A stretch of DNA of 64,000 nucleotides from Eledone cirrhosa. Its lineage: Eukaryota. Each line of letters opens with the position of its first letter. The first letter of the stretch is position 1. The notes under the pieces were generated by a model. The model was not told where the DNA came from. It did no database searches and saw nothing but the letters and a program-made list of their open reading frames with translations. The DNA is taken from assembly GCA_964016885.1 (NCBI GenBank), contig OZ024740.1:333126001-333190000 (forward strand), given 5' to 3'. Below, piece after piece: positions 1 through 64,000 of the stretch. Both the position numbers and the translations under genes were made by a program.

Positions 1-345
1 TAGCATGCGTTCAATGTTGATGCACAGAGATGCACTGAGGCTGCGACACATCCAGCGTTTGCTTGCCAGTGAACAAGTGTGGTTGACATTTATCAGATGC
101 GTTTTCTCCCCCACTAATCTCTTTTTCGCAGCTGCAGTCAGGGGACAGGTGAAGATCGGATGCGGGCACTTTGTAAATGAAAAGTCATGAAGAGCTCACA
201 GCCCACTGCCAGGTGGTCAACGTTGTCAGTGGAGATTCCTCTTTGGCGTTCATTAGAGAATTATTGGCTGGTAAATTCGACGATGTTCCGGAGCATTGTC
301 GGTTCAGATCCCTTGAATACTTTCCACAAATTTATGACAAAAGAG
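1..345 (+). mobile_element. Degenerate Tx1-like LINE ORF2 fragment (post-RT region)
   Basis: Translation MHRDALRLRHIQRLLASEQVW matches MRKHALRLRHLYVFLTGQPVW of the element at 29-35 kb. Confidence 0.65.
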
Positions 346-1097
346 ATTTTGTGATGATTAAGATTTAAACGGCTGAATGGAACCCTTTCTCTTCTGACAA
401 GACCTAATAATTGTTTTCAAGTTTCACTACAAAAGAAAATGAACGGTGGAGAGGGAAAATCTGTGTCAGAGAAAATACGTTAAAATGTCGGTGAGAGTTC
501 CAAAGATAGTTGCAGTGAAGGGGACTGTTTTGATTATGCATCTGTAGATTGAAGGGCAACTGAGAGAAGACATTCGTTGGTTTTGTGACTAGTAGCCTTG
601 GTATGTATCCACATTATTGGGTCAACGTCTTTGATTATGCTGCTAAACATTTTATTTTTGTTTCAGCTATTCCTCTTTATTTTTGTAAAACATTGTTCTT
701 AATAAAAAAATAAAAAAAAACATTATTACAAAAATTCTAGACATTTCTGGTGCATTCTCTATTTTTAAACATTTTTCTTTATTATTATCAAAATATATTC
801 GATTCTGAGATCAATAGACAAAGTAGGCAAAGTACTTGCATTTGACCTCAACTGTGCATCGATAGTTATTTTTTAAACACCTGAATTACTGTAAATTCAA
901 TTTACTTTCTATAACACTCACACTCATGCTGTTCAAATGTACCCAATGCAACAACTCACCCTTTTAGTAATGTCTCTTTTTCTCCCTCCTGGACTCTTTT
1001 TTCCTCTCTTGTTTTCGTTGTTTTCTACTACCGAATGCATTTTTGCCTTCTTTCTTTTTCTATATCTCCCTAGCTGAATAACACACTACTACTACTG

Positions 1098-1131
<34 letters not shown>

Positions 1132-1868
1132 AATAGTTATTATTGTATGTTTGTGTATGTGTATACATCTGTCTGCCTCACTCTTTTTTCTCGCTCTTAT
1201 TCACTCTCTCTCTCACACATTCACTCACAGACAGTCTCTCTCTTTTTCTTTCTCACTCCCATTCTGTGCCAAACATTGACGTGTACGTAGGAAACTTAAT
1301 GTGGCTTCATAAGATTGAGTTTTAACCAGTTTTACTGTATGATTTCTTTTTCCATTTAGAATATTTTGCAAACAATGGTCTTAATTATATTGGGATATCC
1401 ATCACAATAATTGGAATACACCTAATGTCTCTTTTGGTCAAACAATTCTTTTTATGTATGTGGAAAATCTATAAAAAAAATATGTTGACACGAGGTGCAC
1501 GGAAAGGTTTGAATATGAAATTAGTATCACAGACGCTGAAAAAAAATCTGCCACAGTGATACGCAATAAAATTACTGAAATGGATTTACAAAAAGACAAA
1601 AACGCTTTACAGACATACACAAAATGGAAATGTATCGACATAAACTCAAAGGCATAGATATTAACAGAGAGAAGTTTACGGGAACAAATGATAATTTCGG
1701 TAACATAAATAAAAGCAATAAGAAGAAAACGTACACACACACAAACACATTGACATTAACACATAGACACAAATGTCGTTCTTCAACGTAGTATCTAATA
1801 TTCAAGAGATATTTCTTCATATGAAATCACTTGGCTGGGAATCAGTAACGCTGTGATGTATATATGCA

Positions 1869-1987
1869 TATTAAAATAACAGATTAAAGTTTAAGCAAAG
1901 AATCGCCGTTTTCACCATTAACGGGATCTCCTGAAACTAGTTCAGAGCAGCGATTCTTTGCTTAAACATTAATCTGTTATTTTAATA
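1869..1987. repeat. Small fold-back element with ~38-bp inverted arms and a possible HHR remnant
   Basis: tattaaaataacagattaaagtttaagcaaagaatcgc pairs with gcgattctttgcttaaacattaatctgttattttaata; spacer contains GAAACTAGTT but no CTGANGA. Confidence 0.8.
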
Positions 1988-2089
1988 AATATTTGCTCTA
2001 CAATTTTTATATATATTTATATATATATATATATATATATTATCCTTATCGAGCCCTCTCCGGATTTTAGTCTTCACATTTATTATTAT

Positions 2090-2147
<58 letters not shown>

Positions 2148-2154
2148 GCATTAT

Positions 2155-2470
2155 AATAATTGTTTCTACTTTTGGCAGAATTACCCAGTGCATTACTGGT
2201 ACTTTATTTTATCGACCCCGTAAGGATGAGAGGCAAAGTTAATCTGCCGAGGTTAACTTTTTATAATAATGGTTTCTTATATAGGCACAAGGACAGCGAT
2301 TTGGGAGGAAGGGAAGGCTATTAAATCGACACCAGTGCCTGACTGGTACTTTATTTTACCGACCCCGTAAGGATGAAAGGCAAATTTAACATCGGCAGGA
2401 TTTAAACTGCCGTAACTCTATGCTGCAAAGCATGGTGTCCGACCCTCTACCGATACTGCCAATCCACCGT
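2155..2470 (-). mobile_element. Two adjacent tRNA-derived SINE copies (one 3'-partial, one near full)
   Basis: Two copies of ctggtactttatttta(t/c)cgaccccgtaaggatga(a/g)aggcaaa; head ...cgatactgccaatccaccg. Confidence 0.85.
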
Positions 2471-2700
2471 CCTTTCAGGTATTAGTAGCATTCGTTCCAT
2501 AAAATTATAAAATGTTTGTTCTCTCAACAATTTCAGATATTTTAATCAATCGTTTTCAGATATTTTTCGTGTTACCTCAATATATGGCACACAAGATTAC
2601 ATTTATGATGTATTGTCAGAGCATGAAACCTAATGCTGTGCCATTACTCCTTCTGTGCACAAATCATTGTAGAAGCACACGCATATACAAACATACACAA

Positions 2701-2734
<34 letters not shown>

Positions 2735-2764
2735 CTGTGTGTGTGTGTGTATGTATGTGGGTGC

Positions 2765-2825
<61 letters not shown>

Positions 2826-2847
2826 ATGTGTATGTGTGTGCGTGTAT

Positions 2848-2898
<51 letters not shown>

Positions 2899-2902
<4 letters not shown>

Positions 2903-3495
2903 GTGTAAAATTCCCGAGATCCATCGATGAGTTCTCTCCAGCTGTCTATGTCCCTCATCATCGCTGCCATGTCCTGCGTCTCCATGGAACTGGTGTCTGT
3001 CCTTAGGGCATCAACATATGTCAACCCCATTCTCCCTCTTCTAGTTTGGCCGTGCAGGGGCTCCCACAGGAGCACTGAGTGCAGTGTCAACTCTGGATGT
3101 ATGTGAGCATGTCCAGCTAATCTCAGTCTCTTCTGTGTTACTTTCGAGCTGACTTTTGGGAGTCTCCCGTACAGCTCTTATTTCTTCATCCTCAGTGTAT
3201 ACTGATTAATGTTCAGAGCCATTCTCAGCATTCTAGTGTAGCACCCATCCACCATCTGAGTGAGCGTTTTGTTCAGTGTCCAAGTCTCAGACCCGTACAG
3301 ACTCTACTGCACAGAATTCCCTACATCAACGAAGAGACGGATCTTCAGGTCTTTACGAAGTTCCGACTTCCACACCGATCTCAATCTGTGACACGCCTTC
3401 CATGCTTTGCTCTTCCTCTCAACCAACCACATGTGTTTCCAATGTTTCCTCTGTGTTTCCAACCTTTGCTCCCAAATACAGGAAGTCCTCAACCA
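2899..3495 (-). mobile_element. RTE-clade LINE 3' fragment
   Basis: SVLLWEPLHGQTRRGRMGLTYVDALRTDT...DSWRELI is typical of RTE C-termini; upstream YGSETWTL-like coding; ends at (TA)n. Confidence 0.8.
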
Positions 3496-4566
3496 ATCCT
3501 AGTGGCCGAATACGTTTTACTAACTACTTATAGCAGACGTGTTAAAACCCTTTAATTCTGTATCAGTTCTGGTACTACTTAATTTCTACAAGTTTGTGTA
3601 TTGCTGGTATCCTATATATAGTTGACAATGCAAAGTGGTAATTAATTCTATATAGATTGTTATTTTAATGTTACTTACTCTTACTTTTAGACATATGAAC
3701 TATTTATGTTCAGGCTCTCTCTAGCTTGTTTTCCGGATAATGACATTTCCTTTCCTGTAATTATATGCAGATATAGTTTTCCTTCCTTAAAATGTATACG
3801 CATTTTGCCTAGTTTTATGTATTTATATAATTTTAATCAAATGCTCTTGACACTGTATTGGCTTCACTTTTTCTCTTTATATAGAAATATATGTGTACCA
3901 ACCTCGAATTATTAAGTGGTTATCTGTAAATTACTACAGAGCCTAGCTATATGAGACACAACATATAAACGAACACACATTTTTCATGAATCACACAAAC
4001 AAATATATCATTTGGAGTAAAGTCATGCGATTTTAAAAACTCCATTTAAATCAAACGAATCAAATATAAATGCAACCTGGATGCATATTATTTATTACCT
4101 AATACTGGCTTCATCCTAGCCTTCGAACAAATATTTTAAACTTGCTATGTTTTTGTTTTCCTGTTGTTTTCTTTCTTTAAATTGCGGGAATTTAAAAAAT
4201 GTACTTTTGTATATACATATATGGAAATATATATTTCAATCAAATCAGATATAAAGACTTCTAGGTTTTTTGTGACTCTCTCTTAAATTTGATTTAATAA
4301 TGTTGAAATATGAATGGAAACTATATGCAGTTGACTCCTTGATTCTTGTTTATTGATTTGCCGGAAATTATAAATAAATGACCTATACCCCCCCCCCCCC
4401 CCCACGCACACACACACCCACACATCCACACACACACACACGCACACTCACACAACCCCCCCCACACACACACATTTATATATATAAGCAAAAGGGCTTG
4501 AAATATATATATAATAGAATAAATATGGTTTTATAAATATATTTTCTATTTATTTAATATCATTGA

Positions 4567-4661
<95 letters not shown>

Positions 4662-7600
4662 GATCAGTATAAGAAACAGAGAAAATCAAACGAAGAATCA
4701 ACGTCAGTGTGTACTATTAGTAGTTAAGTGAGTGTATGATTTTGAATTCTTGCTAACCAGCTTGAATTCCCTAGTGAAATGTGTCTAGGAAATATTTTAA
4801 AGCCCCAATTTTATTTGTAATATTCTGGCATTGACTTACTTCAATCGCGAGTGTTTCTTTATCCAATGGGAGGATACCGGATTGTTTAGATATAGTTTTG
4901 AGACTATCAGGCACGTCTAGTTCCCATGTAAATTTAAATGAAATATTAGGGGACTTAGACAGTGTTATATGTTGGAGGACGAAACATGTGTATACCTTTA
5001 TGTTGTGTACCGTTTCATTTATTATATATGCATTTGAGTGTCTTTGAGTCATCCTCTAACGCCAATTGGCGTTTGGTATCAATTATAGAGGATATTTTGG
5101 AAACAGCATTATTCAAATATATAATACAGAATCCGCGATATTATATATTGTTTTACAAACCCGTTTCAGTTAATTGCTAAAACATTCATTTCCTAGAGAG
5201 CGAATGAACCTTATTTATCGTTTGTTTGTATCTAGCAGTTTCAGTAACCATAAAGTGTCATATATTTTCCTCTAAGCAAACTATTGTATTAAACTCGACA
5301 CTCAGAACTCATGGAAGCTGGTGATTACAAGGATGTTTATAGCAACCAATGCTCTGTTTCTGAATTAGCAACAGTTATCATTGTAAGATGTTTTGTGGTA
5401 TCATTATTGTATCGACAAACACAAAGGGGAAATCGCTCACTAAAGACAGATTTTGCTTGCAGAGATATTAAACGTCAATAACAGCCATTGATGTAATGCA
5501 TTAACACTTGATTCAGACACATCCATCGTTTTATCGTCTCATGAAAAAAATATCGCTTTCTTCTAGTTGAAATAATGTATGTAATAAATGTTGATAAATC
5601 ATATATCAAGTGATATCAGGATGTTTGTGTAAAACTATTTGCTTACTAAAGCGGAATATCTACAAAGTATTTGAACAGTCTGGTATTGGCAAACGAATAT
5701 ATTAGTTTATACATACATACATACATAATACCACAATTAAGACAATGTTGCGTTTTTGCAGCGAAGTCAAACGTTCTGCATAATTCTTTGAAGTATCGTA
5801 ATTATCAGTGAAAAAGGACGTTCTACAGGCAGCGATTCAGCACTAAGTATTATTTGTTTTGTTTTGGTGAAAACATAAATATTTACGTTGGATATAAAAG
5901 CAATAAAATAGAAAAGACCAAGATATAATTCCCCGTTTTGTTTCACTATGCTAAAGAAAACAATAACTATATAACTCTTAATATGCCTCATAATTCCTCA
6001 AGGATATCATTTATGTTCATCTCTCTGGTATAACGTATGAGAATTCTATCAATCTATATACCTGCATATATTCAAATATATTTATGCATGTAGCGTACAT
6101 ATTCAAGATATGGTATCTAGAAGTAACATATTAACTGTTCTTGACATGTGAGAGTACTAGATTGTTCGCATATATTCAGTTTGATGCAACAGAAATTGTC
6201 ATAGTATTTCTGTCGTTGTAAGGTTTGCACGAGAAATTCTTGATACAAAGCTGAATGCGACATTTCAGTATGGAGAGTGTACAAATGATTTTCTTCCAAG
6301 TGTCACCTATAGGATCATTCACCGAATTGAATTAAAAAGCAAACCATAAGTACATGGATGCGTTTCCATTAATAAGTATTGCTTGCAGAGATATTAAACG
6401 TCAATAACAGCCACAATGTTATTTCAAACACTATCTAATATGAAAGAAAACAAAAGTAGACCTTCTCAGAAGCCAAACATAAATATATACTATTCAACAT
6501 TATGATATTGGATATGAAATTAATACATTCGCCGCTTGGTTTTAATTAACCTTGTAAAAGGGAGACATAATTATATAGGCCTACCATTGAATATGTAACC
6601 ATTTGTTGGAACAGCAAGGTATCAGAATATCTTCAATTCAATTTATTTAGTTTTTACACAATAATTCATATTCATACGTCTAAATTACTGGAGGGGTTCT
6701 AAGAAATAACCACGCGCACATTATTTTAGAGAGAAAAAAAAGGAGTTATTGTATTACTGTTAAGTCGTCTTCCTCTATATTATTTCGCTATTTTGAAATA
6801 CAGATACGTATATGCATACATACTAGCATACATACTAGCTGCATCTTTACCTTTTCTTCTTTCAAGATCAAACTGATTCCTTGATTCCTGCATATCCCTA
6901 ACACACTTCCACACTTTCTCACTCACTATTTCTTTGGAAGAAATTAACAATGTTCAGCCTTGAAAAGGTATAGGATTCGGCAGGTTTGAATGCCCCAAAT
7001 GCCATCGTATAGCGTTAGGCACCCCAAGAAATCACCGAAAAATACAACAGAGGTAATTACCTAAAGCGTTTCTTGGGTACTAGATATATATTGTGGAGGT
7101 AGAGCTTCGTGTGCAAGGTGGACCTTTTGAGGTTTCAGTGTGTTAGAAAAACATTATAGAAAACAAGCTTTTATACTGAAGGTGTAGATGAGATATGTGT
7201 GTAAGTTTGTGTTTTGTGACTGTCTATTTGTCATAATAGGTACTTTTAATTGAAGACTATGCATTTTAAAAGCAATGCGTGTAACGATTGAGAAAGAGGG
7301 CTCTTGTATCTGGGCATATGTTCGTAGTAGGTAGCCGTTTTAAAATGTTTCACATTCATTGCTGGTCAATTTACATGCCTTTTGTGAGACAACAAATTAA
7401 ATCTTTACCCAGCGAAACGTGCGTACTACACAGATAGGAATGTTGTTAATTTAACCACATTATAAAACCGCCAGCACCGAAACGTTTCCTGCCAAATTAC
7501 ATTACATATACTAACATTACCTAATTCTACACACGGCGTTTCCATATTGACCAACACCAGCACCAGCAGATCGGAATCATAGAAACGTGTGTATCGGTCC

Positions 7601-7855
7601 GAGTAACTCAAATTTCCTACCCCAACAAAATCGTCTTCCTCACTGATTAATGTTTAAGTGTACACACTAATCGGTTGGGTTCGAATTCCAAAATATCGTA
7701 TTTAATTAAAGTGAGTGAGGACACGACCGAATCTGAGTCTATTGCATTCGATAAACTTCGTTACATATACATATATATAATGAAGAACCTGTACGATTTG
7801 AAATTTTAAAATGTTGATATCCAAACACTGCGTCGCTACAATAATAATGGTAATG

Positions 7856-7905
<50 letters not shown>

Positions 7906-8496
7906 GCTGCACCTTCTTCACATTAGAATTAAGGTAGTAACTACGTGTGAAATAGTCCGATAGGACATTTGACACTGCGGAATAATGCTATTATATACGA
8001 CAGTTGTTCTGTCATTTAAATGGCTTGAATAATTCTTCCAAGTTAAAATTGGTAAAGTTATAATAAACGATCAAATTCCAAATGTATATATACTTATGAA
8101 ATACCGTTTCGCAAGTGCAATTTCCATCACTAAATACACGTCAGTCCTTTTTCCGCCTCATGTAATATGTTTCAATTCCATATATAGCTTATGAGTGATG
8201 AAACACGGAATGATATTGCATTCATACTATCCAAGGAAGATTGTGGAGGACACGGATTTAATAAAATTGTTGTGTAAATATTGGTTATAGCAAATTTCCT
8301 GTCTAGTCAGCAGAAGTCTGTTTTGACAAAAGAAACTAATTGAAGAAACTTACTTCATTGAAAATATTTGATATTAAGGGCCTAAATCAATACAACATAT
8401 ACAGCTAACTTAGAATATTTATAAGGGTTTGTTTAAAAACATTGTAAATCGATATGTCGATTTTGGTTGTCACTATGAGCATATATATATATACTT

Positions 8497-11400
8497 CCTC
8501 CCCAAACTCCACAAACCCGACAACCCCGGCCGCCCCATCGTCTCCGCTTGCAACTGCCCCACCGAACTCATCTCCGCCTTTCTCGACTCCATCCTCGCCT
8601 CCCCTTGTCACCACCCTCCCCTCCCACATCTCCGACACCAACCATGCCCTGCGCCTTTTCGACTCCTTCACCTACCCACCCGGCCCACAGCCCTTCCTCT
8701 TCACCCTAGACATCAAGTCATCCCTCACGCCGACGGCCTACGCGCCCTCAAACACTACCTCGACCTTCGCCCCTCCCCCATTCCCTCCACCCCACCGTCC
8801 TTCGCCTCGCCGAGCTGGTCCTCACCCTCAACTGTTTCTCCTTCTCGGGTGAGTTTTACCAACAGGTCACGGGGGTAGCCATGGGTACAAGAATGGGCCC
8901 GAACTATGTCAACCTTTTTGTTGGCCATGTTGTGGCCCAAATCTTTTCCCAGTACACCAGCCCCACGCCCGAACTGTACGGTCGTTACATCGACGACTGT
9001 ATCGGAGCCACGACCCTCACCCGAGAACAGCTCGACTCCTTTCTCTCCTTCTTCTGATCCTTCCACCCCCCCTCCACTTCACCACCTCTATCTCCACCAC
9101 CCACGTCCACTTCTTAGACATCTCCGTCGCTTTCGACCCCTCCCAGCACTCCCTCGTCACCTCCGCCTTCTTCAAACACACCGACTCCCACTCTTACCTC
9201 GACTTCACCTCTTCCCACCCCACACACACTAAACACTCTATTCCCTACTCCCAACTCCTCTGGATCCGCGCCTCTGTAGCCGAGATGCCGACTTTGAGTC
9301 CCGGGCCCTTTCCCTAGTCAGCCATTTCATCCGCAGAGGTAACCCCCCACCCTCCCTCCCTCTCTCGTCCACACCGCTCTCACCCGCGCTCGTGCCGTCC
9401 ACCGCTCCACCACCCTCACCTCGCGCCACCGCACACCCACCCACCGTCTCCCCTTCCACATCACCTACCACCCCTCCACCATACCCCTCCACCGCACCAT
9501 CCTCCACCTCTTCCGACGCCTCCAGTCTGACCCATCCACCTCCCACATCTTCCCAGCCCCACAACTCCCCTCCTTCAAACGCGCACGCAATCTCCGCACC
9601 CTCCTCGTCCACAGCTCCCTACCCCCAACCCACGCTCTATCCCCCCCCCCCGGTTCATTTCCTTGTTCTAGGCCCCGCTGCAACACCTGTCCCAACATCA
9701 CCAACACCACCACCTTCCAGGGTCCCAACGGCCAATCTCTCTCTGTCCAGCATGCCTTCCGCTGCACCTCCTCCAACCTAGTCTACGGAATTCGCTGCAC
9801 GGTTTGCAGTGCGATTACGTCGGACAGACTGGACGTCGCCTGGCGGACAGATTTACTGAGCACCTCCGGGATATTCGTCTCGGTGATAATTCCCCCATCG
9901 CCCGCCACTTTGGTGCCCCTGGACATTCCGCACGCCATCTCACAGTCTGTGGCCTACTCCAATGCCACGGAACACCCGCCAATCTCCTAAGAGTTGAACA
10001 ACGAACCATCTTCATCTTACAGACCCACACTCCCCCCGGCCTGAACTCCCCACCCTTATTCATTTAGCCTTCGACCGCCCCCCTCCTCCCACACATATCA
10101 CCCACTAACACCACTAACACACCCCTCCTTTTCACCGCCCACCCCACAACTAACAATACTAACACCTCCACCCCACATCCGACCACCCTTCCCCAACTAA
10201 CATACTAACATCCCTCCCTTCTCCCCCCCCCTCCTTATCACACGCACACACCCACCGGCATATATATACACGCGCTCACACTAAACACACCCCCTACTAC
10301 CACCACTAACCCTCACCCCCACACATCCACCCCACCACCCCGCAACTAACATCACTAACACCCCGTGACCCCAAGCACACGAACACACACACCCACTTAC
10401 ACCACGCACCCTACACGCAACTAACATCACTAACACCCCCCAACCCTACGCACACGTACACACACACCCTCTTACACCACCCACTCTACATACCCTACCA
10501 CCACTGACCCTACACTCACACCCGCATTCAACCCTTTCTCCACCTCCTGTATACTAACACCCACTAACACCCCCTTCACCAACACACACACTAGTACACT
10601 ACACTCCCTCCATCGGCCCCCACCCCCTTTTCTCCCCGCTCCACCCACATCATTTCTCAAACACTCACTCATCCCACTAACACCTCTACTAATACACCTC
10701 CCTCTCCACTCCAACTTTCACACCTACCCATCCTCTCCCCTGTCCACCGCACACACTGACACACCTTCACTTACCATTCTACCCTACTGCTGCTATGCCC
10801 TCTGACCACCTCCCCGCACACACAGACACACAACACTCCTTCACTTACCATTCTACCCTACTGCTGCTATGCCCTCTGACCACTTCCCCGCACACACAGA
10901 CACACAACACTCCTCCTGCCTTGACCCTCTGACCAGTTCGTGTTGCGCGCGCACCCCACATCTCCGCTCTTCCGACCAATCTCTTCACGGATTACACTAT
11001 GTGAACCTTGATCCCGGAATCCACCACATCCAAGGATTTTACTAAGCATTCCACCACATCTTTTTACGGAATTACCTTTATGACTCCCCCCCCAAAAAAA
11101 AATTTCCCACACGCCACCTACACCCACAGCACGCATAAACACCACACACACACGTGCGTACCACCACATATTTACACATTCAGCCTCCGGAATCCTCTCC
11201 CCACCCCTCTATCCACAGACGGACACACACTCCGACCTACACCCACCCTACACACACCTCTTCCTAAACATGCAACCCCGTTCTTCCCCCAACCCTAGCT
11301 TTCACATACACACACACACACACGTACACCTACACACACACACTACCTTTAGCCCTCCCCGCTCTGACACCCCGTCTCCCTCTCCCCACTCCACCCGCCA

Positions 11401-11694
11401 CCACCCCTACACGCCCCACACCTTTCCACCACCTGTTTTACCCCATTTTAATTTTATTTTGATCATGCCTTTATTTTTAATTTCATTTGCACCGTTTCCT
11501 CTCGTCCCCTTTTTGCTATATGTCTCTCCACCACTCCCCTACACATCCTTTGAACTCTCTTCCCACACACTTTTCACCTGAAGAAGGGCTTATGCCCGAA
11601 ACGTCGTTCCCCACCACCAACCCACTCTCAAGAGCGTGAAATTAATAAACATTTGTTTGTACTGCCTCTCTGTTTAGTTCCCGTTCAATTTTTC

Positions 11695-11698
<4 letters not shown>
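8497..11698 (+). mobile_element. Penelope-like element (Neptune-like), 5'-truncated and frameshifted: RT + GIY-YIG + ~1.6-kb C/A-rich 3' region with HHR
   Basis: LPKLHKPDNPGRPIVS, FTLDIKS, QVTGVAMGTRMGPNY, RYIDD; Cys linker CSRPRCNTC; NLVYGIRC..YVGQTGRRLADRFTEH; AATAAA near 11644; flanked by (TA)n. Confidence 0.92.
11578..11605 (+). ncRNA. Minimal type I hammerhead ribozyme motif in PLE 3' terminal repeat
   Basis: CTGAAGA-A-GGGC-TTAT-GCCC-GAAA-C-GTC; stem I weak. Confidence 0.75.
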
Positions 11699-11780
<82 letters not shown>

Positions 11781-12195
11781 ATATATATATATAAAGATTT
11801 ACATATTCATAAACTAGACAAAGTCACAGATATATATGTTTTGGCAACCATTCACGATGTGGCTCAATGATGAATTAATAAATTAAATAATCAGAGCAAT
11901 ATACTATAAAGTATGTCCATAGAATCATTTGATAATATATATACACGATTTCCTCTCCCAATTAGCATAATCAACCACACAAAAAAACAATTAAACCAGG
12001 CTATAAGATTAAAATGCCCCTATGACGAAATAGTAGAATCTATTCGCGATCTACCGCTATATTTCAATAGCACGTGGAAATCTATTAAATATACCCTCAA
12101 CCATACACAATTAGGTATAAAATTAAAGTTAGAAGAAAAAATGCATATATATGGTGTATATATATTATCAAATGATTCTATGGACATACTTTATA

Positions 12196-12256
<61 letters not shown>

Positions 12257-12789
12257 ACACTTTGGGAGGGTCATGTTACCAATAAGAAACACACGCACCA
12301 ATTGCTTTCACTTCAATTTATTATAATAAATTTATAAATTTAGGAATTTATAAATGTCCGGTTGGTTGGTTCTACAACCAGATGATTGTTTATATATTGT
12401 CAAAGTTCTTTCGTCACACATTCTGTGACCTCTTCAGTGACTGGGGATTTTTTTCTTTGTTTTTGTGCCTCTCCTTTCTTCTGTCCTACGCCATCTTGTT
12501 TTTGTGTGTGTTGTGTGCTTAGTTTGCGCATGTGTTACATCCGGGTGTCTGTGTGTGTTTATATTTGTTTATTTATTTGTTTATTTACATGTTACTGATT
12601 GGTTGTTTGTTCTATGTGCGCGTGTGTTTTCATTTTATCCTTAATTGTAAGGTGTGATGTTGCTGTTCCATTTATGTTTTCTATTTAATTTTGGTTGGTG
12701 TTCATTTATGTTTATTGCCTCTGTGATTTGTCTAAACATTGCGTTTTTTATATATAAATATATATATATTTTCTTTTATCCTTCTATGT

Positions 12790-12940
12790 TGTTTACTTGT
12801 CCCCCTCGCTTTACGCGATTTACTGGTCCTGATAACCTTTTTTAGTTATTGCTCGCACCAAACTGAGGTATATGATTTTTAATGCGATGAAATACCAATG
12901 ATGGTTGGAAAATCATTGACGAAGGACTATTTTTATCATA
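12790..12940 (+). repeat. Dispersed repeat homologous to 53210-53357
   Basis: Shared ttgctcgcaccaa..gaggtatatg..tttaa..atgaaataccaatga.gg.tggaa.atca.tga.ga.ggact. Confidence 0.75.
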
Positions 12941-12999
12941 TGTAACCCATGTTCAACCACGCAGTATTCTTCTTTCTTCTCATGTTTTATATATATATA

Positions 13000-13129
<130 letters not shown>

Positions 13130-13579
13130 ACATATATATACATATATATATATAAGTTGACAAGATATCGTTTAAGGTAATCGACGTAGTGGTTATGAGG
13201 ACGCTGTATCGAGGATAGTTTTAACGTTCGCCGTTGTTTGACTCAACAAGATTTTTCCTTAATTGTGGTGTTCGTGTGGCCGATTCAATACAGTTCTTAG
13301 GTAAGTGGTTCTTGGAGTAATAATAGTAAATGAGTGAAGAATAACACGGATCGGTTGTACAATAGAGTTCATGAAAAGTAATAAATAATGTTTCATTAGT
13401 CTAGTGTGTCTAAAAACTGCTGTTCGTAAAATGCTACGTCACTCCATATTTATTACAGTTGATACCCGACCAAATATTCAGAATACTGATTTGTGTACAT
13501 GATAAAGTGCGCTAGTATGTATAGATTCATGAAACATAACAATAATAAATGCAATAATGATAATGATAATGATAATGAT

Positions 13580-16260
13580 TTCATTTATTGTCGACAAGGG
13601 CCGACATGTAGGGGACAATGCAAAGAGACGGACAGTGGCATTTACAATAAGCTCGAGTAAAAGTGCACAATGATGAGACTAATTTAAGAATTAAAATATA
13701 AAAATATAAAAAATATTAAATAAACTATGCATAAATATAACAAAATAAATTCCCCAATAAGGGGGTGGCCGACGTCTAGGTCACCCGAGGAGAGCACTCC
13801 TCTCTCATCTTCACATTAACCAGCCTCTAGGTGGAAGGTCAGAGCAGGTCCACTCACACAGGCCATTCTCACCACATTCATCCACCTTTTAGCAAATGAC
13901 ATGGGGCAGCCCTTCTCTCTCCACCCTCACTTTCCTTTCGAGGTGAAACTTGAATAAGTTGATGAGGGATTGTCCGAAGAGAAAAGTGTCTGGCTTAAAT
14001 CCTTTCCACCATACATCTTTTGCAACTGGTCCACCATACATATTTCGCAACTGCCACCAGACAGAGAAAATTTGCCTGCCATTCCTGGCCAAAGGAAAGC
14101 GGCAGGGCGATCTTCACTATGGACTCGGCCGATAGCCGGATCCGTTCTGCACGCGACCACAGTTGTTCGATATAACTCCACAAGTCAGTAATGCACGGAC
14201 ATTGGACAAGTGCGTGCAGAAAGACTTCGTCGGTCTGTGCGCATCTCGGGCAGGTCCGTCTGACAGCACATCCATGCCTGTAGAGATTACCCCCAGATAG
14301 CACTGACAGGTGAGTAATTTCTGGAAGTTCCCCGGCTCGAAGCTCCTACGGAACAGATTGGTCAGTTCGACTTTGTCGAATCACAGAGCCTCTCCTAGTG
14401 CGTCATTGCACTTTCCCACCACTGATCCTCTATAGAACTCGAGGCATGAATTTCCAATGATCGCATTGCCCGCTTGGTAGATGGTAGTGAGTGCCTGGCA
14501 ACATTCCGGATGCCAGTCACCCAGTCCTGGTCTCTTCAGTCAAAGAGACGAAGTGCGAAGGGCCCGTCTGTTAAACGGCGACCACACCTGTTCTCCGCTT
14601 AGGCAGAATATCTGCAGATGTCGCAGCCTCAGCACATGTCGGTGCATCATTAACCACGACATGCCCAGTCTTCCACGTAGATGCTGGCAGCAGATGGACC
14701 ACCTCACCCACGGGACTTGTCCCCTCCACAAGAATTTGAAGTGGAGCCGTTCAAGCTTGGGGACGCGCGGACGGGGGAAGGGCACGACTGCCAGACTGTA
14801 GTAGATGACGGACGTGATATACCCATTCGCCATCTCCACATGACCTTTCAGTGATAGCTTCCTCGCAGACCATTTCTTGGTAAGACTGGCTAACCTGCTC
14901 GTTATTTCGTCCCAATTCTTATCCACCTGGCGGTCTGGTCCGAACCAAACTCCGAGAAACTTTATCAGTCCGTCCACCCAGCGCCCCACGACGCTGTTGG
15001 ACGGCATGGACTTGCCTCTCCAGGTGCCGAGCTGCAAGCCCACCAACTTTTCCCGGTTAAGTTTTGCTTCTGACAACTTTTAATATTCGTACAATAAGGT
15101 CCTGACCACCTCGTTTTTTCCGAGGTGTTCGACACCATCATGGTGATATCGTCCGCATAAGCCGACTCAGCCTTTCCGCTCTCCGTTTCGAACGGGATGC
15201 CCTGCAACAGCTCCTGCTTCCACAGTTAAAGCTTGAGAGTCAATACATATAGAAGGGAAGAGAGAGGGCACACTTGACGGACCGATCGGGAGACCTGAAA
15301 TGGTTTCGAGAGATGGCACTTAACCTTGACCACCATGCAGATGCCGCTGTGCATTGCAGCGATCCAGCTTCTGAAGACTGGGCCGAAACTAGCTGCATCG
15401 AGGACAGCCTGCATGTACCGATGTTCGACCCAATCGAATGCTTTTGATTGATCTAAATTGATCAGTGCCCACACCGAAACCAGGTTTACTCCCGCACTCT
15501 CCCTATGATGTTTTGCATGAGGTGGAGGTTGTCATTTATGGACCTAGTTTGGATTGTGCATGTTTGCCCCTACCCAACCAAATCCTCGAGGACAAGTGCC
15601 AACCTCTTTGCTAACACCTTGAACAAAATCTGAAACTGTGTGTTGAGCAGCATTATGGACCTGAAGTTGTTTAATGTATCCCCCGTGTCCTCGTCTTTCT
15701 TTAATAGCGTCACCACTGCCCTGCTTACATAACTCGCTATACTCCCATTCTGCTGCCAATTGCAGTAGAGCGTTTCGAGTATATCGGCAACACGTCTTGT
15801 ATATTTACGTAAAGCTAGTAGGGCAGGCCATCCAACCCAGGTGACTTTTACCGACAAGGGCGTCAGGAATTTCGGCTGAAATAATCGGCCTTTCGCAGCG
15901 CTCAGCGTCGACCGTCAAGATGCGCGGCAAGCCGCGAAGGTAGAGACTGAAGTCCACTAATGTCTCTGACGAACCACTCTCTCCGAACAACCGAGTAAAT
16001 TTCTGGCGATAGGCCTCACACATCCGCTTGGAATCGCTCACCTCGCTACCGTCTCGGTCCGTCGAAGACCGAACTGTGGATTTGTTACCACGCTGCACCT
16101 CCGCCATGCGGGCCCATTGAACAGATTTGGTTCCCTCATTTCTCAGGGCACGCGCCTCTGACAATGCAAAATTCGTGTTTCACATTGAAGAAATAGTATA
16201 ATCTCATTCTCGCCGCTAGCACGTCCGTTAAAATGCCACTACAAATCATTTTTCTATTTT
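13580..16260 (-). mobile_element. 5'-truncated, decayed Tx1-like LINE ORF2 (RT + C-terminal CCHC)
   Basis: LDQSKAFDWVEHRY, SVRQVCPLSSLLY, SAYADD, KFLGVWFG, CPRCAQTDEVFLHALVQC; collinear with the 29-35 kb element; AATAAA then (ATCATT)n at the 3' end. Confidence 0.92.
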
Positions 16261-16287
16261 AGTAATACTTGTTTCTGCCACTACAAA

Positions 16288-16475
16288 TAATTGTTTCTAC
16301 TTTTGGCACAAGGCCACCAATTAATCAGTGCATTACTGATACTTTATTTTATCGACCCCGTAAGGATGAAAGGCAAAGTTAGCCTCGGCGGGATTTGAAC
16401 TCAGAATGGCAAGGGCCGTAACTCTATACGTCAAAGCATGGCATCCGACCTTCTACCGATACTGCCAACCCACCT
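16288..16475 (-). mobile_element. tRNA-derived SINE, near full length
   Basis: Reverse strand has A box TGGCAGTATCGG, B box GAGTTCAAATCC and core gcctttcatccttacggggtcgataaaataaagta. Confidence 0.9.
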
Positions 16476-17686
16476 ACAAGCAATGATAATAAGAAGGAAG
16501 GTGCAGTGAGGAGGATGATACAGATGGGTAATTAGGATTGGGGTATTTTGAAAAGTGTTATCTTAATGGAGTTTACCCATTGATGGTGATGTTTGCCATA
16601 TAGGGTGCTGTGTGTGAGAATGTGTGTCTATAAAGAAGGAATAATTAATCGCTGAGGGAGTGTTGGCTATTCTTGCGTCCGATTGGTGACAAGTTCATGA
16701 TTTTTCTTACCGATGATAGGTGTAGGGAGCTTTCACCCGTACGTGGTTAAACGTTAATCGTGGTAAAGAGCTGTAAAAGTGGTTCGCTGGCGCCAGTATT
16801 GTAGATGTTTTAAATCTGGGGAGTTGTGTCGTTTATCTGGATAATGAGGTTGCTGGATCGCATCGATTTCCGGCCGATCTACCTTATTTTTCAGTCATTT
16901 ACTATATATATATATATATATATATCTAAACGGAAAAAATGAAACGAAATCTCATTTCCCACTCTTAGTACGGCTGTTACTTAAATATAAGTATGTACAC
17001 GTACATACATATATGTATACAGACGTACAGTAGTATGTATATATATATATATCCATACATGCACTCATATATATATATGTACGTATGGATTCACCGAACA
17101 TTTATGATAATGCTCGGTGTGTTTGTAAACAAACATCCCTTATTAAGCCGTAGTGTCCAGTAGCCATCGTTGCTCGTTTGTTCAACACTGACAATGGAAC
17201 GCTTTACTAGTTTCAAGTTTATTACCTATCGTAAGCAACGTATACCTACCTGCCAGATTTTTGAACGTATATACTTACCTTATGCAGATTGACGGCTGAG
17301 TAGCCCAATTTGCATATCGACTGGGTTAATCAGCCGGGTGTATATATATATACATACATGCACACTTATATATATATGTACGTATGGACAATAAATGGAT
17401 AATAAATGTTCCGTGAATCCATACGTACATATATGTATATGTGTGCATGTGTGTATATATATATACATACAACTGTACGTCTGTATACACATATGTATGT
17501 ACGTGTATATACTTATATTTAAGTAACAGCCGTACTAAGAGTGGGAAATGAAATTTCGTTTCATTTTTCCGTTAATCGTTTTCGGTCCACCCAGCCGATT
17601 AACCCACTCGATATACAAATTGGGCTACTCAGTCGTTAATATGCATAAGGTAAGTATATAGGTTCAACAATCTGGCAGGAAGGTAT

Positions 17687-17729
17687 ACGTTGCTGACGAT
17701 AGCTAATAGGCTTGAAACTAGTACAACGT
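17687..17729 (+). ncRNA. Minimal type I hammerhead ribozyme (best copy in the array)
   Basis: ACGTTG-CTGACGA-T-AGCT-AATA-GGCT-T-GAAA-CTAG-TA^CAACGT; 6-bp stem I, palindromic ACTAGT stem III, GUA triplet. Confidence 0.88.
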
Positions 17730-18120
17730 TCCTTTGTCAGTGTTGAACAAACGAGCAACGAGGGTTGCTGGACACTACGGCTTAATACGTGATGTTTGTT
17801 TACAAACACACCGAGCATTATAATAAATGTTCGGTGAATCTATACGTACATATATATATGTGTGCATGTATGTATATATATATATATATATATACATACA
17901 TACTACTGTACGTCTGTATACATATATGTATGTACGTGTACATACTTATATTTAAGTAACAGCCGTACTATGAGTGGGAAATGAAATTTCGTTTCATTTT
18001 TTCCGTTTATCGTTTTCGGTCCACCCAGCCGATTAACTCACTCGATATGCAAATTGGGCTACTCAGTCGTTAATATGCATAAGGTAAGTATATACGTTCA
18101 ACAATCTGGCAGGAAGGTAT

Positions 18121-18163
18121 ACGTTGCTGACGATAGCTAATAAGCTTGAAACTAGCACAGCGT
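18121..18163 (+). ncRNA. HHR copy 2 with mutated cleavage triplet (GCA)
   Basis: acgttg CTGACGA tagctaataagctt GAAA ctagca cagcgt. Confidence 0.7.
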
Positions 18164-18551
18164 TCCTTTGTCAGTGTTGAACAAACGAGCAACGATGGTT
18201 GCTGGACACTACGGCTTAATACGGGATGTTTGTTTAAAAACACACCGAGTATTATAATAAATGTTCGGTGAATCCATACGTACATATATATATATGTGTG
18301 TGCATGTATATATATATATATATATACATACTACTGTACGTCTGTATACATATATGTATGTACGTGTACATACTTATATTTAAGTAACAGCCGTACTAAG
18401 AGTGGGAATGAAATTTCGTTTCATTTTTTCCGTTTATCGTTTTCGGTGCACCCATTCGATTGATTAACCCACTCGATATACAAATTTGGCTACTCAGCCA
18501 TTAATATGCATAAGGTAAGTATATACGTTCAACAATCTGCCAGTAAGGTAT

Positions 18552-18594
18552 ACGTTGCTGACGATAGCTAATAAGCTTGAAACTAGCACAGCGT
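18552..18594 (+). ncRNA. HHR copy 3 with mutated cleavage triplet (GCA)
   Basis: Identical to copy 2 across the motif. Confidence 0.7.
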
Positions 18595-18986
18595 TCCTTT
18601 GTCAGTGTTGAACAAACGAGCAACGATGGTTGCTGGACACTACGGCTTAATACGGGATGTTTGTTTAAAAACACACCGAGTATTATAATAAATGTTCGGT
18701 GAATCCATACGTACATATATATATATGTGTGTGCATGTATATATATATATATATATATATACATACTACTGTACGTCTGTATACATATATGTATGTACGT
18801 GTACATACTTATATTTAAGTAACAGCCGTACTAAGAGTGGGAATGAAATTTCGTTTCATTTTTTCCGTTTATCGTTTTCGGTGCACCCATTCGATTGATT
18901 AACCCACTCGATATACAAATTTGGCTACTCAGCCATTAATATGCATAAGGTAAGTATATACGTTCAACAATCTGCCAGTAAGGTAT

Positions 18987-19029
18987 ACGTTGCTGACGAT
19001 AGCTAATAAGCTTGAAACTAGTACAGCTT
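18987..19029 (+). ncRNA. HHR copy 4 (GUA triplet intact)
   Basis: acgttg CTGACGA tagctaataagctt GAAA ctagta cagctt. Confidence 0.78.
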
Positions 19030-19410
19030 TCCTTTGTCAGTGTTGAACAAATGAGCAACGATGGTTGCTGGACACTACGGCTTAATACGGGATGTTTGTT
19101 TAAAAACACACCGAGCATTATAATAAATGTTCGGTGAATCCATACGTACATATATGTATGTGTGCATGTATGTATATATATATACATACTACTGTACGTC
19201 TGTATACATATATGTATTTACGTGTACATACTTATATTTAAGTAACAGCAGTACTAAGAGTGGGAAATGAAATTTCGTTTCATTTTTTCCGTTTATCATT
19301 TTCGGTGCACCCATTCGATTGATTAACCCACTCGATATGCAAATTGGGCTACTCAGCCGTTAATATGCTTAAGGTAAGTATATACGTTCAACAATCTAGC
19401 AGGAAGGTAT

Positions 19411-19453
19411 ACGTTTCTGACGATAGCTAATAAGCTTGAAACTAGTACAGCGT
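19411..19453 (+). ncRNA. HHR copy 5 (GUA intact, stem I mismatch next to core)
   Basis: acgttt CTGACGA tagctaataagctt GAAA ctagta cagcgt. Confidence 0.72.
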
Positions 19454-19654
19454 TCCTTTGTCAGTGTTGAACAAATGAGCAACGATGGTTGCTGGACACT
19501 ACGGCTTAATACGGGATGTTTGTTTACAAACACACCGAGCATTATAATAAATGTTCGGTGAATCCATACGTACATATATGTATGTGTGCATGTATGTATA
19601 TATATATACTACTGTACGTCTGTATACATATTTGTATGTACGTGTACATACTTA

Positions 19655-19734
<80 letters not shown>

Positions 19735-21544
19735 CTGTGTGTGTGTGCATATATATATTTATATATATTGTTGCTAAGATGTGACGATAGCATGGTCAAC
19801 TGGATATACCCTCCTCATAACGTTGCCACTCAGCACCACTCTACAGACGTGGCAGGTGTAAGGAAGAGTATGCAGCTGCCTTAAAATCTCAGCCAACATA
19901 CAATCTCGAAAAGTGCCAGACATGTCTCATAACAGGACCCCCTATTTCACACAGAGAACACAAGGTAATCTAACCTATGCACAAATCGATGGCCTGGTCG
20001 TTGTGGTGTTCCTGATATCAGTAGCAACTGCTGCAATACCATAGTTTCCTCTCCTTCAAGATCACATGAAAATTGATGTATAATCGGGAGAAGTTGTTAT
20101 ATACCCATCATCCACATGACAACGTGTCATATATCCATTATCCACATGACAACATCTTTCGTTTCTGATATTATATGAGAAGTATTATCGGTGTAAATAC
20201 GTTGTAGCCATGTACAATTTGAAAAATAAGGAAAGCATAGTAAATTACAAGTGTTCCTGAAATGCATTTATGTTGAAGAATATAGTAGTGACATGAAATG
20301 ACATAAAACCTCTGCTTTATGATGAAGCATTTCGTTTTAAATAAGCTTTAACGAACATCACTGCTTTACACAATCGCTTTAAATCGTAAACAGTAAATAG
20401 ATGACAATTAATTAAGCAAGTGCCATATTACATAACTGAATATTACGTATAACTTTAACGATAAGATAGTTATTACTGAAATGTACTGGAGAATAGTTCT
20501 ATGGGTTTAGAGCTCAACAATCACAATCACAACATCTCTATCCTGAATATTTGAGTCCGAAAATCATATAAATACAAAGCCCATTCAATCAAGTAAGCAA
20601 TGAGAAAAATGCAATTTGTTCATCAAAGAAGTGGAAAAAGATGATGCGAAACGGAAACTTAGGAATATGTAAAGCGGAACTCTGTATGTTGAATACGCTT
20701 CTGTTTCCAAGTCGTATTGAAAAAGCATCTATATACGGAGCTTTCAGTAAGAACCAATATCATTAAACATGTTGTACGTGTCATACTGACTGAGCTATTG
20801 GGGATTCAAAATTTTGTGTGAAGCGGCAAGATTAACCTTATTTCCATTGGATGTATAAACGGGATGACAGGTGCATGTAGCTGAATGCAAATTTCATTAA
20901 GAAGTTGATTTTGGAGGGGGAGATAAAGAGAAAGAATGTGAAAACGAAATAGAGTAAGATTACACAGAAGCATTCTTTCTTTATGAGGATTTCAAATACA
21001 CAAAAAGAAACTCACAATTGATTGACTAGAGGAAGGTGTACATTGTTATGCATTAAAGTTGTAAATAGATATAAAATTACACTTGTTGCAATACTGCAGG
21101 CTATAATCATGTGCATCACGGAAGATACGTCTCTTTGCTGCAGAAGCGCTTGGTATACAGATCACAATAAAAAAATGATCCGTGACCTGATGTGCAGTAA
21201 TTTCATAGATGCTGAGTTTCTGTCATTAATTTATCAAGTCTACCAGTAATGCACCGGGTATTTGCTGGCCTTGTGCCTAAATTAGAAACAATTAATTTAT
21301 CAAGTCTACCAATTGAACTGAAGAAACCAATGCAGAAACTTGGTAGCATGTTCTCAGATTCCGTTCTCTATTCTGTTATACTTATTCCCCAATTCATTGA
21401 ATCACAACGACATGTGTACTACATTAATGCGAAGTTATGTCAAATTATTAATATAATTATTCTTAACTTCCACATTATTTATTGATTGCTATTTCCGTCA
21501 TTTGCACCCACAGTTATATATACAAGTATATAAATATATATATA

Positions 21545-21852
<308 letters not shown>

Positions 21853-21876
21853 CATTATATATATATATATATATAT

Positions 21877-21990
21877 ATTGTTTCTACTTTTGACACAAGG
21901 CCAGCAATTATGCCAGTGTATTTATTACTGGTACTTTATTTTAACGAGCCCGTAAGGATGAATGGCAAAATTAACCTCGGCGGGATTTGA
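21877..21990 (-). mobile_element. SINE 3' half
   Basis: ttgtttctacttttgacacaaggccagcaatt...ctggtactttatttt...ccgtaaggatgaatggcaaa...cctcggcgggatttga. Confidence 0.8.
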
Positions 21991-22749
21991 TATATGAATA
22001 TGTGTGTGTGTGTGTGTTGGTGTGTGTGTTTTACTAATTAATCTATTTATGGGAATACGCAGTCTTTCAACTATCTCAAAATTTAATGTTTGTTTCTCTA
22101 GAGCCCTTCTAAATCTGTAAGCTACTTCGATTCTGGGTGTTGCATTGACGAACATTATACTCTGGTATTTATTGCTACCAGTTGATATTGTTGATCTTTT
22201 TCTTAATTCTTTCTATCTTATTCCAAAATGTGTTTCTATATGGGGCAAGTCTAATTCGCATCATTTTCTACAATCTTTTCCCATTTCGTCCTGGTTCCTT
22301 TATATCTCCTGACCCTGGCGCGCCTTTGTGTACGTTTGTGTGTGTGTGTGGTTGTTTATATGTGAGTAGGGGCGAGTTGTTTTTCGCAGAATGACCAGGT
22401 CTGACGTGTAGATCAGGAGATATACAGCTCAATCACAGCCATAGGTACATGCAACCAATCATATCCGATACATCCGTAACGATCGATAATGAATCAAATC
22501 GTTCGAACTGAAACTTCCTAATATTAAACTTAGCACATCTTCTCTGCAATAGAAACGAATGCTCACATTAGTGCAAGCTCCAGTATTAAACAAAATTAAT
22601 GTATTGCCTAAACTATATATATATAATATATGTAGATACTCACCCACACACAGACACACATATGCATACACACATATATGTACATCTATATATAGAAACT
22701 TATATATACTTATATATACATTCACACAGAATCCTATATATATATATAA

Positions 22750-22936
22750 CGAAGGAATTGTGGTAAGCAGCCTGAAGGACGATAACGCACCAGTGTATTC
22801 AATACTTAGGGTAGTAGAGTGGGTAATAGGAAAAAAGTATGACTCCGACGGCAGAGCTCAAGCTGTTTCGACGGCTATTTCTGAAATAGCCGTCGAAATG
22901 CCTTATGCTCTGCCGTCGGGGTCATACTTTTTCCTA
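22750..22936 (+). repeat. Palindromic mini-element, copy 2
   Basis: Same unique arm (aaggaattgtggtaag...gggtagtagagtggg) and same hairpin as copy 1. Confidence 0.88.
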
Positions 22937-22952
22937 AATATATATAAATATA

Positions 22953-23027
22953 TACAGCTTTCCCTAAAAAAATGCATACACATTCAAAGAGAATTCTAAT
23001 AAACGTATGTATACATTTTTGGCGGAC

Positions 23028-23032
<5 letters not shown>
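22953..23032. mobile_element. Possible tiny Tc1/mariner-type MITE remnant
   Basis: Right end tgtatacatttttggcggacacccta resembles a CAGGGTGTCC-type TIR; degenerate left counterpart tacagctttccctaaaaaaatgcataca; TA flanks. Confidence 0.35.
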
Positions 23033-23086
<54 letters not shown>

Positions 23087-26000
23087 TTACATATATTTAT
23101 ATATAAATGTGTGTGAGTGTGTGTGTATGTGTGTGTGTAAATGTGAGAGTGTGTGTATGAATTCATGTTCAATAACGATTTTAAGGCTATTGTGTGATTT
23201 AGAGATGATATCATTTATATTGTCCTATGCATATGTCATAATGCAATAGTAGTAATTAGATTTTTAAATCTACTGCCAATTGTGTGCTGTTGTAAGATTG
23301 GCAATGTAGATAGCATTTTCTTTGCGTATACGTTAAACAACATCTTACATACCGAAATACTCCTCTTGCATGTAGTTTTACTGTGAATTATTGATTTATT
23401 TGACTGTATGAAAAGGCCATTTTTTTTCAGAACTAGAACATTGACAAATGAATAGTGCAACCGTTTTCCTTCTGCTTATTTGGGGGAAAATGAACTATAA
23501 AAAAATTGAATTTTGATATATAGTAAATGGAGGAATTCGACTGCCAAAACATTATTTGGTATATTTCTGGTGAAAATATTCTATCCAGCGAATCTCTAAT
23601 CATTTTGATATTATTGTTTAGCCCCCAAATATATGATTCAATCTTTGACCAACAAATTTCTGCGTAAAAAATGAATAATAAATTTTAAAAAAAGAAAGAA
23701 AAACATGATAATACATTACATCCTATTTTAAGGATTTCGAGGCGCCTTGTGGAAAACACAATTTTGGCTCCTCCATATTTATTAAGTTTTAACTATATCC
23801 AAGAGTGTGTCTTTCTCTGTTAATATGTTTTTTTTATTTTACAGTGTTGGGAGGCACACTGGGTGGAGTACTGCACAATATAATCAAGTTTTTAGGTACA
23901 TTTCCACATCATTTATGTACAGTTAATCTATTTTTGAACGGTATTCCATTTTTTCACTCTTTCTGATTCAACAAACTGAGCAAATTTTGTACATTTACTC
24001 GCCTTTGATTACCCATAAAATGTTTGTTTTTAGATGTTCATTACTTAATATATTTATGTTTCTCAGTGTCCAAATTCATTTGGGGTCAGATTTGAATTTA
24101 TTAACATTTGTAGTAAATACTCAAGTAACTTTAACCAGATATACCTTCCAATAAAATATGTGGTATTGAGCCTAGTTACAATAAGAGTATTATAAATAGT
24201 AATGTTATGTATCTTATACTTCGGTTAAGGAAAAATGTATCGTGAGCGCCCTGGGAATAATCAGAAGTATACATCCATTGAGTCTGAATCGCATCTCTTT
24301 TTTATCAGCCTCAAATACTCCATATCGAGTGGGGTGGCCGATCCGGATGTTAAATCTGTTGTCCTGTATGTGGGTAGACACGAAGAAACTCTTTTAAGTG
24401 TTACATCGTTTTGACCCACTATTTTCTCAAGACTTCTAAAAAAGATCTCTTCATGTGAGCAGTGAAACTAAATTAATTTAGGTTCATCGGAAAAATGTAT
24501 AGGAAGTTATGATATAAATGGGAGCATAACATGTTAAATTACCATCTCGGAAAATGACAACTATGTGTTAAGTAGCACCAGTTTTTTTGAAACGTATAAA
24601 TCTGATATTTGACAAACTGTACCGTGCCATACATATCTATAATGATCGACAGTATAAATCGCTGACAGCTTTCTCTAACAGACTTTGGAGAAAACACGAC
24701 TTAATTTCTGTTTAATAAACCTGACGAAGATAGACTGAGAAGCAATTATGAAAGATGAACCGGTCTTTCTCAGAAATGTATACTTACATATACTACATTG
24801 GGGAGTCAGTTAGGTATAGTAAAATAAGATATGCGAACAAATCCTTCAGCTACATATTTGGGTAGCACAGGAATCGGTTGATTGGGCTACGGCGTGAAAT
24901 GATAATAAGCGCTACCTTTGTGAATGAATATAATTGTAAGTGAAACAACGTTAGAATAGAAACCACAAAAAGAAAAAAATATTGAGTTGTATGATCAGGT
25001 TAATCTGTGATACGTGCGATTGCAGGACTAGTCATAGGTGGCTGTTCCTCTACTGGGACTATAGAATTTCATCTTATGTATGTAATGTTGTTTATTTTCC
25101 CCAGCCTCATATTCGTTGTAAATATTTTGACTCCAACTAATTGAAAATATATTTTCTTTACGACTAACACACACAAGATATTTTGTAAACAATGGAGTAT
25201 GAATAACAACACAAAAACAGCTTAACCATGAAACGATAGACACTTGAAGCAACATAAATGAATGAAATATTTCTTTATCTCAAGAAAGACATGAAAAAAT
25301 GGCAGCAGAAATAATGACATTATTAACGATTATGACAGCATACACACACACATACACACAGGCATTTGCACACTCACACACAAGCGTCACTGAGTGAATG
25401 TGCTGTCAAATTAAGAAATACTTTTAGTTTCTAACGTTTGTCGTAACAAAAAACGGATATGAATCAATTACTAGAGAGAATATCAATTTGAAAGGCTTGT
25501 GTATTGAAGGAATACATTACTTTTACTAACGATATTATTGATGAGCAAGATGAGAAATGAATAACATATTTACTATCCTATAGAGAATGCCGTGCCCTTC
25601 CATCAATTAAGCCATATATACACGTTGTGATAAACAAAGTTTACAGCAATATTACATCATTGCTCAAAGTCGCTATGTGCAAAAGTTTCAAAAAGGAGGA
25701 CTATGCAAGCAAGCCAACTTATTACGTTCGATATACAACTACCCAATATTTTGAGCCAAATTCTTCTGGAAACGATGAAAGGCGTCGATATAGGTCACAG
25801 TTTTCTCTTTATAAACTTTGTTGCACAGTATAGACAGATATTAAAGGCTGCAAACAAAATAAATATATATTGTCGGATAGAAATGTAATGGTCACAAAGG
25901 CCACAAAAGCCACAAGTCTAATCCCAAACTTTTCTAAGCGAGGCACATCCATGTCAGCCAACAACGTTTTGAAGTAATAGACCGACAAACCTGTAAAGCT

Positions 26001-26904
26001 ATGGTTTCTGGTTTACATTCAGGTGTATAGAATCTGGGAATGCTTAATGATATTCAGTCTTGTCCAGAAATGCGCCGCAAAGGAAGTATTCCTGCAAAAA
26101 TCGAGAAAGATTTATTAAATCAGGACTTTGCCTCTGTCATACATTTCTGCCTGTCTCAGATCTCGTCTCACCCAGATTATGTTCACCTTTGTAGAAGAGA
26201 TGTGTCTAGGTGTTTGCAAAGCTCGTTGAGCTAGACAAGACATGAGTATTGTTCTGTAGGCATACATTGAGGCTACATCATTTGCAAATGTTCTGAGAAG
26301 GTGAAAGGCTGTGATCGTTAATTATCATATACGTCTTTCCTGAGTTCATCGCTTTGACTGAGTTGCTGTCTTATATCAAGACAAGACGAACAGTGGGCAC
26401 CTGTCATCACGAATGTTACCAGCTGCCCAAAGCGCTCTAGTAGCTTCGTAATACGGTCAATAGTAATTCAAAATTAGCGGTGTTCCAAGCAATACTGGTC
26501 GACAATAACGACGAAATTCTCACGAAAAATATACTCGTTCTCTAAAACTACATGCTAGTCTGTTTCTAAAAACATCTGACTCGAATTTTACGGATAGGTT
26601 CCAGTAAAATCTGATTCGAGATAAACTCTTCAGACCCAAAAGTGCTGTCACATACGCCTGCCAAAGATGCGCATAGATTTATGAAACCGTTCTGCACGCA
26701 CGAGTCTTTTGTGCTTGTATTGGTAACTTATGAATTGCTTTTGAACAGCTGCTGTCACGTGTATGTAGATTCTGTTTGTCTGTCGTCTCCACCATAATGA
26801 CCTGCCGTTGCCTATTTTTAACGGAGAAATACCGGGAGGTCCCCTATATTTGGTGACTATGACGAAATATATGTTGAGTATTGACGACACTGAAAGCATG
26901 GAAT

Positions 26905-26990
26905 ATAGATTCATTCTTCTTTGTCCAAGCCCTCATCGATTTTTTAAAGTTCCATTTGGAAAGTAAGGTGAGGATGGAAGGGGACGCCCT
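26905..26990 (+). mobile_element. Short Tx1-like ORF2 C-terminal fragment
   Basis: DSFFFVQALIDFLKFHLESKVRMEGDAL vs DTFLFGQSLINLFKFHLERKVRVEREGL at 13.9 kb. Confidence 0.7.
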
Positions 26991-27437
26991 TCTATCACTG
27001 GGGATGAGATCTGTTGCTATACATGTGTTAGTTGTTTTCTTGGTCTTGTTTTCTTCTTCCATTACCCGTCTCTACATAATTCCACACTAGATTTGTTTCT
27101 TGTTTTGTCCTTAATATTTACTGCCCGAGTGATCAATAGAGTAATCATTATATTCATCTCTAGTATGCTTCTTTTTACTTGATTCCTTTACTCGTTCAAT
27201 TTTCTACTCTCAGTGTAGCATTATATTACGCACATATCCGTTTTTTCTCTTTTTTCCCCCCTCAATTGTTATCCATTTTACCATTTCCATTTGCTATGTC
27301 TGCCTTATACTGTTTTACATTACTTATCTTAAAATGTGTATCTCTTTAAATATAACAAATTCCTTTTTTTTTCATATATTTGTTGAGTATTATAATCTAT
27401 ATTACTACAGTTCAATAACCTGCCTGTCTACTTTCGT

Positions 27438-27510
<73 letters not shown>

Positions 27511-28454
27511 CACACACGCACGCACATACATATATATATATATATAGAGAGAGAGAGCGAGTGATAAGCAGAAAAACACCTATAGACTACCCTCTCAAGC
27601 TTTCTTATTTAGACATATATTTTTTCACATTTTCATTACGTAGCATAACATTGCATCTCTATATTTCTCCATTCCTTCGTCATTCATTCTCTACTGCATT
27701 CTTTATTCATTTATTCAACAACAAATGAAGTCTATATGCTGGTGATGTTTTCTCTCTCTTTCCATATCTTCTGGTGATGTTTAAGTTATTAAGATTCTAA
27801 CTCCAACAACCTTATAGCAAGATGTCTATCATCTTCTATATCTTAATTGATAAGCAAAATAAACATTTCTTACGATAGCCTGTACATCTTGGTATTGCTT
27901 TACCTCTTTGATAAAAATAAATGCCCGACAAAATCTAATGTTTATGCTCTAAGCTTGGCATTATGCCAATCTCCAGTACAAGATTACACAGTCTTCGACT
28001 CCTTTTCACTCTGTGGCTAGAGACACTTAAGATTGGCCAATTTCCAAAACACTTATTCAAGATTAATTGTTTCTTGCTTCCACTGAATACAGGCTAAATT
28101 TTTACTACATGATATTTATTTTATAAAAGAGTCTTAAAAAATAACATTCGTCTGGTTTTACGTGTGTTGAAGTTTATTTCGGGGAGAATTGTTGCTGGGG
28201 ATTTCTAGACGTTAATAAATAAACTTTCTGAATCACGTATATTTAAAATACATGTTTATTACAAAAATAATAATTTAACAAAGAAAAGAAATGAAGAAAA
28301 TATTGAGAAAACATAAAACCATAATCATTAAATTATTAATTTTGAATATGAATACTGAAGGGAATATTATAAATAACTATAATTCCATAAATGCTCATAT
28401 ATATTTTTATATATGCCATTTTATGAGTTTATTTTTCATTCATTATATTTACGT

Positions 28455-28637
28455 ATTGGCAGTATCGGTAGAGGCTCGGACGCCATGCTTTGACGCATAG
28501 AGTTACGGCCCTTGCCATTCTGAGTTCAAATCCCGCCGAGGTTAACTTTGCCTTTCATCCGTACGGGGTCGATAAAATAAAGTACCAGTAATGCACTGGG
28601 TAATTGCTGGCCTTGTGCCAATAGTAAAACAATTATA
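28455..28637 (+). mobile_element. tRNA-derived SINE
   Basis: A box TGGCAGTATCGG, B box GAGTTCAAATCC, conserved core, tail ggccttgtgccaatagtaaaacaattat. Confidence 0.9.
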
Positions 28638-29126
28638 TTTACGTATCTTTGAGTTTTCCCTTCTTTCTTACTGATTTGTGAATATATGAGTGCCTGTATG
28701 TGTTTTTCTGTATGTATGAGTGTGTTTTTGTGTGTACACTACCTTGCGCTGGTGTATGCATGTCTGTGAAATACGCGGCGGATAATATTTATTAATTTAT
28801 ACGTACTTAAATCATGTAATCTGCCCTAACTCTTTGTTAAACTGCTACCAATATCACGTTCGTCGGAGAGAAAACAAAACTATTATATATTTTTAACATG
28901 TTGCTGTCTGCTGAGTTTCTTTCTTTACCATTAGTCGGTGGATAAGCGGGTTTCGGATAATGTCATTATGTTTTGTCTTGTCTTTATGTTACAAACGAAG
29001 AAAGCACTGAGGAGTAAAGAAATCCACTACATCATTCTATTCACAGATCTATTCTTTCATCTACTGAGTAATTATTATTGGAAATTCCTAATAACTACAG
29101 TATAAATCAGAATTGATCATGTGTTG

Positions 29127-29184
<58 letters not shown>

Positions 29185-29369
29185 CTCTATCTATCTATCA
29201 GACGTGTGTAACTTCGTGGAGAAGTTTCCGTTAATTTATGTAAGAAAAAAACGTGAGTTTTTAGTTAGATTTTATATCATTGTGTAACTTGACCCCCCGT
29301 TTGGACCTTCAGGTGGTGGGTCAACTCATTTTCGCCCCTACAGGGGCGGAATATCCATTTAAAAATGTT

Positions 29370-31331
29370 TTCTCCATCGAATCTTGGAAAAAAATATTGT
29401 AAAATTTTGATTACGTTATAAACGCTGCGTCCAACGATAATGGTGGTGGAGAGGCGGTAAGACTACAAAGCTCGCAGTCAACAACGTCTTTTTCACTAGA
29501 TACTATAGAGTTGGAAAGACGAAATGAAAATGTAAAAACGAATTCATATCCAAACAACACAAATGACACCAAACAGTTCAATGACAACAAAAATAACAGC
29601 AACACCAATAATGATGATAAAAGCAACAATGATAACAACAACAATGAAAAATATAAAGACAACACCAATAACACCAGCATCAAATACAACAACAACACCA
29701 AGGAAAATACGAACAATACCAACATCGGTGACAACAAGAATAACAACAAAATTAACAACAATAATGACAACACCAACAACACGGATTCCACAAAGAAACC
29801 AAAAATCTCCTTTGCAGAGAAAGTTCAAAAAAAGGAAGAATTGATATATCTCGACATAACAAATGCTGAACAACTTTTAAAGGACGCTAGGAGATATGTC
29901 AGTTTCGAAAAAATGGTGCTTTCAGCATCAATTCTCCGGTAGAAATTCGCAAGGAAACTGCTCTGAAAACGATAGTTTTTAGGACAGTTTCCAATTCTAT
30001 CCGAAAACCAGTCCAATTGTCACAGAAAGAAATTGAACAGGTTTTCAAAAATTCAATGAATGATATTGCATTCATTCAAAGAAGCAAACTTTTTGGGAGT
30101 ATTTCGGTACTCATGAAGGATCAATTGACGGCCCAAAATTACTCTGTGTCGCCAATTGTATCCAACCTGTACACCTTTTTCCCTACATACATGGGAAAAG
30201 GGACACAAAAGATCAGAATCACGAGTGTCACACCAAAGGTGAACATATGGTAGATACTGTGCGGCTTCATCAATTTTGATGAAGACAGAATACTGTCAGT
30301 AGGCAAGTCCCCCAGAGATGTATTCAATGGGACTAGCATTGAAGTTCTGGTGCAAATGAGCCCAGAGCGAATAGCTATGATCCCACAACGTGTACTCCTG
30401 AACGGACTCACCTACATAAACTTTTCGGTTGAGTGTAGGCGGCCTTCATGTTACCATTGCTTTAGCAGGGGTCACCTGAGGGCTTCCTGTCCTAAATTAA
30501 TGAATAAAAAAAAGGCTCTTCTGCCGACGCCCATCAAAACAACACAACCACCAACACCACCACAACAACAACAACACCAACACACAAAAATAACCACAAC
30601 AAACACAGTCCCACCCAACCCACTCCACCTAAAACCACTGCAAAATCACATACAGACACAACAGCTCCCCAAGACATACCCCTCCCCAATCACACAGACG
30701 ATACAACAGATGAGGCTATCTCGCCATCACCCAGTGAAGACGAGGGAGAACCCCATCGCTCGAAAAGAAAGAAAAGACATCACAAAAGCAAAAAACAAGC
30801 AAACACTACCACAAACATACAACCACCAACACAAACAACAAAAACATCACAAACAAGACCCCCACCTCCTGAAAACAAAATACCTACAACAAAACGAAAG
30901 CACACACAAGAACTACAGACAAAAACAAACACAACACAAGAAAATTACACTTACACTTACATAAACACTGAAAACAAAACACGAATGGAGATCATCACGA
31001 ACAACCCTTCGGTGAAAACCGAAGGGAAAACTTTCGTCCACTCTATTAATAATAGCAAAAAACTGAACCTAAAACTGATTAGGGTCCCTATACAAACTTA
31101 TAGGTCCCTAAAAGAAACATTTGAGAAGGATGTGGGGATTCCTGCGTGAAACCACTCAACCGCGTCCTTCTCAAATGTCTCCCCACCCCAGACACCCCCA
31201 TCCAACCAGACCCCACCCCACCAAACATCTCCGTCCCCACCCCGCCGGAAACCACCACCCATCCAGACAACCCCTCCAACACCCCCATGGAAATCGTGCG
31301 GCCTGGTCCCCAGGAGACAGAGGGTGAGTGA
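29370..31331 (+). pseudogene. ORF1 (gag-like), disrupted
   Basis: Asn-rich N-terminus, SFAEKV motif, CX2CX4HX4C knuckle CYHCFSRGHLRASC at 30449-30490, Pro/Thr-rich tail; several stops and frameshifts; start approximate. Confidence 0.75.
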
Positions 31332-31364
31332 TCTCTTTTCCTCTTTTAACTTTTCAGCACCAAC

Positions 31365-34300
31365 ATGGCCAATATAAGAGTTGTATGTGTGAACGTACGC
31401 GGCCTGGGGATGCCCTGGAAACAGGACAAACTCTTAAACGACCTCAGGTCGCACAGTATGGATGTGGTAGCCATTTGCGAGTCCAGGATCCACAGCGAGC
31501 GACAGCTGGTCCCCATCTTCGATGACTTTAAGATCTACGTATCTCTCTGTCAACCGGAGGGTGGGGGGCGGAGTTGCCGTTTTGCTGCGGAAACACCTGG
31601 GCCTCGTAACACAGACAGTACATCTGGACCCGGAGGGTCGACTGGTGGTCCTAGCCGTTGACGGTAGTGAAGGTGGAGCCTTCAGTCTGGTGGCCGCATA
31701 TGCCCCATCCGGGACACCGCGGCCAGACTTCTTCAGACGTCTAGAGACTTTTCTGGGAACGTCCCGCTCCTTGCTTTTAGTGGGGGACTGGAATGGAATC
31801 CTAGATGCACGTTGGGACTATGTGGGAGCATGTCCCGATAAAGAGGGGTGTCACAGCCTCAAACAGTTAATCGACCGATTTGATCTGGCCGATAGATATC
31901 GACTAGATTTTCCGTCTACGCCACTGTGGACGTGGAGTAATCGTAGCGGAACATCTAGATCGTACCTAGATAGGGTTCTAGTTAGAAATAAGGATAGGGA
32001 CATGTTAAGCTGTCCACAAATGTTCATGGTGGCCTATTCAGATCACAAACTAGTGACCTTCATGGCCAACCTTGATAGAACCCATAGACAAGGACCCGGC
32101 TACTGGAAGCTGAACTTGTCGTTACCGACAAGCAAAGCCTACAGAAGACGGATTAGCACTTTAGTTGAACAGCACTTGACAGGGGCCATTGTCAACAACA
32201 GATGGTGGTACTCTCTCAAGAGGGCAGTTAGATTTGACTCGATAGTTTTTAGTAAAGAATTAGCGTTAGATAGAAATAGAACCGAGAAGGAACTGGTAGA
32301 TAAAGTAGAAGAGGCAATTAGAAGTGGCAACGTAGCCAGCGTGCTAGCAACGAGAACGGTCTTGGACCAGTTCTTCGACGCAAAGCACGAGGGCTGCGTT
32401 GTCAGAAGCAAAATACGTGCTCTGGGAAACGAGGGAGCCAAAGCTGTTAGCTGGGCCCGAGTGACGGAGGCAAAAAGTGGCAACAAGTCCACAATTCGGT
32501 CTTTGAAGGACCAAAACGGACGCGTGATACGTGAGCCGAAGCAGATGTGTGCGGCTTTTCAGCGGCACATTGCTCAGCTGTTCGGGGGGGGGGGGGGGGG
32601 GAGAGGCTATGGATTTCGGTCCATACCTCGACTCTCGGAAAGCGAGGCAAAGTTCTGCGAAAAGCCGATTTCAGCCACTGAGATAGGGGACGCGCTGAGC
32701 CAATGCGGCAAACGCAAATTTCCAGGTCTCGACGGTCTACCCTACGAATTTTACGTAGCAATGCCGGACTTATTCTCCGGTCTCCTGGAAGCGGTCTACT
32801 GCAACTGGCAACAGAACGGGAGAATTCCCAGTTCTGTAACCGGGGGCGTGGTCACACTAATCAGGAAGGACGAGAATAAGGGGGATGACATAGGCAACTT
32901 CCGGCCCATAACTATGCTAAACACAGAGTTACAGATTTTGGCCAAAGTGTTGGCAAAGAGGCTGGCGCTTGTCGTCGAGAACCTGGTTGGAGAAGCGCAG
33001 ACATGCGCAATCCCGACCAGATCAATACACGACAACCTCCACCTCATGCGATACATCATAGAGAGGGTAGGGTGTAAACCCGGCTTCGGTGGGACCCTGA
33101 TCATCTTGGATCAGTCTAAGGCTTTCGATAGGGTTGACCATCGTTACCTGGATGCGGTGCTCGAGGCGGCAGGCTTCGGACCCGTGTTCAGGGGCTGGAT
33201 TGCTGCAATGCACAACAGCAACATCTGCTCAAGGGTCAAGGTGAACGGCTACCTCTCAGAGCCGTTCAATCTTACGCGATCCATTCGACAGGGATGCCCT
33301 CTCTCCTCCCTTCTGTACGTACTGACTCTCGAGCTACTACTGCGGAAGCTGGAGCTATTGCAGGGCATCCCTCTGGAACCGGGACTGCGGAAAGCAGCGT
33401 CGGCCTACGCCGACGACGTGACAGTAATGGTGTCGAGCGCCTCGCAAATCGAGGAAGACGGCACCTTACTGAAGGAATACAAAAGTCTCACAGGAGCGAA
33501 GCTGAACCGGGACAAGTCCATCGGTTTGCAACTCGGATCGTGGAGAGGCGAACCGATGTCTTCCGATGGTGTCGTCGGACGCTGGACGGAAGGACCGGTA
33601 AAGCTGCTCGGGGTCTGGTTTGGTCCGGACCTCCAGGTGGAGAAGAACTGGAACGAAGTGACGGCCAAGGTGCTTGCACTCACCCAGAAGTGGGCCGAGT
33701 GAAAACTATCCTTGAAAGGTCGAGCGGAGGTGGCGAACACTTTTATAGCGTCCGCCATCTACTACCGCTTGACCGTCGTGCCTTGTCCAGCCAAAACGCT
33801 CGCCAAAATGGAGCGCGCGCTCTTCCGATTCCTTTGGAAGAGGCGGGCTCCTTTGGTGAGAAGATCCATCTGCTGCCAACACCCTTCTAACGGAGGGCTG
33901 GGGATGCCGTGGTTGACGATGCGCAAACACGCGCTGAGGCTGCGGCATCTCTACGTATTCCTCACCGGACAACCGGTGTGGGCCCCGTTCGTGAGGCGAG
34001 CCTTTCCACGACTCGTCTCGCTGACCGAGCTGCAGTCCTGGGTCAAGTAAAGACCGAGGAAAATGGGCGACTGGCACATCGAATGTGCTCAGGCGCTCAC
34101 AGCCCTCTGTCAGGCGGACCCGGCGAAGAGTGGAGACTCCACTTCGTCATTCTATAGAGGGTTGGTCTGCAGCAAGTGCGACGACGCGCTCGGTGAAACT
34201 CTAGGCGTAGAGGAAGATGAACTGGCCAGTCTGTTCGGTAGGACCTTCCGCCCGGGACCGATGGACAGCTTCCAAAAGTCCCTGGCCTGGCAGTGCTACC

Positions 34301-34790
34301 GAGGAGCTCTACCAGTTCGAGACAAGCTCTACAGACATGGGCGCCCGGGCAGGGACCCTGCAAAAAAGATCTGCCCGAGGTGCGTGCGAGACGAAGAAAC
34401 CGTCGCGCACGCATTCATACAGTGCCCGGGCGTCACTGACCTGTGGGGCTATGTAGAACGACTATTGTCGCGGGTGGGACCAATCCGGTTGACCACCGAG
34501 TCCATTGTCATGATCAAACCGCCACCCTCCTTCAAAAACGAAGGAGAGGCGGTTTTCCTTTGTGTGATAGCTATGACGAAAAAGGTTGTATGGTGGACAA
34601 GGTTGAAAGGGCTGAGGTCAGACACCTTTCTCTCCGGCCAACAACTGATTCTTTTTTTTCAAATACCACTATGGAAGAAGAATCAGGATGGAGAGAGAGG
34701 TGCTCTACCCCAGCAAGTTTTATGAAAGCTGGGTGAAAGTGGCGAGAATGGCCCGAGTGAATGGGCCTTCTCTCTATATCAGCCTGTAGG
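31365..34790 (+). pseudogene. ORF2: AP endonuclease + reverse transcriptase + CCHC finger
   Basis: CVNVRGL, GDWN, SYLDRVLV, SDH; PGLDGLP, LDQSKAFDRV, RQGCPLS, YADD (33406-33417); CPRC..ETVAHAFIQC; frameshift near G-run ~31560, in-frame stops at 33700 and 34048, frameshift at T-run ~34655. Confidence 0.92.
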
Positions 34791-37700
34791 TTGAAGAAAA
34801 GGAGGAGGAGAGGAAGGGAGTACAAACTCTTCGTACTCCTGGAGATGAGGGTTGCACATTTTTTCGGGGGTATGTGTTACCCATATAAACTGTCTCCCTC
34901 TATTGGGGAAAATCGACTAACTTTTTAAATTCCATTTGTGATAGCATTTTACACGTTTTTATTGTATGTAAACTTCCCCCTTTGTATTTGTCCCCTTCTT
35001 TTGTGCCCCTGTGGCTAATAAATAAATATATCTATCTATCTATATGTGTGTGTGTGTTAGGGGGTGACTGACTGACTCTTTATTATTCTAATTTCATTTT
35101 CAATGGATTGGTACAGGGAATAGTAAATAACAATATATTTGTAACAACCATTTGTCGTGGAAATTCCTATTCATTGTATAGTTATATTTATGCCGCCCTC
35201 AAACATAACTGTTTCTACTTTAGGCACAAGGCCAGCAATTACCCAGTGCATAACACCACTAAAAGACGTTTGAATGTATTTACGTCTATAAACACCGGAA
35301 AAAGGACATGGGTTAGAACATATGATAATATACTTCCTACCCGCCATCAGACACGATTAATATGAAAAATGCTATAAGCTCTGCCCTTTTGTCTGTCCCT
35401 AAGTAATTACGAATGTAAATACACGTTTTTGATACAGGTGGTTTTATTACTCATGATTTTATATTTATAAACAGAATTCACCATGTTGTTTAATAATGCT
35501 AACATGGTATTGTGGGCTGAATTATAAGTTGTCAAACTTTAAATTTCACACGTTTGTAAAATATCAAATTATCAAATTCAATGCTTTCTATTATGTTTGT
35601 TTACAATTAGAATTTACTGAAACTAACGTACATTCTCTCTCTTGAATCACTCACCATCGTATTGCGTTGCATTATTATTGTAAATAAAGAAACCATTATT
35701 ATTGTAATCACAAATAATACCTCACTATCCTATGAATTGAATTAAAATTATACCTAATGAAATAAATTAAGCGTATGAATATTATATTATATGAGTAAAA
35801 TTCTATGGTATAGTTTGGAAAATTTACTCTCTATAATTAACTCCCTTACTCCTTCCTTAGCTCCCCCTCACATTATCTCGTCCGCTACCCCTCTCTCTCT
35901 ATATATATATATGTGTGTGTGTGTCAGTCTGTGTATATAAACATGTATAGATAAACAACCACGTATACATATGCACTCTCTCTCTTTCTCACACACAAAC
36001 AAACTTGTATATATATATATATATGTATATGTATGTATGTATATATAATCTTTTAGCATCTATCTCCGATTCTCTACAAACTATTAAAATACGCCTATAT
36101 GAACGTATTGTAAACATTTCATGGTATTCATTGTAAAGGTTTAGGCGGGGGTTGATGTCTGTGCCGGAAACAACTTAGAGTTATAATCCACAAGCTATTT
36201 GTAAACTGCAATTAACTTTATATCATATGTCACTGAATTCTACTCACTTTCTGTATATGTAAATGTCTGTGTATAGTTGTTAACATACGCTCTAGGATTG
36301 TATTTATATCTAGTTTCAGATTTTAGAATGAAACTAAATTCAGCTTTAATTATATGACGATTTTGATTATTGTGTTGAAGCTGAAATCATTTAATAATAA
36401 TGTTCCCTCTATGTGAATTCTTATAATATTAAATATATGTTTGTTTTTTTTTGTGTCATTATATAGATCTGATTTAATACATTTTAGTTTTGCGTATATT
36501 TGTTGCATTTATCAATTGAATTTTAGCAGTGTTAGATAGAAAAACTTTGTTACTATTATTTATTTTGTTTCTTCGTTATTTGTAATACTCGATGGAATAA
36601 CATGCGTTATTGAGTTGCTTATCTCTTATGGCCCGGGATCGTTTCCTCTTTCATTAACTTGCTTTCCAGTGAACATTACTCAATCATATTTCCAATGTGT
36701 CTATTTTGTGCAATATGAGCAGAAAATATACTGATGAACACTCGAAGGGTTGATCAAGTATATTGGTTGCCTTATATTCGTATCGAGCATTGAGGGTAGG
36801 GATTTAAGCAGTATAGTTTTGTGATTGATAGGTGCTTTTTCAATGTAGAAGCATAGGTGTAATTTGCAATGAATATTCAATTTCCTTCGAAGTTTAAAAC
36901 ATTTGTCAGTCAAATATTCTACTTCAAAAGAAAATACAGGTTGTTGACGATTTTGCTTTACATTATTTATAACCATATGATCATAATGTATGCATTCATG
37001 TATTTGGATGAATAAATGGATCCAGATAAGCAATGTGCGTCGAATAATTGCAATTTCCTTAAACTATGATAATACCCTTTTCAGTGCAGTAAAAGATTTG
37101 TTTAGGAATACTTTATGCTTTGACTGAATTTGCTGCTCCAAGTATTGCGTTGCCGTTGTATTATTATGACCTTTAGCATATCTAACGAGATATAATAGCT
37201 CACATATATTTTCAAAACATAAAATTTTAAAATAACCCGATAATGTAGAGGATGAGAGGGGGCAAATAATAAAATGAATATTATAGACACCGCAATGGAT
37301 ATTTGTTTAACACCAGTACAAAAATATTATCTAATGAAGACATTGCCATTTTCGACTACAACGTGTTAGGAATTTTATTCAGTGTAATTCTTTAAACGAA
37401 TAAACAAAACAGTTGCAAACAAACAACATGAAATGAAATATTGAATTTGGAAAGAATTATGGAATGTCAGGAATTCACCTGAATAGTGCTTAAGGCATTT
37501 TTACCTAAATACAAGTTTTCTAGTTATTTATTCCAAAGATGACACTGTGTTGGTTCCTATTCTTACCAGTTTATTATAAACTGATGCAAGATGTCTCAAA
37601 ATAAATGTCCGCGATTTACAAACGTATTAATAGTATTAATAATATTATAATATGCTCTTTAGATTTCTATAACTGGAAGTTAGTTATTGTAATATGATAT

Positions 37701-38829
37701 TAAGGAATTACTATTCAAACAACTCGTGTAATTGACGCTGCGCGTATTGCTTCTAGTATTGTAAATATCAGGCAAAGGGAAAACCAGGTTGATCTATGAA
37801 TCGTAAACACGTAGATTTTGAAGAACCTTAGTTGATTGTATATTATCGTTGCTACAGTGTAACAAGTCTCCCACTACTTCAGGTTTCTTCTTGAGGGAAC
37901 ATTTGTCGGATCGCATTGTATCGGTATATTCAGGGAATTCTAATATAATTATCATTGTTGAGCCCAGCCGCAGGATGGAATAGAATAAACGTCTTCATTT
38001 TCTGCCTTTGGATATTGTCCGTCTCTCTCCCTCTCCCTCTTTTCCCCTCTCTTTCTCTCTCTCTCTTTTTCTCTCGCGCTCTCTTTCTCACTCTATCTCA
38101 TGGACAATTATACTATCTCCCGCTCTCTGTATATTTGGCTCCTCCTCTCTCTTCCAAAATATTTCATGATTTAAAGGAACTGAACGTATCGTAAAGGCAG
38201 ACCAAACTAGTGGAATTGCATTTCATTGTAACCTACACAAATTTAACTCGTAGAATTATTTGCCCAAATTCATGACTTATCTCACTTAATAATTGTCTTC
38301 AATATATATTTACAAATTTATTCATACAAACATATAACACATATATATATACACGAATACATACATATATACATATATTCATGCGTGCATACATACATAA
38401 ATATAAACATAGATGCACACACATACACACATGTATATGTGTATATAGTATAGGAAAAAGAAGTTTAAAATGAAATTGGAGTCATTCAGAAGGTCATACA
38501 ATAATGTATGACTTTACAGGTTTTACAATATTTCTGTGATTTTCCTAAGTCAAGAGATATAGAAGAATGTGTGGCTTGGTATTGCTTTACCTCGTTTGTA
38601 AATCCCGGAGATTTATTTTCAAATATCAAGACATATCAAGAACAGTGTGGCTGCTGACTTGTATCTCGCTTCTAATTGAAGTGGAGCGTTTCTTTTAGTT
38701 TTATACAAAACAAGTTGCTCAGATTGCCCTACGTTTGACGTACAATTTGATAGGTTGAGAAAGATGACGTTATTAGGCATCGGTTCATTTTGGTAATGTC
38801 ATCTCTTGGATCTTTCAGGTTTTTGCGGA

Positions 38830-39010
38830 AAAGTGACTAAAATGGGCGAACCAACAAAAGTCTGCAGCAAAGGCTACCCAAGGAAGATAACATTTTAATA
38901 ACTAGATAACATCATTGACTGGTGTAGCCATCAAGCTGCCATTATAAATAATTGCGTGTCCACAAACACTAACCTGCCAGAGCCAACGAAGAAGACTGAC
39001 ATAGAGAGAG
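38830..39010 (+). mobile_element. Possible old RTE-like 3' fragment
   Basis: Degenerate ..QRLPKE/PRKIT..LDNIIDWC-like coding. Confidence 0.3.
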
Positions 39011-40415
39011 CAATGAAGAAGGGTCCGGCAGTTTACAAGCATTTAAATGTTCATTAAGAGTGAATCCACAGGGCCTGGCTGTCAAACACTGAGATTCATA
39101 ACCCTGTTGGAGTGAAATATATGTTCTTTATCCAATATAGTCAAGATTTCCGAGATCCCAATAAATGTGAATAACTAATGGATATTGTCCTGTATTGCCC
39201 TAGAAGAAGCAACACCCTCCTCGAAGACAAAATAACGTGATGGAAACACTGGTTTGGGATCAGTGTTGATGTACCATTCGACATCAAACCAGATACATAC
39301 AATTTACTTATACACTCTTTGAAATCAACAAAGGGGCAGGTATCTAGTTGAATTCAATTCATCTCACTATCTAGCGATTATTACCCTTAAGAATTGGATG
39401 ATTTCCAGCCTATTAAATTATGTTACCAATATATAAAACATCCTTTTTCAAACACTATTTGTGAATATTTACAAATATCAGAATATGATATTAATTCGTG
39501 TGAAATCAAATATATGAAAATAGACAAAAATACTTATTTACTATAGTCATGTAATCAATATTAGATAGCGTGTCTCTATCACAATATTGTTTCAAATAGT
39601 GGAAGTTGGAAAACAAACTGCAAAGCCATACAAAACATTTTACTATATTCACCAGTTTACTTCATATTCTTGATTTTCACCTGGGTCGATGACTCAAGTG
39701 CCAGTAATATATATTTGTTGATTCACAACGCTTTACACCTACCCAACAGATATTGAAATTCTCCTTGTCAAACAAGTCAATAATATTGAGAATATTCATT
39801 TCCCACCGGCGTTTTCCTTACTGATATCGCTCAAACAAAGCAGAAAACTTCACAATTTCTTCCCTTAAATCATCACCTCACTGCTATTGTAGAAGATACT
39901 TGTCTGAAAGTTTTTCACTGTTTCAAATTTTAGTATTTCTATCTCACTAAATTTGTGTCCGTTCTCATATATACGATACAGTTATGCGAATAGATAGTGA
40001 GCTATGTGTTACTGGAATATGTTCAGCATAATTAAAATCGAACTTTTACTTTTAAATAGCAAATGATCTTTCCAGGTATGTCTGAAAATCTGAACTTATC
40101 TTATTTGTCAAAACGAAATAGCGTCTCTAAAGATGTCCTTACGAAGTATCAAAATGTTCTATTCATATATTTGATGCATGAATACACACTTCCTGGGAAA
40201 CCAGATTTAACGTCGGACAAAACTTATGGATGGAGGTGGCAATAAACTATTCAAACAAGCCTCTCTTTCTAATGGTTGAACGAGTCTCTTGTTATCCTAC
40301 GCGAAGATGATGCACTATTGTTGCCGTTATTGGTTTTAGTCTTATTAAAGTGTTTTGATGGTTGTTGTTGTTGCTCTTATTATTATTATTATTATTATTA
40401 TTATTTTTATATAAT

Positions 40416-40605
40416 GGCGGTGGATTGGCAGTATCGGTTGCTGGTCGGACGCCATGCTTTGCAGCCTAGTTACGTCCCTTTACGGACTGAGTTCAAATCC
40501 CACCGAGGTTAACTTTGCCTTTCATCCTTACGGGATCGATTAAATAAAGTACCAGTAATACACAGGATAATTTCTGGCCTTGTGCCAAAAGTAGAAACAA
40601 TTATT
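40416..40605 (+). mobile_element. tRNA-derived SINE, full length
   Basis: ggcggtggattggcagtatcgg ... gagttcaaatcc ... core ... gtagaaacaattatt. Confidence 0.9.
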
Positions 40606-41247
40606 TAAGCCAGTCACCAATTTGCTACTTTCTGAGACTTGTAAAAAGAAACTTTTTTTAGAGGCTGCCTTTATTCACCTCGTAGTAGCTACATCGCTGG
40701 ATTGTGAGTGTTTTTATCCAATGCTCCATCTCTTCTAGTCTTTTAGCCCTGTTGTTCCATACTCTATGTGGCTGCATCGCTATCTGCCGACTGCAATAAC
40801 TTACCTAGCTGAACAACTGTTCAAGAACTGGCTATGGACCTGCAACTTATTGGGAGGTGTCCGATGGAAGCAACCAGTTTGAATATCCCGAGATCTCAAA
40901 GAGGGTCTAGAAAGGAGCAAGACCAGATATCAGAATGTGTTATCGACTGGATCCCATTGGGGATGTGTTAAAATTTGCCTCTTGAATGTTAGCCTGGAAG
41001 AATCGTCGCTCCGTTTGGTGCAACATTTCCAGCCAGATCCCCCCTTAAAGAAATCAGAGCAGGGTCAAATGTAGTTAAAACTGAGTGATATCCCCTAATT
41101 AATGAAACAACATCCGGTAGAAACAGCATCTTCAGATATTCATGAAGTGCATTTGGGAGCGACGGATAACCTCTCGAGTCAGAGTTTACCGGAGAAATTA
41201 ATGAGTTTAAATGTAAAAGCACATTCAAAAGGCATATATATATATAT

Positions 41248-41940
41248 ATGGTGGCTGCCAACTCGTTTTCGAGTACGGCCACTACTTTATATCCATGCAG
41301 GAGAACCCTTACCGAAGCGCTGAACGAGTGTGACTTTTTAGTCCAGCCAGCGACTTGAAAACTCTGGTACAAACACTACACTTGTGACAATTATTGACAC
41401 ATAGTGCTGGGCCCATGGTACCATGTGACGACAAGTGTAGAGATATCTCCAGATATAAAGCAATGCCTGTGCCGTGAAGCTTTTATAGTGAACAAAGGCA
41501 CTGCACAAAGCCAGTCCCACTCTCTTAACCAAGATGATATTTACCAAAAAGAAGAACAAGTCAACATCATTGGATACCATCAGGGTTGCAGGTGTTATAT
41601 CAGAGTTTTCCTTCTCCTAGAATTCGGCCTTGACAAAGGCTAAGGGGTCATCTCTCCCGGTGATTTTGGATGGCCATTGACTCTTAAGAGCTCCTTTGCC
41701 CTTTGACAGGTTTTGTTTTTAGTCCTGCAGGATGTCCAAAGTCACCCTCCTCACCAAGAAACCTTGGTGGGGTTGCCAGTTTAGTCGCCAACGACCCGAC
41801 CATGAGACAGGTTGTACTGGGATACATGCTACCAGTAGCACCAATTGGTGACCTGACCACAGGCTACAATGTGAGTATTCTTACTCTTGAGATACACCTG
41901 TTTATGAAAGGGGCATCATGTATGATGACCGTAAGATAAA
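41248..41940. mobile_element. Unclassified interspersed repeat; first ~410 bp recur inverted at 54724-55134
   Basis: High-identity reverse-complement match, reflected in the near-identical spurious ORF pairs. Confidence 0.8.
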
Positions 41941-42086
41941 CAGGTGAAACTCATGAATATGAATATTAATACTTTACTTTGGTTCTGAGTACTCCTTTTC
42001 TAAGCTATCAAACAAATACACCCTCCTTTCTCTCTGTATATATATATATATATGTATGTGTGTGTACATATATACACACTCACACA

Positions 42087-42201
<115 letters not shown>

Positions 42202-43389
42202 TTATATATTTATACCCGGTGCTTCATTTACAAGTTGTCCGCGGTAAGTATATAATTCTTGTAGAGATGTGTGTTTGAGTATAAATTTAAATTATGTGAT
42301 ATGAATATATATATATTTTGTATGTTAAATTTGATAATGGACATTTTTTTCAGATACAATACTTATCAGGTGCAATTACCTTGATATTTATATTCATGTT
42401 ATAGCAATATTTAAAAATATATATATAAATAATCAGATTTGATTAGACATAAATGTTATCATATAATCATATTTATAAACAGCATACACAAACAATTTTT
42501 TCCATACAACACCGATTCTCTGAAAAATTATTTTATTTTTCATAACAAACGCAGACGATTTTGTTAGCTCCCATTGTCACATTTATTATCTCGCGCAACA
42601 GTTTAATAGAATTTGACTAACAATAGAATTTGCTTTCCATCTATGAAAGAGTCAAGGAATCTGTCACGTTTTAAAAAAAAAAGTAAAACAATCTGGTTGA
42701 TTTGTTTTCATATTACTTATAGTTATTTATGTTGGTATAATTGAACCCATACGGGGATAAACTCTATATTCACTCATTTTACACAATAAATCAGCTCCTA
42801 CGGAATTATAGAACACAATGTTTGCCTCATCCATCAGAAGAACAAGGAAAATATTTCACAATATCTTCCTGGTGTAGGTTTAGAATGAAATGTTTCCACT
42901 TGTTTTTCAATATACACAAACGCACAGAGCCACACACACGGACGCACACATATACGTACGAGACATTGCTGAAAAGTTGTTGCCTTCATGATATCTTGAA
43001 AGGGTACAGCTGTTACCTTCCCATGGGAGGTAGGGCTGCTGAAAATATTGTGCTGAAAACTTTCAGCACCCCCTCGTATGTATGTATATATATATATATG
43101 TGTGTGTGAGTGTATGTGTATTTCCATCTAAACATAGCTACACTTCTTCCATTTCTGCCTATTTTCCACTTTCACTTCCTCTTTCATATTTACCTTCAAA
43201 TCAGCTTCTACCTATATATAATCTTATAAAATCACACTCCATCTCCCATCTCAATACCCATCCCACATAAATTCTCTAATAAATATACCAACCAATTTTG
43301 TCTGATTTCCGTGATGATTTCAAATTTCTCTTCCTGTAGAAGTCATATTTAGCGATACCTTCCTGATACCCATCGGATATCCATCCATT

Positions 43390-44365
43390 ATATATATATA
43401 TATCAACTAGAAATATATTGATATATATATGTAATAAATATATGAAACAATCACAGGGAATAATTTGTAAAGAATGTAAGCACACATAGCTAGGTAGGTA
43501 ACTAATTAAAGTTTAACTAGAACTTCAAATATAGATACATTTTAAAATGATTAATCTCTTTTGTATATATTTCTTTAAGTAAGAAATATATTTCACCAAT
43601 TAATCCGTAAAACACAGTAGTCAAATACTTGGATGTTCACCAAAGGAGAAGAAGATAACTATCTGCGTTTACAAAGCAAATGCAAATCTGTGAATGACTC
43701 GAACCACGTGTTGCATTTTTTTTAAAAATACACACATTGTACAACGTCATCCCAGTGGCGTGAATAGGACCATCGACAGCCAGAAATAGCAGCCGAGTCT
43801 ATTCAACTGAATTAGCTCAACAATCAAGAGGCCGTATATATATCCAAACTTAAAATTAAGGGGTGTCATGTCAGTGAAACACGAGCCATATCCACTGTAG
43901 AATAGGCTCAAAGATTCCAATGAATAGATCTGAGCATTACATATCAACTAGAAATAGATTGACATATATATATATATATAAAATAAACATATGAAACAAT
44001 CACAGGGAATAATTTGTAAAGAATGTAAGCACACGTAGCTAGGTAGGTAACTAATTAAAGTTTAACTAGAACTTCAAATATAGATACTTTTAAAATGATT
44101 AATCTCCTTTGTATATATGTCTTTAAGTAAGACATATATTTCACCAATTAATCCGTAAAAGACAGTAGTCAAATTCTTGGATTTTCACCAAAGAAGAAGA
44201 AGATAACTATCTGCGTTTATATCTGTGAATGACAATCTATCTGTGAATAACAATCTATTTCTAGTTGATATGTAATGCTCAGATCTCTTCATTGGAATAT
44301 TTGAGATTATTCTACAGTGGATATGGCGCATATCTCTCAGACATGACAACCCTTAATTTTAATTT

Positions 44366-44370
<5 letters not shown>
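43390..44370. repeat. Compound direct (~280 bp x2) plus inverted (~120 bp) repeat
   Basis: 43400-43670 matches 43942-44220; 43845-43961 is the reverse complement of 44251-44367. Confidence 0.85.
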
Positions 44371-44413
<43 letters not shown>

Positions 44414-44417
44414 TCTT

Positions 44418-44524
<107 letters not shown>

Positions 44525-44601
44525 TTCTCTCTCTCTCTCTGTCTCTCTATCTATCTATCGATATATATATATATATTAATATATATATATGTATATATAT
44601 A

Positions 44602-44958
44602 TAAAGAGGAAGATGCGAAGTTGAAGTTGTTAAGGTTTTTTTTATTAATTGAGCTGTTATTCATATTTCAATTACAATATATATGGTGGTTTCCTCAGAC
44701 AGCAAAAATCAATTAAAATGTAACATTTCCGAGGCGGAAGAGAACGAAGAAAAAAAATGTGTGTTCTTGCTCTGAGTGTCCGCTCCATTTTCAGAGCAAA
44801 AGCACACATATTTTTAGTCTACATATAATTGTCTCGGAAATGTTACCTTTTAATCAATTTTTGGTGTCTGAAGAAATCAGGATATCTATCATTGAAATAT
44901 GTATAATGGCTAAATTAATAAACGACCCTAACATCTTCAACTTCGCATTTTCCTCTTT
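44602..44958. repeat. Fold-back element with ~130-bp arms, each carrying an HHR motif
   Basis: Minus arm: GCTGT-CTGAGGA-...-GAAA-TATGAA-TA^ACAGC (44653-44703); plus arm: ggtgt-CTGAAGA-...-GAAA-TATGTA-TA^atggc (44863-44910). Confidence 0.8.
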
Positions 44959-45039
44959 ATTAATATACTCAGTCATCGTTGTTTTTGGGGGGAGTGATAT
45001 GACATTGAGTCCCAGAAGTGATCTGCATCTTTGTATACC

Positions 45040-45252
<213 letters not shown>

Positions 45253-45313
45253 TGTATATATGATATAATTATATCTGTATAAGTACAGAGTGGACAGAGG
45301 AGATTGCACTAAA

Positions 45314-45375
<62 letters not shown>

Positions 45376-45378
<3 letters not shown>

Positions 45379-46410
45379 TTAGTTAAGCAAAACAAGACCA
45401 CACATTTCCCAAGGAAGACAATATTTAAAGATTATCAACATAGTTGTATTTTAATGTAGGGAATCTAAAGAATAATAATTATAATAATAATAATACTGAT
45501 AATAATACTAATAATGTCTGTTTACAATTGTTTCGCTACTCCATATAATGTTTCTGGATTAAATAATTATAGACCATTATTGATCTGGTTCAGTTGAAGA
45601 TAATTAACTTAGGTAACATTCGAGCTGTTCATCGGAACTTCAAAATGAATATAACTTCAGGTAAACTCTGTCTTACCGAAGCCTATTACATAACTCTATC
45701 ACGACCTCTACCGATTAATGTTACAACGGAGGTAACTATTAGCTGTCAACATCGAAAGGCTAATTCCTTCGCCAACAGAATATTTGACCCAACATAGTCA
45801 TCTAATCCCACTTTTTCTTATAGCTAACATGTTAAATAGTTATAGCTAACTATAGATAATTATAAGTTACATGCCTTATATTGTCTCTCATTTAAACTCA
45901 TTAGCACTTCTTAACTATAAACCACCTACAATTTCTAATTTCTCGAGGAGTTACCTCCCCTGAAACCAGCCTCTAATTAGTAAGATAAATATTCCTTTGG
46001 CGGCGATATTGTTACCCATAGGCAGATCTCGCATAATACATCCTCGACAGAAGAATATTGCTCGCCTATGGCAGACAATAGATAGACACAGGACACCATC
46101 GTGAAATACCAATATATGGAATATTACATTCATGTAACCATCTTTCTTTACCTTAATTTATATTCCTTTTGAAGTTCCGATGAACTGCTCCAATTTTACC
46201 TAAGTTAATTATCTTCAACTGAACCAGATCAATAATGATCTATAATCATTTGATCCAGAAACATTTTATGGAGTAGCGAAACGATTGGAAACGGACATTA
46301 TTAGTATTATTATTATTATTCTTTATATTCCTTATATTAAACTACAACTATGTTGACAATAATGTCTTACTTGTGAAATTTGTGGTCTTGTTTTGTTTAA
46401 CTAATGAATA
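45376..46410 (+). mobile_element. Heavily 5'-truncated PLE (GIY-YIG C-terminus + 3' pLTR) with an inverted pLTR at its 5' end
   Basis: KLCLTEAYYITLS..PIN..EVTISCQHR; 45376-45645 is the reverse complement of 46167-46410; homologous to 49487-50300. Confidence 0.85.
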
Positions 46411-46570
46411 TTTCCAGCTCTGTGCACCTAACTTCTGCATGAACCCAGCCACCTAGCTGCCTTCCACTGCATATTGCACATTGAGCACATGCCTTTACGC
46501 TTTTGGCTTCTAACTAATTCACCAATCTCTCTTCTCCTCTCCTATCTCCATATCTATCTTTAAGATTGAA

Positions 46571-46862
<292 letters not shown>

Positions 46863-46883
46863 ATATATATATATATATAAAAC

Positions 46884-47074
46884 AAAGGAATTGTGGTAAG
46901 GAACCAGATGGACCATAACGCACCAGAGTACTCAATACTTAGGGTAGTAGAGTGGGAAATAGGAAAAAGTATGACCCCGACGACAGAGCTCAAGACGTTT
47001 CGATGGCTATTTCAGTCCGGAAATAGCCGTCGAAACGGCTTGAGCTCTGCCGTCGGAGTCATACTTTTTCCTAT
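46884..47074 (+). repeat. Palindromic mini-element, copy 3
   Basis: Same arm and hairpin as 21659 and 22750; (TA)n on both sides. Confidence 0.88.
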
Positions 47075-48037
47075 ATCTATATATATATATATATATATAA
47101 TTTGTTAGCATGTAAACATGGCAAAACAAAAATTTCCCTATGAATTGAAAACATGATTAATATCGTCAGTCAAATTTTGGATTTTATTTTAAGGGCATAT
47201 ATACCTATTCGTTGCTAGTATTATTCTGAAATGGACACACTAATTTTCCTGCATGTTGCGCTTTATATACCGAACATCTCCAGCAAGTGAACATCATGCA
47301 AACGTCCACATGGGCTTCCCGTGTTTATTAAATATAAACGTATATACACATATATAGACATATACGTTTATATATTCACCTCTATTATCTTTAATCGCTG
47401 TCGTAGTGTATCGCCAATTCAGTATAACCAGCCATGTATAACACTGTATAGAAATGATCTGTTCCATCCGATGTTATCCGAGTTGCTATATACAAATAAG
47501 TATCTCAATAAAATGATCATCACACAACATTCTCTATAGATTATAATCTATTTTATGACAGTACATTTTGAGTGATTTCCCCTGATAAAAGTTAACGAAT
47601 CTTTTTACTCCGCGCTATCTGACATTCTCGGGGCATACTGGCAACCCGGTAGTATATTCACAAGGAAAACAGAGAAAACATTATTTTTCGTTTCGTTTCG
47701 CCTGCGCAGACCAGTGGGCGTGAATTGGTACTCTCAGGGGAACGGATGAAGAACCCAAAAGCACATACTTCGTCCGTTCCCATGTCGATTCAATTTGGAT
47801 TGCCTCGGAAACATAACCTTATTATGTAACAAGCTGTCTGATGATGTCGCGAGACTGGCACACAGAACAGTGCGGCCACTTTCGCCATTGAAATATATAT
47901 CACAGCATTATTATTAAAGAACTTGAACATCTGAAACTATTTCGCTTTTCCTTATTTGATATTTACTCAGTCACTCCTATGTGGAATGTGTACGTTGAGT
48001 GCTGGATTTGAATTGCATCAATATTTATCCTAAGTAC

Positions 48038-48076
<39 letters not shown>

Positions 48077-48077
48077 C

Positions 48078-48885
48078 TAATTATTTTGTTGAGCAAAAAT
48101 TTGCCAAAACTGCTACTATAGTTCATAGTAATAGTTCGGCTACTGTCTTCTTAACACCCCATTCGGAAACTATGTTTATTCCCTTTCAGAAACTAACTAG
48201 TTGGAGTAAGTAATTTAATTTTCATAATTTTCTTGTCTTTCATATAATTGTTCTGCATCCCCTTGCATTGAACCACACCATTACTAAGACAAAACCTATA
48301 TATTCGCTAGCATAGGTATGCATCTGTATATATATGTTGGTAGATATACTAATTCATTATAATTATCTCCAAACTATTTTGTTGAGCAAAAATTTGCCAA
48401 AACTGCTACTATAGTTCATAGTAATAGTTCGGCTACTGTCTTCTTAACATCCACTCCTCACTGATTAAGCTCGATGTCACGTGATTGATTCTTTTGAATT
48501 TGCCACCGACCAAGTAGGCAGTGATTTTTTCAATGTCTTGGAATTTAGTCCTCGCTTGGTTTTTTCCATCCACTGAATTATTTTTGTATAAGTTCCCTGT
48601 GTCCACGCATCGCCTGGGAACTTTGCTGAGAATTGACTTCCAGATGACGAAAAGCATTCTCCATGTTGTTCCATTCGGAAACCATGTTTATTCCCTTTCA
48701 GAAACTAATTAGTTGGAGTGAAATTTTAATAATTAAGTTAATTTTTATAATATTCTTATTTTACGTCTTTCATATATGTTCTGCATCCCCTTGCATTGAA
48801 CCACAGAGTTACTAAGTCAAAACCTATATATTTGGTAGCATAGGTATGTATCTGTATATATAAGTTGGTAGATATACTAATTCTT
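48078..48885. repeat. Local direct duplication; first copy lacks ~220 bp; possible old RTE 3' end on the minus strand
   Basis: 48083-48357 matches 48376-48449 joined to 48671-48885. Confidence 0.75.
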
Positions 48886-48906
48886 TATATATATATATAT
48901 ATATAC

Positions 48907-49247
48907 AATATATTAACAAATAGAAACTATATTTATTAAACCATATTTATTTCATTAAACATATTTCAAGGACACCAAGCGCTTTCATGAGATAAAATAT
49001 AATATAGATCAATTTTATAAACAAATATTGACATACGCTTAAAGAATACGACCAAGTCGGTTGGAAGCTCCCGGATAGTCATATATGGTCGCATTCTTTA
49101 AGGGTATGTCAATATTTGTTTATAAAACTGATCTATATTATATTTTATCTGATGAAAGCGCACCATAATCTGCTTTGGTGTCCTTGAAATACGTATAATG
49201 AAATAAATATGGTTTTATAAATATAGTTTCCATTTGATAATATGTTG
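48907..49247. repeat. Fold-back element with ~150-bp arms containing an HHR
   Basis: 48907-49054 is the reverse complement of 49086-49247; a related 3' fragment lies at ~4495-4565. Confidence 0.88.
49141..49205 (+). ncRNA. Type I hammerhead ribozyme
   Basis: TATTTTAT-CTGATGA-AAGCGCACCA-loop-TGGTGTCCTT-GAAA-TACGTA-TA^ATGAAATA; 8-bp stem I, 10-position stem II with one mismatch, palindromic stem III. Confidence 0.85.
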
Positions 49248-49331
49248 TATTTTTACTCCAAAAATGTGTTGAGTGTGTTATATCAGTTATAAAAATATTT
49301 GCTTGTATCCCAACAAATTAAATATAACTTC

Positions 49332-49476
<145 letters not shown>

Positions 49477-49486
49477 ATTTATATAT

Positions 49487-52400
49487 ATTCAGTAGTTAAG
49501 TAAAACAAGACCACAAATTTACATAGAAGACAATAGTCACAGAGTATCAACATTAAGTGCAGTTTAATATAGAAAGGGGATAGTAATGTCAGTTTACAAT
49601 AATTTCATTACTCCATATAATGTTTCTGGATCAATCTATGGTAAGAGAGTTATTGGTTAGTTGGTGTAGAGAAATATAAGTAACATAGAATAATATTATG
49701 GAGCAGATCTTCGGAACTTGGGGAAAGATAATGAGATTATTACTATATATAAAGCAGAAATCAAAAAAAGTTAAAATAAAAATAAAAATAAAATGGGAGG
49801 GTTACGTGTCCGTAAAGAATCCTCAGATTAGCAACTCCCTAGATGGCGCACCTTGGCACTGGAGAATTTCATGTGTATTATATAAATAAACATCAGATGT
49901 CTGTCGAGGCTGAAGGTAAACACTGGTGCCTATCACATACCAAAATGGTATGTGATAGGCAAAATGGTTATGTGATAGATATGGGTTTCAAGGGAGGTAA
50001 CTCCTTGGAGTGCCAAGAATCCCACTAGGTGCTGTAACCAAGGTAGTGTAGGGAGGTAGCTTTTAGGTATAGTTGCAGTGGGATTTGTAGCTAAGGTGGG
50101 GTAACTTATAGGTGCTTATGTGGTGGACTAATTATGCCATTAATTTGTTAGTTTTAGGGAGGTGCATGACTAAAGGATGGGCTAAGCTGCGTCGAATATT
50201 CTGTTGGCGAAGGAACTCGCTCTGCGGTGGTGGCAATTGATCACCAACTTGTTCCTGTCATTGATAGGGGGTAGCTGTGATAAAGTTATGTGATAGGCCT
50301 CGCAAGAATTTTTTCTCCCGTTAAATGCAGGAGGTCTAGCTAAGATATACCAAGCTATTGAATGTTCAATGTTGGCTAGTCTAAGGTTTTTAATGAGCCT
50401 AGTTAAAGAAGTTGAGCATCTATTGCTAGGGTCGCGGAAGGAAAATGAGTGCGCATTATAGCGAACCTTAAAGGGGTTTTATGTAGAAGCAATATAAGAG
50501 CTAGTGGATGAGGCCGTTCTAACCCTGCACCTATTTACGATATTGGGCGTAAGGCACTGGCCGTTAAGCGGTCACGCAGTGGGGTTACCGCAGTTGCAAT
50601 TACGGTTGCGATTAGTAGGAGTAGGGTTGTTTAAACTATGCGGCTGGTGTGTACTAGAGGGATTGGAGGGGGGTGTTTTGTTATTATGATGGATATTGGT
50701 ACAGCTACGTGGAGTAGTTATGGAAGGGGGGTGCAGAAGGGGGCTGAGTTATATTTTTTTAGTTTATGATAGTTGCTAAATGCGAAGTGGCTAGGTAGGT
50801 TCGGTGTAGTGGAGAAAGAGATTTTAATATTGTTTTTTTTATTAAAGAGCTTGTAATATCTATGGGGGGGGGGTATGTTTAGATAGGGTGGAGAAGAAGC
50901 GTTTACGGAAGTTGGTAGCTACATTAGATGAGAGAGGGGGCTTGATCCAGGTGATTTTTCTAGGCCTGTTGCGTCTGTGGGGTCTAACAGAGTTGGCAGT
51001 GTCATTACTAGGATTATTATTGCCAATGTGCTTGCTAGTGGTCGGCCTATTATCATTTCTTAATCTAGGGTTGATTCTGAATCTGCTACTAGGAGTAGGG
51101 AGTTGGCCTCTGCCACTATTACGATTAGCTGTATAGGTATTGGTAGGCCTAGAATTCCGGCAAATCTGGCTAAATGCTAATGTGTTTCTAATTCTAGTGT
51201 TATAGTTATTGGAGTTGTGGTGCAGTTCTGTGTTATGGCCCTTAGGTATGTAGTAGATAGACTGTGTATAACCAGATTCAGAAAGGGCCTTATTATAATA
51301 TGCCGCATGGGCATTTAATATCTCCCCATTGGCATGTAGCAAGGACATCCTATATGAAATAGAGTTAATGACCGCTCTGATGACTGCCGGTGGGTGGTTA
51401 GAGTGCGGGCTAATATAATTAAGTATTTCACCTGGCTTATGATAAGGGTAATAGAGGTTGTTAGTATGATCAAGGGTGACATCAAGGAAATTCACTACCT
51501 CCTGATTAGTTTCGATAGTAATAGATAGACTGTTACTTTTAAAGAATCTGTGTAGTTGTTTTTTGAGCAATTCAATGTCACGATCCGTGCGATTGTGGAC
51601 CGTAAATAGGGCGTCGTCCCTATATAATCCCCCTAGCAACGGTGGGATTTCAGCTCTAATGTTATGTAAGAGGTAGATTCCGACTAAGTCTGTGACTTGC
51701 GCCGAATCGCTAGAGCCCATTGTGATATCAAAGATATCCGCTCTGTCCTTTCTTGTCCAGAACGAGCCTTTGAATTCGATAATGGTCTGCCTAGTCATAA
51801 GGATGATGTCAATCTCTTTATTAGTGATGTCTGAATTAGTGTAAGCTAGGGTTAATGCTTTGTTAATCAGTGCCGTGGATATAGAAGCGTAGTAACCGTC
51901 AATGTCGAACTGGAGAAACCTCATCGAGTCCTTGGACCCAAGGTCTGAGAATCATCAGATGACTTGGCCGGTGTTAGACTACAGTTTATATGTGATAGCG
52001 TCTCGCATGCCAGGGATGATCCTATCGAGAATGTTCTTGCTGATACGACCCAAGTCAGAGGTGGTAGGGCTAATAAGGCTAATAGAAGGGTTCTCAATAA
52101 AGTTGGGTTTATGATCCTTGAAAGAGAATCTTGGTGTTGTGGGTACATATGGGTAGGTGAATCTGTCAAGATGTAAATCCTTAACGTAGGCCTGGGCTTT
52201 GCGGTTGAGTAAATTTACACTGGACGATTTAGCTTTTTTACAATTCTTATTAAGTTCCTTAAGGCGGAAAAAGTTTAAGTTTCACGAGGCATAGTATATA
52301 GATTTTTAGTTTTATCGGACATAACGTGTATGAGGTGGCTACTTTTAAAGTTTTTGATGGTTGTTGCTAATTTAATGAGAAAGTTATTATTCCGATTCAG

Positions 52401-52900
52401 CTTGTTGAATGTAATGCTCCTGATGACATTAAAGAGGTCCTTCTCAAATAGTTCCAGCAGGATGTTGTGTGGTGGGTTCTTGCAGGTGGTAAATCCATAT
52501 CTATCGGTGGTACTTCCCGCGTCGGTGGACGTTAGACTGTCGAAGTGGAAAGCTTTCCATCGTACCCTCCGGATAAATGTATTGATACTCTGTGTTACGA
52601 GTTTGAGGTAGGTCTTCTTGTCCGGGATGGGAATGGACTTCAGTGAGATCCTGAGTTCCTGTTTGCTCAACATGGTGGCTTCTAATTTTTAATAGCTCAA
52701 CAGCAGGATTCGGGTATAGACAGTTCAAGTGTAAACCAATCTTACATAGAGAGATAGAAGTAGGATAGGAGAGATTGGTGACGGTGTCAGAAGCCAAACA
52801 TTAAAAGCGGGGGCTCGATGTGGAGAACAGTTGAAAACTGGATTCATGCTGGGATTAGGTGTACAGAGCTCTTACAAGCAGTAAGAAAGAAACAGACGGG
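49487..52900 (-). mobile_element. Near-full-length Penelope-like element (Hydra-like type), disrupted RT + GIY-YIG
   Basis: SLKSIPIP N-terminus, SDKTKNLY, RLISPTTSDLG, FLQFDIDGYYASI, FDITMGSSDSAQVTDLVG, GLYRDDAL, VNFLDVTL, SNHPP, CNCGNPTA*PLNGQC, FKVRYNAH; 3' pLTR ends at (TA)n; 5' boundary approximate. Confidence 0.9.
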
Positions 52901-53209
52901 TCACAGCGGAGGAAAATATATATGTGAAATTTTCTCCTTTCTCTGGATCTCTCACTTTCTTTTTACCCCCTCTGCCAGTCACTCTCTCTGTTAGCTTCTT
53001 CCTCGCACTTTCACTCACTCACTCTCTGCTACTCCATCTCCATCACTTCCTCCCGTTTGACCTGTGCAAAATTCTTTCGTCGCTCACATTTCGACCAGGT
53101 TGGATGGTCTTTATTCTCTCTCGTCCACGATTTCACAGAACTTATGTTTATCGATTTCAGGGACTTGACTCCTTCTTCCTCACTTTTCGTTGCATTACCA
53201 TCTTTGTTT

Positions 53210-53357
53210 GTTTATTGTCTCGCTCGTTCCCCCTATTTACGTGTCCCAACGACTTTCCTTAGCCGTTGCTCGCACCAACCAGAGGTATATGGTCTTTAAA
53301 GCTATGAAATACCAATGAAGGCTGGAAGATCACTGATGACGGACTCATTTTATTCAT
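53210..53357 (+). repeat. Dispersed repeat homologous to 12790-12940
   Basis: Direct sequence similarity; contains CTGATGA just before (TA)n. Confidence 0.75.
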
Positions 53358-53520
53358 ATATATATATATATATATATATATGTGTAGATAAGTCTACCAA
53401 AAGTTTACGGTAGTGTCCAATCCGTATGAAGAACTCAATGTAATCCGGATATCATGAAAAGAGAAGATGCATTCAAAAACTACTTTCGGTGAAAAATAAA
53501 CGGAAAACAGAGTCAAGATA

Positions 53521-53945
<425 letters not shown>

Positions 53946-53964
53946 CATTTCTATGGATCATTTG

Positions 53965-54211
53965 CACTGGATAATTGCTGGCCTTGTGCCTAAAGTAGAA
54001 ACAATTATTTAGATATACAAGGGCGGTGGATTGGCAGTATCAGTAGAGGGTCGGACGCCATGCTTTCCAGCATAGTTACGTCCCTTTACGATCTGAGTTC
54101 AAATCCCGCCGAGTTTGACTTTGCCTTTCAAACTTACGGGGTCGATAACATAATGTACCAGTAATGCACTGGGTAATTGCTGGTCTTGTGTCTAAAAGTA
54201 GAAACAATTAT
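53965..54211 (+). mobile_element. tRNA-derived SINE (54021-54211) preceded by an isolated SINE tail
   Basis: A and B boxes plus core; tail ggccttgtgcctaaagtagaaacaattatttagatataca present twice. Confidence 0.88.
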
Positions 54212-54723
54212 TTAGATATACATCCATATACTGGACACAGCAGCAGGTATAATATAGGCGATGTGTGCGTAGCACAAGAACGTGACATTGCCACATTTAT
54301 TTGCAGATGTTTCTTTATAAGCCCAAATGCGTTGGCAGTGGGACAATGTGTGCAGATTAGTCCTATTAGAATCATATATTCACAAATCTACATGCGGGAG
54401 GTTCGAGTTGCTGCATTCTTAACATGAAGAGCAACATGATTGAGTGTTTGAGCAGCCCTGGTATGGGGACGAACTGTTCAGCCATAACACATGGTAATAG
54501 TCTAGAAAAAGTGTCCTAACCAAAGTCCTTCAGTAATCAAATCGTGCAGCATCCTACAGTTGGCAGAAGATCATGATAGCCGGGAATTCCTTGAAGAGGT
54601 GACCGTCTTCTGCAAAGAAGTGGCAGCTATCAACTATGTATGTATGTATGTATGTATGTATGTATGTATGTATGTATGTATGTATGTATGTATGTATGTA
54701 TGTATGTATGTATGTATGTATGT

Positions 54724-55134
54724 TGGAGAGATGACCCCTTAGCCTTTGTCAAGGCAGAATTCTAGGAGAAGGAAAACTCTGATATAGCACCTGCAACCCT
54801 GATGGTATCCAATGATGTTGACGTGTTCTTCTTTTTGGTAAATATCATCTTGGTTAAGAGAGTGGGACTGGCTTTGTGCAGTGCCTTTGTTCACTATAAA
54901 AGCTTCACGGCACGGGCATTGCTTTATATCTGGAGATCTCTCTGCACTTGTCATCACATGGTACCATGGGCCCAGCACTATGTGTCAATAATTGTCACAG
55001 GTGTAGTGTTTGTACTAGAGTTTTCAAGTCGCTGGCTGGACTAAAAAGTCACACTCGTTCAGCGCATTAGTAGGTGTTCTCCTACATGGATATAGAGTAA
55101 TGGCCGTACTCGTAAACGAGTTGGCAGCCACCAT
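54724..55134. mobile_element. Second (inverted) copy of the 41248 repeat, inside an (ATGT)n tract
   Basis: (ATGT)n at 54636-54723 and 55133-55197. Confidence 0.8.
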
Positions 55135-57699
55135 GTATGTATGTATGTATGTATGTATGTATGTATGTATGTATGTATGTATGTATGTATGTATGTACGG
55201 ATATCTGAAATATAAGTGTTATTTATGAGTCTGAATCATAATAAAGCACATACGTTGCTTCATCGTCTACGATAAAGACTAGATTTTCACATTAAGAGGA
55301 GTAAATAATTTAACTATTACTTTATCGAAATAATCTCACAGTTTCCTCATTAACATGTTCAGTTTAATTTCTTCACAAAAGAAAAATATCACAATTAATT
55401 AAGAATATGTTGTGCTCGTACGTTATTAAGTGCCGTGATATATACTTGATATATGGTAACTTATGGCATTGCAAAATATAGGAGCCAATATTAACTGTTT
55501 CTCTGGCTTTTCTAAAGGATTCGTCTTGGCAAACGATGCACGACACTACAAAGTGTTTGCCATCCATTCTAATAGAGACCATAAATATCCCTTAATCATG
55601 AAATGTATATATTTGACTTAAATCTTTATTCGAATAAGTATATCTACGCTTTTATTTGTATTTCCATAAATAATATTATGATATGTTTCGTTTCTTCAAA
55701 TGACAAAATTTCAAGTCATTAAAATTTAGGTCTGCGTAAATTATTTAATACATACATAACAACCTCTCCATTGCCTTATTTATCTTAAATTCTGTACATG
55801 CAATATTTTAAAACTATGCAAATTGCGCCAGTCTAAAAATGTCCATAAATACTTTTCTCTATTTAAGCATGTATGTTTATTGATCAAATGTTTTGTATTC
55901 AGCAGTAATTTTCCAAGAATTTACTTTAGTATGTAGGCAGGTAGGTTATTACAAGAAACAAATTTAGATTTTCACATAATATCAGCAGTTAATTTCATTC
56001 CATTGGTTTCTAATTCTTTGATCATACAATTTCTATTCCAGTTGGCAGGAATAATTCTTATTTCACTTATTTCTCTATGAATCAATGTCGTATTGTCTAT
56101 TGTTTCCTGATTCAATCTTATGACCTTTGATATATCCCCCGCGCTTAAGTATGCAATTTTTTAAAACACTTCATATTTAAATTATGTAAATTGCTTCCAT
56201 TTTCATTTTTGTAAATCAAAAGCGAACGCCGTTTAACTTTATGTATCTCAATATTTGTGGATCATTATTTAGTAAACCATCCTCACTAACACCAGTTGTT
56301 TTTTTAATTCCTCCATTTACACCATTTCATTTGCTATAATGGAAAATTTTGATGCATTAGATTTTCCCTCATCAAATTTTATAGAATTAATTATAAATGA
56401 TTAACATTAACTTCATTTTGTATGGGAGTAGATTTTTCTTTGAATTTGATATAAGGAAAGACGTTCACATACAACATTTTCTACTACTGCAGCTCTCGTA
56501 GATATTTAACTTATCTCAATTGAAGGAAGCTCACTCAAGCTAAATACAATTTGATAGTGAGTAAATGAATGTGGCAATTCCGAATATCATATTGTCTGTC
56601 CAAAATGTTTATGCCTGCTAAATTGCTTTAATCCAGTATGATGCAAACAACGTTAAAGTTTAATCTTAATCATAAAAAATAATTTTGTTTCTAATTAATT
56701 TTAAACTCCTTTAAATTATTTGAATCAGTGCACTTCGCTTAGAAGATTTATCGATCAAGCAGTATTGTTTTGTATTTTCTCCGCAAATTTGGGTAGAAAC
56801 GGATCAGTAATGATATCCGTTGTCCTCAATGCTTTCGTTCCTAAATATAAGATTTATCTTAATCCCGAGAGTTAGATTTTTTTCAAATAGAGTTTAAGAA
56901 ATCGAAAGTTGAATCCCCTATAATTGTGATTCTCTAAGGAATACCTCCAGTGGTTTGTTTTCTTAATTCAACTACGAGGAAAATTGATTACTGCATCTCG
57001 TGTGATTCACTGACAATATTCAAAATGAAAAAAGAAAAATGTTAAGAAAAATGTAAGGTTTTCCCTTAAATATGTGAATAATATTTTTTCTGTTTTCAAA
57101 TGATGTCTTAAATTGGAGAGTTACGTTTGTTATCTCTGTGAATTATTTGCAATAAGACTGTGTATTTTTTTTTCTTTTGTTTTTGCCGTTTTATCTCGAC
57201 AGAAAATAAAATTCCGTTCACTAAAAAGTACGTTGCATAAATCATTCCGAATTTCAGTACATACCTGATTCATCTTAATGTATAATGAAGTTATTTTCAA
57301 TTTCGTCCGATACATTAGGCTGCTGTCAAATATAATTTTTTACCAATTATTTATATACAAAATCATATACATGTTGACGAAGTTTGTTTATGTTTATTAG
57401 ACTTCATTGACGACGTCCAATACAAATGAAACGTAACATTTACAATTAACATACCCACTAAATAGACAAGAATTTAATTGAAGCATAATAATTAAATTAT
57501 TTTGATAAATACTTAGTTCATCGGAATGATCACATATTTTGTGAGTTAATAACTTTGTGACTTAAATATATAATTATTTATTCATTTAAAACAACATGAA
57601 TATTGATATTTTTTCCTAAATGTTTGACATTCACTTCTCTCAATTAATTTTCTCATTTAAGTATGAATATTTTATAAACTATTTGTAACATATTTTCTT

Positions 57700-58070
57700 G
57701 CCTTTAGCTTCACCACCTCTACCTCTGAGTCTACCATCCAATATCTCGACATTCCTCTTTGTATCGATCACTATCAACACACCCTCACTACTTCCATCTT
57801 CCGCAAACACACTGACAAGCAGGCCTACCTCGACTTCCGCTCCTAACATCAAACTCTCTATATCCTACTCCCATTCTACTGCAGTCAGGAACATGATTTC
57901 GAGATCCAATCTCAAATCATGGCGTTTTACTTCAATCAGCGTGGATATCTTCCCACTGTTATACAAGAAAACGTTACATGCTGCCTTGATCTTACTACAC
58001 CACAGCCCGCTTCCCCAACTCCAAACATCCACCTACCTTTCCCGACACACCTACGAACCTTCTACTCTAA
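57700..58070 (+). mobile_element. Old PLE RT C-terminal fragment related to 9060-9500
   Basis: FTTSTS..IQYLDI..LTTSIFRKHTD..YLDF..SISYS vs FTTSIS..VHFLDI..LVTSAFFKHTD..YLDF..SIPYS. Confidence 0.7.
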
Positions 58071-59871
58071 AGCTACGGCGCCATAACCTTCAATTCTTAT
58101 ACGATCTTGTAGATGCCCTCACATTGGTAATTTCACGAGTTTCTATTTTATCTTTTAATTCTAATTCTATCTCCTGTTGAAGGCTAGTGCCCGACACCAA
58201 TTGAGAAACCGTTCTAAATATGAATTATTTCATATTTCATTCATTACATTGATACATATTTGAATCTCCTGAGCCCCATTTTTGCATGCATATTTAATCG
58301 ATTTTATTATGCAAATTATTGTTGCCGTTCATTCGTCAGCAAAAATGTTATACGTAAGAGCAGATATTTATAAATTTCCTTATATAGGCAAGTAAAATTG
58401 CATATATATATATAAATATATATATATGTATATATATATAAACACACACACATACACACACACGCACACACGCACATACACACAAACACACACATATATA
58501 TGTATATATATATATGTATATATGAGAGAGAGAAGGAGATAGACATAGAAAGATATAGAGAGAAAGAGGAAGTGAGAGAGTGAGAGAGATGCATATATGG
58601 AGGTTATGATCAAAGTGAATCATGCCTTACATGCCTAGCAGTTTCACTTGTCATGCATATTAGACAGATTAAATTTTCGAATAAGGACAACAAATAAATT
58701 TTGTTAATTAATTATGACTTTACTAACATTTACTCTCTTATATTTGTATTATTACATTCATACTACGTTGTTTCTTTATTTTCTAACCAATACCAAACCT
58801 TTTAACAAAGTTTTTCGAGCGTCATTTCTTGCATCCTTAGATATGATTTATGTGAATCAGTTACAATGGATGAGAGAGTTATTACGCTAAAATCAATTTT
58901 GTTTACTTTTTTATTATGGAAATTAATGCTGTATGTTGGAAAAAAAATACAATGATCGAATTCTTCTTTTGCGTCATATTTTACAACTATATATATTTGA
59001 TTCATCTAATGCAAGCCATTGAATCAGTTCAATTATTTTGTATAGTTCAAGATTACTATTAATTATGTGAATTACTGATGGCTGTATTAAATCATTCCAA
59101 ATTGTTCTATGTAAAAATCAATAAAGCTGGAGCTTATGGGTTTGGCATATTTGATGACATTTCCTACGACCTAAACCTGTTCGTTGCTGTATACCTGTGA
59201 ATATTTAGGTAATGCATTTAGAATTGTATCTTCGTATTTCAATTATAATGAGAAGAAATGTAACTTCAGTTCTACGTTCAATTAATCACCATACAGTTCT
59301 AATTAAAGATTCGATGTTGAGGCATGAGAAATGATTTCTTCGTTTGTTCTCATGTGGTATTATCGCATCAATTGTATTAGTCAACTGTATAAAATTATCG
59401 GCTTCAAATAAATTTACTATATTAGATTTTGGAAACGAATCCCCCCAGTATCGACTATATAGGTTATAATTCCTTGTCGATAAAACTCAGTCAGGAAGTA
59501 GTGTACGTTCATTCCACCACAAACACTATAAGGTGCTGCAATATATCTATACATTGCACATGCTATAAGTAATAGAAATAATTACTTTAATGTGTAGGCT
59601 AAACATCTCAGATTTAAAGGGTAGACAACGGCCACAATTCTATTTATTGTATTTATAAAATTTCTCCTTTACTTTACTCCAGAAAATCCATATAATTTGA
59701 AGCAGAGTTGGTTTTCTGTTCGCTTCAGTACTGATTATAATTGGACATTGCCTATACACGTTTATTATCTTCCTACAACTCGTTTGAATTCCATAAAATA
59801 ACTTCTCTTTATTGATACATTTATATATAACACAATGATTTCTTACCTAAAAAGATGTTTTGGTACACACA

Positions 59872-60350
59872 TTCACTCGATATGCAAATTAGGCTGCTCA
59901 GCCGTTAATATGAATAAGGAAAGTATATGCTTTCAAACGTTCAATCTACTGACAGAAAGGTATACGGTGCTGATGAAGCTAATAAGCTAGAAACTAGTTC
60001 ATCGTTTCTTTTTCAGTGCCGAACACTGTACGGCTACTAATTCAGGCTGTTTGTTTACAAACAAACCGAGCATTATAAAAAAATGTTCGCTAAACCCATA
60101 CGTACATATATATATGTGTGCATGTATGTTTGTATATACATACGCGTGTACATCTATATATATATATGTATGTACGTATAACATACTTATATTTAAGTAT
60201 CAGCCGTACTAAGAGTGAGAAATGAAATTTCATTTTTTCCATTTATCTTTTTCGGTACACCCGGCCGACTAACTCACTCGATATTCAAATTAGGCTGCTC
60301 AGCCGTTAATATGCATTAAGAGTGAGAAATGAAATTTCATTTTTTCTATT
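59872..60350 (+). repeat. Dispersed, diverged ~1.1x monomer of the 16.9-19.7 kb HHR repeat
   Basis: cactcgatatgcaaatt.ggct.ctcagccgttaatatg at both ends; HHR at 59964-60005. Confidence 0.88.
59964..60005 (+). ncRNA. Minimal type I HHR in the dispersed monomer
   Basis: ACGGTG-CTGATGA-AGCT-AATA-AGCT-A-GAAA-CTAG-TT^CATCGT. Confidence 0.8.
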
Positions 60351-60621
60351 TATATATGTATATACGTATATATATATATATAAAATCAAGGTCTAGCAAA
60401 TAGAGAAAAAGTTTTAAAATAAATTTTTAAAAAATCGGTGTACTTACTATGTGTGCCTTTACCGCGGTTTCAAGTTCCAGAATAAACGGATAATCCAAGC
60501 GGACTTCCATTGAGAAGGAAACCATCTTCAGAACGCTCTTCCCACTCGGAGAATATAACATTTCCGAGTTCAAACCACAAACTGACGCCATACAGAACCA
60601 TTCACAGATGAGAGTGTATGA

Positions 60622-60696
<75 letters not shown>

Positions 60697-60749
60697 ATAT
60701 ATATTTATATATGTATATATGTACTCCTCCTACATGTACTCCCCCCCCC

Positions 60750-60825
60750 CACTCTCAAAAGCATGAACTTAATAAACTCTTATTTGTACTGACTCTCTGA
60801 CTTTGTTACCATCCAAGTTTCATCT
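60750..60825 (+). mobile_element. Extreme 3' end fragment of the Neptune-like PLE family
   Basis: cactctcaaaagcatgaacttaataaac..tttgtactg.ctctctg matches 11623-11672. Confidence 0.65.
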
Positions 60826-60897
60826 CTCTCTCTATATATATATGTATATACATGTATATATATATATGTATATATGTATACATATATATATATATAA

Positions 60898-60974
<77 letters not shown>

Positions 60975-61539
60975 CATAAAATTCTCTAAAAGGCTACAAA
61001 ATAGATTCCCAAATACGGGCGCGAATTTTAATAAACTTGTTTACGTGACAAACATAATTTCCTTTATAACCAATCAAATTACATTAAAAAAAAAAAACTT
61101 TCCTGAGCCCCTTTTGTTAAGTAAAAAGAAATTCAAACACTCATATATGAGTGTTTGAAGAACTTTGTAACGCCAACTGGCGCGAAATTTATTATACCTA
61201 TTGACAAACCAGTCAATTTATTTCTCAAAAAACCTGGCGTTTCGAGCCACTTTTTTCCATATAAAACAAGTAACATTCAAAGACCAACCAGATGTGAGGA
61301 AAACCACAGACCCTCCATCTCAACTCCACTTTTGAAAAGCAGAAGAACTGCAAAACCGGTAAAGGAACCAAATAAATATATATATTCTTTTTAAATAAGA
61401 CTCCAGTTGCATTTTCGATTTCATCTTTCTTTCTTTATACTTTCACTCGTGTAGGACACCTCGGTTATTTCTCATTTTGTAAAAAAAAACCTCACTTTCT
61501 AATATATCTATAGCTGTATATACGTATATATATATATAC

Positions 61540-61597
<58 letters not shown>

Positions 61598-61601
<4 letters not shown>

Positions 61602-64000
61602 AAAATTTGAACAGGAACAAAACAGAGAGGCAGTACAACGAATGTTTATTAATTTCACGCTCTGGAGAGTGGGGTGTGGTGGGGAATGACGTTTCGGGCA
61701 TAAGCCCTTCCTCAGGTGAGAAGTGTGTGGGAAGAGAGTTCAAAGGGTGTGTAGGGGAGTGGTGGAGAGACATATAGCGAAAAGGGGAGGGGGAACGGTG
61801 CGAATGAAATTAAAAATAAAAATAAAAATAAAGCATGATCAAAATAATATTAAATGAAATAAAAATGAATATAAAAGCATGATCAAAATAAACTGAAATT
61901 AAAAAGGGGTAAAACAGGTGGTGTAAGGGTGTGGGGTGTGTAGGGGTGGTGGCGGGTGGAGTGGGGAGAGGGAGACGGGGTGTCCGAGCGGGGAGGGCTG
62001 AAGGTGGTGTGTGTGTGTGTAGGTGTACGTGTGTATGTGTGTGTGTGTATGTGGAAGCAAGGGTTGGGGGAAGAACGGGGTTGCATGTTCAGGAAGAGGT
62101 GTGTGTGGGGTGGGGTGTAGGTCGGAGTGTGTGTGCGTGTGTTGATAGAGGGGTGGGGGAGAGGAATCCGGAGGCTGAAGGTGTAAATATGTGGTGGAAA
62201 GCACGTGTGTGTGGGGTTTAAGCGTGTTGTGGGTGTAGGTGGCGTGTGGGAGAAAAAAGATTTTTCTGGGTGTGTGTGTGGGTGAGTTATATAGGTGATT
62301 CCGTAAGAGGGTGTGGTTGAAATGTTGGTAAACTCCTATGATGGTAGTAGATTCCACGGTGGTCAAGTTCCACATACGAGTATTCCATGAAGAGATGGTC
62401 GGAAGAGGAGACATGTGGGGTACGCGCGCAACAGGAAGTGGTCAAGGCGGTGGGAGTGCTGTGTGTCTGTTTGTGCTGGGAGGTGGTCAGAGGGCATAGC
62501 AGCAGTCGGGTGGAATGGTAAAGGGGCGAGGATGGGTAGGTGTGGAAGTTGGAGTGAGGGGGTGTGTGTGTGTATTAGTAGAGGTGTTAGTGGGATGAGT
62601 GAGTGTGGAGAAAGGGTGTGGGTGGAGCGGGAAGAGAAGGGTGTGGGGGTCGATGGAGGGAGTGTGGTGTACTGGTGTGTGTGTAGTTTGATGAAGGGTG
62701 TGTTAGTGGGTGTTAGTATACGGGAGTTGGGGAAAGGGTTGAATGCAGGTGTGAGTGGGGTTTAGTGGTGGTAGGGTGTGTAGAGTCGGTGGTGTACGAG
62801 CGTGTGTGGGTACCTGTGCGTGGGGTTGGGGGTGTTAGTAATGTTAGTTGCGTGTAGGGTGGTTGGTGTAAGTGGGTGCGTGTGTTCGTGTGCTTGGGGT
62901 CACGGGGTGTTAGTGATGTTAGTTGCGTGGTTTTGGGATGGAGGTGTGGGGGTGAGGGTTAATGGTGGTAGTAGGGTGTGTGTTTAGTGTGAGCGTGTGT
63001 ATATATGTGCCGGTGGGTGTGTGCGTGTGATAAGGAGGGGGAGAAGAAGGGAGGGATGTTAGTATGTTAGTTGGGGAAGGGTGGTCGGATGAGGGGTTGA
63101 GTGGAGCTGCTAGTATTGTTAGTTGTGGGGTGGGCGGTGAAAAGGAGGGGTGTGTTAGTGGTGTTAGTGGGGGATATGTGTGGGGGGAGGGGCGGTCAAA
63201 GGCTAAAGAAATAAGGGTGGAGAGTTCAGGCCGGGGGGAGGGTGGGTCTGTAGGATGAAGATGGTTCTTTGTTCGACTCTGAGGAGATTGGCGGGTGTTC
63301 CGTGGCATTGGAGTAGGCCACAGACTGTGAGATGACGTGCGGAATGTCCAGGGGCACCAAAGTGGCGGGCGATGGGGGAACTACCACCGAGACGAATATC
63401 CCGGAGGTGCTCAGTGAATCGGTCCGCCAGGCGACGTCCCGTCTGTCCGTAGACTAGGTTGGAGGAGGCGCAGCGGAAGGCATGCCGGAGAGAGAGAGAG
63501 TGGCCGTTGGGACCCTGGAAGGTGGTGGTGTTGGTGATGCGGGGACAGGTGTTGCAGCGGGGCCTAGAACAGGGAAAGGAACCGGGGGGGAGCGTGGGCT
63601 GGGGGGGGGGGGGGGTAGGGAGCTGTGGACGAAGATGGTGCGGAGATTGCGTGCGCGTTTGAAGGAGGGGAGTGGTGGGGTTGGGAAGATGTGGGAGGTG
63701 GAGGAGACGGTGGGTGGGTGTACGGTGACGTCGGGTGAGGGTGGTGGAGCGGTGGACAGCACGGGTGCGGGTGAGAGCGGTGTGGACGAGAGAGGGGGGG
63801 TAACCTCTGCGGATGAAATGGCTGACTAGGGAAAGGGCCTGGGACTCGAAGTCAGCATCTCGGCTACAGAGGCAGCGGATCCTGAGGAGTTGGAAGTAGG
63901 GAATAGAGTGTTTAGTGTGTGTGGATGGGAAGAGGTGAAGTCGAGGTAAGAGTGGGAGTCGGTGAGTTTGAAGAAGGCGGAGGTGACGAGGGAGTGCTGG
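61598..64000 (-). mobile_element. Second copy of the Neptune-like PLE (continues past the window end)
   Basis: Reverse complement of ~9140-11698 with internal deletions; ends at (TA)n. Confidence 0.92.
61688..61715 (-). ncRNA. Minimal HHR motif in PLE 3' repeat
   Basis: CTGAGGA-A-GGGC-TTAT-GCCC-GAAA-C-GTC; differs from the 11578 motif only at the free N7 position. Confidence 0.75.

Follow-up and report, generated by a model that had tools for sequence, protein, structure and literature searches.

The repeat of about 432 nt described here is most probably (probability about 0.8) a non-LTR retrozyme family, whose copy at 59873-60353 of the window (the whole 64,000-nt stretch of Eledone cirrhosa DNA that was analysed) was likely inserted by a Penelope-like reverse transcriptase that primed at a nicked (TA)n tract and copied a longer-than-unit RNA from a fixed site. 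This reading, like most of those below, is drawn from genomic sequence. The copy itself is unremarkable and decaying, and its family is a new one of a known kind; the genome, of 3.0 Gb, is rich in TA microsatellites.

Anatomy of the copy and of the array

The repeat is non-coding, with 52 measured units of 419-464 nt, and positions on the monomer (m) are numbered from the predicted cleavage site. An earlier note on this DNA described a diverged copy far from an array and took the family to be dispersed. The copy does lie 40.2 kb beyond the array end (19660), and a 19-mer from the repeat's flank has 14,664 exact matches in the genome, against 0 for the reversed control. The features of the copy and of the array are as follows.

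59873..60353, + strand: single-armed copy, subfamily B, of the hammerhead repeat (~432 nt); it runs from m305 across the cleavage site as far as m347 in the following unit and then jumps to about m236-m277
59956..60011, + strand: predicted type I hammerhead motif (stem I with a bulge, core, stem II, stem III, GUU triplet)
60014..60024, + strand: site of a private 23-25-nt deletion, with the 5' strand of a long helix and the m31-46 hairpin lost
60097..60195, + strand: TA/CA/TG-rich self-complementary arm, ending in a small hairpin that holds the 'short' 3' site (about m217-221)
60196..60246, + strand: the 'tail', which separates the short and long 3' sites (overall consensus 56 nt, subfamily B about 51)
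60274..60316, + strand: 43-bp terminal redundancy, repeating 59873-59915 with 2 mismatches
60317..60353, + strand: 37-bp second copy of the tail (repeat of 60210-46), stopping at the 'long' 3' site, m277
60354..60382, no strand: TA-rich run at the 3' junction, adjoining the copy's 3' end, the putative target
17399..19660, + strand: tandem arm of subfamily A (5.3 units) that stops at the short site and leads into (TA)n
16927..17340, - strand: inverted arm of the same insertion as 17399..19660, ending at the long site into (TA)n, with core G5 changed to U

In the copy, the two strands of stem I lie at 59964-69 (ACGGTG) and 60000-05 (CATCGT), and the core at 59970-76 (CTGATGA) and 59990-93; positions 59990-99 read GAAACTAGTT, and the predicted cut falls after 59999. 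The stem I, N7 and triplet letters are thus those that had been reported. Stem II has 4 bp and an AAUA loop, while stem III is minimal and palindromic. All 11 invariant core letters are intact, stem I pairs, and stem II is predicted with a probability of 0.70. However, the description of every change as one that hammerheads tolerate overlooked three others: the base at position 10.1 is deleted, which leaves an unpaired A ahead of G12 (a gap there occurs in 2 of 144 loci); position 11.1 has changed from U to A; and the 23-25-nt deletion (after 60018) takes out one strand of the long helix that extends stem I.

The copy is 77-79% identical to the array units and 76% identical to the inverted arm. 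The hammerhead cores of the array (GC 0.355 across 18001-20000) lie at 17693, 18127, 18558, 18993 and 19417, with U16.1 changed to C in two of the five. The stem I difference between array and copy had been given as U-A becoming G-U, but the second strand reads CAACGT in only one of the five array units (CAGCGT in three, CAGCTT in one). The usual pair in the array is therefore U.G, with U-A in that one unit, and the family switch is U.G versus G.U.

The terminal redundancy noted earlier is real (43 bp, 2 mismatches). The right end is less simple than a unit with redundant termini: beyond the 43-bp repeat the register jumps back by about 110 nt, and a 37-bp duplication (60210-46 / 60317-53) then runs to the fixed 3' site. 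No target-site duplication longer than 5 bp was found in the 40-nt flanks, and no open reading frame of at least 150 aa across the array or the copy.

The hammerhead is identified by its sequence pattern and by covariation. An Rfam scan of the 64-kb window gave no hammerhead at E<=1; its 124 matches at that threshold all fall under the gathering scores and are nearly all microRNA models on TA/CA repeats. The 61-nt hammerhead fragment of the copy, folded alone, is no better than its shuffles (z -0.9), and short hammerhead fragments folded alone are uninformative (z between -1.3 and +0.6). Further hammerhead-like patterns occur in the window at 12437 (-), 44698 (-), 44868 (+), 49149 (+) and 53327 (+), several of them beside TA runs. 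In addition, a short head-to-head repeat at 53560-53780 adjoins a TA run and has a core-like sequence at 53714 with a palindromic, stem III-like ACGATCGT; it is possibly an old two-armed insertion of another family.

Subfamilies and abundance

A genome search with the copy returned 3,359 candidates, of which 40 were scored and 30 loci fetched. The copy's stem I, N7 and GUU letters are common to most of these 30 related loci. The copy differs from an array unit at 40 of 306 sites, and 30 of the differences match the consensus of subfamily B (38 loci); from the B consensus itself it differs at 12 of 316 sites (3.8%), the median of the 38 B loci being 3.7%. To judge from these comparisons, the three changes described as tolerated are marks of subfamily B, inherited rather than selected in the copy.

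Positions 10.1 and 11.1 switch jointly in the family, from U.U (86 loci) to C.A (36 loci). In subfamily B, a hairpin that would compete with stem II is predicted to arise from the changes at 11.1 and 17 (probability 0.59, against 0.36 for stem II). Given this hairpin and the C.A mismatch, the folding model suggests that the B ribozyme may be weak, although B has spread.

Exact genome matches number 831 for the B-type hammerhead 31-mer and 13,186 for the U.U type. Older variants of the repeat were seen in 4 of 50 loci fetched for unrelated proteins of Penelope-like elements (PLEs), namely L214, L232, L241 and L247, which suggests a true copy number several-fold above the exact-match counts. The same subfamily letters are present in contigs of four sequencing runs from three organisms; the kind of run is undeclared, and these contigs are silent on expression.

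Two fixed 3' ends and scattered 5' ends

Arms were mapped in 144 merged loci and the window array. Thirty loci came from similarity to the copy; the rest were the first pattern matches on contig C1 (0-84 Mb) and lean to younger copies. The 30 copy-similar loci were excluded from the core tests and kept in the stem I pair, end, fold-column, pair, substitution and shared-variant counts. Of 262 arms mapped, two at locus edges were dropped, as were matches below 78% identity, leaving 260.

The 3' ends fall at two sites about 56 nt apart in 196 of the 260 arms (101 at m215-225, 95 at m269-279), with 64 ending elsewhere. Slightly wider windows give 208 arms with canonical ends, 161 of which enter TA repeats on the 3' side and 20 on the 5' side. 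The 5' ends are spread over the whole monomer, and arm length exceeds one unit in 96 of the 208 and two units in 13. The earlier note had counted fixed ends shared by all copies against its circular or multimeric template. Half of that pattern was found: 3' ends cluster at two fixed sites, and only 5' ends are permuted. This combination argues for Penelope-type target-primed reverse transcription over random entry into a circle. The longer-than-unit template stands; a circle and an uncleaved multimer both fit it.

Eighty-one head-to-head pairs of arms were found. Both ends are canonical in 54 of them, of which 51 use one site in each arm and three the long site twice. After removal of duplicate loci, 49 of 51 independent pairs follow the one-site-per-arm rule (P 6e-13), and the insertion in the window obeys it too (long at 16927, short at 19660). 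A search for hidden micro-arms beside single arms was unconvincing, with an end motif in 7 of 72 flanks against 14 of 282 control windows.

Opposite arms have 31 rare variants in common over 35 pairs, against a mean of 2.0 and a maximum of 6 in shuffled pairs; gene conversion could be an alternative source of these variants. The shared changes are biased in direction, with 12 A>G against 2 T>C, compared with 20 against 21 among unshared ones (P 0.026). RNA editing is only suggested by this bias, because a single locus contributes five of the 12 shared A>G changes, another of the 12 is a recurring lineage mark, and A>G shows no significant strand excess across the genome (108 against 85, P 0.15). 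Sharing of A>G among passes of one arm (4 against 0) was rejected as a sign of editing, three of the four being one recurring lineage mark. The two-armed B insertion L106/L107 (G000:C1 21.377-21.378 Mb), in which five or six sense-strand A>G changes are common to both arms, is a candidate scar of an edited template.

The cleavage site was considered as a stop for the 5' ends. Ends at m1-14 number 13 of 208 against 6.6 expected (P 0.018), but the windows m323-329 and m229-232 score higher, and no claim is made. The count of arms that cross the cleavage site (170 of 208) is inflated, since loci were chosen by anchors at m10-42.

A young sister family

A pattern search for a replaced stem II gave 5,335 matches to a young sister family of 467-468 nt, collinear with the ~432-nt repeat and 64% identical to it. 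Its core is unchanged, a canonical pair (G10.1-C11.1) is present, the triplet is GUU, and stems I and II are swapped with compensation. A GUU triplet is cleaved less well than GUA or GUC; its presence in a young family indicates that GUU is at least compatible with spreading. The sister-family loci L171-L200 (e.g., L186:1310-10000) hold long two-armed arrays with units up to 100% identical, and both arms of young insertions contain arrays of at least 10 near-identical units. The end sites are homologous to those of the ~432-nt repeat (m230-235 and m304, with a tail of about 70 nt), and by a hand count in 26 loci all 13 pairs with two canonical ends are mixed. A few single arms (L177, L191, L193) carry a tiny inverted piece of the other end site at the 5' side.

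Selection on the fold and decay of inserted copies

The family consensus has a type I core and three stems in each unit; the core is invariant across subfamilies and the sister family, and the stems covary. Three pairs show two-sided compensation within the family: the variable stem I pair (127 loci: G.U 56, U.G 44, A-U 19, G-C 3, unpaired or gapped 5), m31:46 (G-C 50, A-U 46, G.U 34) and m244:305 (A-U 76, G-C 17, G.U 6). An 11-row alignment, with the sister family among its rows, has both sides changed in 6 of 16 hammerhead pairs (score 0.315, against 0.116 when shuffled); the rows were hand-picked and are related, and these scores are not a probability. Folded as a circle, the 432-nt consensus reaches -140.5 kcal/mol with 71% of bases paired (z -8.2 over 60 shuffles; -6.1 minus the microsatellite arm). 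This fold pairs 21 of 38 diagnostic columns, 14 of which keep pairing in at least 94% of copies; the other seven break the pair in one subfamily, and four of these belong to two switches in which both partners change together to a mismatch.

Private substitutions are equally frequent at paired sites (589 of 23,770, 0.0248) and unpaired sites (268 of 10,924, 0.0245; P 0.91), and the hammerhead core is broken in 20 of 99 copies picked via flank anchors. Core changes are somewhat fewer than expected (17 against 24.4, P 0.08; 15 against 24.6, P 0.03), a mild deficit that may come from minor replicating lineages counted among the private changes. These sequence patterns support the view that the fold is selected among replicating templates and hardly in inserted copies, which decay. 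The selection on RNA structure proposed earlier is thus upheld for replicating templates, where covariation speaks for it, and not for the copy itself, whose changes are common to subfamily B.

It is improbable, by the same evidence, that the window copy was itself selected for a working ribozyme after entering at a random point from a circle. The intact core, paired stem I and predicted stem II of the copy fit such selection, as do core sites that mutate at 60-70% of expectation across copies. However, the deficit is what minor replicating lineages in the private class would produce; the copy carries deletions of its own, at 10.1 and within the long helix, and matches the subfamily median in divergence; paired and unpaired sites mutate alike and a fifth of the cores are broken; and its 3' end is the family's fixed site.

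A probable Penelope-type route of insertion

The preferred reading, insertion by a Penelope-like reverse transcriptase, can be put as a series of steps. Tandem copies would be transcribed, and the hammerhead would cut its own RNA, letting it circularise; stem III is probably formed between units via an ACUAGU palindrome. Only templates that keep the fold would replicate further. A Penelope enzyme would nick both strands of a TA repeat, and cDNA would start at m277 on one strand and at about m221 on the other, from the same RNA or from sibling RNAs. The cDNAs would then pass the cleavage site and be joined at variable ends. The window copy, whose start at m277 marks its only visible arm, would have lost about 325 nt and ended near m305, for a total of about 1.9 units. 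The loss, near a TAAG microhomology, may reflect a template jump or a later deletion. The terminal redundancy of the copy would accordingly be the remnant of an arm of about 1.9 units.

The features matched to Penelope elements are two alternative 3' ends with a tail, 5' truncation with an adjacent inverted copy, and a TA-repeat target. Several points stand against the model: 64 arms end elsewhere; the tail, at 56 nt here and about 70 nt in the sister family, exceeds the printed 30-40 bp; the loci searched gave no autonomous partner; seven paired columns of the consensus fold break in one subfamily; subfamily B has spread with a ribozyme that may be weak; the variants common to opposite arms could stem from gene conversion, and the genome-wide A>G excess is not significant; and the Anolis PLE, in vitro, started alike on both strands and did without hammerhead cleavage.

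The template is where the strongest alternative lies. The same enzyme may have copied an uncleaved linear multimer of the source array, with no circles and with the hammerhead mattering at another stage only. This proposal, to which a little under even odds are given, concerns the template alone and can hold together with the main reading. Statements on published work here and below refer to the parts of each source that were available. Arms run past the cleavage site and show a weak stop there at most, which favours a linear template, as does the role of unprocessed RNA as the main in vitro substrate (PMC11167929). Successive passes in 63 arms have just 13 rare variants in common, several of them recurring lineage marks. 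Conversely, the core and stems are kept between families only 64% identical, which points to selection for cleavage in the replicating line; the long arrays of near-identical units in both arms of young sister-family insertions also weigh against linear templates, and retrozyme RNA in coral, mussel and axolotl is mainly circular (PMC7229834).

A stronger version of the Penelope route, offered tentatively and judged rather doubtful, is that one Penelope enzyme pair copies a small, A-to-I-edited RNA circle from two fixed sites at once, one per nicked strand. If true, two-site twin priming would be obligatory and would account for both the Penelope tail and the inverted arm. On this view the repeats would be RNA replicators of a viroid-like kind, their fold shaped by selection while off the chromosome, and one subfamily of them would have spread with a ribozyme that a hairpin weakens.

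Least probable is that a LINE, or DNA-level processes such as unequal crossing-over or extrachromosomal DNA circles, spread the repeat as a satellite or SINE-like sequence in which the hammerhead is carried along. Tandem arrays and the RTE and other LINE pieces adjoining some loci agree with this, but the end map contradicts it: relative to the sense strand of the RNA, the 3' ends have fixed positions and the 5' ends do not, each arm has its own site, and there is neither a poly(A) tail nor a fixed 5' head. A SINE was also rejected on the scattered 5' ends and on the absence of tRNA, 5S or 7SL matches at E<=1 in the Rfam scan of the window. The RTE-type LINE 3' piece at L144:2050-2943 lies within a subfamily-B copy, between about m96 and m106, and is thus a later insertion rather than a sign of LINE-driven spread.

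Search for an autonomous partner

The genome is rich in PLE-like open reading frames, with 35,490 and 8,590 candidates at first look; one of the families stops in (TA)n. Fifty loci from two PLE-like families, and the regions flanking the 144 repeat loci, yielded no autonomous element with sequence (pLTR) in common with the repeat. Recurrent flanks were rejected as partners, being RTE LINE pieces or unmasked repeat, and the four repeat copies among the 50 PLE-centred loci proved to be neighbours rather than pLTRs. The PLE labels of the four open reading frame pieces are putative and based on sequence motifs; Pfam gave no match for any of the four.

The window holds what we take to be two broken Penelope-like copies, at 8414-11620 (+) and 61700-64000 (-), with reverse transcriptase and GIY-YIG-like pieces; Pfam gave no match for the PLE-like pieces at either place. 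In each there is a minimal hammerhead motif, with its core at 11578 (+) in the first and at 61715 (-) in the second; the motif recurs in 5 of 20 related loci. A third stretch, 49490-52700 (-), is presumably a broken PLE-like element of another clade. Its relatives number 35,490 candidates, and those at L219, L220, L222 and L226 stop at one fixed site into (TA)n. This clade is a candidate for the TA-targeting enzyme, with no sequence in common with the repeat. The window also contains a LINE at 31471-34725 (+), with an AP endonuclease and a reverse transcriptase (Pfam PF03372, PF00078) in a 743-aa open frame, and a related fragment at 14540-15079 (-).

Comparison with known systems

The family resembles the metazoan non-LTR retrozymes (PMC7229834), which carry a type I hammerhead in each 150-450-bp unit of a low-GC, non-coding, self-paired tandem. 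The weak palindromic stem III is shared as well, as is the U.U mismatch at the base of stem II, found in the axolotl HHR_Amex2. The Eledone family differs in its subfamily with C.A at 10.1-11.1 and GUU. Furthermore, its insertion ends are mapped and bear Penelope marks, whereas in that work the mobilising route was proposed. Dimer formation via a palindromic stem III has been described (PMC3088659), and the available part of that source has no mention of a variant with 10.1 deleted and nothing on position 11.1 or GUU. In the literature searched, nothing was found on the family or on the one-arm-per-site rule, and the main text of an octopus repeat annotation, as available, does not contain 'hammerhead', 'ribozyme' or 'retrozyme' (PMC13282606).

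Retrozymes, mainly of vertebrates, have been described as non-autonomous PLE derivatives that arose from pLTRs, on the basis of co-occurrence and homology (Li, Clavereau, Pollet; bioRxiv 10.64898/2026.07.22.740005). The same mobilising machinery is concluded there, for dispersed monomers and arrays alike. The evidence here is instead junction anatomy, the homologous pLTR being absent from the loci searched.

Inverted 5'-truncated copies, partial tandems, a one-sided tail of 30-40 bp and a (TA)n bias are Penelope features (PMC8557442, PMC3846280). The tail has been explained as the stretch between two internal reverse transcriptase start sites, a trait of PLEs only, and both target strands are cut and extended in vitro (PMC11167929). 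The present family is like EN+ Penelope-like elements in its 5' truncation, partial tandems, inverted copy, one-end tail, AT-rich or (TA)n target and two reverse transcription starts; unlike them, it has no open reading frame and a longer tail. In the in vitro study of the Anolis PLE, the start site was alike on both strands and hammerhead cleavage was dispensable (PMC11167929). This absence of a strand difference contrasts with the near-strict one-arm-per-site rule of the insertions studied here (49 of 51 and 13 of 13).

The thousands of insertions in this genome would thus record Penelope-like enzymes mobilising animal retrozymes, a process that the literature available has so far proposed. 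The family separates selection on replicating RNA from neutral decay of genomic copies. The one-site-per-arm rule, together with template variants common to the arms, provides a testable model of the Penelope tail and inverted arm, and the in vitro PLE assay already in use could draw its substrates directly from the young sister family and the short RNA.
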